Program-made: the position numbers and the translations under genes
IMG/VR virus record: IMGVR_UViG_3300023179_000009
Coordinates: 62,001-126,000 of that record
Direction: 5' to 3' (one strand)
DNA: 64,000 nucleotides
Notes under the pieces: model-generated
Databases searched by the model: none
What the model was told of the DNA's origin: nothing
The model's input: only the letters and a program-made list of their open reading frames with translations
In this document: in pieces, positions 1 through 64,000 of the stretch
Layout of the letters: each line of letters opens with the position of its first letter
How positions within the stretch are numbered: the first letter of the stretch is position 1

Positions 1-2
1 AT

Positions 3-575
3 TATAATGGTTTCCCAAAATCAACATGTATTTCAATAAATGAAACAATTTGTCATGGCATACCTAAAGAAAGTGATATTTTAAAAGAAGGAGATATAGT
101 AAAAATAGACATAGCCGTGATTCTTGATAATTATTTTGGAGATGTTTGCGGCACATTTAAAATTGGAGAAGTTTCGGAAGAGTGTCGCAATCTAGTAGAC
201 GTTACTAAAAATTGTTTAGAAATAGGAATATCACAAGTTAGACCAAATAATGAATTTGGAATGATAGGAAGAGAAATATCAAAATATGCAAAAAATTTAG
301 GATATGGAGTAGTTTATCAATTTGTTGGTCATGGCGTTGGCTTAAAATTTCACGAAGAGCCTATGGTTTGCCATGACGATCAAAAGTATGATCAAACCAA
401 AATGAAGCCCGGAATGATTTTCACCATAGAGCCTATGATTTGCTTGGGAGACCCAAGGGCAGTCATAAGCGAAGAAGATAAGTGGACAGCCAAAACAATA
501 GATGGAAAACTGTCTGCACAATTTGAACATACAGTTCTTGTGACAGATGCTGGTGTTGAGATTTTGACAAGGTAA
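3..575 (+). CDS. map: Methionine aminopeptidase type I (5'-truncated by window)
   Basis: Frame open from nt 3: YNGFPKSTCISINETICHGIP...DIVKIDI...GHGVG..FHEEP...FTIEPM...SAQFEHT metal-binding motifs. Confidence 0.95.
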   Translation, partial: YNGFPKSTCISINETICHGIPKESDILKEGDIVKIDIAVILDNYFGDVCGTFKIGEVSEECRNLVDVTKNCLEIGISQVRPNNEFGMIGREISKYAKNLGYGVVYQFVGHGVGLKFHEEPMVCHDDQKYDQTKMKPGMIFTIEPMICLGDPRAVISEEDKWTAKTIDGKLSAQFEHTVLVTDAGVEILTR

Positions 576-579
576 ACAA

Positions 580-1152
580 ATGATTTTGCTAATGTTTTCT
601 GGTGGGCTTGACTCCACTGGTGTTTTTTGGAAATTAATTCAAGAAAAGGAAAAACTACACGTTCATCATCTCTACCTGTCCAATAAAGAAAATAGAGCAG
701 AAGCTGAGGCGGTTGCTGTAAAAAATATTTTAGAATACATGAAAAAAATAAGAGAGTTCTCATATACCGAAAGTTATCACGAGTATCCCTCTTACAATGG
801 CAACTTTATGTGGGATAGCGATATTTATAATTTTGTTGCTGGTACAATATGCCTCTCTGCAAAAAATATAAAAGAAGTGGCTGTGGGGAGGACAAAATCC
901 GATAGTGGTTTTGAGAGAAGGGCCGAAAGAGGTAACAAAATACTAAATATTTTAGCACCAAATGTCAAAAAAATATATCCGGTCGGAGAGATGACCAAAA
1001 AAGAAATTTATGAAATGTTACCAGAGGATCTAAGACTTTTAACTTGGAGTTGTAGAAAGCCAATTTATAAAAATGACAATATTGAAATGTGCAAAAAATG
1101 CAAAACTTGTTTTGAAATTTTGAACATGAATAAAGGAAAAAATGGAATATAA
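580..1152 (+). CDS. QueC-like PP-loop ATPase
   Basis: N-terminal FSGGLDST PP-loop; C-terminal C-x13-CKKCKTC zinc cluster. Confidence 0.7.
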   Translation: MILLMFSGGLDSTGVFWKLIQEKEKLHVHHLYLSNKENRAEAEAVAVKNILEYMKKIREFSYTESYHEYPSYNGNFMWDSDIYNFVAGTICLSAKNIKEVAVGRTKSDSGFERRAERGNKILNILAPNVKKIYPVGEMTKKEIYEMLPEDLRLLTWSCRKPIYKNDNIEMCKKCKTCFEILNMNKGKNGI

Positions 1153-1843
1153 AGAAATATTCAGACATAGGGGTGAGTCTTATGATCTAGCAATGAAAAA
1201 ATATCCTGATGCTAGAAAAAAAGAATTTGAACAACTATTTTACAAAATTCCTCTAAAAAAAAATGAAACAATATTAGACGTTCCTGCTTTGGGTGGTTAT
1301 TTAAAAAAATATTGTTTACCTGATACGAATGTACTTTTTTTAGATTTTTCTCAATCAATAAATGGCGTAGATGTTGTTTCCCCATATGAAAAATGGGACA
1401 TAGAGCCAGTTGACAGATTGGTGTGTTTAGCTGCTATGCATCATATTGAAAATTTAAATTCTTTTTTACATAACTTGTCTTTACATGTTAAGAAAAATGG
1501 ATTTATTCATATTGCTGATGTTTCTGTGGATAGCAAAATATCAAAATTTTTAGATGATTTTGTTGGACCAAACACCTCAACAGGCGAACACAAGGGTCAT
1601 TATTACGATTGGAAAAAAATAGATTTTCCTAAAAGTTTAAAAGTTATTGATATAGAAGAGCGACATTGTCCTTGGGTCTTTCAATCCGAGTCTGAGATGG
1701 TCGAATATTGCAAATTGTTATTTGATTTAAAATCCGTGAGTCACAGTGAGGTTCTATCTGCTTTAAGCCAATATGTTGGAATTGAAAATAATAACAATAT
1801 TCAAATAAAATGGCATTTGACTTATGTTGATCTAATTAATTAA
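1142..1843 (+). CDS. Class I SAM-dependent methyltransferase
   Basis: ILDVPALGGYL motif I; AAMHHI; LKKNGFIHIAD. Confidence 0.75.
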   Translation: MEYKEIFRHRGESYDLAMKKYPDARKKEFEQLFYKIPLKKNETILDVPALGGYLKKYCLPDTNVLFLDFSQSINGVDVVSPYEKWDIEPVDRLVCLAAMHHIENLNSFLHNLSLHVKKNGFIHIADVSVDSKISKFLDDFVGPNTSTGEHKGHYYDWKKIDFPKSLKVIDIEERHCPWVFQSESEMVEYCKLLFDLKSVSHSEVLSALSQYVGIENNNNIQIKWHLTYVDLIN

Positions 1844-1895
1844 AAATGTTTAACAACAATACATAAATTTAAACATTTTTAATTAAGGAGAATTT

Positions 1896-3413
1896 ATGGG
1901 CTTATATATTGTAGCCAATGTAGACGGTCATGTTATTAGTTCTACAAACGGAACAAACTGGACTGCTCCATTTGATACGGGAATTGAAATTAGAAAAGTT
2001 GCTATAGGCCCAAATAAAATAGTATACGCCGCAGCTAGCGGTGAAGTTGAAGGAGGACCATATAGCCTATATCACACATCTGCTTGGAATCAAACTCCAA
2101 TTTTAGCACAAGAAACTAATCAATACTCCTATAATGAGGTTCATTATTTAGGCGATAAATTTGTTGCAGTGGGGCATCAAATTGGCTCGCCAAAATTTCC
2201 GGCATTTGCCTATAGCAATAACGGTGTTAACTGGACAATAGGACAAGTAGATCCGAGTTATATTATGGTTGGTGGTGGAGAAGGTGACAATATTGAATTT
2301 ACAGATGTAGGCTATAATGGAACGGGTTATTTTATTACATCAAGAGTTTCTGGAGCGGGTTTGGCTGGTGGTTTTTATGTAACCGATCTGTCCCAAGAAT
2401 TAAATGAAACAAATTGGGTGAATCCATCAAATTTTCCAGTGGATGCTAAGCAGTTGGTTTATGCCGAGACTCCCGAAGGCGGAGAAAGCGAATTTAACGG
2501 CTGGTCGGCATTCAGTGATGATGGGAAAACATGGTTTATCACAGCAAACAATGACCCTTCGCAACCTTGGGATTTTTTGGGCAGCGGCGGCGAAGGATGG
2601 GATTTAACACAAGTATTTTTCGACCAAACTGGATTAAACGATCTAAATATAGCAGAGGCAACTATAGGTATTTTAGAAGGTTATGTAACATGGATGGTGA
2701 GTACTACTAATGGACAAATAATATGGTGGCCGCATGTTCCTGCTGGTCCCTTTGTTAGCATACCAAACCCTTACACTGCCGTTGTTAATTCTGTGGGCAA
2801 CTTAAACCCTCTAGAAATTAATCTATCGGGCAACTATTTTCCTTTAAACAATGAAAGAATAAAAATAGAAGGATCAACTGGTCTTGATATAAATGGAACT
2901 TATTTTGTCGAAAGTTTAGGATCAGGCAATTATAGACTGTATTCGGACTCGGCTTTAGGAAATCCAGTAGACGCCAGTTCTTTAACTGGGACATATGATG
3001 CCGGAAGTGCTGATGCTAAGTTGAGTAGAGGAACCTATATAGATGCTCTTGGATATGGGGATGGCAAGTTCTTCGCAGGTAATGATGATGAAGAAGTTTT
3101 TGTTTGTTCTTCTTTAAACATGCAAGACTTAATCTGGACAAAAGTAGATGACAAGAATAACAGTTTCGAGTTTTGGAATGATGTTGATTATGGAGATTTT
3201 GAAGGCAACACGAATGTGGCCCCCATTACGAGTAATAGTTGTGTTCGCAAACTTTTTTGCAATAAAGGACTTGATGCTAATGGGAATAAAATTTTTACAT
3301 GTGCAACATGGCGTAGATTTCGTGTTAACTGTCCAAAAGTTAATTTTCAATGCAGTTCTTTGTCAGAAGCTTGGGTTGCAGCAGTAACAGTCTGTCGCCA
3401 AAGACTTTTTTAG
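1896..3413 (+). CDS. Gly/Asn-rich beta-repeat protein, probable virion/adsorption protein
   Basis: 505 aa, SD AAGGAG; STNGTNW / SNNGVNW repeat-like motifs; Cys-rich C-terminus. Confidence 0.45.
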   Translation: MGLYIVANVDGHVISSTNGTNWTAPFDTGIEIRKVAIGPNKIVYAAASGEVEGGPYSLYHTSAWNQTPILAQETNQYSYNEVHYLGDKFVAVGHQIGSPKFPAFAYSNNGVNWTIGQVDPSYIMVGGGEGDNIEFTDVGYNGTGYFITSRVSGAGLAGGFYVTDLSQELNETNWVNPSNFPVDAKQLVYAETPEGGESEFNGWSAFSDDGKTWFITANNDPSQPWDFLGSGGEGWDLTQVFFDQTGLNDLNIAEATIGILEGYVTWMVSTTNGQIIWWPHVPAGPFVSIPNPYTAVVNSVGNLNPLEINLSGNYFPLNNERIKIEGSTGLDINGTYFVESLGSGNYRLYSDSALGNPVDASSLTGTYDAGSADAKLSRGTYIDALGYGDGKFFAGNDDEEVFVCSSLNMQDLIWTKVDDKNNSFEFWNDVDYGDFEGNTNVAPITSNSCVRKLFCNKGLDANGNKIFTCATWRRFRVNCPKVNFQCSSLSEAWVAAVTVCRQRLF

Positions 3414-3425
3414 ATAGGACGAAAT

Positions 3426-3803
3426 ATGTATTACAACCCAAATGTTCCATCTACTTGGTATCAATATGATTTTCCCTTAAAGGAGATACCAAATTCTCCC
3501 AAGCCCTCTGTGGCTGATTACAAGCCATCGAATGTTGCTTGGATGATAGAAATGTTTGCTTCAATATTTCAAAAAAACCCCGATGAATTAGTTTTTTTAT
3601 ATGAAAACAACACACCAAATGACAAAAGTGACGATATAGAGGTTCGACACCCTATGGATCGTCTTTATCTCGAAGATCGAAGAAAATTAAAAAAGAGTGA
3701 TGAACTTTCCATTTATGAGGAATATGCAAAAAAATCAAAAACTTTAAGATTGTTTGAAGAAAATTCGCCAGCGGGAATAAAATATTTTCAAGAGATCCGA
3801 TGA
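3426..3803 (+). CDS. Hypothetical protein
   Basis: 125-aa ORF abutting the previous gene. Confidence 0.6.
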   Translation: MYYNPNVPSTWYQYDFPLKEIPNSPKPSVADYKPSNVAWMIEMFASIFQKNPDELVFLYENNTPNDKSDDIEVRHPMDRLYLEDRRKLKKSDELSIYEEYAKKSKTLRLFEENSPAGIKYFQEIR

Positions 3804-4358
3804 CTAAAAACCATCGGTATTCCAATTTGTATAATTAAACTCATAAACTTTTTTAACAAAAAAGGGCAATCTTGGATTGTTAGTGTTGAATCTTTCTCTC
3901 CAATTAGGCCCAAATCTATTCTCCATTCTCTCTGACCATAGTTTTTGTTTTTCTTCAAAATTTAATTCAATGTACGTGTTCCTGTCGGGTAAGTCGCCCG
4001 ATATTCCGTAAAGAATTAAAGTTTCTTCCCCAATAACTCCTTTTTCATATAACTTGTTGAGTTTTAGAGCTAATTGGGTTTCTCTTTGTATTCTTCTTGC
4101 GGTTTGTTGTTCTTCACGTATTCTTCTAGTTTTATTTTGAGACCATGTTTGAAATTGTTTAAAAACTATTTTTGCATCATCAATTAATTCATTTTCATTT
4201 ATTCTTCCCAAAATTGCTTCACAAATTGGTTTATTTTCTAAATTTTCTATCTTTGATATCCAATAATCTGCTTCTTCTTTTGGAATAGAAGGATATCTGC
4301 TTAACATTGTTAGGATAGTGGTGTCGTTTGTTGATATCAAAATCCCTCCAAATCCCAA
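3804..4358 (-). CDS. Hypothetical protein (start uncertain)
   Basis: 184-aa ORF filling the gap without conflict. Confidence 0.6.
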   Translation of the reverse strand: MGFGGILISTNDTTILTMLSRYPSIPKEEADYWISKIENLENKPICEAILGRINENELIDDAKIVFKQFQTWSQNKTRRIREEQQTARRIQRETQLALKLNKLYEKGVIGEETLILYGISGDLPDRNTYIELNFEEKQKLWSERMENRFGPNWRERFNTNNPRLPFFVKKVYEFNYTNWNTDGF

Positions 4359-4705
4359 TTTTCTTCGTTTTTTTTATTTAAAATTTCTAAAGTACCAAAA
4401 TTATAAGACACACATAAAAAGTGATTTTTAGGTATTTTATCCCAAAAAAAAGTTATTAAACCTTCACTTAAATTTACATATCCTCTTAAAATATTTGGTG
4501 ATTTTTTATTAATTTTACACACACTAAAGATTTCTGATTCATTCATAAAAGTATGTGTCATCCTGCCATCTATATAAATACAACCGGTTATGTTATTTAT
4601 TGGTAAATTATCGGGTGGTTCGTAGATTATTTTATAATAATTCGATGATTTTATTGTAAAGTGTTCATGTATAAATTCATTTATTGTCGTGTACATGGGA
4701 ACCAT
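4337..4705 (-). CDS. Hypothetical protein
   Basis: 122-aa ORF. Confidence 0.55.
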   Translation of the reverse strand: MVPMYTTINEFIHEHFTIKSSNYYKIIYEPPDNLPINNITGCIYIDGRMTHTFMNESEIFSVCKINKKSPNILRGYVNLSEGLITFFWDKIPKNHFLCVSYNFGTLEILNKKNEENWDLEGF

Positions 4706-4749
4706 GATAGCAGCCAGTGCTTGTTACTGCAAATTATATAAGGTAAAAA

Positions 4750-5676
4750 ATGAGTAATAGAGAAGAAATAGTTGCCTTGAACAAAATTGCTATTATTCAA
4801 GAATTAATAGAAAAAACAAAAAATTGTGTAGTAATATGGAAACAAAAACAAATAAAACAATATGATTCTAATTTTAATGGCTATAAGTTTATTATAACTC
4901 AACCTAACCCCAACTCAGTGGTTTTGGATGTTCTTAAAAATAATAATCTTTATAAAAGTTATAATTCTTTATCTTTACAAAACTTAAAAGAACTATTCAA
5001 CACAATTGAAATAATTTCTATTGGTGCCGACTTAGAAAAGTACAAAAAGATAAATGAATTTTTATATAAAAAAGGATCTTGTAGACAAGAACAAATTGGT
5101 AGTTTAGTTAACATCTATGATAATTTTGTTTTTGGGTTTGGAGCAGAGGTGGGTGGTTCGGCTCCTGTTGAAAAATTTAGAAATGAAGAAATATTTTTAT
5201 TACCAAATAATATTACTTTTGATCCAAATTTAACATTCTTGTGGTCTGGTAACCACACAGATATTGACGATGAACCTGATGTGGAGTTGCATGACGGAGA
5301 TTTAACTTTTATAAGACAACAAATCTCTGGTGTTTCCCCAAGATTGTGGGGATATGCAAATATTAAATTCGATACTATTAGCTTACCAATTTTACCTCCT
5401 TATGGAGCATTTATAAGAATTGTGAGCAGGCGAGAAGAAGAATCTAATGTTTTTTTAAACGTGGAAGTGGTTTCAAACAACACAGTTTTTTTTAATACGC
5501 AAGTGGAACAATTTAATTATTATTCTTTCTGGTCGCAATATGTTTCTTTGGGCAACACAAGCATAAATGATCTAACAGTTAGGCTGAGCATGTTTACTAA
5601 TTCAAGCAATTTACTTCCAAGAGCAATCAGAATCACAGCGGTTGATTTGCGTTTGTTTGGAAAATCAATAGCCTAA
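4750..5676 (+). CDS. Hypothetical protein; N-terminal domain shared with 20961 and 37582 ORFs
   Basis: 308 aa; ELIEKTK...W...VVLDVLKNN.LY...LKELF motif. Confidence 0.7.
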   Translation: MSNREEIVALNKIAIIQELIEKTKNCVVIWKQKQIKQYDSNFNGYKFIITQPNPNSVVLDVLKNNNLYKSYNSLSLQNLKELFNTIEIISIGADLEKYKKINEFLYKKGSCRQEQIGSLVNIYDNFVFGFGAEVGGSAPVEKFRNEEIFLLPNNITFDPNLTFLWSGNHTDIDDEPDVELHDGDLTFIRQQISGVSPRLWGYANIKFDTISLPILPPYGAFIRIVSRREEESNVFLNVEVVSNNTVFFNTQVEQFNYYSFWSQYVSLGNTSINDLTVRLSMFTNSSNLLPRAIRITAVDLRLFGKSIA

Positions 5677-5719
5677 AAAATCAGGCCCTGGCTGAGCGAT
5701 GCAGCCAGGGCCTGATTTT
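5677..5719. terminator. Bidirectional intrinsic terminator
   Basis: 18-bp inverted repeat AAAATCAGGCCCTGGCTG/CAGCCAGGGCCTGATTTT between convergent genes. Confidence 0.9.
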
Positions 5720-5739
5720 AAAAAACAACAAATTTTTGA

Positions 5740-6096
5740 CTAACGATATCTGCGGCAACAATACCATCTACCGCTGTCGTCTTGAGCGTAACCTACGTCC
5801 ACAGTAGTCAACCCACTGTTCGCATAACAGCAGTTGTTGTAAGCCGACTGTTGTGTTGGGCCGCTTCCACAACCCTCGTATCTGGCTGTGTTGCCTCCAA
5901 AATGACCAACCCTTCGGGTTCTAGCCATAATGTTAGCAACTCCTTGTGCGGTGGAGTTTTCTCCATAGCCTACATTATTTGATGTGTAGGAATATGTTTT
6001 GTTTGGAGTTTGATAAACGCCTCTACTTCTCGGCCAAGCAAAAGCATTTGAAGCCAATGCGAAAAAACAAAAGCAAACAAGAAAAATCCTTTTCAT
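5740..6096 (-). CDS. Secreted Cys-containing small protein
   Basis: Signal peptide MKRIFLVCFCFFALASNAFA; GHFGG..YEGCG..NCC..WYCCRRY. Confidence 0.7.
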   Translation of the reverse strand: MKRIFLVCFCFFALASNAFAWPRSRGVYQTPNKTYSYTSNNVGYGENSTAQGVANIMARTRRVGHFGGNTARYEGCGSGPTQQSAYNNCCYANSGLTTVDVGYAQDDSGRWYCCRRYR

Positions 6097-6138
6097 CTTA
6101 AATCTCCTTTTGGGGTCTTTGAATCACGAACCTCTTTA

Positions 6139-6166
6139 ATTTTACAACACAAAAATCAAGAGTAAA
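6139..6166 (-). promoter_or_regulatory. sigma70-type promoter TTTACT-N16-TAAAAT
   Basis: Read on minus strand upstream of 6096 start. Confidence 0.55.
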
Positions 6167-6215
6167 GATTAAAAATTTAATTGTTTATAGTTTCTAAATT
6201 TTCTAAATTAACAAA

Positions 6216-6248
6216 AAAAAGCGTGAACTATTAAAGTTCACGCTTTTT
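6216..6248 (-). terminator. Intrinsic terminator
   Basis: 14-bp inverted repeat AAAAAGCGTGAACT/AGTTCACGCTTTTT with T tract on minus strand. Confidence 0.85.
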
Positions 6249-6287
6249 ACTTGCCAGATTCCGGAGAACTGGGTTGGGTCTATTTGA

Positions 6288-6506
6288 TCAATTGAAAAAC
6301 AATTGAGTCTCGGCCTCGGCTTCAAGCCAAAATTTTTGACTTTCTTCCTCGCTTACTGGAGTTCCCCCAGTTGCTGCTAACCATTTAAAATAAGCAAGTT
6401 CACGAACATCATTGTCTTGTTCAACCTGTGTATTTTGGCACCCGGTTGTGCCTCCACAACATTTGGTTTCAATTGTTTCATTGTTGTTTTTTGAAAAAAA
6501 CCCCAT
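6288..6506 (-). CDS. DUF2934-like small protein
   Basis: VRELAYFKW...FWLEAEAE resembles the IxxRAYxxW...WLxAExE pattern. Confidence 0.6.
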   Translation of the reverse strand: MGFFSKNNNETIETKCCGGTTGCQNTQVEQDNDVRELAYFKWLAATGGTPVSEEESQKFWLEAEAETQLFFN

Positions 6507-6547
6507 AAATCTAACTCCTTTAATTATGAAAACACAAAACTACTATC

Positions 6548-6575
6548 ATTATAATATTTTGATAAAAGTTGTCAA
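6548..6575 (-). promoter_or_regulatory. sigma70-type promoter TTGACA-N16-TATAAT
   Basis: Perfect -35 and -10 hexamers on minus strand. Confidence 0.75.
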
Positions 6576-6603
6576 TATCTAAAAAAAAAACTAAAATACG
6601 GTT

Positions 6604-8046
6604 ATGGAAGAAACAGTTTTAAAAATAAGCAATGTCAACAGTCAGCTTCTAACTTCTGATTCAAAACTAAAGAAATTTTTAGTTGAAAAATTAAGGTTTA
6701 GACCAAAAAATTATTGGCACAGCTCTGCCTATAAAAGAAAAATTTGGGACGGTTATAAGTATTTTTTCAATCCCAAAAATGGATTGTTTCTCACAGGCAT
6801 TCTTCCTGAAGTTCAACTTGTTCTAAATAAATTAAAAAAGAATTATTCCATAGTTGATAATAGGGACAAAATAAATTGGTTGTACGAAAAAATAGATCAA
6901 GATTTTTTAAAAAAATGTCTACCTGCTGGGATGAAGTCTTTTGATCTTCATGACTATCAACCAGATTATGTGAATCAGTGCATGAAATATGGTAGGGGGA
7001 TCATACAATCGCCAACAAGCAGCGGAAAAACTTTTATACTTATTAGTCTTTTAAAATGTTTGCCTCCAAAAACTCCAACACTTTTTCTCACCAAAAATGC
7101 ACAACTTGTTCATCAAAATTACGAAGAGATGAAATTGTGGGGGATAGAAAATTTAGGAAGATGGTACGAAAAATATAAAGAACCAAATTATGTAATGTGT
7201 GTCACCAATCACAAAAACACATTTGGTTCTTTAGAAAAATTATTACCTAAGTTTAAGGTTTTAATTGTAGACGAAGTTCATGATTGCATGAGTGATGTCC
7301 CAACAAGTGCATACAAAAAAATGCATAGTGCTTGTGTTCGAATTGGCATATCAGCAACAGCATTTAAATGGGATAAGAAAAAAATAGATAATGTTCACAA
7401 GTGGCAAATCAAAGGTAATTTTGGACCAATTTTAAAAACAACAACGACATCGACAGGAGTCTTAAATACTAAAGAGTTACAAAATCGAGGAATATTAGCA
7501 AAAAGTAATTGCTATTTTTATCCCGTAAAGAGTCCAAATTTAGATCACGAACCATATCAGGATGCTGTTAAATTAGGAATTGAGCAAAATTTTCACTTCC
7601 ATAAAATGGTCAAGAAATTAGTGGATGGTTGCGAAGGCAGGACTCTAATAGTTGTGGAGAGAATCGAACAAGGGCAATATTTGAATCAAATAATACCTAA
7701 TTCAAACTTCATTCAAGGTAAAAACAAATTAAAAGAAAGAGAACCCATTATAAATTCTTTGAAAAAGGGGGAAAAATCGATTGTGATTGTTATGAGACAA
7801 ATAATAACTGCTGGGATTAATGTTAAAATTCATGATTTAATAAATGCTGCTGGCGGTGAGGGCGCTCATAATGTAATACAATTGATGGGTCGTGGATTGA
7901 GAACAGCAGATGATAAGGATTTTCTAACTTATCATGATTTTAATTTTGTGATAAATGATTATCTTAGAAAGCACTCGGAGTGGCGAATAGAAGTTTTGAA
8001 AAAAGAAGGACACAACGTGTCTGTCTTAGAAGATTTTGATTTGTAA
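6604..8046 (+). CDS. uvsW: UvsW-like SF2 DNA helicase
   Basis: QSPTSSGKT, IVDEVH, GISAT, ITAGINV, QLMGRGLR. Confidence 0.85.
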   Translation: MEETVLKISNVNSQLLTSDSKLKKFLVEKLRFRPKNYWHSSAYKRKIWDGYKYFFNPKNGLFLTGILPEVQLVLNKLKKNYSIVDNRDKINWLYEKIDQDFLKKCLPAGMKSFDLHDYQPDYVNQCMKYGRGIIQSPTSSGKTFILISLLKCLPPKTPTLFLTKNAQLVHQNYEEMKLWGIENLGRWYEKYKEPNYVMCVTNHKNTFGSLEKLLPKFKVLIVDEVHDCMSDVPTSAYKKMHSACVRIGISATAFKWDKKKIDNVHKWQIKGNFGPILKTTTTSTGVLNTKELQNRGILAKSNCYFYPVKSPNLDHEPYQDAVKLGIEQNFHFHKMVKKLVDGCEGRTLIVVERIEQGQYLNQIIPNSNFIQGKNKLKEREPIINSLKKGEKSIVIVMRQIITAGINVKIHDLINAAGGEGAHNVIQLMGRGLRTADDKDFLTYHDFNFVINDYLRKHSEWRIEVLKKEGHNVSVLEDFDL

Positions 8047-9162
8047 TCAAAAATTATTTATTGTATTCTTAATGTGTTCCAAATCTTCTGTTGATAGCCA
8101 CCAACCACAAGGTATACAGCACATGTTTTTTGAAACATAATTTGTATTTTTCAATTTGCTTTTATATTTTTTTAAAAATTTATATTTATCATTCCTAGTA
8201 TGAACTACACTAGATTGTATGCCTTTTAATTTTAAAGCTTCTATAAATTCATCTCTATTTTTAACAAATATTGTCATTATCCAACTAGAAGAAAAACAAT
8301 GTTTGTTTTCTTTAACAACTTTTATTTTTTCATTTTTTAAATTTTTAATTAACCAATTATAATTTTGATTATTTTTTTTAACTATTGAAGAAAGATGTCG
8401 AAAATTTGCAATCCCTATAGTTGCTGCGATATCGTTCATGTGAAATTTAAAACCCCAATCTTTTATCTCCGTTTTCGGTTTGAACTCCCCTGTTCTTTCC
8501 CTCCCGTACCATCTCAATAATCTTGATTGCTCATAAAATTTATTCGACGGAGAGATTAAAACGCCGCCATCCCCACAGGTTATATGTTTTACCGATTGAA
8601 AACTAAAGACACAAAAATTTTCACTATTACCCAAGGGCTTTTGTTTGTAAAAAGACCCCAAGGCGTGAGCACAATCCTCAATTACAAAAAGTTCTTTACC
8701 AAATTTTTTTTTGGTGTATTGTTTTAAACGATTAATTTTTTCTAAATTGCAGGGATTTCCCGCCCAATGCACAACTATAAGTGCCAATGTTTTTGAACTT
8801 ATCTTTCTTTTTACATCATCAAGATCAATATTACAGGTTTTTCTCTCAACATCTGCCCATTTTATTTTTAAATTATTCGCTAATATTGGGAAATTAGTTG
8901 CAACACAAGTCATAGGAGTTGTTATTACTTCATTTCTAGTTTTATCATGATTTTTTATCATGTGTAAAGCAAGATGAATTCCTGAAGTTGCAGAATTTAA
9001 AGTGACTAATTTTTTGGTGCCAAAATAATCCGACAAGATACCTTCAAACTCCTCTACTTTTTTGCCTTGTCCTATAAAGCCCGAGTGTAATGTTTCAGCC
9101 AATTGACAAGCAACATTGTTGTCCATGAAAACTTTAAATAAAGGAATTTTATATTTTTGCAT
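8047..9162 (-). CDS. DegT/DnrJ/EryC1/StrS PLP aminotransferase
   Basis: NSATSGIHLAL, IEDCAHALG, FSFQSVKHITCGDGG; ATG overlaps upstream stop (TAATG). Confidence 0.9.
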   Translation of the reverse strand: MQKYKIPLFKVFMDNNVACQLAETLHSGFIGQGKKVEEFEGILSDYFGTKKLVTLNSATSGIHLALHMIKNHDKTRNEVITTPMTCVATNFPILANNLKIKWADVERKTCNIDLDDVKRKISSKTLALIVVHWAGNPCNLEKINRLKQYTKKKFGKELFVIEDCAHALGSFYKQKPLGNSENFCVFSFQSVKHITCGDGGVLISPSNKFYEQSRLLRWYGRERTGEFKPKTEIKDWGFKFHMNDIAATIGIANFRHLSSIVKKNNQNYNWLIKNLKNEKIKVVKENKHCFSSSWIMTIFVKNRDEFIEALKLKGIQSSVVHTRNDKYKFLKKYKSKLKNTNYVSKNMCCIPCGWWLSTEDLEHIKNTINNF

Positions 9163-9983
9163 TAGATAGCCAACGTAAGACACTTACAAGCACCACCTGA
9201 TTTGAGAAACTCTGTCATCGGGATTTCAATCACGGTGTATCCTAATTTAGAAAGTTTTTCACAAGTTTTTGGGCAGTTACTCGGGATTATTATTGTTTTA
9301 AAAACTTGAACAGCGTTACAGGCAAAATGTATTGCTTCTTCTTCGGGTACAATTATCTCATTTCCTTTTATTTTGCGTATTTTACCAATACTTTCTTTTT
9401 CAAAAGCCTTGGGAAATATCAAATAATCCATATTTTCCAAAGGACAAAAGCAGGTGTCCAGATGATAAAAGCGAGGGTCTATTAAGCGTACTATTTTGAT
9501 TTCTTTTTTTAAGTATTTTTTAATTTCTTGATAAACACGAATGTCCGTTCTGAAGCCGTGTCCACCAACTAGATGTTCTCCTAAAAATAAACAATCACCA
9601 GCACCTTCAAAATCATATTTTGTAAAAACAACCTTGTCTCCCCTATTTTCAAAATAATCAGCAAAGTGTTGGGTTTCTCCTTGTCTTTCTTTGTGTTTAA
9701 ATTTAGAAACCATAAGTGTCTTGGTGTCTTTTAAATACAAACCGGCGTTTGCTGTGAACACCATGTCCGGTAAATTTTTTTGTGGTAAAATTTTATTTAA
9801 TTTTGCCCCCGATTCTTTCAGGCTCTTACATAATAAGCCCCACTGTTTTAAAAATATTTTTTTGGATGTTTTAGAATTTTTACTCATCCAAGGATTGATT
9901 TCATAATCAATACCAAAATAAGTTGGTCTACAAACTAAAATGTTTTTAAAATCTTTTTTGTTTTCACAAAATATATTTTGCAT
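9162..9983 (-). CDS. Amidinotransferase / dimethylargininase family protein
   Basis: LPDMVFTAN, FEGAGD, FYHLDTCF, EFLKSGGACKCLTL. Confidence 0.9.
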   Translation of the reverse strand: MQNIFCENKKDFKNILVCRPTYFGIDYEINPWMSKNSKTSKKIFLKQWGLLCKSLKESGAKLNKILPQKNLPDMVFTANAGLYLKDTKTLMVSKFKHKERQGETQHFADYFENRGDKVVFTKYDFEGAGDCLFLGEHLVGGHGFRTDIRVYQEIKKYLKKEIKIVRLIDPRFYHLDTCFCPLENMDYLIFPKAFEKESIGKIRKIKGNEIIVPEEEAIHFACNAVQVFKTIIIPSNCPKTCEKLSKLGYTVIEIPMTEFLKSGGACKCLTLAI

Positions 9984-10633
9984 TAAAACATTCCCAGTTC
10001 TGCTCCAGCGGGTTTTGGTGGCATGGGGCTTTGAGGATTTTGATTAACGCTGGTTTGTGGTTGTTGCCCCATCATTCCTGCCATGGGCTCAGCCATACCG
10101 CTATCAACCTGAGTATTGTCTGGTTGGTTTTCTGGGCTGTTTTGTTGTTGATTTTGTTGAACTGGATTTTGCTTTGGGGGCATAATTTCTGTTTTGGGTG
10201 TTGGTTTGGGGTCGTCTACCTTTGGAAAATCTGCGTCTATAAATTTTTCGAAAACTTCTTTGCCAAACAATTTTTGAAGAAGCAAACTAACCGTTGTGGA
10301 GGCATTTGCGGTTTGTTCTTGATTTTTTGTGTCTAACCATCTTCTTGTGTCTTCGATGTTTTTTTTCATCTCTGGGTCGTTTAAACCCTCTAAACGAGAA
10401 AAAATTTGGCCATTTTCTAATCTTTTTCTAGTGGCTTGTTTTCCTCTAAAAAAATTATTTGGTTTCTCTGTGTTCCTTTGATTAAAAGTTATTTTGCTTA
10501 AAGATTGTTGAGAGGCATCCTCGTCAGATAAGCCCTCTATTCCCAAAGCTCTAAAGGTATCTGCCCAGATACTTTTTAATTCTTTTACTTTGTCTTTCTC
10601 TGAATTTTCTAGCCAAATTTTAAATTTCACCAT
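9983..10633 (-). CDS. Hypothetical, Gln/Pro-rich tail, capsid-targeting-like N-terminus
   Basis: MVKFKIWLE; TATAAATA 5 nt upstream. Confidence 0.7.
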   Translation of the reverse strand: MVKFKIWLENSEKDKVKELKSIWADTFRALGIEGLSDEDASQQSLSKITFNQRNTEKPNNFFRGKQATRKRLENGQIFSRLEGLNDPEMKKNIEDTRRWLDTKNQEQTANASTTVSLLLQKLFGKEVFEKFIDADFPKVDDPKPTPKTEIMPPKQNPVQQNQQQNSPENQPDNTQVDSGMAEPMAGMMGQQPQTSVNQNPQSPMPPKPAGAELGMF

Positions 10634-10638
10634 AATAA

Positions 10639-10646
10639 TATTTATA
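10639..10646 (-). promoter_or_regulatory. T4-late-like promoter TATAAATA
   Basis: Exact TATAAATA on minus strand; a divergent TAAATA at 10655-10660 precedes the 10666 gene. Confidence 0.5.
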
Positions 10647-10665
10647 TCCCTGCGTAAATAATTTA

Positions 10666-11442
10666 ATGAAATTTAAAAAATACTTTGAATCTGTGGATAT
10701 TTTTGGTTTTGACACCAAACAAGATTCTTTTGATAAAAACGATGTTTTTCTAAGTAATCCTATAAATCAATTTAATATCGAATTGATGATGAGTATTTTG
10801 TCTCAAAAAAAACTAGGATTTCAAGAAGCAAATTGTTCTTTTTCCAATGAAATCAAATGGGGCAATCAACCTGGATCTTTGAAATTAGAAGTGGATACGG
10901 GTTACACATTTTATTTAAAACAATTAGGAATAGACAAACAAGGTAACCCACGATGGGTTACAAAAAAAATGTTTCAATTAAATCGTCAAGGTTATGGCGG
11001 TACCGAAGATGCTGTTGCTCAAGAGATATTTGAGCAAATCGAAAAATTGTCTTATTCCAATATCGAATCTCCAAAAGAAGACAAGTATAATCTCGGTCTT
11101 TTAGTTGACAACATTTACAAAAAAATAATACGAACTGGAAAATCGATATTCGTTCCAGAAGGTATCAAGAAAATGAATGAAAATTCTTATATTATAAAAT
11201 TTGGCCTAAAAGGGGCTGGTTTAGAGGCACCTGACGGGCAGCGAGTGGAACAAAATCAAACTATGATTTCGTATGATGAAAGTTCTGGGACTATACGTGT
11301 TACCAATTATAATATAGAATCTCCAGTTGGGGGCAAGAGTAGTTGGAGATTAAAGCCAAATGATTTGGATTTGTATTTTTTCCCAACGCAAGACCGCAAC
11401 GAAATAAGCGAAACAATTGCCGTCCACATGAAATATTATTAA
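10666..11442 (+). CDS. Hypothetical, capsid-targeting-like N-terminus
   Basis: 258 aa, MKFKKYFE. Confidence 0.7.
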   Translation: MKFKKYFESVDIFGFDTKQDSFDKNDVFLSNPINQFNIELMMSILSQKKLGFQEANCSFSNEIKWGNQPGSLKLEVDTGYTFYLKQLGIDKQGNPRWVTKKMFQLNRQGYGGTEDAVAQEIFEQIEKLSYSNIESPKEDKYNLGLLVDNIYKKIIRTGKSIFVPEGIKKMNENSYIIKFGLKGAGLEAPDGQRVEQNQTMISYDESSGTIRVTNYNIESPVGGKSSWRLKPNDLDLYFFPTQDRNEISETIAVHMKYY

Positions 11443-11443
11443 A

Positions 11444-11803
11444 ATGCGATTCAAAACACTTTTTAAAAATTATTCAATAGATTTATGGCTAGACGATGAA
11501 AGAGATCCAAAAAATCCAATAATTATTCAAAATTTTGGATCAAGACCTAGTATGGTATGGGTAAAAAGTGTTCCCGAGGCCAAAGAATTAATCAGCACTG
11601 GTAGAGTTAATTTTATTAGTTTTGATAATGACCTGGGTTTACCAGAGGAGGGTAAAGATTTGGCAAAATGGATTGAAGAACAAGCCTTTAATAATAATTT
11701 AAAGCCAATCAGATGGCGTGTTCACAGCATGAACTCCACAGGAAGAAAAGAAATTATGGTGGCCATGCAAAATGCTGATCGTTTTTGGTCACTAGGCAAC
11801 TAA
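11444..11803 (+). CDS. Stand-alone receiver-like (cyclic-phosphate processing receiver, cREC-type) protein
   Basis: LWLDDERDP, ISFDNDLG, VHSMNSTG. Confidence 0.7.
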   Translation: MRFKTLFKNYSIDLWLDDERDPKNPIIIQNFGSRPSMVWVKSVPEAKELISTGRVNFISFDNDLGLPEEGKDLAKWIEEQAFNNNLKPIRWRVHSMNSTGRKEIMVAMQNADRFWSLGN

Positions 11804-11823
11804 ATATTTTATTAGAGGTAAAA

Positions 11824-12234
11824 ATGAAAACTTTCAATGAGTGGATTAAAATAAAAGAACAAGGGCAAATGCACATGGGGAGACCAAATGGGCCAATGGG
11901 TCCAGATGGAAAAGTTTATGGGTGGAGCGGTGGCCCAGCATCTCAAGTTCAAGGAACTGGCACTTGGAAATCAGGACAAAGTTCTGTTGCCACCGGTCGC
12001 CAACTAACACCAGCCCCAGTTCCTTCTTTACCAAAAACAAACAACCAACCCGTTAACGACGAAAAAGAGGCCGAAGGTTTATGGAGTGCCAACAATAGCG
12101 TTGTTCGTGGGGGCTACCTATCTGGTGTCAATAATTATCAACAATTAGTAAATAAAAATTGGCAACAATTACCTCCTGAGGTTAAAGAAATAGCCAAAAA
12201 ATCAATGTTCTCTAGATCTCCTTTTGGAAAATAA
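11824..12234 (+). CDS. Hypothetical, capsid-targeting-like N-terminus
   Basis: ATG at 11824 after GAGG; MKTFNEWIKIKE. Confidence 0.7.
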   Translation: MKTFNEWIKIKEQGQMHMGRPNGPMGPDGKVYGWSGGPASQVQGTGTWKSGQSSVATGRQLTPAPVPSLPKTNNQPVNDEKEAEGLWSANNSVVRGGYLSGVNNYQQLVNKNWQQLPPEVKEIAKKSMFSRSPFGK

Positions 12235-12236
12235 TT

Positions 12237-12827
12237 TCACAAAGGTGAACCTAAATAGTCAAATTCGCTAAGAGAAACCAAACCAGTTCTCCAACTTTTA
12301 TCTCGTGTTATTTGTTTACCAAGAGACTTTTGAGCATTCCATATAATTTGTTTACAATATGTTGCAAATTTAGAATCTATGATAATATTATTTTTTATAG
12401 ATGGTCTATTATTTTTGGGGACATATTTTTTAACAAGTTTTTCTAGTATAATTTCCTGAAACTCGCCAAATTTTTGTCTATTTGCACCATGCCTTCGCCT
12501 GTTTTCCCAAAGATTTTTCAATTCTTTGACAATTGCTTTGATAAATTTATCTTTTACGTATTTGTCCAGTGTTTCGAAACTGGACTCTATAAAACACTGT
12601 CTTTTATAGTATGATCCAGCACGTATGAGTGCTATTCTTAATTCTTGTGTATCATCCTCTATATCATTTGTTAGAGAATTTTGAGAATTTTTCTTTTTAA
12701 GTTCCCAGGCAACATAGTGACATAGTTTCCCAAATTTATTATCTAACAAAATATATTCGTCTGATGTTATAGGGTATTTATTTAATATAGTTTCTAGGGT
12801 TTGATTGCTTTGTTTTCTTTTATTCAT
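12237..12827 (-). CDS. Sigma-factor region-2-like protein lacking region 4
   Basis: DIEDDTQELRIALIRA (2.2-like) and SKFATYCKQIIWN (2.3-like). Confidence 0.5.
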   Translation of the reverse strand: MNKRKQSNQTLETILNKYPITSDEYILLDNKFGKLCHYVAWELKKKNSQNSLTNDIEDDTQELRIALIRAGSYYKRQCFIESSFETLDKYVKDKFIKAIVKELKNLWENRRRHGANRQKFGEFQEIILEKLVKKYVPKNNRPSIKNNIIIDSKFATYCKQIIWNAQKSLGKQITRDKSWRTGLVSLSEFDYLGSPL

Positions 12828-12837
12828 TTTCTCCTTT

Positions 12838-14151
12838 TTAATCTTTCCAAAGTGTTTTCATTTCATCTAATTTTGCCCCAAATTTTATTTCTACTTTCAT
12901 TTTTAATCCGGGACAAATAACGGATTCTGCTTCGCATACATTTTTTATTATTTTGTAAATTTCACGAGCATACTTTATTTCGCAAATCAATCCAAATCCA
13001 TCATGAACACTAAATGCCAGATGTGATTTGTTTTTATCGATTGCATTATATAACAAAATTAATTTTTCTTGACAAGCTGTGGCTGCTACTCCTTGTACAA
13101 CAAAGTTTCTAGCCAAATAAGATTTTCCTTCTTCAAAATTACGAGGGCGACCAAAAAAATCTTCTATAATATTTTTTTTAGCCATATCTTGTTTTTCTTG
13201 CATCCAACTCCACGCCGTTGGAAATCTCTTTTTAACTCTTTCGATAATATTGTTCGATAACTCATCTGATATTTTTAAGTTATTTGACAAACCATTAGAG
13301 CCACAACCGTACATTACTGGTAAAAATATTTTTTTTGATATCTTTCTCTTGCTATCTGTGTCACAATCATCTTCTGTGATTATTTTGTAAATTTGTTCAT
13401 GCAAATCTTTTCCTGAATCTAAAATCTCTTTAAGATTTTCATCTTTTGATAACCATTGTAAAACTGTAACCTCACAATGTCTAAAGTCTGAGCAAACGAA
13501 TCTTAAGTCATACCCCTTAGGTTTCAAGGATTTTTTGACATCTGGCCCCATATTGTGGGGCAAATAACTTTTTACATATTTCTTTACACTATTCATTCTT
13601 CCATTAATTTGACCCTCTATTTCGTAGTAGGGGAATTCGCATCTTTTTTTCTCCAAATTCAAAAGAGGACAAGTCTCTATTTCTGGAAGAACTCTCAGGG
13701 CGAGAGGTAGGTGAATGTTTTTAAAAAGATTTTGCCAATTTTTATTTTTTAAAATCTCTTTAATCCTATATATGCACTCGTTGTAGTTTTCTGGGATTGG
13801 TTTTTTGATTCCTAGAAAATTTTCTAATATTTTTATGTCAAATATGTTTGTTGTAGGGTTTAAAAACCTTTTTGAAAAATAAAAAAAATACGAACATAAA
13901 CCTTTTATATTCCAAACAAATAGACGATCAATATTTTCTTTTTGAAATATTGTTGCATCGAATAGAGATATAATTTCAATAATATTATCATCATTAACAT
14001 CTATCTCTAAAGTTTTTGTCTTGCTAATAATTATTATTTTAAAAGGCGCATTAACCGTGAAGTCGGGCGTTTCTGGGATGGTTTTTAAAAAAACAATATC
14101 TTTTTTATTTAATAAATCTACAACCGCATCGACTGAGGATTGGTCAATCAT
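12838..14151 (-). CDS. polA: Compact family A DNA polymerase
   Basis: Motif A SDFRHCEV, motif B RKISKKIFLPVMYG, motif C SVHDG; 437 aa. Confidence 0.85.
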   Translation of the reverse strand: MIDQSSVDAVVDLLNKKDIVFLKTIPETPDFTVNAPFKIIIISKTKTLEIDVNDDNIIEIISLFDATIFQKENIDRLFVWNIKGLCSYFFYFSKRFLNPTTNIFDIKILENFLGIKKPIPENYNECIYRIKEILKNKNWQNLFKNIHLPLALRVLPEIETCPLLNLEKKRCEFPYYEIEGQINGRMNSVKKYVKSYLPHNMGPDVKKSLKPKGYDLRFVCSDFRHCEVTVLQWLSKDENLKEILDSGKDLHEQIYKIITEDDCDTDSKRKISKKIFLPVMYGCGSNGLSNNLKISDELSNNIIERVKKRFPTAWSWMQEKQDMAKKNIIEDFFGRPRNFEEGKSYLARNFVVQGVAATACQEKLILLYNAIDKNKSHLAFSVHDGFGLICEIKYAREIYKIIKNVCEAESVICPGLKMKVEIKFGAKLDEMKTLWKD

Positions 14152-14691
14152 GATTTGTTGATCTTAACAAAAAAAAGTTTTTTGGAAAAATATTTTTTAA
14201 AAAATTTGCATAATCTCTAGTGCGCATACGGGTACTCTTGGTTAATGAGTTGAGAAAAATAAATATATTTCTTTAAGATTTAAGAAAAAATTTATTTTTA
14301 TTTGATATCATTAATTTCATTTTTAATTTTTATAGCATTTATTTTTTGCCTGCTAACCTTTACTTTTGTCCAAACCCTCATCTAGTTTGCATTTAAGCAT
14401 ATTGGACCCAAGAGTCGATGAGTTCAAAGTAAAGGCACACCTCAGCGCAAGAAGAAGGCTTAAGATGCCCGTTAACATCTGCCCGGTTCTGGTAAGATTC
14501 ACCCAGCTTCTATGGTTTTTTATTTTTCTAACTTGGTATGCTTTTAACCTCATTGTGAAAAATATGATTATCTCAAAAAGATAATCTCTATAACATTAGT
14601 TTATTTTATAAATTTTTAATTGTCAATATGCGCATTTTAAAAATACTTGCATTATTGACATTAAATAGGTTAGAATCCAAGAGGTTTGGAG

Positions 14692-15399
14692 ATGAAAAAG
14701 TTGAGTTTACAAACAATTGTTGATTTGAAAATGAGTTCCGAAGAAGCTGAGACTTTTAAGTTGGCTTTAATTTACGAAAATGAGTTTTCTAAAATTTTTA
14801 AAAATATTGATGGTCAAACTTACCGTAGAAATTTTTTACCAAGAAAAAAAGATCCTAGAGACTCATACCTCTTCAGGCAATGTTGGAAGTTAAGAAGAGA
14901 AACAAGAGGTTTACTAGAACCAAGTGAGTATAAAAATTATATTCAATCTAATTTGTTTATTATAAAAACAAATGAAGGACACATCCAGCCAAATTGCATT
15001 AATGGCGATAAAAGTTGGATACGGTACAAAGTTTGGAAAAGAATTTATGATAAAAAATTAGCTGAGAAAAATTCAAAATTAGAAAAAAAAGAAGTAAAAT
15101 TAGATCACAAAAAATTGGCTGAGATAGATAAAACAAAGAAATTTTTGTTTGAAAAATGCGAAGGTATTCCAAAATACGAACAAATACTGGATTTCATTCA
15201 ATCAGGATCTTTCAATCTCTGGATAGCCACAGAAAAAATTTCTCCATTTTATTTAAGTCTTTCTTCTTTCATAGAAAGAACTGGTGTGAAAGATAAATTA
15301 TTTTCTTTTTCCAAAGTAAGTGAAGGTTTGATTAAAGAAAAAATAACAAAAGAAATAATTGATTATTTTGAAAAAGAGTTTAGTTTTGAGAATATTTGA
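14692..15399 (+). CDS. Hypothetical protein
   Basis: Long ORF, SD GAGG, upstream TTGCAT-N18-TAGAAT. Confidence 0.7.
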   Translation: MKKLSLQTIVDLKMSSEEAETFKLALIYENEFSKIFKNIDGQTYRRNFLPRKKDPRDSYLFRQCWKLRRETRGLLEPSEYKNYIQSNLFIIKTNEGHIQPNCINGDKSWIRYKVWKRIYDKKLAEKNSKLEKKEVKLDHKKLAEIDKTKKFLFEKCEGIPKYEQILDFIQSGSFNLWIATEKISPFYLSLSSFIERTGVKDKLFSFSKVSEGLIKEKITKEIIDYFEKEFSFENI

Positions 15400-15672
15400 A
15401 TGATAATACATGTTGAAAAAAGAAGTGATTTATTTAAAAATTTACCAAAATTACAAAGTTTGAGCATAGGAGATTTTTTGTTTAATATTAAAAAAAATAA
15501 AATACAAAGAATATACTTTACGGAGATTGAAGAAAGAAATATTTGTGTTTGTTATCACAATACTAATGATATAGATTATAATTTTCTTGAATACTATTTA
15601 ATTTCAAGAAATGATTTCTTTGAACTACACAATGTTTTAAATGTTAAAACTTGTTGGGAAGAAGGTTTTTGA
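15400..15672 (+). CDS. Hypothetical protein
   Basis: 90-aa ORF coupled to neighbours. Confidence 0.55.
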   Translation: MIIHVEKRSDLFKNLPKLQSLSIGDFLFNIKKNKIQRIYFTEIEERNICVCYHNTNDIDYNFLEYYLISRNDFFELHNVLNVKTCWEEGF

Positions 15673-16256
15673 TGAGTTGCATTGTGGTTATGGGTTGCTT
15701 TAGAAGTGGAACCAGCGCTGTTGCTGGAATTCTACACCATCTTGGTGTTTTTATGGGAAGTGAATTTGATGAATTTACTTCCCATAATAAAAGCGGTTAT
15801 TGGGAAGATTTGGAATTTAAAAATTTTCATAAAAAAATGGAATTATCATCTTTCAATGAAAAAGATAGAGAAAATTATGAAAAATTGATACGAAGTAGAC
15901 AGGTTAATTTTGAATTATGGGGATTAAAGGATCCTTTATTGTGTTTGTTTCTTGATGAATTTTTAAATAATTTACAGGATCAAGTTAAATTAATAGTGTG
16001 TGATAGAAACCAAGAAAAAATTGCTCAAAGTATGTGTAATGTTTTAGGAAACCAAGATAACTATCAAAACTTTTTAAAACTTGCAAACTTTTATGTTAAT
16101 TCTATGAATAAACAAGTTTATAAATGCAAAATACCTTTTTTACGAATTGATCATGAAAAATTAATTCAACAAACAAGCGAAACAATAAAAGAAATTTGTA
16201 ATTTTTTAAATCTAGAATACAAGCAATCAGCTTTTGATTATGTGAAAAACCATTAA
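15672..16256 (+). CDS. Sulfotransferase-family P-loop protein
   Basis: VVMGCFRSGTS, WGLKDP. Confidence 0.75.
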   Translation: MSCIVVMGCFRSGTSAVAGILHHLGVFMGSEFDEFTSHNKSGYWEDLEFKNFHKKMELSSFNEKDRENYEKLIRSRQVNFELWGLKDPLLCLFLDEFLNNLQDQVKLIVCDRNQEKIAQSMCNVLGNQDNYQNFLKLANFYVNSMNKQVYKCKIPFLRIDHEKLIQQTSETIKEICNFLNLEYKQSAFDYVKNH

Positions 16257-16257
16257 T

Positions 16258-16692
16258 ATGATCCTTTCTATATTTGCTTGGAATTATTGGGGATACCAAG
16301 GATTATTTTTAAAAATACATCCTCATAGAATTCCTTTTTTTGTTGTTCCGCTTAATCATTATTCTCAAATTTGGATGTTTTGGAAATACAAAAAAGTTGA
16401 TGTTTTAGAGTTCAAAAATTTTATTGAAACAAGAAATTTTGTTTTTTGGACAACAGTTACCGGCAAAAATATACCTACTTTTAGTCAATTCCTGCTGAGA
16501 CAAAATTTCTCTAATAAGGCGATATGGATATCGGTTTGCTATAGTGGTTTTAACGGCGCATATTCGTATAAGTATTTCAAAATGAATCAAAGTGATTTTT
16601 TTTATTTTTTCAGGCAAAATATTGTTGATTTAGATAATTTTTTATCTTTGGATTTAAGAAAAAAAATTGTTTGGCAAAAGTTCGGTTTTTGA
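16258..16692 (+). CDS. Hypothetical protein
   Basis: 144-aa ORF. Confidence 0.55.
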   Translation: MILSIFAWNYWGYQGLFLKIHPHRIPFFVVPLNHYSQIWMFWKYKKVDVLEFKNFIETRNFVFWTTVTGKNIPTFSQFLLRQNFSNKAIWISVCYSGFNGAYSYKYFKMNQSDFFYFFRQNIVDLDNFLSLDLRKKIVWQKFGF

Positions 16693-16924
16693 TATGATCA
16701 TCACTCCTTTGCAAATTTATTTTGAGTCGTTAGAATAAAAAGGAAAAGATAGTCTTTAAAAATGCTATCTAAAATTAATAGATGAATGATACATTTACCT
16801 CAATAGATTTTTTATTTTTTTTTATTTTTCTTTTTTATTTAAAAATATTAGAAAAATTTCACAATAAAGAAATAAAAGAAACCAAACAACAGGATCAAAA
16901 AACTCTAACAATAATTCGATTCAA

Positions 16925-17185
16925 ATGAAACAAAAATTTGAAAAAGAAATCTTCATTTTAGGTTTGATTTTAATTACCATGTCGCTATTGCAGTATTATG
17001 CTCAAGTTAGAGAAACAATATCTAAACAAAATAGAAAAAATAATCAAACCACAGCATACACAGCATACACAACTAATTTAAATCCAGATCGATATTTGTA
17101 TCCAACAATGCAAAGTAAAAAAATTATTTTAGATTTAAGACCAAAAATATCATTTTCTTATTGTGTAAAAAATGATTATGAATAA
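16925..17185 (+). CDS. Hypothetical membrane-anchored protein
   Basis: N-terminal hydrophobic IFILGLILITMSLL. Confidence 0.5.
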   Translation: MKQKFEKEIFILGLILITMSLLQYYAQVRETISKQNRKNNQTTAYTAYTTNLNPDRYLYPTMQSKKIILDLRPKISFSYCVKNDYE

Positions 17186-17205
17186 ATAATTAACGATTCC
17201 GATAT

Positions 17206-17748
17206 TTGGTTTTTTTTGAAAATTTTGATATAATATTTCGCATGATCAAAGACTCTGTTTTGATATTTTGCGAAAGAAATTTGTTTGACGGAACGTCTGA
17301 AATACTTTTAATTTTAAAAAACAGACCCGAAAACCAAGCGGGTTATTATAATCTTCCTGGGGGCAAACTAGAGGACAATGAGTGTCCCGTTTCTGCTGTT
17401 GCACGAGAACTCAAGGAAGAGACAGGTTATGAACTATCCCAAGAACCCGTTCATGTTGGAACTATAAAAGACGTTTCAAATCATATGGGAATTCATGTTT
17501 TTAAAGGAGACATTAGATTTCCTTTTATTGAATCTAACCCTAGACAAATCGAAACAGAGAAGCCAGAGTGGATGAGTTTTGATAAATTGTGGCACTGTCC
17601 TAGTTTAATACCAAACTTAAGAATAATCATACCTCTTATTCGTGGCGGGGCCTATGATTGGGTAATTGAATCTAGATTAATGCTGGAATATGGACCCAAT
17701 CACGATTTACACATTTGGTTTCCTACATACAAAAAGTTAATCGACTAA
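17206..17748 (+). CDS. NUDIX hydrolase
   Basis: Nudix box GGKLEDNECPVSAVARELKEETG. Confidence 0.9.
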   Translation: MVFFENFDIIFRMIKDSVLIFCERNLFDGTSEILLILKNRPENQAGYYNLPGGKLEDNECPVSAVARELKEETGYELSQEPVHVGTIKDVSNHMGIHVFKGDIRFPFIESNPRQIETEKPEWMSFDKLWHCPSLIPNLRIIIPLIRGGAYDWVIESRLMLEYGPNHDLHIWFPTYKKLID

Positions 17749-17758
17749 AGGGTAAAAA

Positions 17759-19306
17759 TTGGAAGAAAATCAAGAAATAAATGATCCTGATCTTCAAGAT
17801 CCGGATCAAACTACCGACTCCAGATATTCTTGGGATGAGAATTTTCAAAGGCACGTTATGTCTTTGATGATATCGGACAGAATGTTTCTGCTTCAGTCTA
17901 TAGATTTAATCAAACCTTACTATTTCACAAATAAGATACATTCTAAAATTTGCAATATTGTATTTGATTTCTTTAAAAAATATCGTGTTTTGCCAATTAA
18001 AAATTTTATTATTCAGGAATTCAAGAAAGACATAACAGATGTTAAGACACTAGTGTTATACTCCACAGAACTAAATTTACTTTTTGATTATTTTCAACCA
18101 GGGATGGAATCTCGTGATTATTTGCAAGATAAAATAGTTTTTTTTGCAAAAATCCAATCTGTTAAAAAAGCTTTTCACGATTCTTTAAAATTAATAGACA
18201 GAGCGCCGGAATCAGAAGAAACTTGGAGCATGGTTTATGATGAGATGAGAAACGCCATGCAAACTCATCAAAATTTTGATATAGGATTGGATTATTTTAA
18301 AAGCCTATCTGATCGTTATGAGAAAAAAGACGATGATGACGAGAAAAAAGATCGATTTATTTTTGGACTTGATGAGATAGATCGAGAGATTGGAGGGGGC
18401 GGATATAGTCGTGGAGAAATTATATCAATTGTTGCCGGTTCTGGTGTTGGAAAATCGGTTATGCTTGCCTGCGTAACAGCTAACAATCTTTTAAGAAACA
18501 AAAAAGGTTTGTATATATCCTTGGAATTGGCAGAGGATAAGGTTGCTGCCAGAATGGACGCAATACTATCAGGTTTACCTATCCAGAATTTATTTTGTCA
18601 CAAAGAAGAATTATTCGACAGAATAAATAAATTGAATGTTCCCAAGGACGGTGTTGGTCCACTTATCATAAAACAGTTTTCCGCAGGCACGGCAACAGTG
18701 AACACTATTCGTGCGTATGTTTCTCAATTAAGATTCAATGGATTTGAACCAGATTTTATTATCATTGACTATGTTGGAGAAATGGCCTTACACCCAGATC
18801 TTAAAACTCACGAATCTCGTGAAAGAATAGTTCGTGAACTTAGAGCTATGGCTAGTGAGGAAAATGTTTTCGTTGCCACGGCCATGCAACCGAATAGAGA
18901 TGGCAAAAAAGATACTAAAGGTGATTTTGGAAGAATAGATGATGAACACCTTGCTGATTCTTTCGGTCAAATTAGACCTTTAGACGGTTGCATATCTTTA
19001 AATCAAAATGATAATGAGAAATTTTTGGGTATTGGAAGAGCCTATGTAATCAAACAAAGAGATGGAAAAAGTAGATTTACAATATATCTAAAATTCGACA
19101 AAGAAAGCCTCCGAATACAACAAATAAGCAACTCTGAGTATTTGTTTACTTTACAAAAGCATAAAGAAGAGGCATCGGATGAAACTAATATTGATATTGT
19201 AAAACAAAATTGGAAGCCAAAAAAAGATGAAGAAGTAATAGATGGAATCCAAGGAGATTACGAGAGTTACAAAGAAGTTTGCGAACAAAAATGTGAAGAT
19301 AATTGA
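17759..19306 (+). CDS. Replicative helicase, DnaB/T4 gp41-like
   Basis: AGSGVGKS, YISLEL, IIIDYVGEM, TAMQPNR, KQRDG. Confidence 0.9.
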   Translation: MEENQEINDPDLQDPDQTTDSRYSWDENFQRHVMSLMISDRMFLLQSIDLIKPYYFTNKIHSKICNIVFDFFKKYRVLPIKNFIIQEFKKDITDVKTLVLYSTELNLLFDYFQPGMESRDYLQDKIVFFAKIQSVKKAFHDSLKLIDRAPESEETWSMVYDEMRNAMQTHQNFDIGLDYFKSLSDRYEKKDDDDEKKDRFIFGLDEIDREIGGGGYSRGEIISIVAGSGVGKSVMLACVTANNLLRNKKGLYISLELAEDKVAARMDAILSGLPIQNLFCHKEELFDRINKLNVPKDGVGPLIIKQFSAGTATVNTIRAYVSQLRFNGFEPDFIIIDYVGEMALHPDLKTHESRERIVRELRAMASEENVFVATAMQPNRDGKKDTKGDFGRIDDEHLADSFGQIRPLDGCISLNQNDNEKFLGIGRAYVIKQRDGKSRFTIYLKFDKESLRIQQISNSEYLFTLQKHKEEASDETNIDIVKQNWKPKKDEEVIDGIQGDYESYKEVCEQKCEDN

Positions 19307-19347
19307 AATTAAACTAACAACCATAATTAGAATTAAAGGAGACAAAA

Positions 19348-19896
19348 ATGTTGCCAAAAGAAAAATTAAACTTCGATAAATTTGAAGTAATATTAGAAGA
19401 AGAAAATCTTAAATTTAACGAGAATACTTTGAGTAATTATATTCAAAAAGAGGGAGGTTTCTATGATAGTTTTGGTCATTATTTAGCCCTTGCCGAAAAG
19501 AATTTGCAAAATAAAGAAAATCAATATGAAAAAATTTATTGTGAAAGATTCATAGAATCTAAGGAATTAGGATCCAGTGACAAATTAGCAGAGGCCAAGG
19601 CTAAATGCGACCCAGATATTGTTAAAATAAATGAAGAAATAACAGAAGCTAAATATGTTGTAAATCGTTTAAAAAACCACTTGAAGGCTTGGGATAAAAA
19701 TCATGACAATGCCCAAAGCATGGGACACATGCTAAGAAAACAAATGGATAAACTAGATGGTAATATTTATGGAAATCATGGCTATCAACCATCTAACTTA
19801 GACCAAGAGATATCCTCAACAGTGAGTGCTTTTGAAAAAAAAATCAAGAAAGAAACTGGATTTGATTCTTCTTTAGGAATAGAAGGTCTAGTCTGA
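19348..19896 (+). CDS. UvsY-like helical recombination mediator
   Basis: Coiled-coil, AEAKAKCDPD pattern, next to helicase. Confidence 0.45.
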   Translation: MLPKEKLNFDKFEVILEEENLKFNENTLSNYIQKEGGFYDSFGHYLALAEKNLQNKENQYEKIYCERFIESKELGSSDKLAEAKAKCDPDIVKINEEITEAKYVVNRLKNHLKAWDKNHDNAQSMGHMLRKQMDKLDGNIYGNHGYQPSNLDQEISSTVSAFEKKIKKETGFDSSLGIEGLV

Positions 19897-20576
19897 TGGT
19901 CGATCCATCAAATATAACAAAATATAATTGTAGTGATTTTGAACTACAAGAATTGATATTATTTTGGATTTGTGTTGCTGGTAAAAAAGCTAATACAATT
20001 TCTAGAATTTTAGAAAATTTTTTACAAGAAGGTTTTAAAAAATTTGGTTGTTCTAAACCTTTTGATGTAATTTTAAGTTACAAAGATGATTTGCCACAAG
20101 AATTAAAAAAACATGGTATAGGTTGTTATAATAACAAATCTAAAACTATGTTAGAATTAGCAAAATCTAATATCGATCTTAAAAACTGCCATGTGGATGA
20201 TTTGGAATCAATATATGGTATAGGCATGAAAACAAGCCGTTGTTTTCTATTACACTCTAGAGAAAATGCCGAGTACGCCGGTTTAGATACCCATATCCTA
20301 AAATTCATGAAAATTTTAGGATATGATGTTCCTAAATCCACTCCCGTAAAAAATAAATATAAAAAAATAGAAAAAGATTTTTTATATTTGGTTAAAAAAT
20401 CGGGTCTTTCGGCTCAAGATGTTGATCTTTTAATATGGAATTATTTCTCGCAAAGAATAGTTAATGATGAATTTAAAACGCTCTTGGTTTCAATAAATAC
20501 AAAAGAATCTTTGGTTTTTTTGAAACACATTGGGCAGCGAAATGAAAAATTATTGGTTAGAACAGAGCAGGATTAA
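19896..20576 (+). CDS. HhH-GPD superfamily DNA glycosylase-like protein
   Basis: LESIYGIGMKTSRCFL hairpin; AGLDTHIL. Confidence 0.75.
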   Translation: MVDPSNITKYNCSDFELQELILFWICVAGKKANTISRILENFLQEGFKKFGCSKPFDVILSYKDDLPQELKKHGIGCYNNKSKTMLELAKSNIDLKNCHVDDLESIYGIGMKTSRCFLLHSRENAEYAGLDTHILKFMKILGYDVPKSTPVKNKYKKIEKDFLYLVKKSGLSAQDVDLLIWNYFSQRIVNDEFKTLLVSINTKESLVFLKHIGQRNEKLLVRTEQD

Positions 20577-20964
20577 AAATAAAAATTACTATACTATAGA
20601 ATTTATTGATAAAATATATAATTTAACAATATTAAAACCAGAAAAAGCTGGTATTCAAAATAACATATATCAATTTGATCCTATATTATCTAATTTCGGC
20701 AAAAACACAGCCGAATTAGAGGTTATTTTTGAATCTTCTAAAAATCATTCTTTGCTTAATAATTTTTTATCATATTGTAGCAGCAAAATGTGGTCTTGGA
20801 AATGTATTTTAAAAAATTATGTTAAACTTCAACTTATTGAAAATTATGATTTAGATGAGTTAATTTTTGATTCAATAAGTACTTTTCCTAATTTTAGAAA
20901 TAACGACATTAACGTAAAATTAAAATTTTACTATTCAAAAGTAAAATATGAAAAAATTAAATGA
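20542..20964 (+). CDS. Hypothetical protein
   Basis: ~140-aa ORF. Confidence 0.55.
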   Translation: MKNYWLEQSRIKNKNYYTIEFIDKIYNLTILKPEKAGIQNNIYQFDPILSNFGKNTAELEVIFESSKNHSLLNNFLSYCSSKMWSWKCILKNYVKLQLIENYDLDELIFDSISTFPNFRNNDINVKLKFYYSKVKYEKIK

Positions 20965-23288
20965 TATACAACAATAACTTAAATTCTTTAAAAGATATTA
21001 ATAGGCGAATATCCGTTTTGGAGATGATAGAAAAAATAAAAAATGGAGGCATGATTTGGCAGAGAACGGGTAACTTTTCTTGGAAAACAATACAAAGACA
21101 AGATGGCGATATATGGGAAATGGTGATATCAAGACAACAAGATAACTACGCAGGCACATCAGAATTCGCAGAATCAAAAAATCTTACATCTGAGCGAGTT
21201 GTTTTAGATTTTAAAAAAAATAACAATCATTATTTTTCTATAGATTCTTATTTTGATTCAAATATATTCGAACTATACAATGAGTTATCTGGGGATGATG
21301 ATTATTTAAAAGATAAATTATTGTTGTTGGATTTAAATAATCAAAATTTAATAAATGAAATAGGATCCAGAACACCAACCGTATACTCAATTCAAACATC
21401 TGGAGGTTTGGTTTCTTCTAATATTATTTTGAGAATATATGATGAGTTCTCTATTGGTGGAATAAAATTTACCCGAATATCTTCGGATGCACAAATAATA
21501 TATCCTGTTCACAAACTGAATGGCCCTAGAGGCGTTTTAGTTCACAACGATAAGATTTTTATAGCAAATGAAGGCAATCCAGAATGCGTGGTTGTTCAAC
21601 TTCAAGACGAGCAAGGTGCTAATTTAGGATATCAATATAAAGTAGAGGGAAATGGATGGTTAAATGTTATACAAAGAAGTTTTAATTTTGACGCTAATTA
21701 CAACAAAAAAATAGAATTATCACATCCTAGTTTTTCTCTTTGTAGAGTTCCATTAAAGGGAGAGCGTGGAGTTCCAGAATCTTTAAAGAAAAAACTATAC
21801 TCTATAGGTTTTCATAGTCTTAAATTAGATGTAGTAGACACTGAAAAATTAGTTGTAACAAAAACAATAGATTTAGATTTTGGTGCTTGTGCTATAGATT
21901 GCAATATAAACATATATCACTTGTATGTTGCCGAAACAAAATTAGATCTGAATAACAAAAATTGGAGATGGGATCTTTTATTCGGACCAGATTACCCAGA
22001 TAATGGATCTGAATTGGTTGAGCCTATAGTTCCCAAGGTTTTATCAGAGGGACCGCCTTATAGAACCATACAGGATGTTCCAGTTGGTGTTCAAGGCAAA
22101 CCCTCAGTTAGTAAATTAACGGTTATAGACATAAGAACCGAAGAAGAAATTGACTCAGTTGATTTTGAAGAATGTAGTTTTAGTGATATGATAGTCGATT
22201 TAAATACTAATTTTATATATTTGGCAGACGCTGGCAACAATAAAGTTTATGCTTTAGATCCTCTTCGTAATTTTCAAATAATGAATATATTTGAAACAGG
22301 GGAAATGCCAATAAGTCTACAGATAATTAGAAATCAATTATATTGCGTTAATGCTAAATCAAATAATATAGAAATTTTTGAATTGGCAAGTTGGCAAAAA
22401 ATTGGAACAATTAATTCACCTTGGAACCACCCAGTAAAAATAAGAATAAATTCTAAAACAAGTTTGGCTTATTTGGCTCTTTATGGGGAATATGGATTTT
22501 TTGGAAATTCTATAGCTGTTATAGACACATGGGAAGATAAAATAGTAAAATTTATTAATGTTGGATTCGGACCATGGGATATTGACTTGGATGAGTCGGC
22601 TAACGTTCTATATGTTACTAATTACTTATCAAACAATACAACAGCTATTGATTTATCCAACGATAACTTTAATTACTTTGACCCTAGGTTTGAAACTATA
22701 AACATTACACCAGAGTCTTTTGGATTAAAAATATCTGGATCTGCGGATTTGACAACAGGGCGAGAAGACACAAGAGAAATGTCTGGCGGTGCATTGATTA
22801 GGCCAGGAAATTTAAGTTCCAGCGGGAACGTTTACGTTTCCAAAACGCCAGTCATTGTATCTCCCAAAAGATCTGTTGAATTGATTAAATTTTGTAAAGC
22901 ATTATCGCCATCGAATCCAGATATTTTTGTTTTTGATGATAATGATAAAATTAATTGTTATGGAACAATTAATGCCACTACGCCGAAGTACATTAGTTTC
23001 TCCGTGCCTTCAAACAAACAACTAAGTTATATTGATTTAAAGAATCTGTCTGGCGGCGATGGCGTTGCCTTTTTTGCAATTCAATCGGGTTCTTTTTGGT
23101 CGGCTGGCTTAAATACTAACTCTATGCTTGCTTATGGACATATATCCGCCTCCAATTTAAACACTAATTTACTTAACACATTAACAAAACAAGCAACCTT
23201 ACCCCTGTCTAGTGGGTTTTACACTATTTGGATGAATCAGACGGGGTCTCCAATCACTAACTTTAGATTAGTTATTGGCGTGATTTAG
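20961..23288 (+). CDS. YVTN-type beta-propeller protein with shared N-terminal domain; probable virion protein
   Basis: Repeats such as LADAGNNKVYALD, SIAVIDT, VGFGPWDIDLD, LYVTNYLSNN. Confidence 0.75.
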   Translation: MIYNNNLNSLKDINRRISVLEMIEKIKNGGMIWQRTGNFSWKTIQRQDGDIWEMVISRQQDNYAGTSEFAESKNLTSERVVLDFKKNNNHYFSIDSYFDSNIFELYNELSGDDDYLKDKLLLLDLNNQNLINEIGSRTPTVYSIQTSGGLVSSNIILRIYDEFSIGGIKFTRISSDAQIIYPVHKLNGPRGVLVHNDKIFIANEGNPECVVVQLQDEQGANLGYQYKVEGNGWLNVIQRSFNFDANYNKKIELSHPSFSLCRVPLKGERGVPESLKKKLYSIGFHSLKLDVVDTEKLVVTKTIDLDFGACAIDCNINIYHLYVAETKLDLNNKNWRWDLLFGPDYPDNGSELVEPIVPKVLSEGPPYRTIQDVPVGVQGKPSVSKLTVIDIRTEEEIDSVDFEECSFSDMIVDLNTNFIYLADAGNNKVYALDPLRNFQIMNIFETGEMPISLQIIRNQLYCVNAKSNNIEIFELASWQKIGTINSPWNHPVKIRINSKTSLAYLALYGEYGFFGNSIAVIDTWEDKIVKFINVGFGPWDIDLDESANVLYVTNYLSNNTTAIDLSNDNFNYFDPRFETINITPESFGLKISGSADLTTGREDTREMSGGALIRPGNLSSSGNVYVSKTPVIVSPKRSVELIKFCKALSPSNPDIFVFDDNDKINCYGTINATTPKYISFSVPSNKQLSYIDLKNLSGGDGVAFFAIQSGSFWSAGLNTNSMLAYGHISASNLNTNLLNTLTKQATLPLSSGFYTIWMNQTGSPITNFRLVIGVI

Positions 23289-23548
23289 TTGATCTCGGAC
23301 ATGATCCAATTATAAACTTCTTCAACATCATCTTTGCTGGTGGCTATATGGTCCGAAGCCCAATCGTGTCCTTTTTCTAAAAGATTATCTAGTGTTTTTT
23401 GATCAAGCGATAATAACTTGTCCACTCTTTCTTTGATAGTTTTTAAATTAGAAAAAAACATATAGTTTTTTGTTTCCATTCCTTCACTTTTTTCTAAATC
23501 ATCTTGATTCAAAATTCCTGACAAATACAGTGCGTAATTGGGATCCAT
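23285..23548 (-). CDS. Hypothetical protein (HDWAxDHI motif)
   Basis: 87 aa, SD GGAGG. Confidence 0.65.
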   Translation of the reverse strand: MDPNYALYLSGILNQDDLEKSEGMETKNYMFFSNLKTIKERVDKLLSLDQKTLDNLLEKGHDWASDHIATSKDDVEEVYNWIMSEIN

Positions 23549-23653
23549 AACAACCCTCCAAAATATATATCAAAATTACTATATAATTATGTGTGGTCCA
23601 AAAAGACACACTTCTATGGTCATTTCGACATAGAGACAATTTAGGAGGTTTAA

Positions 23654-24130
23654 ATGAATCTTATTAATCCAAATAGGTCTATAGTTCCACTCAAAGATGA
23701 TTTGTTTTTTCCAATAGAACAACACTTTGACAAATTTTTTGATCAATTCTTCAAAAAAGATAACTTACATGCATTAGGAAACAATACCGGTTTTCCAAAA
23801 ATTAATGCGTATGAAAAAGATGGCGAACTAATTTTGTCCATTGCTGTAGCTGGTATGACTTCTAAAGACTTGAAGGTAGAAGTCGATAATGAAAATGTAT
23901 TACTCGTATCTGGTAGAGTTTCGGAAGATTATCACTTGCCGGAAGAAGCTGTGGTTCATCTTAGAGAGTTACGACTTTCTTATTTTGAAAGAAGGCTGCA
24001 ACTTCCTAAAAATATAGAAGGAGATCCAGAGGCTTTAGTTAAAGACGGAATTTTAACTTTAAAGTGGAAATTGAAAGTTGATAAATCTTCTCGTGCAAAA
24101 ACTAGATCTATACCCATTAGATCGCAGTAA
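23654..24130 (+). CDS. Small heat-shock protein (Hsp20)
   Basis: FPKINAYE..., FERRLQLP, ALVKDGILTL; SD AGGAGG. Confidence 0.92.
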   Translation: MNLINPNRSIVPLKDDLFFPIEQHFDKFFDQFFKKDNLHALGNNTGFPKINAYEKDGELILSIAVAGMTSKDLKVEVDNENVLLVSGRVSEDYHLPEEAVVHLRELRLSYFERRLQLPKNIEGDPEALVKDGILTLKWKLKVDKSSRAKTRSIPIRSQ

Positions 24131-24156
24131 AATTAAATAATTTAGATATTGGTTTT

Positions 24157-24186
24157 AGAGCGTTAGAAAAATTTTTCTAACGCTCT
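24157..24186. terminator. Intrinsic terminator (30-bp perfect palindrome)
   Basis: AGAGCGTTAGAAAAA/TTTTTCTAACGCTCT after hsp20. Confidence 0.8.
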
Positions 24187-24199
24187 TTTATACACCTCC

Positions 24200-24352
24200 C
24201 GCCAAAAACCCAGTCCTCTTTAGAGGCTGGGATGAATGGCAGTTAAGTATAGAAAAAATTCAATTCGGCACTATATTAGTATGAGATTCGGGACGGAATC
24301 TTTGTGCTTTGGCATTAGAAGCCGACTCTTTTTAGGGAGTCGGAGCGTTCAC
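24200..24352 (+). mobile_element. Non-autonomous IS200/IS605-like mini-element (left-end hairpin plus omega-RNA-like right end)
   Basis: Hairpin CCCAGTCCTC-TTTA-GAGGCTGGG (24209-24231); AGATTC-GGGACG-GAATCT; GAAG-CCGACTC..GAGTCGG-AGCGTTCAC ending TCAC; no transposase; left boundary approximate. Confidence 0.55.
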
Positions 24353-24355
24353 TTT

Positions 24356-24949
24356 ATGGAAGAATTTTTTCAAAAAATAAAAGATAAATTTGAAAAATCA
24401 AATATTTCTACAATAAACATTATTCCAAAAATTAAATTGGCGAATGTTTCATCCAAACTTTCCCCAGCTTTCAATGACCCAAAATATCTTCCTTTTTATT
24501 ATAAACTGGGATCAGAATTAAGGCCATCAAGTGTTTTGCAAGTAGGATCAAGTTTAGGTTTAATGGCTGCTGTTTTTACAAGATCTTGCACAACTGTTGA
24601 GGAGTGGTCTATTGTTGATAATAAAAAAAGAAATTTAAATATAGTTGATTGTAATTTGAAATTAAATTATAATTTAAAAACAAATTATATTTTTTTAGAT
24701 GATAAAAAATTGGAAGATCAAACTTTTAAAAAGTTCGATCTCATACTAATAACAGAAGATTTCGAAGTCAAAGATTTGAAAAAATTTTTATTTTATTTTT
24801 GGGATTTTTTAAATTTTGACTCTTTTTTAGTTGTAGATTTTCTTTTTAAAGAAGATAAAAAGAACATTTTTTTAGATTTTTGTTCAATCAAAAATAGGTC
24901 CGCATTTTTTTTGGACACAAGATATAAAATTGGTATAATAAAAAAATAA
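24356..24949 (+). CDS. Putative SAM-methyltransferase-fold protein
   Basis: SVLQVGSSLG, FDLILI, FLVVDF; start placed at MEEFF, after the mini-element. Confidence 0.55.
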   Translation: MEEFFQKIKDKFEKSNISTINIIPKIKLANVSSKLSPAFNDPKYLPFYYKLGSELRPSSVLQVGSSLGLMAAVFTRSCTTVEEWSIVDNKKRNLNIVDCNLKLNYNLKTNYIFLDDKKLEDQTFKKFDLILITEDFEVKDLKKFLFYFWDFLNFDSFLVVDFLFKEDKKNIFLDFCSIKNRSAFFLDTRYKIGIIKK

Positions 24950-24959
24950 AGAGAATTTT

Positions 24960-25781
24960 ATGGCCTTTGAAATAAAATATATTTTTCATGATAGAGATGA
25001 AAACGGACAATACAACACAGAAAAATCACAAGAAAAAACCGTAAAATTGGGAAAATTTTTAGAAGACATACCCTTAGAAAAAGTCGCCTCTTCAATAATG
25101 TCGTATTTAGCAAGAAGAGACATATGGGTAACTAAAGTTGAAGTTTTTGAGATAGTAAAAAAAGAGGTTAATTTTAAAGAATCTAAAGATGGAAAAGGAA
25201 TAGTTTTAAAAGGTAAAAAATTTAGTTTCATAGAAGGTTCAAAATTCGATATACAAGAAACAGACGAAACAGAAGAGGAATCAACAAATCAACCAGTTGA
25301 ATTCCAAAAGCAAAATTTGATATCAATTAAACCAACAATATCTAAGGAAAACATTAATAATAATAAAGTTTTATACAGGGTGTTATTTGACCCACCAATA
25401 CAATATTTTAATGAGGTCAAAAGATTGGGATTGAGATTTTCTCAAGATAAAGAATACCCAGTTCACAAGGTGGTACAACACCCAACCGGGAAACTAGAAC
25501 TTCAAAAAATAGCTGTAACAGATGACGTTGGTAGAGTGGTTGTTGTTGATGAAAAATTTTTCACAATAATAGGATCCGGCTTGTTGGCTGATAAAGAACT
25601 TAATTTCTCTGGATCTGCATCTAGAATTCAAAGAAAACCTAAATTATCATTTGAAGACCAAATGATCGCAGAAACGCCAGATCTTAGACCTAAATCTTGC
25701 AGCACAAACATACCCTTAGATGATGGCTCAATTCCAGAACACTTGATGTCAGTTCCGGACATAAGAGCCAAAAAAAATTAA
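24960..25781 (+). CDS. Hypothetical protein
   Basis: 273-aa ORF. Confidence 0.7.
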   Translation: MAFEIKYIFHDRDENGQYNTEKSQEKTVKLGKFLEDIPLEKVASSIMSYLARRDIWVTKVEVFEIVKKEVNFKESKDGKGIVLKGKKFSFIEGSKFDIQETDETEEESTNQPVEFQKQNLISIKPTISKENINNNKVLYRVLFDPPIQYFNEVKRLGLRFSQDKEYPVHKVVQHPTGKLELQKIAVTDDVGRVVVVDEKFFTIIGSGLLADKELNFSGSASRIQRKPKLSFEDQMIAETPDLRPKSCSTNIPLDDGSIPEHLMSVPDIRAKKN

Positions 25782-25793
25782 AGAAAGGAATTT

Positions 25794-26297
25794 ATGGGAA
25801 AACCATCACCGAGAAGATTAAAGAAAAAAAAAGAACGTGAAAAAGAAGCTAAGAAAAAAGTATTGTTAAAAAGAGCGGCAATGAGAGCCCCTCAAGTAGA
25901 AGAAAACAAACAAAAGAAAAAAATGAAAAGAGTTAGTAAATTGCAAAAAGAAATGGGAGAACTCAACATGTGGGCAGATGAGGTTTTGTGCAGGATGAGC
26001 AATGATACTTTAACTCAACTCGAAAAAAACGCCAAAATACTTAAGGCCCTTGAGGCACAGTATGAAAAAGAAAAATCCGAGAAAAGAAACCTTAATCAAA
26101 ATTTAGAACAAAAAGGTTTATCAACTTTAAAGGAAAAGTTGGATTATTTACATAACGAATTGGTTGAACAACAAAAATCTGCTGGGTATGAGGTTTTGAA
26201 AGATGAAATAGAGTTACACAAAATTGCTAATCAAAAAGATATAGCAGAAGTAACAGTCTGCAAAGCACCTGATTTTCAGACTGAACAAGAAAAATAA
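25794..26297 (+). CDS. Hypothetical basic coiled-coil protein
   Basis: 167 aa, SD AAGGA. Confidence 0.65.
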   Translation: MGKPSPRRLKKKKEREKEAKKKVLLKRAAMRAPQVEENKQKKKMKRVSKLQKEMGELNMWADEVLCRMSNDTLTQLEKNAKILKALEAQYEKEKSEKRNLNQNLEQKGLSTLKEKLDYLHNELVEQQKSAGYEVLKDEIELHKIANQKDIAEVTVCKAPDFQTEQEK

Positions 26298-26306
26298 ATT
26301 GATCAG

Positions 26307-26334
26307 TTGACTTATAATTTTAAAAAATTATAAT
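26307..26334 (+). promoter_or_regulatory. sigma70-type promoter TTGACT-N16-TATAAT
   Basis: Upstream of SSB gene. Confidence 0.7.
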
Positions 26335-26390
26335 AAATGAGTTGACTACAAAATTACTTGTATCAAAACTTAGAAATTACGGAGAAAAAC

Positions 26391-27443
26391 ATGCCAACTT
26401 TCGGAACACTCAACTTAGAAGAAATGGTCGGTGAGGATTCTCGTCTCAACAACGAAGGTGGACCTTCCGGTGGAAATTATTTAGAGCAATTTGTCCCTAT
26501 GCCAGACGTAAAGCCAGGACAAACAGGTTCTGTTTCTATAAGAATTTTACCTCCTGTTAGTGGCGGAAAATTGTTCCAATACAACAGAACCCACAAAATA
26601 AACAACAGAAGCATTCATTGTCCAAGACCTTTGGTAAATGGCAAGTGGGATAATAGCATTCCTTGCCCTATTTGTGAATACTATAGTTCGCTATGGAGAC
26701 AGATCGATAAGATCGAAAAGCAGCATGGTAAAGATTGTCCTGAGTCTCAACCATTAAAGGAAGAAGCACGTAATTTAAAACCAATTGAAAGATTCTACTA
26801 CAATGCCGTTGTTAGATCTATGGTTGTTGATGGCAAGGAACTTAAGAACGTTGGTCCAAGAATCCTATCAGTGGGCAAGATTCTTCACACCATGATCATT
26901 CGTGCCATAGTTGGTAATCAAGGTGACCCTGATTCTAAACTGGGCAATATTGCAGATCTAAAGAGTGGCTACGATTTCATCATTAGAAAGACTGTTACTT
27001 TGGGCAGCGAAGGTTTTCCAAAATACGATTCTTCGGGCTTTGCTAGAAATCCTAGTCCCGCTGGTACTCCCGAAGAGGTTGGTCGTTGGGCAGAGAATCT
27101 TCATGATTTAACTAAATTAAGAAACCCACGTGATGTTGATTATCTTGAGAAGGAATTGGCTATTCATCGTGGGCTAGTACAAGACGAAACAGAATCTTTT
27201 GATGCTGATTCTTTTGACGCCAAGTGGAAAGGCAAGAACTCAGACGAAGTTCAAGAAGTTGCCAAGAAGTCAACAACCAAAGTTACAGTCACTGTTCCAG
27301 AAGGTGTCCCATCCTCTAAAAACAAGAAAATTTCAGGGGCCGCAGAGGAGGATTTTGTTGAAAAAGTAACAGAATCAAAGACAGAAGATATGGCTATTGA
27401 GGATGAAGAGTTTTTGAAAGAGTTAGAAAGTATGGAAGGTTGA
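26391..27443 (+). CDS. T4 gp32-like single-stranded DNA-binding protein
   Basis: IRILPP, HCP...CPIC zinc site, GYDFII, YDSSGF, acidic C-tail; SD GGAG. Confidence 0.85.
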   Translation: MPTFGTLNLEEMVGEDSRLNNEGGPSGGNYLEQFVPMPDVKPGQTGSVSIRILPPVSGGKLFQYNRTHKINNRSIHCPRPLVNGKWDNSIPCPICEYYSSLWRQIDKIEKQHGKDCPESQPLKEEARNLKPIERFYYNAVVRSMVVDGKELKNVGPRILSVGKILHTMIIRAIVGNQGDPDSKLGNIADLKSGYDFIIRKTVTLGSEGFPKYDSSGFARNPSPAGTPEEVGRWAENLHDLTKLRNPRDVDYLEKELAIHRGLVQDETESFDADSFDAKWKGKNSDEVQEVAKKSTTKVTVTVPEGVPSSKNKKISGAAEEDFVEKVTESKTEDMAIEDEEFLKELESMEG

Positions 27444-27477
27444 TGGTGTCTAAGCGATAGGTGCCGCTTAGTTTTTC

Positions 27478-27510
27478 GGGGGGCGGCAATAGTGCCGCCC
27501 CCCTTTTTTT
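27478..27510 (+). terminator. Intrinsic terminator
   Basis: GGGGGGCGGCA-ATAG-TGCCGCCCCCC plus T tract. Confidence 0.9.
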
Positions 27511-27547
27511 CAATAAATATTTTAATTTTTAAAAAGAAAGTAATTTA

Positions 27548-28798
27548 ATGGCAAAGAAAAAATCTAATAATAATGAGATTGACATGGATGATATGTTTAG
27601 TAATATCGCAGCAGACACAGGCGGCGATGTACTGTCTGATCTTGAGAGTGTTAAATTTAGAATCGACACGGGTAACTTAGCCGTCAATTATTCCTGTTCT
27701 GGACGTTGTATTGGCGGAGGAATACCAGCGGGTCGCATCACAGAGGCTTTCGGACCAGAGGCATCTGGAAAAAGTCTTATTGGTTCAAATGTGCTTTATG
27801 GGGCACAACGATTAGGTGGATGGGCTATTATTTTGGATTGCGAGAATGCAACCAACGGTGAGTTTATGGAAAAAATTTCTCACTTAAATTTAAAACGTGT
27901 TTTACGTTACACTCCGCCTTCTCTTGAAAAGGCTTTTCGTCAAATTCACGTAACAACAAAGGCAATTCGTGATCGTGAAAAAGAAATGAAGATAGAAAGT
28001 AAGCCTATTGTGGTTGTTTTCGACTCCCTCACTGTTCCTCCTTGTGAGCGTGAATTGCGAGAAAACGAATTGCCGATGGACTACTCAGTAACAGACTGGA
28101 AAAAGGTTGTTGGCAGAATGGAACAACCTGGAGAACGTGCCAAAATTATCTCATCGGAGATGCGTAAATTACAATCAATGGTGGTTGATCAAGACGTAAC
28201 AGTGTATTTGATTAACCAAACCAGAGATAAGATAGGCGTAATGTACGGCAATCCAGAAACCACCCCTGGTGGAAATGCTGTTAAATTTTATGCTTCTCTT
28301 CGCATGAGAACCCAAACAAAGAAAAAGATTGAACACAAAAATCTTGAAAAATTCTCTGGCATAAATATGCAAGTTAAAAATATTAAAAACCGAGGCTTCA
28401 GACCTTTTGTTGTGGCCGACGATGTAAAACTTTATTTCGAACAAGGAATTGACCCTGTGTCTGGTTTGCTCGGCTGTCTGCTTTCTGGTGAAAGAATCAA
28501 AATGAAGAGTGGCGGCAATTATGAGTTGATGCCCGAGTACCTGCCTGAAGGAAAAACTGAATATAAATTTAAAGCCTCCAAGGCCGAAAATCGTATCCCA
28601 CTTCAGGTTCTCCTGGATTGTCCAAAACTTGTAGATGCTGAAAGTTCACAAGAGGTTCAGGACTATTTGGATTGTTGGGGATCAGGATTGGCCGCTTCTG
28701 AAAGTGGAGAGTATGGTGAAAAAGTTGTTGATTTTGATGCTGATGGCAACCCCTTAGAAACAGGCGATTTCACAGATAATCAAGACAGCGAAGATTGA
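27548..28798 (+). CDS. recA: RecA/UvsX recombinase
   Basis: EAFGPEASGKS, VVFDSL, INQTR, TTPGGNAVKFYASLR. Confidence 0.92.
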   Translation: MAKKKSNNNEIDMDDMFSNIAADTGGDVLSDLESVKFRIDTGNLAVNYSCSGRCIGGGIPAGRITEAFGPEASGKSLIGSNVLYGAQRLGGWAIILDCENATNGEFMEKISHLNLKRVLRYTPPSLEKAFRQIHVTTKAIRDREKEMKIESKPIVVVFDSLTVPPCERELRENELPMDYSVTDWKKVVGRMEQPGERAKIISSEMRKLQSMVVDQDVTVYLINQTRDKIGVMYGNPETTPGGNAVKFYASLRMRTQTKKKIEHKNLEKFSGINMQVKNIKNRGFRPFVVADDVKLYFEQGIDPVSGLLGCLLSGERIKMKSGGNYELMPEYLPEGKTEYKFKASKAENRIPLQVLLDCPKLVDAESSQEVQDYLDCWGSGLAASESGEYGEKVVDFDADGNPLETGDFTDNQDSED

Positions 28799-28820
28799 TT
28801 TTTTAAATTAATTTATTTAC

Positions 28821-28850
28821 AAAAGGATAGAGTAAAATCTATCCTTTTTT
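28821..28850 (+). terminator. Intrinsic terminator
   Basis: AAAAGGATAGA/TCTATCCTTTT plus T tract. Confidence 0.75.
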
Positions 28851-28902
28851 TATTTATATGCTCACCGCCAGAAAACACGGTCTCCTTTAAGGACTGACCA
28901 AT

Positions 28903-29502
28903 TCAAAGATAAACACTTAAAGGACACCACAGTCTATTTGTTGCATTTGCTTTTCTAAGACATTGGTTGATCCAATTATTGCAATTAGTGATGCAATTAT
29001 AATTTAATTTAGATTCATAGAATATACCATGTTGGTAATACTCTGGTTTTTTTTCAATTATTTTTTTTTCAAACGAATACAAAATATAATCTTTGATAAT
29101 TTTTAATTGATTTTCATCCACCATCACGTAACCACATTTATCAGGGACACTGCTGGTATAATCGATCCTCAAAACTGTTTTGTTGAGGCCAAAAAAAGCA
29201 AATAAAAAATCTTTTATTTTTAATTGCGACCAAGATTTTGTTTCTAGAAATATCTTTCTATCCCCCCAGCCTATTTTGATATAACGATCAGACTCAGGAA
29301 AAATATTTTTAAATAAATCAGATTCAAATAGAAAGTCTGAGTGTATAAGGTCTTTGCATATGTATATTTTTATATTTCCATCTTTTTGTTTTTTACCAAT
29401 TTTAATTAAAGGTATTGTGAAACAAAAAAATAAATAAATAATAAAAACAGGTATAAAAAATACTAAAATTAAAAAATATATTATTTTTTCAATGTTATAC
29501 AA
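28903..29502 (-). CDS. DUF2459/TIGR02117-like protein
   Basis: N-terminal TM; IHSD, YIKIGWGDR, YNCITNCNNW. Confidence 0.65.
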   Translation of the reverse strand: MYNIEKIIYFLILVFFIPVFIIYLFFCFTIPLIKIGKKQKDGNIKIYICKDLIHSDFLFESDLFKNIFPESDRYIKIGWGDRKIFLETKSWSQLKIKDFLFAFFGLNKTVLRIDYTSSVPDKCGYVMVDENQLKIIKDYILYSFEKKIIEKKPEYYQHGIFYESKLNYNCITNCNNWINQCLRKANATNRLWCPLSVYL

Positions 29503-29957
29503 TATTCACCAACTTTTATTTTTGTAAACTTATAACCTTTTTTTGTTAATTCTTTTTTAACTTTATTTATGTAATAATACAAATTGTTATTTTCTAGTGT
29601 ATTTTTTTTATATTGTTTTTTAATAATATCCAAACTTATAGATTCCCCCGATAATAATTTTTTATTTATAAAATCGGAAATATTTAATTCTTTATTTTTT
29701 GATTTTTCATTTTTAGGATATATTTTTTTAATTATTTTATAATGATTTTCATTTTTGTAATTTTGATTACAAATAGCAGCGGTTAGATCTTTTATTTGTA
29801 AAGATTTTGTTTTTTGTAAAACCGTTATAGAAAAAATTTCGGCGTCGAATGTTTCGACGAATTTCATTAAATATTTAATATTTTTTTGATAAGTAACAAA
29901 TTCTCTACCATCTTTTGTTTTTAGTAATAATCTTTTTTCTTTCATGTTTTTTCCCAA
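29481..29957 (-). CDS. Hypothetical protein
   Basis: 158-aa Lys-rich ORF. Confidence 0.55.
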   Translation of the reverse strand: MGKNMKEKRLLLKTKDGREFVTYQKNIKYLMKFVETFDAEIFSITVLQKTKSLQIKDLTAAICNQNYKNENHYKIIKKIYPKNEKSKNKELNISDFINKKLLSGESISLDIIKKQYKKNTLENNNLYYYINKVKKELTKKGYKFTKIKVGEYCITLKK

Positions 29958-29997
29958 AAATTTGACTTAACTACGATTATATCATAAATTCTTTTTT

Positions 29998-31026
29998 ATG
30001 GACAACATAATAAATTGTAAAAATAATAGACTTTTTGGCGTCGAAATAGAAGTAAACACAGCAGACGGCAGGATAAAAAAATTAAATAAAAATGAAATAC
30101 CACTTGGGGCAGACCGTGTTGCTTTGCTGATAAATAAAGCAATAAAAAAAAGAGTAGAGATACAAGGTTGGGATTATAATTTTCACAATAATTATTGGAT
30201 AGTAAAACCAGACTCTAGTTGCGGAATAGAAATATGCACTCCTGTGATGAGAGGCTGGAAGGATCTAAAAGATCTAATTCAGGTTGCCGAAAATTTATCC
30301 TTCAATAATATCAAGGCAGATCATAGATGTTCTTTGCACGTTCATGTGAACGTAGGAGATTTAGATAAAAATCAAATAGCTTCCATTATATCTTGGTATA
30401 TTAAATGCGAACATGTGATAATGGATGCTTTTCCTTTAATTAGAAAAAAAAATAGATACTGCCAGATGATAGCTGACAATGACTCTTTAAGCGTAAATTC
30501 TCCCTTAAATCCTTTTTTTCTTTTGGAAAAAATATCTAATATTAAATATTACACTTTAAATGCTTATCATTTTCTCAAGGGCGGAGGCTTTGATCTATTC
30601 AACAGTAGAAAAAAAACCTTAGAGTTTAGGTTGGGCGAAAACGAAATGTGTTTAGATGGACTAAGTATAAAAAATTGGGTAAGGTTTTTATTACATTTTG
30701 TAGACTGCACCAAAGACCTTGGACTGCCTAAAAAATATACAAAAAATGACAAACTAAGTGGTCTTTGTTTATTGGACCCAGATGACGTATTTAAAATATT
30801 AAAATTTGACAAACCTTGCTCAAAAGGGTTTGAGCAGATGAAACTTTGGTTTTTTGAAAGAATTTTAAAATTTTCTAGTGAAAATTCTAAACAAGGCGTG
30901 TGGTCAGAGTTGGCTAGAAAAAAATCTAGAAAAGAATCTTTAAATTTTTTTAATAATTTGAAAATTAAAAATAGTCAAAAACAAGACAGAAACATTTTGT
31001 TGTATCACGAAAACTATATCGAATAA
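29998..31026 (+). CDS. Putative amidoligase (COOH-NH2 ligase)
   Basis: FGVEIE, KPDSSCGIEICTP, CSLHVHV, TLEFRL; promoter TTGACT-N17-TAAATT at 29962. Confidence 0.8.
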   Translation: MDNIINCKNNRLFGVEIEVNTADGRIKKLNKNEIPLGADRVALLINKAIKKRVEIQGWDYNFHNNYWIVKPDSSCGIEICTPVMRGWKDLKDLIQVAENLSFNNIKADHRCSLHVHVNVGDLDKNQIASIISWYIKCEHVIMDAFPLIRKKNRYCQMIADNDSLSVNSPLNPFFLLEKISNIKYYTLNAYHFLKGGGFDLFNSRKKTLEFRLGENEMCLDGLSIKNWVRFLLHFVDCTKDLGLPKKYTKNDKLSGLCLLDPDDVFKILKFDKPCSKGFEQMKLWFFERILKFSSENSKQGVWSELARKKSRKESLNFFNNLKIKNSQKQDRNILLYHENYIE

Positions 31027-31042
31027 CAATACATATTGTGTA

Positions 31043-31489
31043 ATGTTAGATAATAATTTTCAAAAAAAAATTAAAGAAATGAAAGGGATGGCAAATATGC
31101 TTACCCCTCATACTTTTCCTAAAGTTTCTTTTAATCAAGAAAAGGAGGTGTTGCCTCTTAAACAAAGAAAAGCCATGGTTGACGGATATGATGTAGTGCT
31201 ATGCTACAGCAAGGCTGACTATAGTGATTATTTTTTAGAGTCTATTCAAGTTCAATCATGTTATGCTCCATTTTTGCCATTTTTTTTAGTTTGTAAAATT
31301 GGTCGAGCATTTCTTGGTCAAGATAATTTGTCTTATATAGAGTTTTTTCGAAACGGAAAAAAAGTTTATTGTTGGACGATTAAATCGAGAGATGGTCGGT
31401 CGCTTTTACCCGGCAGTAGATCAAAGCCGGGTAGTTATGAGGGTTTTACTTATAACATACTTGAGTCAGGATCGATTGATTTATTTTAA
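31043..31489 (+). CDS. Hypothetical protein
   Basis: 148-aa ORF. Confidence 0.65.
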   Translation: MLDNNFQKKIKEMKGMANMLTPHTFPKVSFNQEKEVLPLKQRKAMVDGYDVVLCYSKADYSDYFLESIQVQSCYAPFLPFFLVCKIGRAFLGQDNLSYIEFFRNGKKVYCWTIKSRDGRSLLPGSRSKPGSYEGFTYNILESGSIDLF

Positions 31490-31528
31490 AAAGTAAATTC
31501 TTTTTACAACATTAAAAAGAGGCAAACA

Positions 31529-31834
31529 ATGAGCGCAAAAACCAGGAAATTACAATATTTATTAATCAACCAATTGCTTGAAGAAGGCTCAGTTCAATTG
31601 ATTCTTCCAGATGGCGTCACTTTGGAAATTGATATTCTTCAAGAAGATAAAAACGGAGACATGAAAAAAACTGATAATTATTGCAGTATTGTTGCTTCCA
31701 GACAAGGAAAAAAGGCTATATTGGATTCTTTTAATTTAAGTTTGCAATATGAACAGGATGATGATATTATGGTTTTCGAACATGAGACTTGTGATCTTAA
31801 CGGTCGCATAGTTAAGAGTTTTGATGTTGTTTAA
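31529..31834 (+). CDS. Hypothetical protein
   Basis: 101-aa ORF, SD GAGG. Confidence 0.65.
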   Translation: MSAKTRKLQYLLINQLLEEGSVQLILPDGVTLEIDILQEDKNGDMKKTDNYCSIVASRQGKKAILDSFNLSLQYEQDDDIMVFEHETCDLNGRIVKSFDVV

Positions 31835-32183
31835 GAATTTTAGGTTTAAAAAAAGTTCCAAAAATATTTCTTAAATAAACATCGCCGTTTGAACTAATTA
31901 GATAGATATTTGTGCCAATTACAACGCCATTTTCTTTGGGAACAGAGTATTCTGCCCATAGTTCGAAATTGTAATTGTCAATTTGTTTGTCTAAAATTAA
32001 GAATTTAGTTAAGGTAATCTTAACACACTTAGGAGGTAAATCTTCTTGTTTTATTTCTTTAAATGTGTTATCACGTACATCTTCCATGATCTTTTTCATT
32101 AATCCTAAATGATCTAGAAAAGTGGATGATTGTTTTAAAAAGAGTTCTTCTAGTTTTTCTTTTTCAAATATCTTTTTTTTCAT
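31812..32183 (-). CDS. Hypothetical protein
   Basis: 123-aa ORF. Confidence 0.6.
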   Translation of the reverse strand: MKKKIFEKEKLEELFLKQSSTFLDHLGLMKKIMEDVRDNTFKEIKQEDLPPKCVKITLTKFLILDKQIDNYNFELWAEYSVPKENGVVIGTNIYLISSNGDVYLRNIFGTFFKPKILKQHQNS

Positions 32184-32193
32184 GAGGTTCTAA

Positions 32194-32457
32194 ATGAACA
32201 AAGAGCAAAAGAGTGTAATAATAGAGTATGTTTCTTCACTTTCAAATGAAGATGTTTCTTTTTTATCCACAAGACTCACGGAGAAACTCTCCGGAGATGT
32301 CGCTGGATCCTTGGATTTGATCTCCAAAGATTTAAAAATGGATAAACTTTTTTCAAACACAGACTCAGCAGAGGAGTTGTTTGGTCTTCTCGACTCTGTT
32401 AGAGATGTTGTCAACAAAGAGAATAAAAAAAGAGAAAACACTGCTGTAGCAAACTAA
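32194..32457 (+). CDS. Hypothetical protein
   Basis: 87-aa ORF followed by terminator. Confidence 0.65.
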   Translation: MNKEQKSVIIEYVSSLSNEDVSFLSTRLTEKLSGDVAGSLDLISKDLKMDKLFSNTDSAEELFGLLDSVRDVVNKENKKRENTAVAN

Positions 32458-32479
32458 TTATTTATTTTGGGTGTGGGGG

Positions 32480-32514
32480 AGAGGGGATGGAATTAATTCC
32501 ATCCCCTCTTTTTT
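32480..32514 (+). terminator. Intrinsic terminator
   Basis: 14-bp inverted repeat AGAGGGGATGGAAT/ATTCCATCCCCTCT plus T tract. Confidence 0.8.
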
Positions 32515-32530
32515 CTTAGGAGATAAAAAT

Positions 32531-34585
32531 ATGCCTCAAGTTATAAAAATTTCAGACACAAATGATTTAGTTGAAACAAAAGAATACGAATATGCAAATT
32601 GGTCTTTTGATAAATTTAATCCGGTTCAAAGTAGTTTGTTTAAAATATTTAAACAAAACAGCAACGTGGTGATAGCCGCAGCCACAAGTGCAGGAAAAAC
32701 TATATGTGGAGAAATATTTTTGGCCTATGGAATAAGACAATTAAAAGGCAAAGGAATTTATGTCGGTCCATTAAAGTCTTTGGCCAAAGAAAAAGAAGAA
32801 GACTGGACAAACGAAGATCATCATTTTAGAGATTTGAAAACCTTTATCGCAACAGGCGATTTTGGGTTTTCAAAAAAAAGAATGAATGAGTTAGATGAAT
32901 CCAGTTTGATTGTGATGACCCCTGAAATGTTGGCTTCAAGGTGCAGAAATCATAAAAGTGAAAAAAGCAAATTTTTATATGAAACCAATGTTATTGTTTT
33001 TGATGAAAGTCATCTTCTCACCGTTCCATCTCGTGGCGATCATATTGAAGTTGCTTTAATGAAACTTATGGAAATTAATCCAAACATAAAACTTATACTC
33101 TTATCGGCCACCATGCCAAATGTGGACGAAATATGTGGTTGGCTAAGCAAGATAACAAATAGAGATACTTATTACTTGGAGTCCGATTATAGGCCCTGTC
33201 CTTTAAATGTTCATTATGAAACTTATTATGATGGAGATAAAAATTATGAAGATAAAGAAATTCAGAAAATTGGAACTTCTTGTGCTATAGCCGAGTATTA
33301 CTCAGAGGATAAATTTTTAATTTTTGTTCACACAAAAAGAACAGGTCAGCTAATGGTTGATTCTTTGTTAAAGTATGGAATTAAATCTGAATTTCACAAT
33401 GCGGATTTAGATGCAAAGAAGAGATTTGACTTAGAAAAAAGGTTTAAGAACGATAAAGATTTTCGTGTTTTGGTATCCACTTCGACGCTTGCTTGGGGAA
33501 TGAACTTGCCAGCTAGGCGTGTTATAGTTGCTGGTGTTCATCGTGGTCTCATCGAAGTAGAAAATTATGATATTCAACAAATGATTGGCAGGGCTGGTCG
33601 TCCCAAGTTCGATCCTCGTGGAGATGCTTATATTCTTGTTCCTGAATCAGAGAAGGATCGATGGATTTCAAAATTAAAGAATAAATCAATTATTAAAAGT
33701 ACTTTATTAGATTTTGTTGGAGATTCAAGCAATCCTCATTATAAAACTTTAGCTTTTCATATAGTTTCGGAAATTCACCAGGGAAACGTTAAAACAAAAG
33801 AAGGTTTTAGAGAATGGTTTAAAAATAGTTTTGCTTATTATCAAAATATTAATTTTGATGAAGATATTATTGATAGAACTATTTTTTTATTAGAACAATG
33901 TGGTGCTATTAAAAAAGAAGAAGACGAGTACAGATGTACTGCGGTTGGTAAAATTGCTAGTATTTTGTATTTTTCTCCTTTTGATGTAAGTGATTTAAGA
34001 AGAAATTTCAATAATGTTTTCAAAAACAATTACCAAGAAAACGATCACATGGTATCTTTGGCTTTAGGCAATATTGATTCTTATAGGTGGTCGATTTGCA
34101 ATAAACAAGAAAAAGAATCTATTTTTCAATATAAAATTCAAATAGATAAAATTATTGGCAAAGATAAAGTCCCAGACTCTGTTTGCAAGATAGGCTGCGC
34201 TTATCACAATATGTTAAAAGGAAGAAGAGACAACCCAGTCCTTCAATCATTGTTCGGATCCTTATCTTCGGACCTTGATAGAACTTTTCAAGTTTTAAAT
34301 TATTTGGATAATATGTCTTGCAAGTGGGATAAAGTTAATTATTTTAAAATATTGAATATGAGAATTAGATACGGAGTTGAGTCTCATTTAGTAGATCTTT
34401 GTAGAATACCAAATATAGGGGCAGTTAGGGCCAAAAAATTAAAATTAAAAAATATTAATAAATTAGAAGATTTTATAAAATATGATATAAAAACACTAAG
34501 TAAAATAACTGGATGTAGCGAAAAGATAATACAAGAATCTCTTTCGGCAGCTAAAGAGATACACACCAACGATCAAATAACTTAA
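32531..34585 (+). CDS. Ski2-like (Hel308-type) SF2 helicase with C-terminal HhH
   Basis: AATSAGKT, DESH, LSAT, STLAWGMNLPA, QMIGRAGRP, IPNIGAVRA; SD AGGAG. Confidence 0.88.
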   Translation: MPQVIKISDTNDLVETKEYEYANWSFDKFNPVQSSLFKIFKQNSNVVIAAATSAGKTICGEIFLAYGIRQLKGKGIYVGPLKSLAKEKEEDWTNEDHHFRDLKTFIATGDFGFSKKRMNELDESSLIVMTPEMLASRCRNHKSEKSKFLYETNVIVFDESHLLTVPSRGDHIEVALMKLMEINPNIKLILLSATMPNVDEICGWLSKITNRDTYYLESDYRPCPLNVHYETYYDGDKNYEDKEIQKIGTSCAIAEYYSEDKFLIFVHTKRTGQLMVDSLLKYGIKSEFHNADLDAKKRFDLEKRFKNDKDFRVLVSTSTLAWGMNLPARRVIVAGVHRGLIEVENYDIQQMIGRAGRPKFDPRGDAYILVPESEKDRWISKLKNKSIIKSTLLDFVGDSSNPHYKTLAFHIVSEIHQGNVKTKEGFREWFKNSFAYYQNINFDEDIIDRTIFLLEQCGAIKKEEDEYRCTAVGKIASILYFSPFDVSDLRRNFNNVFKNNYQENDHMVSLALGNIDSYRWSICNKQEKESIFQYKIQIDKIIGKDKVPDSVCKIGCAYHNMLKGRRDNPVLQSLFGSLSSDLDRTFQVLNYLDNMSCKWDKVNYFKILNMRIRYGVESHLVDLCRIPNIGAVRAKKLKLKNINKLEDFIKYDIKTLSKITGCSEKIIQESLSAAKEIHTNDQIT

Positions 34586-34881
34586 TTTTCTTTTCCAAAA
34601 AAACCCTCAGGATATTCCATCTTAACGGTGCCGCTCCCGTTTGTTTTTTCTCCTTTTTCGTTTTCTACCCAAAATTTAACTTCCCGTACCTCCGTTGAAA
34701 ATCTGTCCTTTTGATTTAATATTGGATCAAAAAATTCTTCTTCGAAAAAGCAAAAATCTTCGGCAGATACCGGTAATTTTTTTCTTTCTCCTTCAAATAA
34801 AATTACAATCGAACACTCGTTTTTATTTTCATCAAACAATTTACAATTTCCACAAATTTTTTCTATTTTTTTAGTTTTCAT
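34582..34881 (-). CDS. Hypothetical Cys-containing protein
   Basis: CGNC...C...C. Confidence 0.6.
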   Translation of the reverse strand: MKTKKIEKICGNCKLFDENKNECSIVILFEGERKKLPVSAEDFCFFEEEFFDPILNQKDRFSTEVREVKFWVENEKGEKTNGSGTVKMEYPEGFFGKEN

Positions 34882-34955
34882 AAAAACTTTTTTTTGTTAC
34901 AATCTGTCTGAGATTAGAATAATTTAGTATTTATCAACTCTTTTTGGAATCAGAT

Positions 34956-35618
34956 ATGAAAATCATAGGAATAGCTGGGCAAGCACAAAACGGCAAAGAT
35001 TCGATAGCCGATAGGTTAGCTCTTAAACTAAATTCTTCTCCAAAAAATTGGCAAAGAATGGCATTCGCCTCGGCCGTTAAAAAAGTTTTTTGCGAAACAT
35101 TTAATGTTGATTTAGAATTTATCGAGAAATGGAAAACCATCTCAGAGAACCCTCCCGGTTTCGACTGCACTGTTCGACAAGCTTTGCAATTTATTGGAGA
35201 CGGATTCAGAAAAATTAAATCTAGTGTTTGGCTGGATTTGGCTTTTAGAGATAAGCATGTCTCCACTATTGTATCGGATGTGAGATATGTTAATGAATTT
35301 TCTAGAATAAAAAATGAGGGCGGGTTGAACATATTGGTGGCTAGACCGGATAAAATAAATTATGACTCTAATGACTCCGAGGCTCAAATTCGCCCATACT
35401 CTAATTACCTGTTGTCTAGATTTAGAAATGATAAATCTGGCGTTATTAATTTGAATAACATAGATTGGGCGGAGTCCCGAAAATTAGTTTTTCAACCACC
35501 AGAACACATTGAAATGTTTGATTTGTTTGTTTGCAATTGTGGAACAAAAGATGATCTTTATAATTTAGTGGATCATCACATAGTCCCCTTTTGTGAAAAT
35601 TTCGTTTTTAAAAATTAA
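34956..35618 (+). CDS. Deoxynucleoside monophosphate kinase (T4 gp1-like)
   Basis: IIGIAGQAQNGKDS, RQALQFIG, IVSDVRYVNE. Confidence 0.85.
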   Translation: MKIIGIAGQAQNGKDSIADRLALKLNSSPKNWQRMAFASAVKKVFCETFNVDLEFIEKWKTISENPPGFDCTVRQALQFIGDGFRKIKSSVWLDLAFRDKHVSTIVSDVRYVNEFSRIKNEGGLNILVARPDKINYDSNDSEAQIRPYSNYLLSRFRNDKSGVINLNNIDWAESRKLVFQPPEHIEMFDLFVCNCGTKDDLYNLVDHHIVPFCENFVFKN

Positions 35619-35626
35619 GGAACTTT

Positions 35627-36232
35627 ATGCCATACATTAAACTTAGTGATCGTAATAAATTTGCAAAACCCATCTCAGAAGTTTTAGGAGTATTATCGGA
35701 CAACACCGATAATTTTTATACCAAAGGTGAATATTTTGCGTATTTTGTAAATCGTTGTGTTAAAAGATTCTTGTCCGACCCTGAATATGTTCAAAATTCT
35801 TTCAACTCTGCTTTTTTCAATGAATCCAAGAAAAAATCTTTATCAAATGCCGCTGATAGTATAGCGGCATTGATCAATAGATCTGATCCCATAGCGGGTG
35901 CTGGTGATTTAAATTACGCCATCTCCTCTGTCATGTGGGGGTTTTTAGGTGAAGCCAAAGGCTTTCATAAAATAGGTTATGGGATAAGAGCCTATTTAGA
36001 TGGTATTTTAGAAAAGATCAAAGAGTCTGTTGAGACTGTTAATAATGGTTCCCAAAAAGATTCAACCATGGCTTTTCGTCGTCATTTAGTTATAAAAGGT
36101 ATTTTGAGCCACATAATGAAAGAAACTTATCGACTCAAAACAGTTCCTTATGAGCAAGGAAAAATTGAAGAAAATGGTGACGTTTGGGTTGATGGTAGTT
36201 TGAACATCGACAGCACACCAGTTAGTGAGTGA
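35627..36232 (+). CDS. Hypothetical protein (MPYIK / GDLNY motifs)
   Basis: 201-aa ORF, SD AAGGA. Confidence 0.65.
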   Translation: MPYIKLSDRNKFAKPISEVLGVLSDNTDNFYTKGEYFAYFVNRCVKRFLSDPEYVQNSFNSAFFNESKKKSLSNAADSIAALINRSDPIAGAGDLNYAISSVMWGFLGEAKGFHKIGYGIRAYLDGILEKIKESVETVNNGSQKDSTMAFRRHLVIKGILSHIMKETYRLKTVPYEQGKIEENGDVWVDGSLNIDSTPVSE

Positions 36233-36620
36233 AATTATGTCAGGGATCATAAAGCCTTTAGACATGAAATATGTTCCCAAACGTTGGGGTTGGGAATTAT
36301 GGATATGTAATAATGAAAAATATTGTGGTAAAAAACTTTTCATAAAACAAGGTCATCATCTTAGTTTTCACAAACATGGAGTAAAGGACGAGGTATTATT
36401 TTGTGAATCTGGTCGGATTGTTTTTACCCATAACTTAAATGAAGAAATTGAATCGATTGAAATGACTCCAGGTTACGCTTTTCATGTGCCTCCTGGAGTT
36501 ACACATCAAATGCAAGCACTTGAAGATACAATGTTGATTGAATTTTCAACTCAGCACTTTGACGAAGATAGTTACAGAGACACCACTGATTTAGTTTTAG
36601 GCAAGAAAGTAAATTTGTAA
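36225..36620 (+). CDS. Cupin, sugar-isomerase-like
   Basis: KRWGWE, SFHKH..KDE, HVPPG.THQ. Confidence 0.8.
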   Translation: MSEIMSGIIKPLDMKYVPKRWGWELWICNNEKYCGKKLFIKQGHHLSFHKHGVKDEVLFCESGRIVFTHNLNEEIESIEMTPGYAFHVPPGVTHQMQALEDTMLIEFSTQHFDEDSYRDTTDLVLGKKVNL

Positions 36621-36621
36621 G

Positions 36622-36915
36622 ATGTCTGACACAGAAAAATTAATTAAAGATTCATATTATATTAATTCTAATATGATTGAGTTTTTGATAATAGAAAATC
36701 TTGCTTTAAAATCTTTACTTCACGAAAAAGGAATAGTGGATCCCGAAGAGTACAAGAAACACCAAACACAAGCTGCCCAATTAGTAGAAAGGCGTGTAAG
36801 TGAGCAAATAGAACAATGTAAGAAAAATAACTCAAAAATTTTTGATGTTTTAAATAATTTGGGTGAAAAATCTAATCATCTGATCCATTCAAAAAACGAA
36901 CCTGTTGTTTCTTGA
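36622..36915 (+). CDS. Hypothetical protein
   Basis: 97-aa ORF. Confidence 0.6.
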   Translation: MSDTEKLIKDSYYINSNMIEFLIIENLALKSLLHEKGIVDPEEYKKHQTQAAQLVERRVSEQIEQCKKNNSKIFDVLNNLGEKSNHLIHSKNEPVVS

Positions 36916-37573
36916 TTTTAGTTTTTAATTTACCTAACCCCACCTCGGTCAGCACAACAAAATTCCATCCTAAATTTGTGCAAAAGTTATTTGCTGCAAC
37001 CCATTTGCATTTGTTTTGTTCGTAATTTGTTTGGTTTGCTGGTTTTATTTCCCAAATTTCTATTGAATTGTCAATAAATGTTACTTTTAAATCGGGTATG
37101 TAGTTGTGCCATTTTCCTTTAAAAAAATATGGTATTTTTATATCTTCATATTTAAAGTTAGTCACATCTATGTCCGATTCTAAACACTCAAAAAACTCAC
37201 ACTCCATACCTGATTTATATTCAAAGTCTCTTGAACATTTTTTGGAAGAAAAGGTACCTTGTCTAAATGAAGGTTTCCTTGTTTTTTTTCTTTCTTTTTT
37301 TCCATTCGGCCCAGTTTTAAAATCATGCCACACAGCAACCCTTGTTTGTGTATTTTTTGGCATTACCCTTGATGGGTGTTTTGCTTTATAGTGGGTTTTT
37401 AAACAACGAACTGGTGATTTGCAGTCTGGGCATATGAGGTATTCACGACCTTCATCGTGGTTAGATACAATGTGTTCTTTGTATTCTTCATAATTTTCAT
37501 AATTTTTGCCACAAACAAAACATTGATATCTTCTTGTTTTTGGTTGTCCAGCGTCTTCAAATAGCAAGGGCAT
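36872..37573 (-). CDS. C2H2 zinc-finger plus TnsA-N-like PD-(D/E)xK endonuclease
   Basis: CFVC..H..H and CPDC..H...H; YKSGME, YIPD, WEIKP. Confidence 0.75.
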   Translation of the reverse strand: MPLLFEDAGQPKTRRYQCFVCGKNYENYEEYKEHIVSNHDEGREYLICPDCKSPVRCLKTHYKAKHPSRVMPKNTQTRVAVWHDFKTGPNGKKERKKTRKPSFRQGTFSSKKCSRDFEYKSGMECEFFECLESDIDVTNFKYEDIKIPYFFKGKWHNYIPDLKVTFIDNSIEIWEIKPANQTNYEQNKCKWVAANNFCTNLGWNFVVLTEVGLGKLKTKIKKQQVRFLNGSDD

Positions 37574-37581
37574 CCTCTCTC

Positions 37582-37974
37582 CTAGGTTCTGCAATCCGTA
37601 ATTTTTTGCACAAACTGTATTGTTTCTTTGAGTTTTTTGTCCATTTCTAGAACTAAAATTTCTACTATTTCATAAAGTTCTTTTACTACGCTTTCTCGAT
37701 TTGTGTGGGTAAGAGGTCCGTCGTTTATCATTATATAAGAAACTGAGTCTTTTTTAATGTCTAATGTATATTTGTAAGTTAAATTTCCCACTTGTATCTT
37801 TGTTATAAATAAATCCCATGTCACATTGGGACTTACCGAAACATCAAGTTCGGTAGATTTGAATTGCGTTCCTCCAAGGTGGCTCCAAGCTAAACCACAA
37901 CTTTTTGTTTTTTCTACTATTTCTCTTACTAAAGCTTCGTTGTAGAGATCCTGTAATTCTAAAATCGATGGCAT
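37582..37974 (-). CDS. Stand-alone copy of the shared N-terminal domain
   Basis: EIVEKTKSCGLAW...YTLDIKKD..Y...VKELY. Confidence 0.65.
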   Translation of the reverse strand: MPSILELQDLYNEALVREIVEKTKSCGLAWSHLGGTQFKSTELDVSVSPNVTWDLFITKIQVGNLTYKYTLDIKKDSVSYIMINDGPLTHTNRESVVKELYEIVEILVLEMDKKLKETIQFVQKITDCRT

Positions 37975-37983
37975 AGTTTTCTC

Positions 37984-38439
37984 CTAATCCTCGTCGGTAC
38001 GGTTAAGGCTTGTTTTTTTATCTTTGTTTTTATTGCTCAATATTTCAATGTTGTTTTTTTCTTTTTCTTTGTTAAAAAAATTATCTTTTAAATTTTCTAT
38101 TAGTTCTTCTTCTTCTACAACTTTTATTTTTTTAATGTCTTTTTTCCCTAGTATGTTTTTGCTTGGTTCTCCCTTCACCATCCGGCTCAGATTACAAACA
38201 GTGAATGTGGCTTCTTCGTCCCAACCTTTTGGTAAATCTTCATCGTTATTTTTAATTTTTGCAAATATAATTCTTCCTTCTTCGTTTGTACCAAAATATT
38301 CCTGATCTTTTTTAAAAAACAAAATTAAACCATTGTCGTTTATTATCTGTTTAATTCTGTTTTCTTCTTCTTGCTCCAATAAGCACAGATCCCAAATATC
38401 CATTAAACTTCTGAATTTAGAAAAACCAATTGATTCCAA
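37984..38439 (-). CDS. Hypothetical protein
   Basis: 151-aa ORF. Confidence 0.6.
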   Translation of the reverse strand: MESIGFSKFRSLMDIWDLCLLEQEEENRIKQIINDNGLILFFKKDQEYFGTNEEGRIIFAKIKNNDEDLPKGWDEEATFTVCNLSRMVKGEPSKNILGKKDIKKIKVVEEEELIENLKDNFFNKEKEKNNIEILSNKNKDKKTSLNRTDED

Positions 38440-38480
38440 TTTTGCCTCTATTATAAGTATCCTGATACTATATAGACTAT

Positions 38481-38966
38481 ATGTTGCGTAGTTTTAAAGA
38501 ATTTGTGTTGTCTCAAAAAAATGCTCAATTCAAAGAGCAAGATGCCGCTCCATCAATTGGAGCCGCTCCGGAAACTCCTTTAAATCCCAAAAACTCCACA
38601 ACAAATAAGCATTTTTTTTCTTCGTTAAAAAGACAAATGGGTATGGATAATGATGGTTTGCGTGCTACTTTGGAAGGAGATGCCGTTACAATTTTTCAAG
38701 TTCCCGATTATTCTAAAAAATGGGGATTTTTGGTGGCTGGTCCATGTCCAGCGGTTTTATCTCAAAGAAAAGACGGAAATTATGACATTACTTATTTGTT
38801 AACTCAAAAACAATTATTAAACCCAGAATCTTTTATTTTGTCCTACAAAGCAGGTGACGACATAAACACCTACACTGGAAAAATTGAAGATAAAACAGAG
38901 ATAATAGACTCTGAAAGTTTACAAGACATACTTACAAAACCTTTTTCTTCTTTATCGCCAACATGA
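38481..38966 (+). CDS. Hypothetical, capsid-targeting-like N-terminus
   Basis: MLRSFKEFV. Confidence 0.7.
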   Translation: MLRSFKEFVLSQKNAQFKEQDAAPSIGAAPETPLNPKNSTTNKHFFSSLKRQMGMDNDGLRATLEGDAVTIFQVPDYSKKWGFLVAGPCPAVLSQRKDGNYDITYLLTQKQLLNPESFILSYKAGDDINTYTGKIEDKTEIIDSESLQDILTKPFSSLSPT

Positions 38967-39121
38967 AATTCAAAAAATGGCTAGAAATGACTGACACATC
39001 AAGTGTTGCTGGTTTTTCCAGAAGAGTGGGCTTTGGAAGGCGATGGTGGGTTTCCGATTGGGAACAAAAATTACTAAATTCTCAAAAAAATCAAAAATCA
39101 AAAATTAACAAATCTAAATAA
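38963..39121 (+). CDS. 52-aa protein, capsid-targeting-like N-terminus (not in ORF track)
   Basis: MKFKKWLEMTDTSSVAGFSRRVGFG...; ATGA overlap with upstream stop. Confidence 0.6.
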   Translation: MKFKKWLEMTDTSSVAGFSRRVGFGRRWWVSDWEQKLLNSQKNQKSKINKSK

Positions 39122-39147
39122 AGTTCGACTCTAAAGCTGGAGGCTTT

Positions 39148-39369
39148 ATGAACGCTTTCTTAGAAGGATTAAATTTAAATCAACTAAAAGGTTTTTTAGT
39201 TGGCAAAGAAATACTTATTGATAGTGAATATTTGAATTTTTTAGTCGATAACCAGACCGACGACTGTTCTCGCATTTGGGCAAACAGCATTTTGATAATT
39301 CTGTTGAAAGAAAAACAAAATATTCTTAAGATCAATTATGTCAAACCAGATCTTGATTTTGGATCATGA
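39148..39369 (+). CDS. Hypothetical protein
   Basis: 73 aa, SD GGAGG. Confidence 0.55.
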   Translation: MNAFLEGLNLNQLKGFLVGKEILIDSEYLNFLVDNQTDDCSRIWANSILIILLKEKQNILKINYVKPDLDFGS

Positions 39370-39701
39370 ATTCCCTCTCCTAAATTTAAATCTTTTTCTA
39401 CATTGTTTTTACCATATGGATTTGATCCCATGTGTGACAAGGCTTCGGCCATTTCTCTCTCTTTTTTAACTTTTGGTATATTGTGTTTAAATCGATAATC
39501 ATGACCAGTAGACGAACTATTCCACCGATCTGTTCCCACTGGATTAGAAAAACTAAAATTACTACTAGTGGCTAATTTTAGTTTTTCTTTAGATCCGCAA
39601 AAAGGACACTCAACAGACGGGTATATGTTTTCTTCGTCGTAATTACTTAATTCATCAAATTCTTTTTTGCATTTTTTGCATTCAAATTTATAAATTGGCA
39701 T
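39336..39701 (-). CDS. FmdB-family zinc-ribbon protein
   Basis: MPIYKFECKKC...CPFCGS. Confidence 0.85.
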   Translation of the reverse strand: MPIYKFECKKCKKEFDELSNYDEENIYPSVECPFCGSKEKLKLATSSNFSFSNPVGTDRWNSSSTGHDYRFKHNIPKVKKEREMAEALSHMGSNPYGKNNVEKDLNLGEGIHDPKSRSGLT

Positions 39702-39702
39702 T

Positions 39703-40050
39703 TTATTCTTCTTTCTTGTTTTCTTTTTCGTAGTCGTCGCCTTCTTCTTTATGCTTTTCGGTTATTTCCATTAATTTAAAGAATATTTTTTCGATAATTT
39801 TTAGTTTATCATCAATATTTTTGAAATTCCAAAGCCAACTACTTTTTGCAACACTTATTGATTTTTCTAAAATACCTTGATTGATTTTGCTTTGATCTAT
39901 ATCCATGTGCATAACGTCAAGGATGCCTTGTTGATCCATGTAGCCAACAATTTCTTCTTCTTCGTTCTCTTCTTCATAGTATTGATTTTCTTCATTGAAA
40001 AATGATTCCTTTTCATCATTTTGATCGTCATCATCATAAAATCTTTCCAT
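39703..40050 (-). CDS. Hypothetical acidic protein
   Basis: Start re-placed at MERFY with SD GAGG. Confidence 0.55.
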   Translation of the reverse strand: MERFYDDDDQNDEKESFFNEENQYYEEENEEEEIVGYMDQQGILDVMHMDIDQSKINQGILEKSISVAKSSWLWNFKNIDDKLKIIEKIFFKLMEITEKHKEEGDDYEKENKKEE

Positions 40051-40058
40051 TTTTAACC

Positions 40059-40730
40059 TCATTTTATTACTTGATAAAGCGGAACCATTTTTCTCCATAA
40101 ATTTATTATTCTTGTTTCGTTCGCTGTCATCTCGGAGGTAACCAATCCACCAGCGTTTGAAAAAGGACATCCTTTCGCTGTATTTATCCATCTACCACAC
40201 CCTTTCTTGTAACTTACTAGGGGGTTAATTGTTTGTGTTTCTTTTGCTTCAAAACAAATATTGTTTGAATTTATTTCTATTTTTTTTTCTTCTAAAAAGT
40301 ATTCATTTATTTTTTCTTTTATATCAATATTGTGAACAAAACAAACATTTTCTTCTATTAAAAATTTTGATTTATTCATGATATCTAAAATATTTTCATT
40401 TAAACAATCAATTGCCAAAACAAATGGATTTATGATCAAAAAAGGATCTTTTAAGATATTGTTATTTTGGATTACGTTTAATGCGTGAAACCAATTTAAA
40501 AAAAATGGACCTTCCGCAGAAAAAGGATTAGATTTTAAACACGGAATTTTAAGTCTTTTGGCCCACTGGAAGTAGGAAAATGGAACCTCTTTATTTCTTT
40601 GACAATAAATTATCACATTCGATTCAGGCATGTTTACGTAAAAAGAGTACCAACAGGCAAAACTCTGCCAGTCGTCTCCGCTCTCCGTCATTATTAAAAT
40701 ATTTAAATTTTTGCCTGTTTTTGAAATCAT
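40059..40730 (-). CDS. Hypothetical protein
   Basis: 223-aa ORF. Confidence 0.65.
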   Translation of the reverse strand: MISKTGKNLNILIMTESGDDWQSFACWYSFYVNMPESNVIIYCQRNKEVPFSYFQWAKRLKIPCLKSNPFSAEGPFFLNWFHALNVIQNNNILKDPFLIINPFVLAIDCLNENILDIMNKSKFLIEENVCFVHNIDIKEKINEYFLEEKKIEINSNNICFEAKETQTINPLVSYKKGCGRWINTAKGCPFSNAGGLVTSEMTANETRIINLWRKMVPLYQVIK

Positions 40731-40752
40731 AAAATATTATAGAAAGAAATCG

Positions 40753-40781
40753 TTGACAATTAAAAGGTTTTGTTATAAATT
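40753..40781 (+). promoter_or_regulatory. sigma70-type promoter TTGACA-N17-TAAATT
   Basis: About 210 nt upstream of thyA. Confidence 0.6.
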
Positions 40782-40995
40782 TTAGGTATGATCAATTCAA
40801 AATTAACTTGCGTTGATTGAACTTGTTTTGATCATAACAACTAGGATAACTCAACAAAAAAATGTTGGCGGTGACAGGGAGCCGATCTTGGTAATTAATT
40901 TATGGATATTTACAAAAACGTTAACTTATGCACATTTTTATAATTTTAGTTTAATTACCATAATGAATCCCTATTTTTAATTTTTTAAAAAAACT

Positions 40996-41898
40996 ATGTA
41001 CTTACTAAAAACATACGATGAATCTTTAAATCAAATAATTAATAATGGAACTTATAGAACAAACAAAAGAACCAAAATTAGAACACGATCTATTTTTGGT
41101 CTGATCAACAGATATAGACTGGATACCGATTATTTTCCTATTGTTACTCGCCGCAAAGTTTACCCCAAGTCAGTTTTTGCTGAATTATTGTGGTTCCTAT
41201 CTGGGTCAACAAACAATAAAGATCTTCAATCTTTAGGTTGTAATTTTTGGTCGCCTTGGGTTGACTCGGATTTTGAAACAAAGAATGGATTTGCTGAGAA
41301 TCTATTTGGTCCAGTGTATGGCTTCCAACTACGACACTTTGGCGGGGAATACGGAAACGGAATAGGCGGAAAATCTTTTACAAATCAAGATAATGTTTTA
41401 GGTCAAAATTGCTATGGTAAAGATGGGTTTGATCAATTAAAGTGGGTCATTGATAGAATTAAAAGTGATCATTCTTGTAGAAGGACTCTTTGGACTTTGT
41501 GGAATCCAAAAGATTTAGAAAGATCAAGATTGCCTCCTTGTCACATGATGTATCAGGTCTTAGTAGACGACGATAGAAGATTGACGGGCATCATGTATCA
41601 AAGATCTTGCGATTTTCCAATAGGTGTTCCTGCAAATATTCAATTCTATAGCGCATTAACGGTGATGATTGCCCAACAAACTGATTGTTTGCCTTATGAA
41701 TTTGTTCATTTCACAGGTGACTCTCATGTTTATGACGATCAAATTGAAGGTGTTAAAAAATATTTAGAACTACCTATAATCAATAGCCCTAAATTAAAAA
41801 TAAATAAGGCCAAAGATATTTTTAGTTATAGACCAGAAGATTTTGAAATAATTGATTTCGTGTCTGGTCCTAAAATAGAAATTCCAGTGGCGGTGTGA
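40996..41898 (+). CDS. thyA: Thymidylate synthase
   Basis: ELLWFLSG, GPVYGFQLR, RLPPCH, YQRSCD, GVPANI, GDSHVY. Confidence 0.97.
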   Translation: MYLLKTYDESLNQIINNGTYRTNKRTKIRTRSIFGLINRYRLDTDYFPIVTRRKVYPKSVFAELLWFLSGSTNNKDLQSLGCNFWSPWVDSDFETKNGFAENLFGPVYGFQLRHFGGEYGNGIGGKSFTNQDNVLGQNCYGKDGFDQLKWVIDRIKSDHSCRRTLWTLWNPKDLERSRLPPCHMMYQVLVDDDRRLTGIMYQRSCDFPIGVPANIQFYSALTVMIAQQTDCLPYEFVHFTGDSHVYDDQIEGVKKYLELPIINSPKLKINKAKDIFSYRPEDFEIIDFVSGPKIEIPVAV

Positions 41899-42414
<516 letters not shown>

Positions 42415-42417
42415 TTA

Positions 42418-42846
42418 GTGCAAAATTTTAAATTTAAATATTTTTTTGAACAAATGTATTCTTCAATCGGCGTTGTTGAATATGGACCCGGTTTGAAGGT
42501 TGTTGCTATTATAGATCAAGGAATTGTTGACTTTTATAGGAATTTGATACCAAAATATTATAATGTTAATCCTCAAAAACACAAAGCCCATATAACAATT
42601 GTTCGTGAAAATAAAGAAAGCCCCAAAAATATGGAATTTTGGGGCAAATACCAAAATAAAAAAATAGATTTTTTTTATGATAACAATGTACAAACAGATG
42701 GTGTTTATTTTTGGCTTGACGCATTAAGTGAAGATATCGGAAAAATAAGAGAAGAATTGGGTCTTTCAAAATTTAGAGATGATAGAGAATTTGGGGGCAA
42801 ACTTAGATCTGCATACCACATTACAATTGCGAACACAAAAACATGA
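42418..42846 (+). CDS. 2H phosphoesterase
   Basis: Two HxT motifs: AHITIV and YHITIA. Confidence 0.75.
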   Translation: MQNFKFKYFFEQMYSSIGVVEYGPGLKVVAIIDQGIVDFYRNLIPKYYNVNPQKHKAHITIVRENKESPKNMEFWGKYQNKKIDFFYDNNVQTDGVYFWLDALSEDIGKIREELGLSKFRDDREFGGKLRSAYHITIANTKT

Positions 42847-43001
42847 AAAAAAATAAAAAAGATTTTTTGGATGCAGCAACAATATTTTATATTGGTAGAA
42901 TTACATTTATTGCAATTTTTCAAGCTGTTGTGGGCAGATTTTTTGTAAAAACTTTTGAGCCTTATTGGATCAAATTTAAAGATTGGTATTCAAAAAAATG
43001 A
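42843..43001 (+). CDS. 52-aa hypothetical protein (not in ORF track)
   Basis: ATGA overlaps at both ends. Confidence 0.5.
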   Translation: MKKNKKDFLDAATIFYIGRITFIAIFQAVVGRFFVKTFEPYWIKFKDWYSKK

Positions 43002-44392
43002 ATGTGGATGTTGTCGATAAATTTTTAAAAAATAATAGAAACAAAAAAATTAAAATTCATTGCATTGGCGATGCAATTATAGATGAATACTACAATGTAA
43101 AAGTAGACAGAATCAGTCCCGAACACCCTGTCCCTGTTATGTCTTGTCAAAACGAACATGTCTCCAGACCTGGGGGCGTAGCTAATGTTGCCTATCAATT
43201 AAAGCATCTTAATGTTGATTCAATTCTTACGTGTTTTCCTGATGAGAATGCTTTAAATTTGTTTCAAAATCATAAAATTAAAATAAAATGCAAAGAACTA
43301 CCTGTAAAACCTATAATTCCAGTAAAAAGAAGATATTTAGACGACGACATTCAGGTTGCCCCAAGACATGATTTTGAATTTCCTTTTTGCAATTTAAAAG
43401 CCAAAGATATTGATGATTATTGCTTGTTTGTCAAACAAGCAATAATCGAAGAAAAACCAGACGTTGTAATTCTGTCGGACTACGATAAAGGTTTTTTTTC
43501 AAGTGAAAATTATAAGATAATAGATTTTTGTAAAGGTATAAAAACTATAGTCGATCCAAAAAAAGCACCTTTAGAAAAGTGGAAAGGATGCACAGTTTTT
43601 AAACCCAATTCAAAAGAATCCAATGAACTGACAGGTAAAAAACACTGGCGTGATCAGGCAAAATTTTTATATGATTTCCTTGAGTGCGAATCTGTTGTGA
43701 TTACTTTTGGTGGAGAAAAAGTAGTTGGAATTTACAAGGAAGAGTTTTTTGAATTTTATCCTAAAAATAAAGTATCCAATGTTCAAAGTGTTATAGGTGC
43801 CGGTGATTGTTTTATGGCCTTTTTTGCAACGGCTGTAGGTCACGGATTTAACCCGATAGAATCCTCAGAGATTGCTTGGACAGCAGGGTCTGTTTATGTT
43901 CAACATAAAAAAAATCGTCCAGTTGTCCCGGCAGAACTTTGTGCCAGCAAAATAGTTTTTCCAGAGGATTTAAGATCAAGAGATTTTAAATTGGTCTTTA
44001 CTAACGGTTGTTTTGACATTTTGCATAAAGGCCACATTGAGACACTTAAATTTGCCAAAAGCAAAGGCGACAAACTGGTTGTTGCTTTAAACTCGGATGA
44101 TAGTATTAAAATTATAAAAGGACCGAACAGGCCCGTTGTCTCTCTTGAGCAGCGTATGTCGGTTATGGAATCTATTCAATATGTAGATTTTGTTGTTTTT
44201 TTTGACGAAGACAATCCTTTGAGTTTGATTAAAAAAATACAACCTGATGTTGTTGTTAAAGGCTCAGAATATAATTTGGATTCTATTGTTGGTCACGATA
44301 TTGTTAAAGAAGTTTATCAAGCACCTATGGTGCCAAATATTAGCACTAGCATTATTCTTAAAAATTATTTCTCTGAGCAAACGCAATCTTGA
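42998..44392 (+). CDS. hldE: Bifunctional ADP-heptose synthase HldE/RfaE-like
   Basis: PfkB kinase (PGGVANV, LSDYDKG, VIGAGD) fused to nucleotidyltransferase (FTNGCFDILHKGH, VVKGSEY). Confidence 0.88.
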   Translation: MNVDVVDKFLKNNRNKKIKIHCIGDAIIDEYYNVKVDRISPEHPVPVMSCQNEHVSRPGGVANVAYQLKHLNVDSILTCFPDENALNLFQNHKIKIKCKELPVKPIIPVKRRYLDDDIQVAPRHDFEFPFCNLKAKDIDDYCLFVKQAIIEEKPDVVILSDYDKGFFSSENYKIIDFCKGIKTIVDPKKAPLEKWKGCTVFKPNSKESNELTGKKHWRDQAKFLYDFLECESVVITFGGEKVVGIYKEEFFEFYPKNKVSNVQSVIGAGDCFMAFFATAVGHGFNPIESSEIAWTAGSVYVQHKKNRPVVPAELCASKIVFPEDLRSRDFKLVFTNGCFDILHKGHIETLKFAKSKGDKLVVALNSDDSIKIIKGPNRPVVSLEQRMSVMESIQYVDFVVFFDEDNPLSLIKKIQPDVVVKGSEYNLDSIVGHDIVKEVYQAPMVPNISTSIILKNYFSEQTQS

Positions 44393-44532
44393 CAAAGGCA
44401 TTCCATACTACAATTGTTGTTGCAACAACATATTTTTCTGCCAGAATTGCACTTGCAACCATTGCATTTTTTTGTTTGACAACCCGAGATGCAGACCAAA
44501 GTAAAAATTAAAAATAATTTGATGAAAATCAT
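44365..44532 (-). CDS. 55-aa Cys-rich putative lipoprotein (not in ORF track)
   Basis: MIFIKLFLIFTLVCISG-CQTKKCNGCKCNSGRKICCCNNNCSMECLCQDCVCSEK; SD GAGG. Confidence 0.65.
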   Translation of the reverse strand: MIFIKLFLIFTLVCISGCQTKKCNGCKCNSGRKICCCNNNCSMECLCQDCVCSEK

Positions 44533-44539
44533 TTTTTAA

Positions 44540-44559
44540 ACCTCTAAATATTTAGAGGT
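44540..44559. promoter_or_regulatory. 20-bp palindrome giving TAAATA plus GAGG on both strands
   Basis: ACCTCTAAATATTTAGAGGT between divergent starts 44532 and 44564. Confidence 0.6.
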
Positions 44560-44563
44560 ATTT

Positions 44564-45388
44564 ATGGATAATAAAATTGGTTTTTGTTTCACCGGAGAGG
44601 GTGCCAGAGGATCCATACAGTCTGGAATTGCTTTAGGGCTTCACAAGCAAGGGATTGATGCTGATTTTACTATCGGAATATCATCCGGTTCCATATGTGC
44701 TGCATCTTATGCTTATTTGGGACCACAAGGTGTTGCTGATATGTGGTCCGATATAAAAAATATTTTTGATGTTTTTGGTTTTAATTATAACTTTTTTTGG
44801 AAGTCTGGGTTACTTAACCAAAAACCCATGGAGAAAATTGTAAGAAAAGCTGTTCAAAATCAACCTATATGCGAAAGCGTTGTTGTAAGAATGAATATTG
44901 AAAATGGTTATATGGACTATGTTTCAAACACATCAGTTGATAAAGAGCAATTCGTTGAGGCTGTTTTGGGGAGCGTGGCTATCACCGCTCTTGTTGAAGA
45001 CAGGGATGGCTGGGTAGACGCAGGAAGCAGGCAATTGGCTCCTTTAGAGCAGTGCATATCGGCTGGCTGCAATAAAATTTATGTTATTATGGGTAGAAGA
45101 TTTGATATTGACGAATGGAAAAAACCAAAAGGCTTCTTATCTGCTACAAGAATGGCTTATCGTGCATTGGACATAAGTCTTAACGAAATAATGATGAGAG
45201 ACATAAATTTTTGTTTGAAAAATGAGGATAATCCGGGTTATCGAGGTGTTGAGATACATCTGGTGCAACCAAAAGAAACACTGTTTGAGTCTGTTAGTTT
45301 TAATCGTTGTAAGGACGGCGTAAAATATGGCGAATCTAATTTTGAAATTGCCGATAGGAAAGGATTGATAAAATATTTCTCTTTGTGA
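44564..45388 (+). CDS. Patatin-like phospholipase
   Basis: GEGARG, GISSG nucleophile, WVDAG. Confidence 0.85.
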   Translation: MDNKIGFCFTGEGARGSIQSGIALGLHKQGIDADFTIGISSGSICAASYAYLGPQGVADMWSDIKNIFDVFGFNYNFFWKSGLLNQKPMEKIVRKAVQNQPICESVVVRMNIENGYMDYVSNTSVDKEQFVEAVLGSVAITALVEDRDGWVDAGSRQLAPLEQCISAGCNKIYVIMGRRFDIDEWKKPKGFLSATRMAYRALDISLNEIMMRDINFCLKNEDNPGYRGVEIHLVQPKETLFESVSFNRCKDGVKYGESNFEIADRKGLIKYFSL

Positions 45389-45398
45389 TATATATTTT

Positions 45399-45713
45399 AT
45401 GAGTTTATCTTTTAAAAATTGGCTGAAATCAGAGTCGCAAGCTATAGGATCCACTGGTAAAAGTGATTTACCAACAGGAGTCGCCAAGGCTGCTGGAAAA
45501 GTTGCTCAAAGTTTTTTAGCTCAAGACGCAAACGCATCCGATGTTGCAAAAATTGTTGGCAAAACCAATAACACTTCAAATCTAATCAAATTAGGAGCAC
45601 AAGCCGTCGAAACCGCCCCGAACTCTGATGCCAAGGGGACAAATGCCTTGCAGGTTGCTAGTGCCATTCAAAAAACTGCCGCACAAACAAAACTTAAAAT
45701 GAACAAAAAATGA
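45399..45713 (+). CDS. Ala-rich hypothetical, capsid-targeting-like N-terminus
   Basis: MSLSFKNWLKSE. Confidence 0.7.
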   Translation: MSLSFKNWLKSESQAIGSTGKSDLPTGVAKAAGKVAQSFLAQDANASDVAKIVGKTNNTSNLIKLGAQAVETAPNSDAKGTNALQVASAIQKTAAQTKLKMNKK

Positions 45714-46246
45714 AATTTAAAGATTATTGTGTCGATTGTGATTTTTTAAATTCTAAATTTTTTGAACAAAACTTTTTTACTTTTAAGGATTTTAAAAAAA
45801 ATTTAAATAGTTCAATAAATTTGAAAGGCCCAACCTCCGTCAAGCGATCTTTGGCTGCTGGAAAAGTTAGAAGTCCTTCAAGGCCGGTTGTGTTTTCTTC
45901 TTTAAATAAGCCTTCCGTCATCCCGTCTGTTTTGGAAAATAAAGGCATAAATTCGTGTTTACAAAAAAATGTTGATTTTGTTGTAAACAAAATCAAGGAT
46001 CATCACGAAAGACTTTCAAAAAAATACAACTCCACCTTAGCAACAATGATCATATCTGCTGCTTTGGTTGGTTCATTGTTTCCCATTCCTGGTGCTACGA
46101 TTTTTTCTTGTCTTCCTTTTTTGGGTTTAGCGGAAATGATAAACTTTTTGAAAAAAAATCCCAAAATACTTAAAAAAATAGACATGTTCTACTCCGCTGA
46201 TAAGCATGATGTTGAAAAAGACGCAATTCAAATTGATGTCTTGTAA
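45710..46246 (+). CDS. Hypothetical protein with C-terminal hydrophobic segment
   Basis: MKFKDY start; LATMIISAALVGSLFPIPG. Confidence 0.6.
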   Translation: MKFKDYCVDCDFLNSKFFEQNFFTFKDFKKNLNSSINLKGPTSVKRSLAAGKVRSPSRPVVFSSLNKPSVIPSVLENKGINSCLQKNVDFVVNKIKDHHERLSKKYNSTLATMIISAALVGSLFPIPGATIFSCLPFLGLAEMINFLKKNPKILKKIDMFYSADKHDVEKDAIQIDVL

Positions 46247-46305
46247 TTAATTTAAAAACACGTTATAATTAATTGAACACACTTGATTAAAAGCAAGGAA
46301 CACTA

Positions 46306-48393
46306 ATGTCTGACAAATCATCGACCCTTAAAAAATATTCTGATTTTTATGATCGTAAAGAATTTTTGTCTTTAAATGAAGAAATGTCTTTTGGTGAATA
46401 TTTGGATCTATGTCGAGAAAACCCAAAACTAGCCAGAAATGCTTTTCAATATGTTTACGACATGATAGTTGAAAAAGGTACCAGCACCTTTGAAAGATAC
46501 AGAAAAACTTATACTAAGTATCATTTTTTTGATGATAATGAGATACCAGTTTTTGGATTAGAAGAAACGTTGTCAAGTTTTGTTGATTTTATTCACGGGG
46601 CAGCAGGCGGTTACGGTACCGAACACCGTGTTCTATTATTACATGGCCCAGTCGGTTCTTCAAAATCAACAATTTGCCGCAGGCTTAAACGTGGTTTGGA
46701 ACAATATTCAAAAACGCAGGACGGTGCTTGGTATACATTTAAATGGGTAAATTTGCCAGTTGTTGCGGATGATAAAGGACCGGCTGTTTTTGTAAACAAA
46801 GAAGATGTTTGTCCAATGAACGAAAATCCAATCAAACTCATGCCCGGATCAATGAGAAAAGAATTTTTGAAAGATTTAAATGAAAAACTAAAAGACTCCT
46901 CATCAGAAGTCGAGCGAGAAACTCTTTATGTGCTTGATAGTGAGGGCGATTTAAATCCAAGATGTAAACTTTTTATGTCGATGCTTTTAAAGAGATACGA
47001 TGGTGATTGGGCTGCGGTTGTTGAAAACCACGTTAGAGTAATTCGTCGCACCCACTCCGAAACGGACAGGGTTGGAATTGGAACCTTTCAACCTAAAGAT
47101 GAAAAAAACCAAGACTCCACAGAGTTAACTGGCGATATGAATTTTAGCAAGATAGGTCAATTCGGCTCGGACTCTGATCCTCGTGCTTTTAATTTTGATG
47201 GCGAATTTGAAATTGCCAATCGTGGTGTTTGTGAATTTATTGAAATGCTTAAACTTGATAATGCTTTTCTTTATGACCTTTTAGGAGCAACCCAAGAACA
47301 TTCTATTAAACCAAAGAAATTTTCTCAGGTTAATATAGATGAGGTCATTGTTGCTCACACTAATAACCCAGAATTTGAGAAGTTAAAGAATAATCAATTT
47401 ATGGAAGCACTAAGAGATAGAACAGTTAAGGTGGATGTTCCTTATCTCTTACGTTGGAGTGATGAAATTAAAGTTTACGAACACACTTACGGCCCAGGCA
47501 AAGTTCGTCAACACATAATGCCTCACACTCTTGAGATAGCTGCTTTATTTGCTGTGCTAACTCGATTGGAAGATGATGGTAATGGCAAACTTGATTTGCG
47601 GGATAAGGCTAAACTTTATGATGGAAAGCAACTCCCAGGCTGGACAGAAGACACTGTCAAGGAATTGCGTGATAAATTCCCAGATGAGGGCTTTCACGGT
47701 CTTTCGGCAAGATATGTTCAAGATAAGATTGCAAATCGTCTTGCTCGTCACAAAGATTATGTGAATGTTTTTCATGTTTTGAGCGAACTTAAAGATGGTT
47801 TAAGTCAATCTTCTTTGATAACTAAGGTAGAAGACATTAAGAGATATGAATTTTGTGCAGAGTTGGCAATTAAAGAATTGGATGAAATTTTGAAAAATGA
47901 AGTTCAACGTGCCTTAGTTTCAGATGAGAAGGCTATAGAGCGTATGTGTTCTAAGTATGTTGATAACGTAATAGCTTATGTTAATGATGAAAAAATGATT
48001 CATCCAATCACGGGATCTAAAATGGACCCTGATGAGCGATTGATGCGTTCTATTGAAGAAAAGGCAGGCATACCAGAGCAAGGTTGTGATGATTTTAGAA
48101 GAAGTTTGGCAGCTTTTATAGGCACACTTGCTACTCGTCAAAAACAATTCAAGTGGGATAGCAACCCTGAGTTGAAGCGTGCTTTGGAGTCTAAAGTTTT
48201 TGAAGATGTTAAGGACACTATTAAATTATCTTCTTTAACAAAAGAAGCTTCTCAACTAGATCCTGATCTTCAAGAAAAAATAGACGCCATCAAAACAAGG
48301 TTGATAAAGCAGTACGGATACAATCAACAATCAGCAACCGATGTTTTAGAATATTGTAGTTCTATTTTTGCAAGAGGAGACATTCAAAGATAA
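46306..48393 (+). CDS. prkA: PrkA/YeaG family AAA+ serine kinase-like protein
   Basis: LLHGPVGSSKST, QDSTELTG, ANRGVCEFIE, AHTNNPE, EALRDR. Confidence 0.93.
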   Translation: MSDKSSTLKKYSDFYDRKEFLSLNEEMSFGEYLDLCRENPKLARNAFQYVYDMIVEKGTSTFERYRKTYTKYHFFDDNEIPVFGLEETLSSFVDFIHGAAGGYGTEHRVLLLHGPVGSSKSTICRRLKRGLEQYSKTQDGAWYTFKWVNLPVVADDKGPAVFVNKEDVCPMNENPIKLMPGSMRKEFLKDLNEKLKDSSSEVERETLYVLDSEGDLNPRCKLFMSMLLKRYDGDWAAVVENHVRVIRRTHSETDRVGIGTFQPKDEKNQDSTELTGDMNFSKIGQFGSDSDPRAFNFDGEFEIANRGVCEFIEMLKLDNAFLYDLLGATQEHSIKPKKFSQVNIDEVIVAHTNNPEFEKLKNNQFMEALRDRTVKVDVPYLLRWSDEIKVYEHTYGPGKVRQHIMPHTLEIAALFAVLTRLEDDGNGKLDLRDKAKLYDGKQLPGWTEDTVKELRDKFPDEGFHGLSARYVQDKIANRLARHKDYVNVFHVLSELKDGLSQSSLITKVEDIKRYEFCAELAIKELDEILKNEVQRALVSDEKAIERMCSKYVDNVIAYVNDEKMIHPITGSKMDPDERLMRSIEEKAGIPEQGCDDFRRSLAAFIGTLATRQKQFKWDSNPELKRALESKVFEDVKDTIKLSSLTKEASQLDPDLQEKIDAIKTRLIKQYGYNQQSATDVLEYCSSIFARGDIQR

Positions 48394-48442
48394 TCAATAA
48401 TTATATTTAATATTGTAAACATTATTGAGAGCGAGGTGTGCT

Positions 48443-49621
48443 ATCCCTAAAAGAATTCAAGAAGATCACAAAAGATTCAGGGACGTAGTTTCCGGAAGAA
48501 CAAGAAGGGAACTCAAGCGTCTAATCAAATCAGGTGCGATAGTTCGGCAAAGGCCAAAAGGTGGCAAGGTTACTATTTCCATTCCACAAATTGACATTCC
48601 ACACTTTGTTCATGGTGACTCAGGTGAAGGGATTGGTCGGGGTCCGGGGAAAGAAGGTGATACTATTGGCCGTGACCCACAGCCCGGTAATGGCAATCAA
48701 GCTGGAGATCAAGAAGGTGAGGGCATTCACATTCAAATCGACATGGAGGATGTTCTTGCTTTTATGGAAGAAGAGTTAAAACTTCCATTTATGAAACCTA
48801 AGCCGAACGAAACATTTGAAGAAGTTAAGATCAAGTATAATGATATTTCAAAAGTTGGTCTTAACTCATTGCGGCACACACGCCGTACAATGAAAGAAGC
48901 ATTGAAGCGTCTGGCGATGGGAGGCAAGTTGGACCAAGTTCAACTTGTCCCCGGAGCCAGCGTTCCAATGAAAGTTATAACACCTATTAAACAAGATTTT
49001 CGTTATAGGCAATATCGTGAAATAAAAATACCAGCATCCAATGCTGTGATATTTTTCGCCAGAGATTGCTCTGGATCGATGGATGATTATAAGTGCGACA
49101 TAGTTTCGGATATGGCTTGGTGGATAGACCGTTGGATAAAAAGATTTTATAAAAGGGTAGATCATTGTTATTATGTTCATGACACACGTGCTCAAGAAGT
49201 TAATGAGCAAGAATTTTATACTTATAGATACGGGGGAGGAACCCAATGCTCCTCGGCATTTGAATCAATATCCCAGCAATTTGAAAACAGATATCCTCCT
49301 CAAAAATTTAACATTTATGTTTTTTATTTCACCGATGGCGATAATTGGGATAATGATAATGAAAAAGTAGTAAAAATAATTCAAGAAAAATTTCCTCAAG
49401 GAGTTGTAAATTTCGTAGGAATAACTCAAATTTGTTCATATTCAAATGAAAATAGTGTAAAAGAATTTATTGATAGAAAAATAAAATCAAATGAACTTGA
49501 CGCAGAACACATCAGAACTGCCGAAGTTGGATCAAATCTAAGAAATGGCAAAATGAGTGAAGATGATCGGAACAGTCAGATTCTGGATGCCATTAAAAAA
49601 CTCTTATCTGTAGAAGCATGA
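48443..49621 (+). CDS. yeaH: YeaH/YhbH (DUF444) vWA protein
   Basis: MIDAS DCSGS, GGGTQCSS, YFTDGDNW; probable ATC start after GAGGTG. Confidence 0.9.
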   Translation: MPKRIQEDHKRFRDVVSGRTRRELKRLIKSGAIVRQRPKGGKVTISIPQIDIPHFVHGDSGEGIGRGPGKEGDTIGRDPQPGNGNQAGDQEGEGIHIQIDMEDVLAFMEEELKLPFMKPKPNETFEEVKIKYNDISKVGLNSLRHTRRTMKEALKRLAMGGKLDQVQLVPGASVPMKVITPIKQDFRYRQYREIKIPASNAVIFFARDCSGSMDDYKCDIVSDMAWWIDRWIKRFYKRVDHCYYVHDTRAQEVNEQEFYTYRYGGGTQCSSAFESISQQFENRYPPQKFNIYVFYFTDGDNWDNDNEKVVKIIQEKFPQGVVNFVGITQICSYSNENSVKEFIDRKIKSNELDAEHIRTAEVGSNLRNGKMSEDDRNSQILDAIKKLLSVEA

Positions 49622-50613
49622 GTGATAAAAAGTTTAAAGAATTTGTTGACCAAGGTGTTGCGGCAGCAAATAATTATTTTTATACTGGTAGATATGTTAA
49701 CGCTTTAGAAATACTGTCAGCAGTTAAACAGGTTGATCCGAATAATGATATTGTTGAGTTGCTTATTCAGAAAATTTGTTGTGAACAATTTAATATCAAG
49801 TCTCCCGATTTAAATTATTATTTTGGAGAACATTGGCTTGGTCAATCGCTAGAAAATAAAAGTATAGAAATTTTTTGTGACCAAGGAATGGGAGACACAA
49901 TAAATTTACTTCGTTATGTAAAACAATTAAAGAAAGAATATCCCAATTGTAAAATTGTTTTGAATTATTATGCTTTTTTTAATCAATTTGAAAGGTTAAT
50001 GCAAAATCAATCTTATATTGATTTATTTACTCCTTTTCACACTAAGTGTGATTATCATACAAATATAATGAGCTTACCTTGTATTCTTAATGGGATACAA
50101 CTTGATATTTATTACCCGGTTCATTTTGATAAAATCTTAGACTTGCCTCCGCCGCCTCAAATTTATTTTGAAGAATTTGAATCTTTAAATTTAAGTGATA
50201 AAAATAAAATAGGTGTAGTTTGGCAAACAAATATAGATAATCCATTATCTAAACAAAAATCAATAAATGTTGAACTTTTTGATATTTTTAAAGATTTAGA
50301 TTTTGAATTTTATTGTTTACAACCACAGGTCAAAACCCCAGATTGGATCGATTGTTTGCCAATCGAAGACCTACACGACACAGCCAGATTCATAACACAA
50401 TGTGATTTTATTATATCTGTTGATACTGTCACACTGCATCTTGCTGGAGTTTTAGGTAAAAAAACTTTTGGATTAATTCCTTTTGATCACGATCCCAGAT
50501 GGGGCGAAGGCTCCAATAACATTTGGTACCCATCAGTGGAGTTGTTTAGACAAAACAATGATCAAGATTGGTCTATTGCTCTAAATCAAATAAAAGATAA
50601 AATAAAAATTTAA
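49618..50613 (+). CDS. TPR plus GT9-like (heptosyltransferase-type) glycosyltransferase
   Basis: DQGMGDTI, IGVVW, IISVDTVTLHLAG, PRWG. Confidence 0.75.
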   Translation: MSDKKFKEFVDQGVAAANNYFYTGRYVNALEILSAVKQVDPNNDIVELLIQKICCEQFNIKSPDLNYYFGEHWLGQSLENKSIEIFCDQGMGDTINLLRYVKQLKKEYPNCKIVLNYYAFFNQFERLMQNQSYIDLFTPFHTKCDYHTNIMSLPCILNGIQLDIYYPVHFDKILDLPPPPQIYFEEFESLNLSDKNKIGVVWQTNIDNPLSKQKSINVELFDIFKDLDFEFYCLQPQVKTPDWIDCLPIEDLHDTARFITQCDFIISVDTVTLHLAGVLGKKTFGLIPFDHDPRWGEGSNNIWYPSVELFRQNNDQDWSIALNQIKDKIKI

Positions 50614-50623
50614 AGGACAAAAA

Positions 50624-52228
50624 ATGAACAAGTCTAAAATGATGAGCGGATCTCCTATCTTAACGGGAGATAATAATATTCCAGGATTAAAGATTCACAA
50701 AGAAGTCTTAAAAGTCCTTCCACAAATAGAAGAATCTTGTCACAAGATGGGCTTAGATTATTTTCCCATTATTGTTGAGTTTGTAAGATATGACGAAATG
50801 GCTGAACTAGCCAGCTACGGAGGGTTTCCTGTTCGCTATCCTCATTGGCGATTTGGCATGGAATATGAAGAGATGGCTCGTGGTTATGAACACGGTCAAT
50901 ATCGTATATCAGAAATGGTGATCAACGCCTGCCCCTGTTACATATATTGCATGGATTCAAATACTTTAGTTGATAATGTTGATGTTATTGCACACGCTAT
51001 TGGTCATAATGATTTTTTTAAGAATAACATCTTTTTTGAGCCAACAGACGAGAATATGATGAACAAGTTGGCAAATCACGGCACAAGGATTAGAAAATAC
51101 ATGGCTCGTTGGGGACACGAAGTCGTAACAGAATTTATAGATCATTGTTTAAGGCTAGATACTTTAATCGATCCTCACCGGGCTTGGCAAAAAAAGAAGA
51201 TCAAACAATCGGTTGTTCGTGATGAAAGAAAATATCAACATCCCAAGCGGCTAAAATCACAAAATAACTATATGGACGAATGGGTCAACAGCAAAGATTA
51301 TATTGATCAACAAAATGAAGATATTAAAAAACAAGAAACGGCCCACTTTCTTGATATTTTTGAGGGATCTTGCAAGGACATTCTTGGTTACTTAAAGGAC
51401 AACGCTCCTTTAAAACCTTGGCAACAAGATATTATTTCTATGCTTTACGATGAAGCAATGTATTTTAGCCCACAACGTGCAACTAAAATGATCAATGAAG
51501 GTTGGGCTAGTTTTGTAGATTACCACATCCTATGTAGGATGGGATTGGCATCATTAGGTCAACCTAGCGAAGATGCCGGTATTTGGCACTACGCAGAACA
51601 CAAAATGAGAGTTCTTGGCGGAAAATATAGTCAAAATCCTTATAAACTTGGTTTTGAATTATTTTTAGACATAGAAGATCGATGGAATAAAGGAAAATTT
51701 GGCGATGATTGGGAAAATTGCAATAACATGCACGAAAAAGAAAATTGGGATAAAAAATTAGGTTTGGGGATGGATAAAATTTTTGAGGTAAGAAAAAATT
51801 ATAATGACTTTCTTATGATTCAAGAATTCTTTACACCCGAATTTTGTGAAAAGAAACAATTTTTTGAATGGAAACATTTTCCTAATGGCGAATATAAAAT
51901 TGTAAATCGTGACTTTAAAAGTATTAAAAAGAAATTATTACAAAAATACTTAAACGCAGGTCTTCCCGATATACGTCTTTTAGACCCCAATCATTTGGGC
52001 AAAGGTTGGTTTTATATGGAACACCAATCAGACGGTAGAACTCTTTATGATAGTTACGCTCGTGAAACTATCACATCTATACAAAAAATTTGGAAAAATG
52101 TTGTGGTTTTGTCCACTAAAAATAAAGATGGAGTCGAGTGCGTTTATGTTTGTGACGGGTCTCAACAAGATAAAAATGTTCATTATATGACTAGAGAAGA
52201 ATATGAAAAAGAATTCCTAAATAATTGA
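50624..52228 (+). CDS. spoVR: SpoVR/YcgB family protein
   Basis: YPHWRFG, EMVIN.CPC, AHAIGHNDFF, TKMINEGWAS, NPYKLG. Confidence 0.93.
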   Translation: MNKSKMMSGSPILTGDNNIPGLKIHKEVLKVLPQIEESCHKMGLDYFPIIVEFVRYDEMAELASYGGFPVRYPHWRFGMEYEEMARGYEHGQYRISEMVINACPCYIYCMDSNTLVDNVDVIAHAIGHNDFFKNNIFFEPTDENMMNKLANHGTRIRKYMARWGHEVVTEFIDHCLRLDTLIDPHRAWQKKKIKQSVVRDERKYQHPKRLKSQNNYMDEWVNSKDYIDQQNEDIKKQETAHFLDIFEGSCKDILGYLKDNAPLKPWQQDIISMLYDEAMYFSPQRATKMINEGWASFVDYHILCRMGLASLGQPSEDAGIWHYAEHKMRVLGGKYSQNPYKLGFELFLDIEDRWNKGKFGDDWENCNNMHEKENWDKKLGLGMDKIFEVRKNYNDFLMIQEFFTPEFCEKKQFFEWKHFPNGEYKIVNRDFKSIKKKLLQKYLNAGLPDIRLLDPNHLGKGWFYMEHQSDGRTLYDSYARETITSIQKIWKNVVVLSTKNKDGVECVYVCDGSQQDKNVHYMTREEYEKEFLNN

Positions 52229-52229
52229 T

Positions 52230-53003
52230 ATGGAAAACATACCTCAAATTAGAACTCTTTTCATATCGGATGTTCATTTAGGAAGCAGGCATTCTTCAAC
52301 TAAAAATTTATTAGAGTTTTTAAATTACATAAAAGAAAATCATAAAATAGAAAAATTGTATATAGTTGGAGATTTTATAGACGGTTGGAAATTAAAGAGA
52401 AATTGGTATTGGAACGATGAAGCCAGTTTAGTTCTTAGAAAAATATTAAGCTTTTTAAGAAGAGAAACAGAAATTTATTATATCGCTGGAAATCATGACG
52501 AATTCATCAGGATATTTATAGAAGATTTTCATATAGGAGACTTTGGATCCATTCACATAGGTAATGAGTTTATTCATAAAACTATAGATGGTAAAAATTT
52601 ATTAGTCGTTCATGGTGATATTTTTGATTTTGCAACAAAGTATGCAAAATGGTTATGTTTTTTAGGAGATATAGGTTATAGTTTACTTTTAAGATTAAAT
52701 AAACTGGTGTCTTTTGTAAGATCTAAATTTAAATTAAAAAATTGGTCTCTAAGTAAGGCTATTAAACACAATGTTAAACACGCAGTCAACTTTATAAGTG
52801 ATTTTGAAAATTGTTTAATTTCTTATACAAAAGAAAAAAAATGTGACGGCTGTATATGCGGTCACATTCACACGCCCGATCTAAAACAGTTATCAGATGG
52901 TTTTATTTACGCCAATACTGGTGATTGGGTAGAATCATGCACCGCAATTTATGAAGATTTTGATGGCAAAATTTTTTTGTTAAATTATAATGTCCCTAGT
53001 TAG
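52230..53003 (+). CDS. LpxH-like metallophosphoesterase
   Basis: FISDVHLG, VGDFID, AGNHD, VHGD, CGHIH. Confidence 0.85.
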   Translation: MENIPQIRTLFISDVHLGSRHSSTKNLLEFLNYIKENHKIEKLYIVGDFIDGWKLKRNWYWNDEASLVLRKILSFLRRETEIYYIAGNHDEFIRIFIEDFHIGDFGSIHIGNEFIHKTIDGKNLLVVHGDIFDFATKYAKWLCFLGDIGYSLLLRLNKLVSFVRSKFKLKNWSLSKAIKHNVKHAVNFISDFENCLISYTKEKKCDGCICGHIHTPDLKQLSDGFIYANTGDWVESCTAIYEDFDGKIFLLNYNVPS

Positions 53004-53323
53004 ATATCCACCGCCTCACTAAATGCCCTATCTATATCATTTTCGGTTAATCCAAGGCTTTGCGTAAGTGGGACCAACATAGGATGACTACGCTCAATAT
53101 ATGGAGCGTATTCCCATTCGACAGATACGCTATCTCGCAAAACTGGATCTTCAATAGTACTAATAGCATCATATGTTTCTAACAACCCATCGGGCGTAAT
53201 TAAATTTAAAATTGAAGATATTGTCAGTTTTTCTGTTGTGTTTCCAGCAGAATTAGTTGCTGGAATAATATAATTTGCATCTGGTATACCTAAAGGCAGT
53301 TCACTAATTTTTATATTTGCCAT
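53000..53323 (-). CDS. Tail-fibre-associated-like small protein
   Basis: MANIKISELP start; WEYA..IER.HP...LGLT..ID..F. Confidence 0.5.
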   Translation of the reverse strand: MANIKISELPLGIPDANYIIPATNSAGNTTEKLTISSILNLITPDGLLETYDAISTIEDPVLRDSVSVEWEYAPYIERSHPMLVPLTQSLGLTENDIDRAFSEAVDI

Positions 53324-53434
53324 ATTTTATCTAATTTTTTAGACTTTTTGGTTCTAAATTGATTTCTAAAAATTACATATCTATGTATAATGTAGAATAT
53401 GGTTTCTTGTTAATAACCAGAAAGGGCAAAAAAT

Positions 53435-54103
53435 ATGCCTCAAGCCAAACAACAAACTCTTTATGATTTGCACACACATTGCATCAATCCGAACACCAGA
53501 GATATTTACTTGCACTCTCACTACACCGAGGACACCGAAGGATCAGAACCTGGGGTTGAATATCGGCAAGCAACAACTTTTATAAAAAATCTTCAATTTT
53601 TAGATCAACCTCAATACAAACCCATACTAGTTCATATCCATTCTCAAGGAGGAAATTGGGACGATGGAATGGCAATGTTTAATTCAGTTCAAGCTTGTCA
53701 ATCGTATGTGACGATGCTTGCTTATTCTCAGGCATCGTCAATGAGCGGTATTATCCTTCAATCGGCACACTTAAGAATAATGATGCCAGATTGTCATTTT
53801 TTAATGCATCACGGATGGAGCGGCGGAGGTCTAATTCATCCTTTTGGTTTAAAAAATGAAGCAGAGTTTCAAATAAGGGCAACAAAAAGAATGTTGCAGA
53901 TATTTGCCGAACGTGCTATTGTAGGGCCTTACTTCAAGAATAAAAAATCGACTAACAAACATTCGATTTATAATTTCTTTGATAAAAAACTTAAAACAGA
54001 GGTTGATTGGTATCTTAATGCGGAAGAATCCGTTTTTTATGGGTTGGCTGATTATATTTTAGGTTGTGAAACATATCCTAATGTTCAATCCTTAAGAGAA
54101 TAA
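53435..54103 (+). CDS. clpP: ClpP-like protease
   Basis: IHSQGG, ASSMSG (Ser), LMHH (His), AEESVFYGLAD. Confidence 0.85.
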   Translation: MPQAKQQTLYDLHTHCINPNTRDIYLHSHYTEDTEGSEPGVEYRQATTFIKNLQFLDQPQYKPILVHIHSQGGNWDDGMAMFNSVQACQSYVTMLAYSQASSMSGIILQSAHLRIMMPDCHFLMHHGWSGGGLIHPFGLKNEAEFQIRATKRMLQIFAERAIVGPYFKNKKSTNKHSIYNFFDKKLKTEVDWYLNAEESVFYGLADYILGCETYPNVQSLRE

Positions 54104-54137
54104 GATAACATTTTTAACCTCTCAAAGGAGTGAGAGA

Positions 54138-54674
54138 GTGAAAAATAAAAGATTTAGTCATAGTCTTAAACAAAAGTACGATTTGCTCGGTAAAAAATTA
54201 GCCGCTGAAATAATGCAAGACATTGTTAAGGCAAAGTTAATCACAGATAATCTTAAAGAAGATTCTGGCGACTTCACAGACGGTTTTTGGGACCAAAAAT
54301 ATCGTCTTCCCAGTGGCAAAGAATTAAAAGTTGAGCCAGAGATGAAAGATGAAAAGTGGTGGGGAAATCAATGGTCTTCTTCAAGGCCATTTCGATATGA
54401 AGACATGGATATTCCCTTTAGAAAAGCAAAAAATCAAGCACACCTTCACATCGTTATCAGTACTTGTGAGAATTTTGCTTTTTTACTTACTAGAGATGCC
54501 ATGAATGAAGCTCTTGAAGAATCTGGCGGAATGCCTAAGATTAAGAAAACAATTTATGAACCTAACGGTGCGGCCTACTTTAGCACCCCAGTAAATAAAG
54601 GTTATTTTGTTTACAGGAAAAAAGATGGTCGTTGGGCTAAGTGGAAAAAATTAGCAAAGGAATTAGTTAAATGA
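54138..54674 (+). CDS. Hypothetical protein
   Basis: 178 aa, SD AAGGAG. Confidence 0.65.
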   Translation: MKNKRFSHSLKQKYDLLGKKLAAEIMQDIVKAKLITDNLKEDSGDFTDGFWDQKYRLPSGKELKVEPEMKDEKWWGNQWSSSRPFRYEDMDIPFRKAKNQAHLHIVISTCENFAFLLTRDAMNEALEESGGMPKIKKTIYEPNGAAYFSTPVNKGYFVYRKKDGRWAKWKKLAKELVK

Positions 54675-55753
54675 GGATACAAAATGAGATTTGTTTAGAC
54701 TATTCAGATGTTTTGATTTGTCCAAAAAGAAGCGAGTCTCCGAGTAGAAAAAATGTAATTTTAAAAAGAAAATTTACATTTTTGAACTCAAAACAAACTT
54801 GGGAAGGTGTTCCTTTGGTGGCAGCAAACATGTCAACCATAGGCACGTTTGCGATGGCTAAAGTGTTTAATAAACATGGCATGAAGGTTTGTTTACACAA
54901 ACACTACACAGTTGAGCAATTAGTTGATTTTTTTAAAGACAATCAAGCTTTTTACACACTTGGCATTAAAGATTTTGATTTTGAAAAATTAAATCATTTT
55001 GTAAATCAGCATGGTCAGCCTCCTAAGTATATTTGCTTAGATGTTGCAAACGGTTATACAAAGTTTTTTGTTGAAAAATGCAGACAAATCAGAGATAATT
55101 TTCCAGAATCGGTTTTGATGGCCGGAAATGTTTGCACTCCAGAAATGGTTCAAGAACTTCTTCTTTCTGGTGGCGTGGATATTGTTAAAATTGGTATTGG
55201 CGGCGGGTCTGCATGCACCACAAGATTGGTAGCCGGTGTGGGAGTACCCCAATTCACGGCTGTGACAGAATGTGCGGATGCCGCACATGGATTAAGAGGT
55301 CACATTGTGGCCGATGGTGGTTGCGTAACATCTGGTGATGTGGCGAAGGCATTTGGTGGTGGTGCTGATTTTGTGATGCTTGGCGGCATGTTAAGCGGAC
55401 ACGAAGAGTGCGAAGGAGATTGGGAATACGAGTGGAAAACACAATCGGGTTTTTTTCAACCAATAGATCCTGGGTACCCTACCGAAAAGAAAAAGAAGAC
55501 TTTGCTTTTTTATGGCATGAGCAGCAAAGAAGCCATGGAAAAGTTTAATGGAGGTCAATCTGGCTATCGAGCTAGTGAAGGAAGATCAGTTCGTGTACCC
55601 TATAGAGGATTTGTGGAAGATACTCTTCTTGAAATAATGGGTGGAGTTCGAAGTGCTTGCACTTATGTCGGGACAGAGAGTTTGAAAGATTTTAGTAAGT
55701 GTTGTACATTTGTTCGAGTCAACAACACCCACAACAAGGTTTTTGAAAAATGA
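54671..55753 (+). CDS. guaC: GMP reductase
   Basis: LDYSDVLI, DVANGY, KIGIGGGSACTTR, ADGG, RSACTYVG; no CBS domains. Confidence 0.93.
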   Translation: MRIQNEICLDYSDVLICPKRSESPSRKNVILKRKFTFLNSKQTWEGVPLVAANMSTIGTFAMAKVFNKHGMKVCLHKHYTVEQLVDFFKDNQAFYTLGIKDFDFEKLNHFVNQHGQPPKYICLDVANGYTKFFVEKCRQIRDNFPESVLMAGNVCTPEMVQELLLSGGVDIVKIGIGGGSACTTRLVAGVGVPQFTAVTECADAAHGLRGHIVADGGCVTSGDVAKAFGGGADFVMLGGMLSGHEECEGDWEYEWKTQSGFFQPIDPGYPTEKKKKTLLFYGMSSKEAMEKFNGGQSGYRASEGRSVRVPYRGFVEDTLLEIMGGVRSACTYVGTESLKDFSKCCTFVRVNNTHNKVFEK

Positions 55754-56121
55754 GACATGTAACTTTAAAAGATTTTTTTCAAAGCGTTAGTTACAAAATA
55801 AACGACTCCTCAGAATACATGTGGGAGTGTTATGGCAAAAATGCTTTTTCTTTGGATGTGGACAAAAAACGGGGAAAAGAATTTACTTTCTCCACTGGAA
55901 TTATTTTTGATACAAAAACTTCTAAAGTTTATCAGATGGATTCTTGGGATTATAAAAAAAGAATTATATATCGGTGGATTAATCCTAGTTATGTTAAAAA
56001 ATACTTAAAAGAATCTAAAAAAAGAGGCATTGATCCTTTTAAGGATGAAGAGCAATTTAAAATAATGGATGTTTCGGCAACTAAGATTCTTAGAGAAACT
56101 AAAATTGCCATGTCAAAATAG
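55750..56121 (+). CDS. Hypothetical protein
   Basis: 123-aa ORF. Confidence 0.65.
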   Translation: MRHVTLKDFFQSVSYKINDSSEYMWECYGKNAFSLDVDKKRGKEFTFSTGIIFDTKTSKVYQMDSWDYKKRIIYRWINPSYVKKYLKESKKRGIDPFKDEEQFKIMDVSATKILRETKIAMSK

Positions 56122-56215
56122 TTTTCCTTGACACTCAACAAGATTTGTGCAAAGATCAATACGGTGTAAGCGATGGTTCTTGCGTTTCGGAATTAAATGA
56201 TTTTAGGAGATAAAA

Positions 56216-59043
56216 TTGGAAACTACAGGATACGAAAACCTTCATAGACATAGCGATTTTAGCCTCAAAATTTAGGGGCCTTAATGACGAAAGTCATTAA
56301 GCAAACTGGATGAATTCGGGGAAGCCCTAACGTAAAGACGAGGGTAATCCCGAGCCAAGCATGTAATGCATTACATGAAGGTGTAGAGACTACTGGCGAG
56401 GTTTAGCCCTCTTAATTACCAGCAAGAGCGTCCAGCACCCCTAGGGGTGATGATATAGTCCACTCCACAAGAAACTGTGGGCAAAAGTGCTTAGACGGGT
56501 TTGCAAAAGTATCTGAATATGCCGAGTATCAAAAGCAAATAAATCAAAAGTATTTGTGTATCACCGATCATGGTGTGATGGGGGCTATTCCACAACAAGT
56601 TGCAGAATCTGAAAAACATAATTTATATCCTTTGTTTGGATGTGAACTTTATGTTAATCCGATGCAACCAAAAGTTTCTTCACGATCAGAGTCGGCGGAG
56701 TTTCGTAAATCTTTAGAAGATGAAGCAACGCAAAAAAAGTTTGATAAATCTTATCATTTATTGGCCATAGCCTACAATGATGAGGGTTATTCTAATCTTG
56801 TTCGTTTAACTTCTTGGGGCTGGATACACGGCTTCTATAGAAAGCCTAGGGTAAATCATGAAGCACTCATGAAATATAAAGAAGGAATTGTGTTCACCTC
56901 CGCCTGTGCCAACTCAGAAATAGCAAGAGCTTTTTTTGATGGTGGCGACGAGGCTGGCTTCGCCATGTTGGAAAAATATATGGCTATGTTTGGTGAGCAT
57001 TTTTATCTTGAACTTATGATGCTCGATTTTAAAGATCAAAAGCCTTATGATGCTTTTTTAATTCGTGCTCATGATAAGTATCATGTTCCGCTGACAATGA
57101 GCACCGATTGTTTTGTTAAAGGCACTTTGGTTCTAACTAATTTTGGTTTCAAAAATATCGAAGAAATTAAAGTTGGCGATAAGGTTTTTACTCATAAAAA
57201 CAGGTGGAGGTTAGTTGAACATGTTGGATCACGTTCACTAAGATCAAATGAAAAAATTTACCGTGTATCAACTAGTGCTGGTACATTTGCTTATGAAGCT
57301 ACGGGCAATCACGAAGTATATGTGGCCACTTATGAAAAAAATAAATGGAACTTTGATTGGGTAAGAACAGACGGATTGAAATCAAAAGAACACCACCTCA
57401 CAGTTCCTAAGATAAGTGAATCTAAAGTTTTCTCCGAAAAGGATTTAAGCGAAATAGATATTTTGTCCTTCTTGAAAAAAGAAGATTTTCAAGAAGGAAC
57501 AGACTACAAATCATCCAGAAAAGGCAACATGGGTTGCCGCCTTCAGTTCAACAGGGACACTCAAGAATTTTGGTCTTATCGTGGTTGGGATAGAAAATTT
57601 AGAACCACTATTCCCAGAATGTTAAAGGTAGATGATGATTTTGTTAAAATGTTGGGATGGTATATCGCTGAAGGTTGGAGTGAAAAAAATAGCAATCAGG
57701 TGGGTTTTGCTTTTCACATAGAAGAAAAACATGTAGCTGAGTGGTTAATTTCTTATTTTTCACGTTTTGATATTATTGCAAAGATTTATAAGGTCTCTGA
57801 GAACGGTATAGCAATTCGTTTTTCTTCAGTTGTCTTTAATCGTCTTTTGGGTCAAATGTGTGGTTTTGGTGCTAAAAACAAACATCTACCGAAGCCCAAC
57901 AATCAAGTTTGGCTAAAGATGTGGTCGAAAAGACAACTTTCTATGATTATTCGTGAGTATTGGCGTGGCGATGGGGGCAACGCTGCAAATAATGATGGTT
58001 TTATTTTCACATCCACATCTAAAATTTTAATACAAGAGATCGCTTTTGTTTTTAATTCTTGTGGTGTTTTTTCTTTACCTTGTGAAGAAAAAAATAGAAA
58101 AGATACATGGAATACCAAAAAATATATATCCTACACGGGAGGAAGAGGCGATCAAGTGTTGTCTTTTTTAACGAATGGAGATTGTAAGCCTTTTTTGCAC
58201 AAGGAAGTAATTGAATTTAAAGATTATTATTTGGTGCCAATCAAAGAAATCACTGCTCTTAAACACCAAGAACAAGAAGTTCACTGTTTTCAGGTAAAGG
58301 ACGATCATTCGTTCACTGCTAATCTTTACGCTGTGAGTAACTGCCACTACTGTCTTAAAGAGCAAAGTCATAATCAACGTCTTATGCTCATGCAGCAAAA
58401 CAAAAGAACGCTTGCTGAGATGGAGGCACTTGTAGAATCCGGCCAAGCAGAGGATCTATTTGAACTACAAGACACAAATCTATGGCTGAAGAGTGAGGAT
58501 GAACTAAATGAAATGTGGGAAGAAAAATTTCAAGATGTTATCGATTATGAACTTTTCAAACAATCCAAAGCAAACACAGTCAAGATTGCAGAGTTTGCCA
58601 AAGGCGTACAAATCAATAAAGAAATAAAACTTCCTAAAATAAATGACGCAGATGCACTTTTGTGGGAAGAAATCAAAAAAGGTTTTATGAAGCGTGGTTG
58701 TCCTAGAACTCCTGTTTATATAAAGCGAATCCGTGAAGAATACGATCTAATTTCAGAGAAGGGCTTTTCTAGTTACTTTTTAATTCAAAAAATGATGGTG
58801 GATGAAGCTCGAAGGAAGAGTCCAGAGATATTAGGTTTTGGAGACGGATCAGAAGCCGTTGGTCCTGGTAGAGGTTCGGTTGCTGGCTCTTTGGTTGCCT
58901 ATTGTCTTCGTCTTCATGATGTGGAGCCAATATTCCACGATTTGAGATTTAGTCGTTTTCTAAGTCCAGCACGTGGTGGCAAGCAAATGAAAATTCGCCA
59001 CACAATAGACCCAATATCTCATGAATCAATCAATTTGGATTAA
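56216..59043 (+). CDS. dnaE: DNA polymerase III alpha, N-terminal part only (PHP plus start of palm); exons 56216-56265 and 56490-59043; contains intein
   Basis: TTG start after AGGAGA; spliced HRHSDFSLLDG, TDHG, GCE, STD|CHY, GPGRGSVAGSLVAY, RFSRFLSPAR then stop. Confidence 0.9.
56266..56489 (+). ncRNA. Group I intron (224 nt, no ORF) in dnaE
   Basis: P GAATTCGGGGAA, Q AATCCCGAGC, R GTAGAGACTA (56383), S GATATAGTCC (56452); U.G in P1, terminal G; removal restores the frame. Confidence 0.92.
57109..58341 (+). mobile_element. Intein with LAGLIDADG endonuclease (411 aa) in DnaE PHP domain
   Basis: CFVKGTLVLT...VGDKV, ATGNHEV, MLGWYIAEG, REYWRGDG, ...AVSN|C. Confidence 0.93.
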
Positions 59044-59936
59044 TATCTGTTCATCATTCTTCGCATATATGATTTCATCAATGCTTTTTGCAAATTGTGA
59101 ACAGCGGGATGATCTTTAAACATTTCGGGATTCATTTCGGGCATTTGGTCATCTTTTTCCATTGAGGCTTCCATGTCCTCATCTTCCATGCCTTCCATGT
59201 CCTCATCTTCCATGCCTTCCATGTCCTCATCTCCCATGCCTTCCATGTCCTCATCTTCCATGCCTTCCATGTCCTCATCTTCCATGCCTTCCATGTCCTC
59301 ATCTTCCATGCCTTCCATGTCCTCATCTCCCATGCCTTCCATGTCCTCATCTTCCATGCCTTCCATGTCCTCATCTTCTTCATCGTGATCAACTTGGTCA
59401 TCATCATGATCTTCTTGGCTTAGTTGATTGTGAAAAGGAGCGGCAACTTCTTCGTTCATGGCTCTTGCCAACTTGTTACACATGTCTGGTCCGTATGATT
59501 CGTGGGCCATAACCTCAGAGATGTGTTTGTAGGTTTCACGGTGATTCAAACACTCTGCCACAAGACAGCCTAGTAAACCACTCTGTTTTAGGTTTCTTAC
59601 TAAAGTTTCAATAATAACAGGGTTTTTAGAAGAGGCTTTTGTTACTTTTGATAAAAGAGCAGACTCCTCAACAGTAGGCAATTTGACAGATTTTTTTTCA
59701 TTATTTGCTTCTTGAGTTTTTGGCTCATAAACCAACTCGTCATCGCCTTCGCCTGCTAATCCTTTTGATGAATTTTTTTTACCCTTGGTTGTTTTAGCAA
59801 CATAAGGAGATTTGCCACCTTCTGGGCGATCAGGTGAGGTTGATGGGTCCACATTATCTCCATCGTTGCATACCTTGGGCTTGTCTTGTAATTTTCCTTT
59901 AGAATCCAAGTATTCATCAAATTTCATAAAAGCCAT
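59040..59936 (-). CDS. Acidic repeat protein, capsid-targeting-like N-terminus
   Basis: MAFMKFDEYLD; EDEDMEGM repeats; SD GAGG. Confidence 0.75.
   Translation of the reverse strand: MAFMKFDEYLDSKGKLQDKPKVCNDGDNVDPSTSPDRPEGGKSPYVAKTTKGKKNSSKGLAGEGDDELVYEPKTQEANNEKKSVKLPTVEESALLSKVTKASSKNPVIIETLVRNLKQSGLLGCLVAECLNHRETYKHISEVMAHESYGPDMCNKLARAMNEEVAAPFHNQLSQEDHDDDQVDHDEEDEDMEGMEDEDMEGMGDEDMEGMEDEDMEGMEDEDMEGMEDEDMEGMGDEDMEGMEDEDMEGMEDEDMEASMEKDDQMPEMNPEMFKDHPAVHNLQKALMKSYMRRMMNRY
59169..59378 (-). repeat. 24-bp coding tandem repeat, 8.75 units
   Basis: EDEDMEGM units; GDEDMEGM variant at units 3 and 7. Confidence 0.95.
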
Positions 59937-59943
59937 TTTTTCC

Positions 59944-60117
59944 TCACTCTACTGGCATGATAATTGCCAAAACTAAATAAATTATTATTGGTAATCCGAA
60001 ACCCAAAAGTGTACTTGCTGCAAAAATTAATCTTACTATAGAGGCGTCTAAACCAAGATAATTACCCAGCCCAGAACAAACTCCAAAAATTAGTTTATTT
60101 TTAAGATCTCTTTTCAT
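59944..60117 (-). CDS. pspC: PspC-domain membrane protein, 57 aa (not in ORF track)
   Basis: MKRDLKNKLIFGVCSGLGNYLGLDASIVRLIF...GLPIIIYLVLAIIMPVE; SD AGGTG. Confidence 0.85.
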   Translation of the reverse strand: MKRDLKNKLIFGVCSGLGNYLGLDASIVRLIFAASTLLGFGLPIIIYLVLAIIMPVE

Positions 60118-60174
60118 AAAACACCTTTTGTGTTATTATTTAGTAGTTTAATTGTTTTTTTGAGGAGAATATTT

Positions 60175-60786
60175 TTGGATCAAAAAAAAGATTTAAATTG
60201 GGAAACTGCTTCTTTGGATATGGAGCAAAAAAATTACCGAGGAGAAACTGGCAAATCTCGTAATAGAAGATTAAAAGAAAACTGGTTTGAAAAGTTTGCT
60301 CCTGAAAACCAAACAGGTATTGATATTGGTTGTAACGATGATCCTTTAAATGAAACTTTTCGACGTTATGATGTGATTTTCGGAGATGGAGATGCCACTA
60401 ATATGGTGGGTGTTCCAGACAACGTCTTTCATACCGTGTATGCAAGTCATGTTTTGGAACATCTTCAATTTCCCCAAAAAGCAATACGCAGGTGGTATCA
60501 AATTTTAAAACCTGGAGGCCACTTGATAATCGTTGTTCCCCACCGTGATTTGTATGAAAAAAAACGATTTCCTCCAAGCAATTGGAATCCAGAACACAAA
60601 TATTTTTGGCTACCAGAAGACGAAGACCCGCCAGCAACAAAAAATTTGAAAAAAGAAGTTCTTTTGGCAATACCAAATGCTAACATAGTCCAGTTTAGGG
60701 TTTTAGATGACGGTTATGATTATTCTCTTGAAAACAACGAACACGCTATAGGAGAATTTTCGATAGAGTGTATTGTAAAAAAATAA
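60175..60786 (+). CDS. Class I SAM-dependent methyltransferase
   Basis: GIDIGC, GDAT, YASHVLEH, LKPGGHL; TTG start after GAGGAG. Confidence 0.85.
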   Translation: MDQKKDLNWETASLDMEQKNYRGETGKSRNRRLKENWFEKFAPENQTGIDIGCNDDPLNETFRRYDVIFGDGDATNMVGVPDNVFHTVYASHVLEHLQFPQKAIRRWYQILKPGGHLIIVVPHRDLYEKKRFPPSNWNPEHKYFWLPEDEDPPATKNLKKEVLLAIPNANIVQFRVLDDGYDYSLENNEHAIGEFSIECIVKK

Positions 60787-60788
60787 TT

Positions 60789-60816
60789 TTTACTTTCTGC
60801 CTTTTAGGTGTATAAT
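60789..60816 (+). promoter_or_regulatory. tmRNA promoter TTTACT-N16-TATAAT
   Basis: -10 box ends 9 nt before tmRNA G1. Confidence 0.65.
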
Positions 60817-60825
60817 TACTGAGTT

Positions 60826-61417
60826 GGGGTCGTAAAGGTATCGATTGGATAACGAGAGACTCAATGGCAAGTCGAGGTTGGTCAATGGCCTCGTTAAAAA
60901 TTGACCAAAGCCTTAACTGGCAAAAATAGTTACGCAATGGCTGCTTGATAAAAAGAGCAACCACGGACTGCGAATGCGAGCGGGTAGCATTCAAAAGTTC
61001 GTTGTCAAATCCCGCTGGACTAGTGCGGTCAACTTGCGTCTAGTCGAGAAAATAGGTTGAAAAGTCCGTCAGGAATCCTGTTCGTTGGAGTCTCGGCGGT
61101 CTGATAAAAAACGAAACAAACTTGTAGAGGTTGTTTTTCAAATTATCGCAAGACAGGGGTTCAGGTCGAGCCGTCAATAAATGAAAGTTTATTGATTATG
61201 ATTGGATGAATTCGGTGAAACCTTAACGAGTAAAGTCGAAGGCAATACCGAGCCAAGCCCAAGATACATCTTGGGAAGGTGTAGAGACTACTAGAGGAAT
61301 AAAGTTTCCTTAATAACTAGCATGAGCGTCCAACGCCTAAAACCGCAAGGTTATGGTGAACATATAGTCCATTAACTAAGAAATTAGTTGGGGAAATATC
61401 GACTCCCCTCGACTCCA
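60826..61417 (+). ncRNA. ssrA: tmRNA, intron-containing; tag (A)GKNSYAMAA
   Basis: Acceptor stem GGGGUCG/CGACUCC-A with G3.U70; TTAACT then ORF 60919-60948 and tandem stops; spliced T-arm AGGGG-UUCGACU-CCCCU. Confidence 0.93.
61161..61398 (+). ncRNA. Group I intron (238 nt, no ORF) in tmRNA T-loop
   Basis: P GAATTCGGTGAA, Q AATACCGAGC, R GTAGAGACTA (61281), S CATATAGTCC (61361); guide GGUCGA-GCC pairs both exons. Confidence 0.9.
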
Positions 61418-61420
61418 CTA

Positions 61421-61452
61421 AAAAGAGAGGAAGAAATTCCTCTCTTTTTTTT
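61421..61452. terminator. Bidirectional terminator after tmRNA
   Basis: AAAAGAGAGGAA-GAAA-TTCCTCTCTTTT. Confidence 0.85.
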
Positions 61453-61454
61453 GT

Positions 61455-61907
61455 CTAAAGTTTTCTTCTTTGTAGAGGAGAAGGAAGCACAAATCCTTTT
61501 CCATCAAGATCTGCCGAACCCGGCAATGCTACAATTGAATCTTGTTGGAACCAATTGGCCAAATACAACAAAACTGGAGTTAGTACTTCTTGCCATGTGA
61601 ATATTGGCGATTTCACCAACCAAATCCTATAAGCCTTCACAGATAATTCACAGACACCTGATATGTTAAATATGCCCGTAATGAATGGGTGTTTTGTTAA
61701 ACTTGTTTCGTAGTCTTCTTTATCTATTGCTGTTTGGTAAATTGGGGGTATTTGTCGTATGTGAATGTAAGCCGCACTATCCGATCTTGTGTTTTCATCT
61801 TGGTTAAATTCGATTCGATAACGCAAAGGGTATTGGTTGTAAGACGGCGACTCGCCACCAATTTGAACACCAAATCCAACTAAAATTTCTTCGTTAAATG
61901 TTGCCAT
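61455..61907 (-). CDS. Hypothetical, Nfu/NifU N-terminal-like segment
   Basis: IFNISGVCELSV...LVK...WQEV pattern. Confidence 0.45.
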   Translation of the reverse strand: MATFNEEILVGFGVQIGGESPSYNQYPLRYRIEFNQDENTRSDSAAYIHIRQIPPIYQTAIDKEDYETSLTKHPFITGIFNISGVCELSVKAYRIWLVKSPIFTWQEVLTPVLLYLANWFQQDSIVALPGSADLDGKGFVLPSPLQRRKL

Positions 61908-61974
61908 TGTGCTTTCTTAAGATTTTGATTATAAACTATTTAGAATCTAAAAAATAAAATCTCAAGGAATTCTC

Positions 61975-64000
61975 ATGTCGAAGCCAGCGAAAACATTGCT
62001 GAACAATTATTTTAAAATAAAAACAGAATACAATAAAATGCCAAAAACTTTACAGGGAATTGATGATTTAGGAGATTATGATAATACTTCTATTTCAACA
62101 TATGTACATTGGACAACAGATGATTATAGGGTTTTTGTTCCTGCTGCGCCCACTATTAAAAGTTTAATACCGGGCGTTTATGAAATGCACAAGAGCGATA
62201 ACATTGGTTTATATTTTGAAAAAATACCAGTACGTTCAGAAGGTCTCCTAAGATTCCCTGACACCAATTCAGAGCGTGTTGTAAAAGAGATTCAAAAATT
62301 TTGGGAAAGAGAAGATGTTTTTGAATCGTATAGTTTAACGTATAAGCGGGGAATCCTGCTATACGGCCCCCCAGGTTGCCATGCCAAGGGAACGAAAATT
62401 TTGATGTACAACGGCGATCTTAAAAAAGTTGAAGACATAGTTGTCGGTGACGAGGTTATGGGACCAGACAGTCGGCCTAGGCGTGTTTTGGAACTTATAA
62501 GAGGCCAAGATCAAATGTATAAAATTACTCCAAATCGTGGCGAACCTTTTGTTGTGAACGGTCATCACATTTTGAGTTTACAAAGAAGCAGCAAAAGAGA
62601 CTGCGCAACGCCAGAAATATTAAATATTTCTTTAAATAATTACAAAAAATTATCTAAGCCATCTCAAGTCAAATATAAATTACGTCGTTGTGCTGTAGAT
62701 TTTTCGAATCTATCAAATGAAGTAATCGTAGATCCTTATTTTTTAGGTGTTTGGTTAGGAGACGGCTCAGAGAATAAAACCGAAATCAACACCGCTGATA
62801 AAGAGATAAAAGATTATTTATATCAAATAGCAAGTAGTTATAATCTACACGTAACAGAGAGAAGGAAAACGGATTCTATTTGTTGCAGTTATACACTCTC
62901 TAGTAATGGAGGCATTGGCGAAAATGGCTTGCGTAATGATTTGAAAAAAATCGGGGTATTTAATTCAAAACACATTCCAAATGAATATTTTGTGGCTTCA
63001 AGAGAAGTCCGCTTGCAACTTCTAGCAGGGATAATTGACACAGACGGTGGTTATTCAACGGCTTCTTGGAGGAAGAATCAAAAATTTAAAAATAAAGGCT
63101 ATAAAGGTTATTTTGAAATAATTCAAAAGAGGGTCGATCTATCCAATCAAATTGTAAAATTGGCAAGAAGTCTTGGATTTGGAGTTACTATTCGTAGTTG
63201 TAAAAAAACAATTAAAAAAACCGGGTTTGTAGGAGAATATCAAAGAATTAGTATTTTTGGAGACATTTCCATTATTCCTACAAAAATTCTTAGAAAGAAT
63301 GCTCTTAAAGGTCGTGCAAATAAAGACCCACTTCGCACGGGAATATCTTTAATAGAATCTTTGGGCTTTGGTGATTTTTATGGCTTCACGCTGTCGGGAG
63401 ATCATCTATACCTCACAGATGATTTTATTGTTCACCACAACTCTGGTAAATCGTGTACAATTCAATTAATTATGGAAGATGTGGTGAACAGAGAAGGAAT
63501 TGTCATAAAGTTCACAGATCCTTTTTTGTTTACCCAAGGCATGCGAGTTCTTAGACAGATACAAGAAGATACACCTGTGGTTGTCATAATTGAAGATATA
63601 GATTCTTTTTTAGAAATTTATAACGAATCTGAGATACTAAATGTTTTAGACGGAGTAAACGAAGTCAATAAAGTTGTTTTTTTGGCTACCACTAATTACC
63701 CAGAAAAACTCGGAGCAAGAATAGTAAACAGACCCAGTCGTTTCGATAAAAGGTTTAGAATAGGTTACCCTTCAAAGACTTCAAGAAGAATGTATTTCGA
63801 ACACTTGATTGGCGAAGGAGATGAAAATAAACTTAAACAAAAAATATCAGATTTAAATTTGGATTTGGATCGCTGGGTCGAAGACACAGACGAGATGTCG
63901 GTTGCCCATCTCAAGGAGTTGTTTATACAAGTTGTTATTATAGGTGACACTTATGAAGAATCAATAGAAACTTTAAAAAGTATGAAAGAAAACCTTGAAG
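61975..64000 (+). CDS. AAA+ ATPase with intein (3'-truncated; not in ORF track)
   Basis: GILLYGPPG|SGKS, IIEDID, LNVLDG, ATTNYPE, NRPSRFD; frame open to window end. Confidence 0.9.
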   Translation, partial: MSKPAKTLLNNYFKIKTEYNKMPKTLQGIDDLGDYDNTSISTYVHWTTDDYRVFVPAAPTIKSLIPGVYEMHKSDNIGLYFEKIPVRSEGLLRFPDTNSERVVKEIQKFWEREDVFESYSLTYKRGILLYGPPGCHAKGTKILMYNGDLKKVEDIVVGDEVMGPDSRPRRVLELIRGQDQMYKITPNRGEPFVVNGHHILSLQRSSKRDCATPEILNISLNNYKKLSKPSQVKYKLRRCAVDFSNLSNEVIVDPYFLGVWLGDGSENKTEINTADKEIKDYLYQIASSYNLHVTERRKTDSICCSYTLSSNGGIGENGLRNDLKKIGVFNSKHIPNEYFVASREVRLQLLAGIIDTDGGYSTASWRKNQKFKNKGYKGYFEIIQKRVDLSNQIVKLARSLGFGVTIRSCKKTIKKTGFVGEYQRISIFGDISIIPTKILRKNALKGRANKDPLRTGISLIESLGFGDFYGFTLSGDHLYLTDDFIVHHNSGKSCTIQLIMEDVVNREGIVIKFTDPFLFTQGMRVLRQIQEDTPVVVIIEDIDSFLEIYNESEILNVLDGVNEVNKVVFLATTNYPEKLGARIVNRPSRFDKRFRIGYPSKTSRRMYFEHLIGEGDENKLKQKISDLNLDLDRWVEDTDEMSVAHLKELFIQVVIIGDTYEESIETLKSMKENLE
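62377..63441 (+). mobile_element. Intein with LAGLIDADG endonuclease (355 aa) in Walker A
   Basis: CHAKGTKILM, VVNGHH, YFLGVWLGDG, LLAGIIDTDG, ...IVHHN|S. Confidence 0.95.

What the first reader, a model, noticed from the sequence alone, without database searches (positions are those of the whole stretch)
58342..59043. DnaE stops just before the catalytic aspartates, with no split-intein tag
Seen: after GRGS...RFSRFLSPAR the protein ends (GGKQMKIRH...*), about 456 aa once spliced. Established: the PDIDxD catalytic motif directly follows this position in DnaE. No Cys/Ser-initiated intein block A follows, unlike the cyanobacterial split DnaE, and no C-terminal half lies in this window. Inference: a two-subunit replicase assembled non-covalently, or a stand-alone PHP proofreading module.
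Basis: partly seen in the sequence, partly recalled or inferred. Interest (0 to 1): 0.6.

Follow-up and report, generated by a model that had tools for sequence, protein, structure and literature searches.

The report
Phage DnaE polymerase in two genes
A 459-kb freshwater phage encodes its bacterial-type replicative DNA polymerase as two separate genes cut inside the catalytic centre, an arrangement kept in hundreds of related phages, so the enzyme is most likely assembled from two proteins that each supply half of the active site.

Summary
The DnaE-like gene (TTG start 56216, group I intron 56266-56489, LAGLIDADG intein 57109-58341) ends at TAA 59041-59043, giving a 456-aa mature protein. It stops 22 residues after RFLSPAR, where contiguous DnaE has PDxDxD.

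The missing half starts 81 nt beyond the window end (extrapolated 64081-68124), on the same strand, 5 kb downstream. It holds PDIDID, KFD, fingers and HhH. The genome has one PHP domain and one finger domain.

All 48 related viral contigs and most of 388 metagenomic protein clusters end at the same point. Four independent metagenome assemblies show no indel there.

The cut is not clean. The N-half tail looks like a degenerate copy of the catalytic strand. The C-half begins with a conserved ~90-aa copy of the NTP-binding module that lacks GRGS.

A co-fold of an intein-free relative's pair scores 0.84 against 0.00 for controls. It puts the N-half GRGS loop against the C-half aspartate strand.

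Best reading: a non-covalent two-subunit replicase with a composite active site and PHP proofreading. Closest precedent is the split minimal PolIII alpha of other jumbo phages (Iyer 2021). This is a new variant of a known kind.

The parts
56216..56265 (+). N-half exon 1: TTG start after AGGAG, encodes M-E-T-T-G-Y-E-N-L-H-R-H-S-D-F-S-L(first two bases), holding the PHP HxH motif
   Evidence: intron-less relative L004 reads ...EHLHRHSDFSLLDGF
56266..56489 (+). group I intron (224 nt) interrupting the PHP N-terminal motif
   Evidence: Rfam RF00028 98.4 bits at 56256-56481; I set the boundaries from exon U / intron-terminal G and the S-L-L-D-G junction of relatives
56490..57108 (+). N-half exon 2, PHP domain up to ...STD (equivalent of Mtb D226)
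   Evidence: Pfam PF02811 86 bits; metal-ligand motifs DHG, CELY, YHLL, SACA, STD|CHY read; ligand set named in PMC5636811
57109..58341 (+). LAGLIDADG intein, 411 aa (CFVKGT...VSN|C), inserted between two PHP metal ligands (D|CH)
   Evidence: Pfam Hint_2, LAGLIDADG_3, Intein_splicing; most relatives lack it
58342..59043 (+). The flagged interval, which is the C-extein of the N-half. It holds the end of PHP (CHY) and the NTP-binding half of the palm: GPGRGS at 58861-58878 and RFLSPAR at 58954-58974. A 22-aa tail GGKQMKIRH...NLD follows at 58975-59040, then TAA at 59041-59043.
   Evidence: PF07733 profile positions 5-98 of 260; tail RGG[KR]x-h-K-h-x-F conserved in relatives
59040..59936 (-). Convergent gene for an acidic repeat protein (MEDEDMEG repeats). 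Its stop overlaps the N-half stop. It lies between the halves in the split phages.
   Evidence: homologues in 13 loci and upstream of the contiguous dnaE in LR756511.1; no Pfam or PHROG hit
61975..64000 (+). AAA ATPase gene with an intein in Walker A. It runs on to extrapolated 64065 and is a conserved neighbour, not part of the polymerase. The C-half of DnaE itself lies just outside the window and cannot be given a row of its own. It is at extrapolated 64081-68124 = G000:C1:126081-130124 = L003 9081-13124, + strand, with a GTG start after GGAG, and is 1347 aa. It has a ~90-aa GRGS-less head, PDIDID (D95/D97/D99), KFD260, thumb, fingers, an intein (residues 464-891), HhH, and a C-terminal part that looks OB-like by eye (no Pfam hit).
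   Evidence: AAA gene. C-half:

Best explanation
The phage's family-C replicative polymerase is encoded as two genes whose products assemble non-covalently.

The 456-aa N-half supplies:
- a PHP 3'-5' exonuclease that keeps all nine metal-ligand positions by motif inspection;
- the NTP-binding half of the Pol-beta-like palm (GPGRGS and the R of SRF).

The C-half (919 aa after its intein is removed) supplies:
- the three catalytic carboxylates (PDIDID and KFD);
- thumb, fingers and HhH, plus a C-terminal part that looks OB-like but was not confirmed.

The polymerase active site therefore exists only at the interface of the two proteins.

Each half also keeps a vestigial copy of the other's boundary element. 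The N-half ends in a pseudo-catalytic strand in which the aspartates look replaced (inspection only). The C-half begins with a conserved helical head that resembles the NTP-binding module but lacks GRGS. Both lie in the predicted interface and probably act as assembly elements.

Shown: gene structure, conservation of the break, complementary motif retention, homology of the head.
Predicted: binding and active-site geometry.
Inferred: function as the phage replicase, and the assembly role of head and tail.
For: 1. The domain complement is divided between two genes.
- PF07733 positions 5-98 lie in the N-half and 100-259 in the C-half.
- The 459-kb genome holds exactly one PHP domain and one finger domain.
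- It has no PolB, a DnaB helicase and only a short PolA-like gene.

2. The break is conserved.
- All 48 IMG/VR relatives (45-79% identity) end 9-50 aa after RFLxxxRGG.
- 388 protein clusters match at E<=1e-20; among the 120 listed, most are 455-483 aa, on contigs up to 693 kb.
- More distant N-halves, down to ~31% identity, end at the same strand.

3. The halves co-occur.
- The C-half lies 1-14 kb away in every contig long enough to show it, usually on the same strand.

4. Conservation is complementary.
- Invariant in N-halves: G398, R401, G402, S403, R429, R435, G436, G437.
- Invariant in C-halves: P-D-x-D-x-D and K-F-D, while the head has N-x-N-N where GRGS would be.

5. Relatives carry an intein exactly at GRG|S, the kind of site inteins favour in essential motifs.

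6. The co-fold of the intein-free L013 pair supports binding.
- ipSAE 0.84 (three runs, 0.83-0.84) against a best control of 0.00.
- That mark was reached by 58 of 80 solved complexes and 2 of 110 mismatched pairs.
- About 335 contacts, partner pLDDT 90, runs agree in at least 94% of contacts.
- N-half 394-406 (GRGS loop) touches C-half 93-95 (D-Y-L of DIDYL, the end of the catalytic strand). The whole N-half tail 428-448 and many head residues between 31 and 70 are in the interface.

7. The head is homologous to the N-half module: hhalign 85.9%, E 5e-6.

8. Each half has its own Shine-Dalgarno sequence and start codon.

9. No assembly error: four independent studies show no indel.
Against: - Binding and activity are predicted, not measured. 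The co-fold may simply rebuild the known single-chain DnaE fold from memory, and it was run on a relative (about 53-61% identical by BLAST segment), not on the window's own pair.
- Coordinates of the co-fold were not available, so I do not know where head and tail sit.
- No RNA data show that both genes are expressed together.
- No beta-clamp (PF00712) was found in the genome, so the rest of the replisome is unclear.
- The AF2 monomer of the C-half is only moderate (pLDDT 72, pTM 0.39).
Confidence: 0.8

Rival explanations
1. The two genes work independently. The N-half is a stand-alone PHP exonuclease or phosphoesterase with an inert palm remnant. The C-half is a PHP-less polymerase that uses its own head in place of the NTP-binding module.
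For: - The C-half head is a confident, conserved helical module (pLDDT 87-95) homologous to the canonical module, so it could occupy that position.
- The halves can lie 14 kb apart, or on opposite strands (L050).
Against: - The head has lost GRGS and the RF arginine in every sequence. The N-half keeps them invariant although they have no role in PHP chemistry.
- The co-fold puts the N-half GRGS loop, not the head, against the catalytic strand.
- The catalytic strand is the least confident part of the C-half folded alone (pLDDT 41).
Confidence: 0.13
2. The halves are rejoined after expression, by protein trans-splicing (atypical split intein) or by RNA trans-splicing of a split intron.
For: - The locus is crowded with inteins and group I introns.
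- More distant phage dnaE genes are interrupted at or within a few codons of the PD|IDxD codon. In L096 the 1.3-kb interruption ends in a group I intron.
- L038 shows a fractured-looking intein elsewhere in the C-half.
Against: - There is no Hint match in the 22-aa tail and, by inspection, no intein motif in the head. The head is homologous to DnaE itself.
- Joining would duplicate about 80 residues.
- There is no intron-like RNA at either junction at E<=0.01.
- Opposite-strand genes lie between the halves, the spacing varies from 1 to 14 kb, and one relative has them on opposite strands.
Confidence: 0.04
3. The truncation is an assembly error, a recent disruption or a decaying pseudogene.
For: Without comparison, a DnaE that stops before its aspartates looks broken.
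Against: - Four independent assemblies agree base for base, with no indel.
- The same end is found in 48 contigs and most of 388 clusters, with invariant functional residues.
- The only C-family domains in the genome are these two genes.
Confidence: 0.02

Closest known systems
Split minimal DNA polymerase III alpha of group 2.2 jumbo phages (Iyer, Anantharaman, Krishnan, Burroughs, Aravind 2021, Viruses 13:63; PMC7824862)
   Same: [quoted passage not shown] The cut is topologically the same as here. The authors likewise predict reconstitution from two proteins.
   Different: That version is minimal: core nucleotidyltransferase plus template-binding domain only, with no PHP or other PolIII domains, and it accompanies a family B polymerase. 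Here the enzyme is full-size (PHP, fingers, HhH), the genome has no PolB, and each half carries a vestigial overlap. I did not compare sequences with theirs, because no accession was in the text I read.
Contiguous DnaE of huge phages (LR756511.1, 595 kb; P0019, P0024, P0026, P0027)
   Same: 46-54% identical. They sit in the same 100*-supported clade, with the same domain order and neighbouring AAA and acidic-protein genes.
   Different: A single ORF reading ...RFLSKFRKDYPDVDVDF..., with no tail and no head. The AAA and acidic genes lie upstream of dnaE instead of between the halves.
Fragmented NrdA of Aeromonas phage Aeh1, split by the homing endonuclease gene mobE (Crona et al. 2011, PMC3045599; the details are from my own knowledge of that work)
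   Same: An essential phage replication-related enzyme cut into two genes that reassemble non-covalently, with extra sequence at the break helping assembly.
   Different: A different enzyme. There an endonuclease gene sits in the break. In this window none does, although endonuclease-like ORFs lie between the halves in L058, L071 and L016/17/23.
Cyanobacterial split DnaE joined by the DnaE split intein (Caspi et al. 2003, cited in PMC3919608); 'fractured genes' (Dassa et al. 2009, PMC2677866)
   Same: dnaE in two genes at separate loci.
   Different: Those halves end and begin with intein halves and are ligated. From my own knowledge the cut lies much further along the protein. Here there is no intein half at the break.

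Membership tests
C-family DNA polymerase, DnaE type (PolIII alpha) | N-terminal PHP domain | tested here: met
   PF02811 86 bits. It is the only PHP domain in the genome. By motif inspection all nine metal-ligand positions (H, H, D, H, E, H, C, D, H) are present (ligand set from PMC5636811).
C-family DNA polymerase, DnaE type (PolIII alpha) | Pol-beta-like palm with the NTP-binding GS motif and three catalytic carboxylates (E. coli D401, D403, D555) in one polypeptide | tested here: not met
   All motifs are present but divided: GPGRGS and SRF in the N-half; PDIDID and KFD in the C-half. The pair meets the feature. Neither protein does alone.
C-family DNA polymerase, DnaE type (PolIII alpha) | Finger domain, HhH and OB fold C-terminal to the palm | tested here: inconclusive
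   PF17657 fingers 135.6 bits and PF14579 HhH 61 bits are met. There is no Pfam hit for the OB fold; the sequence looks OB-like by eye only.
Intein-split DnaE (cyanobacterial type) / fractured genes | The N-fragment ends in an N-intein (Hint block A starting C/S) and the C-fragment starts with a C-intein ending HN + C/S/T | tested here: not met
   The tail is 22 aa with no Hint match. The head aligns to DnaE 319-396 and to the N-half module.
Split minimal PolIII alpha of group 2.2 jumbo phages (Iyer 2021) | Cut between the NTP-binding and Mg2+-binding subdomains, with the two units encoded by separate, distant genes | tested here: met
   description in PMC7824862
Split minimal PolIII alpha of group 2.2 jumbo phages (Iyer 2021) | Minimal architecture without PHP or other PolIII domains, accompanying a family B polymerase | tested here: not met
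   PHP, fingers and HhH are present. There is no PF00136 match in the genome.
Homing-endonuclease-fragmented genes (Aeh1 nrdA type) | An endonuclease gene occupies the break between the two halves | tested here: not met
   Between the halves in the window lie an acidic protein, PspC, a methyltransferase, a tmRNA, an unknown ORF and an AAA ATPase. Endonuclease-like ORFs occupy the gap only in other lineages.

The most novel reading that the evidence does not exclude
The split is a transferable architecture, not a one-off accident.

- The boundary elements (the ~90-aa GRGS-less head and the pseudo-strand tail) are dedicated assembly modules that let a family-C polymerase work with an active site built across a subunit interface.
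- This architecture has arisen or spread at least three times among phage dnaE lineages, at a site that mobile introns, inteins and endonuclease genes repeatedly target.
- The head of a second, phylogenetically separate split lineage (L058) is closer to the window-clade heads than to the canonical module of its own lineage. This hints that the head travels with the split.
Probability: 0.35. Interest if true: 0.75.

Novelty: new variant of a known kind. Interest (0 to 1): 0.6.

Why it matters
**For polymerase biology.** Family-C polymerases are studied as single large chains. A natural, widely conserved version cut between the nucleotide-binding motif and the catalytic aspartates would be a ready-made system for several questions:
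- how the Pol-beta-like palm is assembled;
- whether exonuclease and polymerase modules can be exchanged or regulated separately;
- how fragmented essential genes persist in phages.

**For annotation.** Pipelines call the 456-aa product 'DNA polymerase III subunit alpha'. The partner gene has to be paired with it, or these genomes will seem to carry a broken replicase.

Tried and rejected
**Rejected readings**
1. Clean cut. phmmer against solved DnaE shows both halves covering E. coli ~319-396. Direct BLASTP of the overlap is weak (E 0.1); the profile comparison was needed.
2. Contiguous forms nested inside the split clade, suggesting re-fusion. A 209-column tree showed this. The AU test does not reject split monophyly (p 0.23), and a 773-column tree makes the window-clade splits one group (support 71). 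I dropped the re-fusion claim.
3. Intron or trans-splicing RNA at the break. Rfam at E<=0.01 over 17 kb finds only the PHP intron, the tmRNA and its intron.

**Searches that led nowhere**
4. Cultured-phage relatives. The best INPHARED hit is the uncultured LR756511.1; cultured phages reach at most 33% identity and are contiguous.
5. The search for related loci with P0124 alone found nothing; the alignment A5 was needed.
6. The contigs of P0124 and P0063 were too short to settle the partner at first. A later tblastn found a head 1.8 kb downstream of P0124 (L053).
7. ARAGORN finds no tmRNA at 60700-61500.
8. PMC8485763 held no statement on GS-motif residues. The NTP-binding role rests on Iyer 2021 and on general knowledge of the Pol-beta nucleotidyltransferase hG[GS] motif.
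9. No Pfam or PHROG name for the acidic protein, the 164-aa downstream ORF or the nested 325-aa ORF.

**Limited value**
10. The AF2 monomer of the C-half (pTM 0.39) was too weak for a fold search, so none was run.
11. No RNA run holds the locus, so expression is untested.
Full report
**Context**

The window is bases 62001-126000 of a 458,813-bp IMG/VR virus record, 91% complete by CheckV. G+C is about 28-39%. Near-identical DNA occurs in freshwater and lake metagenomes from at least five studies. This is a huge freshwater phage.

**The observation**

The ORF ending at 59043 carries a PHP domain, a LAGLIDADG intein and the first 98 of 260 positions of the PolIII-alpha catalytic family PF07733.

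- The true N-terminus lies upstream. A TTG at 56216, after AGGAG, opens M-E-T-T-G-Y-E-N-L-H-R-H-S-D-F-S-L.
- A 224-nt group I intron follows (Rfam 98 bits).
- The frame resumes as L-D-G-F-A-K, exactly as in the intron-less relative L004.
- Removing the intron and the 411-aa intein (57109-58341) leaves 456 residues.
- The flagged interval 58342-59043 is the C-extein.
- It aligns to E. coli DnaE 315-396 and M. tuberculosis DnaE1 221-411, ending at RFLSPAR.
- A 22-residue tail and TAA follow. In contiguous DnaE the catalytic D401/D403 come a few residues later (PMC3919608).
- No Hint or intein signal lies in the tail.
- Contigs from four independent studies cover 58342-59197 without an indel. One strain differs by a synonymous T>C at 59040 that preserves both overlapping stop codons.

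**Where the rest is**

A genome-wide search with PF07733 finds two matches only: profile positions 5-98 in this gene, and positions 100-259 at C1:126354-126866.

- The second match lies in a 1347-aa ORF at L003 9081-13124, extrapolated window 64081-68124. It starts with GTG eight bases after GGAG, 81 nt beyond the window end.
- It contains PDIDID, KFD, the finger domain (135.6 bits), an intein at FNK|...|SHS and an HhH domain.
- The genome holds one PHP and one finger domain, no PolB, no DnaQ, a DnaB-like helicase and a short PolA-like gene.
- Five kilobases separate the halves. They hold two minus-strand genes (an acidic repeat protein and a PspC-domain protein), a methyltransferase, a tmRNA gene with an intron, another minus-strand ORF and an AAA ATPase with an intein.

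**Conservation**

- All 48 related IMG/VR contigs (45-79% identity) stop 9-50 residues after RFLxxxRGG. The tail pattern RGG[KR]x-h-K-h-x-F is conserved.
- Where enough DNA is held, the C-half lies 1 to 14 kb away, nearly always on the same strand; in L050 it is on the opposite strand.
- A word-indexed search finds 388 clusters at E<=1e-20. Among the 120 listed, most are 455-483 aa, on contigs up to 693 kb. Where a name is given, JGI annotates them as 'DNA polymerase-3 subunit alpha' or 'hypothetical protein'.
- An exhaustive HMMER search shows N-halves ending at the same strand down to about 31% identity.

**The cut overlaps**

- The C-half aligns to E. coli DnaE from residue 319, so about 78 residues are represented in both genes.
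- The first ~90 residues of the C-half form a conserved head (R30, E34, Y46, L50, N64, N67, L68, L73, L74 invariant). It has N-x-N-N-L-L-V where canonical DnaE has G-R-G-S-x-x-G-S-L-V.
- hhalign matches head columns 5-48 to N-half 329-372 (85.9%, E 5e-6).
- The N-half tail (K-Q-M-K-I-R-H; relatives M-K-L-R-F or L-Q-L-E-F) lines up by eye with P-D-V-D-V-D-F, keeping the hydrophobic positions and replacing the aspartates. This is inspection only.
- So each half keeps one working and one degenerate piece of the region around the break.

**How it probably works**

N-halves keep G398, R401, G402, S403, R429, R435, G436 and G437 invariant (L013 numbering). These belong to the NTP-binding subdomain of the Pol-beta-like palm (Iyer et al. 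2021; the hG[GS] motif is general knowledge), not to PHP chemistry.

C-halves keep P-D-x-D-x-D and K-F-D invariant and never have GRGS.

Several relatives carry an intein exactly at GRG|S.

I co-folded an intron- and intein-free pair from relative L013: N-half 448 aa, and the first 540 aa of the C-half, each with my own alignments.
- The score was 0.84 (three runs, 0.83-0.84) against a best control of 0.00.
- That mark was reached by 58 of 80 solved complexes and 2 of 110 mismatched pairs.
- There were about 335 contacts, partner pLDDT 90, and the runs agree in at least 94% of contacts.
- The N-half GRGS loop (394-406) touches C-half 93-95 (D-Y-L, the end of the catalytic strand).
- The helix after that strand packs on N-half 376-384.
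- The whole N-half tail and many head residues between 31 and 70 are in the interface.
- This may partly be the model recalling single-chain DnaE. It shows that the two halves can rebuild that fold, not that they bind in a cell.

Folded alone, the window's C-half has a confident head (pLDDT 87-95) but its least confident stretch at the catalytic strand (41).

By motif inspection the N-half keeps all nine PHP metal-ligand positions. This is the pattern of active PHP proofreaders such as Mtb DnaE1 (PMC5636811). The intein sits between two of them (D|C-H).

**Evolution**

- On 773 concatenated columns the window-clade split enzymes are one side of a branch (support 71). They sit inside a 100*-supported clade with five contiguous huge-phage enzymes, including LR756511.1.
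- An earlier 209-column tree nested the contiguous ones inside the split group, but the AU test does not reject split monophyly (p 0.23).
- In LR756511.1 the acidic-protein and AAA genes lie upstream of the contiguous dnaE. In split phages they lie between the halves. This fits a duplication or rearrangement followed by complementary decay. That is inference.
- A second split group, with tails ending ...C-T-F-E-V, sits in another clade among contiguous enzymes.
- Its member L058 has a C-half 80% identical to the contiguous P0057, yet also carries a ~100-aa head. Starred branches force at least three changes of state.
- The L058 head matches the window-clade heads (96.2%, E 2.4e-9) far better than the canonical module of its own lineage (6.9%). 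The head may therefore spread with the split.
- Endonuclease-like ORFs lie between the halves in L058, L071 and L016/17/23.
- In four more distant phages the gene is interrupted at or within a few codons of the PD|IDxD codon. In L096 the 1.3-kb interruption ends in a group I intron.
- The site is a hot spot for mobile elements.

**Comparison with the literature**

- Six full-text searches found no description of this full-size split.
- The closest precedent is the split minimal PolIII alpha of group 2.2 jumbo phages. It has the same topological cut, but no PHP or other domains, and it accompanies a PolB.
- Fragmented Aeh1 NrdA is a mechanistic analogue.
- The cyanobacterial intein-split DnaE is not: no intein halves flank this break.

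- I sent no joined (spliced) sequence of the window's N-half or C-half to any search or fold tool. Exteins were searched piecewise by reference, and the joined step was left out. The co-fold used a naturally uninterrupted relative.
- Inside local tree scripts only, BLAST-aligned pieces on either side of inteins were placed in one row.
- The C-half lies outside the 64000-base window, so it has no row of its own under 'parts'. Its coordinates are given in the last row there and above.

Noticed in passing
window 60834-61390 (+): A tmRNA gene (Rfam 82.7 bits) runs straight into a group I intron (65.5 bits). The tmRNA alignment stops in the 5' half of the T-arm (GGGGUUCAGGUC) where the intron begins, so the intron appears to sit in the T-loop. 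ARAGORN does not call the gene.
   Followed up: partly
L003 10470-11753 (extrapolated window 65470-66753), nested ORF L003 10732-11709: The C-half intein (PF14890, 36.8 bits) starts with Thr (FNK|TLTEDT) and ends VVTSN|S, without the usual penultimate His. Its middle ~330 codons in the DnaE frame are low-complexity. A 325-aa Cys-rich ORF with an IWIEVDGPFH motif is nested in another frame and has homologues in other dnaE loci. The DnaE frame stays open over 428 codons, which composition alone would give with P ~2e-15.
   Followed up: partly
L038 12984-14572: At the same intein site, the DnaE frame of relative L038 stops after about 106 intein residues. A 377-aa ORF in another frame follows before the C-extein resumes. 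This looks like a 'fractured gene' or split-intein arrangement.
   Followed up: partly
window 61975-64000 (continues to extrapolated 64065): The AAA ATPase has an intein inserted in the Walker A motif (GPPG|C...HN|SGKS). The gene is conserved directly upstream of the C-half in 13 loci, and upstream of the contiguous dnaE in LR756511.1.
   Followed up: partly
window 59040-59936 (-): An acidic protein with about ten MEDEDMEG repeats. Its stop codon overlaps the N-half stop. Homologues lie beside the N-half in 13 loci; in L038 it is the only homologue of the window's intervening genes detected in the ~1-kb gap between the halves. No family match. Short-read assemblies break in its repeats.
   Followed up: partly
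L096 10594-11884; also L107, L112, L117: More distant phage dnaE genes are interrupted at or within a few codons of the catalytic PD|IDxD codon. In L096 the 1.3-kb interruption ends in a group I intron (86 bits) and holds an endonuclease-like ORF. The other three gave no Rfam match.
   Followed up: partly
L050, L051, and proteins P0003, P0004, P0005, P0010, P0014, P0017, P0023, P0025: Relatives of the N-half carry an intein inserted exactly at GRG|S of the NTP-binding motif, with the motif's Ser as the +1 residue.
   Followed up: partly
loci L005, L008, L009, L012, L015, L021, L024 and others, about 100 nt upstream of the ITDHG motif: Many relatives have the N-half frame broken just before ...LDG, at or near the place where the window has its group I intron. 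The intron site therefore seems widely occupied in this clade.
   Followed up: no
window 54671-55753 (+) and 12868-13554 (-): An IMPDH/GMP-reductase family gene (207 bits) lies about 460 nt upstream of the N-half (with a 123-aa ORF between). A short PolA-like gene (441-aa open frame, 102 bits) lies elsewhere in the window.
   Followed up: no

What the first reader, a model, noticed from the sequence alone, without database searches (positions are those of the whole stretch)
61161..61398. Phage tmRNA T-loop group I intron that appears to end in A (omega-A), not G
Seen: the internal guide A-GGUCGA-GCC pairs the 5' exon (GGU, with the U.G wobble at 61160) and the 3' exon UCGACU, and only this junction rebuilds a T-arm (AGGGG-UUCGACU-CCCCU). 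The last intron base is then A61398. P9.0 agrees (AU after P7 pairs with AU before it), and the P7-to-terminus segment is 28 nt in both this intron and the dnaE intron, where the aligned base is G. The P7 G-binding G-C pair is canonical. Established: terminal G is nearly invariant because it occupies the G site in step 2; T-loop group I introns in tmRNA genes have been reported, so the site itself is not new. Inference: either a natural omega-A ribozyme or a slow/stalled splice that gates phage trans-translation.
Basis: partly seen in the sequence, partly recalled or inferred. Interest (0 to 1): 0.9.

Follow-up and report, generated by a model that had tools for sequence, protein, structure and literature searches.

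The report
Phage tmRNA intron ending in A

Summary
Rfam finds a tmRNA (60834-61168) running into a group I intron (61151-61390). Intron-less relatives in other phage contigs fix the mature T-arm as AGGGG-UUCGACU-CCCCU. Only the junction U61160|U61399 combines three things: the conserved U.G wobble in P1, a 6-bp P10 directly next to P1, and a 3-bp P9.0 just before the last intron base. That base is A61398.

A sister intron in this phage's dnaE gene has the same 28-nt tail, and its reading frame places a G at the aligned position. Scans that did not constrain the tail found six distinct intron-bearing phage tmRNA genes. Five end in A and one (L212) ends in G in the same column, so the A is neither a sequencing error nor a mis-placed splice site.

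The five A-ending introns keep the ribozyme fold through 20 compensatory pair changes. Their exons keep covarying acceptor stems and intact tags, so they very probably still splice. The G-binding pair in P7 and its surroundings are unchanged.

Splicing itself, and any "gating" role, are untested. A natural non-G terminus has one published precedent (Coxiella burnetii 23S rRNA intron, 2007). I file this as a new variant of a known kind, interest about 0.6.

The parts
60789..60816 (+). Sigma-70-like promoter (TTTACT, 16 nt spacer, TATAAT) about 10 nt upstream of the tmRNA 5' end
   Evidence: Consensus scan, 10 of 12 matches. Pattern match only.
60826..61160 (+). tmRNA 5' exon: acceptor 5' strand GGGGUCG (60826-60832), pseudoknot body, T-stem 5' strand AGGGG (61155-61159) and first T-loop base U61160
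   Evidence: Rfam RF00023, 82.7 bits. ARAGORN calls a tmRNA once the exons are joined.
60919..60951 (+). Tag reading frame GKNSYAMAA followed by two stops
   Evidence: ARAGORN on joined exons. Homologues carry DEVSYAMAA, DEVSYSMAA, DETVYALAA, GNTLALAA and a longer ...AVAIAA tag.
61161..61398 (+). Group I intron, 238 nt, with a P7.1 extension between P7 and P3' (subgroup IA type)
   Evidence: Rfam RF00028, 65.5 bits. Boundaries come from intron-less relatives, P1/P10/P9.0 and the homologue alignment.
61164..61172 (+). Internal guide sequence: 61170-61172 pair with the 5' exon (P1, wobble G61170); 61164-61169 pair with the 3' exon (P10)
   Evidence: Pair tables. P10 is 4-6 bp in all six tmRNA introns, with G.U and A-U alternating at the last pair.
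61284..61290 (+). P7 5' strand, including the G-binding G61286 and the bulged A61285
   Evidence: Pairs with 61365-61370. All six P7 pairs are invariant in seven introns.
61365..61370 (+). P7 3' strand, including C61369, the partner of G61286
61371..61373 (+). P9.0 5' strand (AUU)
   Evidence: Pairs with 61395-61397. The middle pair is U-A here and C-G in the dnaE intron.
61374..61389 (+). P9 hairpin (6 bp, GAAA loop)
   Evidence: Compensatory changes in L009, L206, L203 and dnaE. Absent from L047.
61390..61393 (+). Invariant GGGG in the 3' tail; it can pair with the T-stem 3' strand CCCC (61405-61408)
   Evidence: Conserved in all six introns. The hairpin appears in the minimum-free-energy fold of the 3' region. 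Its role is inferred, with no covariation available.
61395..61397 (+). P9.0 3' strand (AAU)
61398..61398 (+). Last intron base (omega position) = A
   Evidence: A in the window, L009, L206, L203 and L047; G in L212 and in the dnaE intron at the same alignment column.
61399..61417 (+). tmRNA 3' exon: T-loop bases 2-7 UCGACU, T-stem 3' strand CCCCU, acceptor 3' strand CGACUCC and discriminator A
   Evidence: Identical to the 3' end of the intron-less phage tmRNAs L008 and L010-L014. The acceptor stem covaries among homologues.
61420..61452 (+). Intrinsic terminator-like hairpin with a U tract directly after the tmRNA
56266..56489 (+). Comparator: sister group I intron in dnaE, ending in G56489
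   Evidence: Rfam RF00028, 98.4 bits. Exon junction fixed by the reading frame. 65% identical to the tmRNA intron with the same tail layout.

Best explanation
A 238-nt subgroup-IA-type group I intron interrupts the T-loop of a tmRNA gene in a 459-kb phage contig, between the first and second loop bases (equivalent to tRNA positions 54/55). It belongs to a small family of phage tmRNA introns in which the terminal (omega) base is A in five lineages and G in one. Most likely it still self-splices at exactly this site. Guanosine attacks after U61160, which is held in P1 by the U.G wobble. For exon ligation the 3' splice site is then placed mainly by an unusually long P10 (UCGACU with GGUCGA), a 3-bp P9.0 that ends one base before the terminus, and possibly a GGGG:CCCC clamp onto the T-stem strand. 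A61398 occupies an unaltered G-binding pocket poorly. The second step is therefore probably slower than in the G-ending relative, but fast enough to yield a functional tmRNA. Shown here: the sequence anatomy, the homologous G in relatives, and conservation of the fold and of the exons. Inferred: that splicing occurs, that the helices compensate for the A, and the effect on rate.
For: The site is fixed in four ways. Intron-less relatives read ...GGACAGGGGU|UCGACUCCCCUCGACUCCA. Candidate 61398 is the only one with P9.0 3/3, P10 6/6 and a 7-nt T-loop. The tail has the same 28-nt layout as the dnaE intron, whose terminal G is fixed by the reading frame. L212 has G in the same column, directly before UCGACU. 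The A is real and persistent: five distinct sequences from different metagenomes are 71-86% identical to each other over the intron, and they were found with patterns that left the tail free. The fold is maintained. Among the five A-ending introns alone, 97% of cells pair and 20 pairs carry compensatory double changes, with 0/500 shuffles reaching that value. With L212 and dnaE added there are 32 such pairs. The host gene is maintained. Acceptor stems covary (GGGGUCG/CGACUCC; GGGGCCG/CGGCUCC; GGGGUUG/CAACUCC) with the third-position G.U kept, the T-stem closing pair changes A-U to C-G in L047, and all six tags end in ..AA. The joined exons are called as a tmRNA by ARAGORN and the unspliced gene is not. 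A promoter-like site and a terminator flank the gene. A precedent for a natural non-G terminus that splices exists: the Coxiella burnetii 23S intron paper title; the details are from my own knowledge.
Against: No RNA data exist, so splicing is inferred only from conservation. With a canonical G-C binding pair, laboratory G-to-A changes at this position in model introns strongly impair exon ligation (my own knowledge of the Tetrahymena work; the single G-site mechanism is described in PMC2588497). No compensating change is seen in P7, J6/7 or J8/7 between the A-ending and G-ending family members. The intron tree is unresolved, so I cannot say whether A arose once or several times, nor how long it has persisted in any one line. 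Conservation of one base over this amount of divergence does not by itself prove selection for A. P10 is only 4 bp in L009.
Confidence: 0.7

Rival explanations
1. The A terminus cripples exon ligation. The intron carries out the first step (or nothing), so the phage tmRNA is made rarely, is non-functional, or works as two pieces nicked in the T-loop.
For: The G-binding pair is canonical and nothing in the core compensates for the A. The terminal G is the rule in all 883 bacterial tmRNA introns surveyed (PMC11915505).
Against: Five diverged lineages keep the ribozyme fold through compensatory changes. They also keep the tmRNA acceptor stem, T-arm and tag intact. A dead intron in a dead gene should decay instead. 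Intron-less alleles exist in related phages, so a crippled allele could be replaced.
Confidence: 0.12
2. A G is used as the terminus after all, at G61393 (leaving AAAUA in an enlarged T-loop) or at G61401 with a 5' splice site after A61163 (T-loop UUCAACU).
For: Both candidates satisfy the terminal-G rule. UUCAACU is a legal T-loop. An automatic scoring of -1 and omega of the kind described in bioRxiv 10.1101/2020.01.27.920355 would prefer the second.
Against: Neither candidate has P10 or a full P9.0: 61393 scores 2/3 and 0 consecutive pairs, 61401 scores 1/3 and 0. The G61393 option would give T-loops of 11-12 nt whose length differs between homologues (tails AAAUA versus AAUA). The G61401 option needs A, U or G at -1 in different homologues, abandons the invariant U.G wobble, and would put U at T-loop position 4 in L212. 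L212 has a G exactly at the column of A61398.
Confidence: 0.07
3. The A is exploited. A deliberately slow second step, or one dependent on a cofactor or condition, times or gates production of phage tmRNA during infection.
For: A persists in five lineages, although a single transition to G should speed ligation and a G allele exists. Nothing else supports it.
Against: There is no evidence of regulation. The pattern (both A and G present, tree unresolved) fits near-neutral tolerance equally well. The intron carries no extra domain or ORF that could sense anything.
Confidence: 0.1
4. Sequencing or assembly error at 61398.
For: None beyond the rarity of the feature.
Against: The same base is seen in five independent assemblies from different samples. 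The window is identical in the IMG/VR and JGI copies of the contig.
Confidence: 0.01

Closest known systems
Group I introns in the T-loop of bacterial tmRNA genes (Williams 2002; 883 sequences at four T-loop subsites in PMC11915505)
   Same: Same host gene, the same loop and the same logic: the T-loop U provides the -1 U.G wobble. This intron sits at their rare subsite 2 (after the first loop base). It is short and has no homing endonuclease gene, like most of theirs.
   Different: Those all obey the terminal-G rule; five of the six here do not. These are in phage contigs (a 459-kb one here), whereas subsite 2 was reported only from Anaerolineae and one Myxococcota. I found no paper describing an intron in a phage tmRNA, but the search covers only open-access text.
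Coxiella burnetii 23S rRNA intron Cbu.L1917 ('lacks the canonical omegaG', Raghavan et al. 2007, J Bacteriol 189:6572)
   Same: A natural group I intron whose last base is not G and which is nevertheless reported to splice. From my own knowledge the base is A and splicing was shown in vitro and in vivo. Only the title could be checked here.
   Different: It is an unrelated intron (reported as subgroup IB2 in rRNA; PMC10136302) in a single species. Here there is a family with five diverged A-ending members and a G-ending sister that shares the same core.
Sister intron in this phage's dnaE gene (56266-56489) and related phage IA introns
   Same: 65-72% identical, with an identical P7 and the same P7 / P9.0 / P9 / 9-nt tail layout.
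   Different: It ends in G, its P10 is weak (2+2 bp by my hand reading), and it interrupts a protein-coding gene.
Engineered omega and G-site variants of the Tetrahymena intron (own knowledge: Michel 1989; Been and Perrotta 1991)
   Same: A at the terminus.
   Different: In those experiments A was tolerated only when the G-C binding pair was changed to A-U. Here the binding pair stays G-C.

Membership tests
Group I intron (Rfam RF00028) | Covariance-model score above the curated threshold | tested here: met
   65.5 bits against a gathering score of 50, full-length model match.
Group I intron (Rfam RF00028) | Conserved P1-P9 fold including the P3/P7 pseudoknot, supported by covariation | tested here: met
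   70 pairs, 94% of cells paired, 32 pairs with double changes, 0/500 shuffles; slid controls give 34-45% paired.
Group I intron (Rfam RF00028) | U at -1 forming a U.G wobble in P1 | tested here: met
   U61160.G61170, invariant in all seven introns.
Group I intron (Rfam RF00028) | G-binding G-C pair in P7 next to a bulged base | tested here: met
   G61286-C61369 with bulged A61285, invariant. The equivalence to Tetrahymena G264-C311 is from my own knowledge.
Group I intron (Rfam RF00028) | Terminal G (omega G) | tested here: not met
   A61398. A in five homologues, G in L212 and dnaE at the same column. The Rfam model's final G aligns to G61390, which is not the splice site.
Group I intron (Rfam RF00028) | Self-splicing with guanosine | not testable with these tools
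   Needs in vitro transcription and splicing, or RNA reads.
Subgroup IA | Extra P7.1/P7.2 helices between P7 and P3' | tested here: met
   Helices 61291-61294/61317-61320 and 61295-61299/61306-61310, with compensatory changes. IA2 versus IA3 was not resolved.
tmRNA (Rfam RF00023) | Model score; acceptor stem with G.U at the third pair; tag reading frame; T-arm | tested here: met
   82.7 bits. GGGGUCG/CGACUCC with G3.U, tag GKNSYAMAA**, and a 5-bp T-stem with a 7-nt loop after joining the exons.
tmRNA T-loop intron class (PMC11915505) | Intron inside the T-loop whose removal restores the loop | tested here: met
   The joined exons equal the sequence of intron-less relatives. The site is subsite 2.
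tmRNA T-loop intron class (PMC11915505) | Boundaries that obey -1 U (or C) and terminal G | tested here: not met
   -1 is U but the terminus is A. No boundary satisfies both rules and also restores UUCGACU.

The most novel reading that the evidence does not exclude
In this intron family the identity of the terminal base has become nearly dispensable. The 3' splice site is held by a long P10, a 3-bp P9.0 and a GGGG:CCCC clamp onto the T-stem strand, so that A (five lineages) and G (one lineage) both work with an unchanged G-binding pocket. This would be a natural, near-isogenic pair for asking what the terminal G really contributes to the second step. It is also possible that the slow A form is used to time tmRNA maturation during infection.
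Probability: 0.3. Interest if true: 0.8.

Novelty: new variant of a known kind. Interest (0 to 1): 0.6.

Why it matters
The terminal G is one of the two boundary rules used both to explain group I catalysis (it refills the single guanosine site for exon ligation) and to annotate introns automatically. Here a whole family breaks the rule while keeping the G pocket intact, and it includes a G-ending member with the same core. That gives ribozyme biochemists a ready-made natural comparison. It also warns annotators that rule-based mapping will mis-place or miss such introns: ARAGORN misses this tmRNA altogether. Finally, it appears to add phage-encoded tmRNA genes to the hosts of T-loop introns.

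Tried and rejected
1. The exact 5' junction pattern in viral contigs found only the window's own contig plus GC-rich chance hits.
2. blastn against GenBank phages found only short core matches to other phage introns and no tmRNA homologue.
3. Core-motif scans returned about 190 loci of related introns in other genes. nhmmer picked out only L009 and L047 as tmRNA-borne.
4. The relaxed 3' pattern gave no new family member. L221 holds two unrelated introns and no tmRNA.
5. L198-L200, L202 and L204 matched the metagenome pattern but have no RNA family hit and were dropped.
6. A maximum-likelihood tree meant to polarise the A/G change was unresolved.
7. Alternative junctions were rejected (and the homologue comparison).
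8. The Coxiella papers (PMC2045182, PMC2519523, PMC3187410, PMC2926257) are not held, so details of that precedent rest on the title and my memory.
9. Literature searches for other non-G termini found nothing further.
10. The supplementary alignment of PMC11915505 is not held as text, so I could not compare with the bacterial subsite-2 introns.
11. The ORF next to the gene (61455-61907, minus strand) has no family hit, so no homing endonuclease could be assigned in the window.

Full report
WHAT IS THERE. The window is part of a 458,813-bp phage contig; the IMG/VR and JGI copies are identical over the region. Rfam finds a tmRNA at 60834-61168 (82.7 bits) that breaks off inside its T-arm. It overlaps a group I intron at 61151-61390 (65.5 bits). 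A second group I intron lies at 56256-56481. ARAGORN sees no tmRNA in the raw window.

The gene has a promoter-like site ending at 60816 and a terminator hairpin at 61420-61452. The 5' acceptor strand GGGGUCG starts at 60826. The matching strand CGACUCC lies at 61410-61416 and keeps the G.U third pair. The tag frame reads GKNSYAMAA with two stops.

WHERE THE EXONS JOIN. A scan for the 3' exon sequence found intron-less tmRNA genes in six other phage contigs (L008, L010-L014). They read ...GGACAGGGGU UCGACU CCCCU CGACUCC A. The mature T-arm must therefore be AGGGG-UUCGACU-CCCCU. Joining window 60826-61160 to 61399 onward gives a sequence that ARAGORN accepts as a tmRNA with a 5-bp T-stem and a 7-nt loop.

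Because the intron begins UC and the 3' exon begins UC, three adjacent junctions give the same product. A fourth (A61163|A61402) gives UUCAACU.

The ribozyme's own helices decide between them. The Rfam alignment and all homologues place the invariant U.G wobble at U61160.G61170. The six guide bases just 5' of G61170 pair with U61399-U61404 (P10, 6/6). The three bases after P7 (61371-61373) pair with 61395-61397 (P9.0). In a table of all candidate 3' sites from 61384 to 61412, only 61398 has P9.0 3/3, P10 6/6 and a 7-nt loop. No G in the region has either helix.

INDEPENDENT CHECK FROM THE SISTER INTRON. The dnaE intron of the same phage is 65% identical to the tmRNA intron. Its borders are fixed by the protein: the exons read HSDFS|LLDGFAK, so it runs 56266-56489 and ends in G.

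Its tail has the same plan: P7, three P9.0 bases, a 6-bp P9 with a GAAA-type loop, then nine bases, 28 nt in all. Its terminal G aligns with A61398. The middle P9.0 pair is C-G there and U-A here, a compensatory difference.

HOMOLOGUES. Scans were keyed on the P7 strand plus the 3' exon with the tail left free (metagenomes; viral contigs), on the 5' junction and on the P3-P4 core (viral and genome collections). They gave six distinct intron-bearing tmRNA genes: the window, L009, L206, L203 (=L219), L047 (=L205) and L212.

The tails before UCGACU are as follows:
- window and L009: GGGGAAAUA
- L206: GGGGGAAUA
- L203 and L047: GGGGAAUA
- L212: GGGGAAAAG

So A is present in five lineages, which are 71-86% identical to each other over the intron, and G in one at the same column. 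L212 comes from an 11-kb contig binned as a Neisseriaceae MAG. It carries phage DNA polymerase and endonuclease genes, including an HNH endonuclease ORF directly after the tmRNA. L047 lacks P9 altogether, so its P9.0 is a small hairpin that ends one base before the terminus.

These data exclude a sequencing error. The G in L212 shows that this column really is the omega position.

IS THE INTRON STILL A RIBOZYME AND THE GENE STILL A GENE? On the seven-intron alignment, 94% of cells pair and 32 of 70 pairs show double changes (0/500 shuffles; partners slid by 1-3 columns give 34-45% paired). Restricting to the five A-ending introns still gives 97% paired and 20 pairs with double changes.

The exons behave as functional tmRNA. 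The acceptor stems covary (GGGGUCG/CGACUCC; GGGGCCG/CGGCUCC; GGGGUUG/CAACUCC). The T-stem closing pair switches A-U to C-G in L047. All six tags end in the usual ..AA. This pattern is hard to reconcile with an intron that cannot be removed.

WHAT DOES NOT CHANGE. P7, with the G-binding pair G61286-C61369 and the bulged A, is identical in all seven introns. J6/7 and J8/7 show no difference that tracks with A versus G: L212 has the same J8/7 as L009, L206 and L047. The pocket is therefore still built for guanosine, as the first step requires (mechanism: PMC2588497). The A must be tolerated rather than specifically recognised.

What is unusual around it is the strength of the positioning helices. 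P10 is 4-6 bp in the tmRNA introns, against a weak 2+2 bp in dnaE (my reading). P9.0 is 3 bp in the A-ending members, and one of those pairs is lost in the G-ending L212. An invariant GGGG (61390-61393) can pair with the T-stem strand CCCC just beyond P10. That these features compensate for the A is my inference. The GGGG:CCCC pairing has no covariation to test.

HISTORY. An ML tree (last three bases removed, dnaE and other phage introns included) leaves L212, dnaE, L203, L047 and the window/L009/L206 group in an unresolved fork. Either A arose once and was kept while the lineages diverged, with one change back to G, or it arose more than once. Both readings imply tolerance. Neither proves selection for A.

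COMPARISON WITH WHAT IS KNOWN. T-loop introns in tmRNA genes have been known since 2002. A 2025 survey lists 883 at four subsites, all with a terminal G and all in cellular genomes. Subsite 2, the one used here, is confined to Anaerolineae and one Myxococcota (PMC11915505). The present family breaks the terminal-G rule and sits in phage tmRNA genes; I found no report of that.

A natural intron without the terminal G is not unprecedented. A 2007 paper on Coxiella burnetii 23S rRNA says so in its title. From memory, the base is A and the intron splices in vitro and in vivo, but the paper is not held, so I could not check it. That case is a single unrelated intron. Here there is a diverged family plus a G-ending sister with the same core.

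VERDICT. The functional interpretation is open but leans towards a working A-ending ribozyme (0.7). The gating idea is untested (0.1). I rate this a new variant of a known kind. Interest is 0.6: a specialist would be surprised by a conserved A terminus with an intact G pocket, and the A/G pair makes the contribution of the terminal G directly testable, but the phenomenon has a precedent and no RNA evidence exists yet.

Noticed in passing
window 56217-59043: The dnaE gene carries the group I intron 56266-56489 and an intein with Hint and LAGLIDADG domains (about aa 186-591 of ORF 56554-59043). The ORF then stops at 59043, right after ...RFLSPARGG and before the expected polymerase catalytic motif, so a third interruption or a split gene is likely. 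The minus-strand ORF 59040-59936 has no family hit.
   Followed up: partly
window 61399-61406 and 61409-61416: A direct repeat TCGACTCC (T-loop/T-stem versus acceptor strand) creates a second perfect 6-bp partner for the guide sequence at 61409-61414. It has no P9.0 and is not conserved in L203, L047 or L212.
   Followed up: yes
window 61390-61393 with 61405-61408: GGGG in the intron tail is invariant in all six tmRNA introns. It is predicted to pair with the T-stem 3' strand CCCC, forming a helix that would stack on P10. No covariation is available to test this.
   Followed up: partly
L212:725-1246 and L212:1801-6014: The G-ending homologue has an HNH endonuclease ORF immediately after the tmRNA and a DNA polymerase gene split by another endonuclease ORF. 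The contig looks like phage DNA although it is labelled a Neisseriaceae MAG. The endonuclease could drive spread of the intron.
   Followed up: partly
L047:13117-13323 (minus strand): This family member is only 207 nt and lacks P9 entirely. P9.0 becomes a 3-bp hairpin with loop UGGGG, a very compact 3' end for a group I intron.
   Followed up: partly
L008, L010-L014: Intron-less tmRNA genes with the same T-arm and acceptor end occur in other phage contigs of 33-381 kb, several next to tRNA genes. The intron is therefore present or absent among related phage tmRNA genes. The intron is also better conserved than its host gene: the L212 intron scores 174 bits against the window's, while the tmRNA body barely matches.
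   Followed up: partly
window 60826-61417: ARAGORN does not report this tmRNA because of the intron, and Rfam's intron model ends at G61390, eight bases short of the true end. Standard annotation would miss the gene or mis-place the boundary.
   Followed up: yes
L221:132-907 (minus strand): Two group I introns lie about 300 nt apart in an unrelated viral contig. One is followed by TCGAATCCCC, but no tmRNA is detected there.
   Followed up: partly
window 50624-52228 and 54671-55753: The phage encodes a SpoVR-like protein and an IMP dehydrogenase/GMP reductase family protein. A methyltransferase gene (60130-60786) lies directly upstream of the tmRNA.
   Followed up: no
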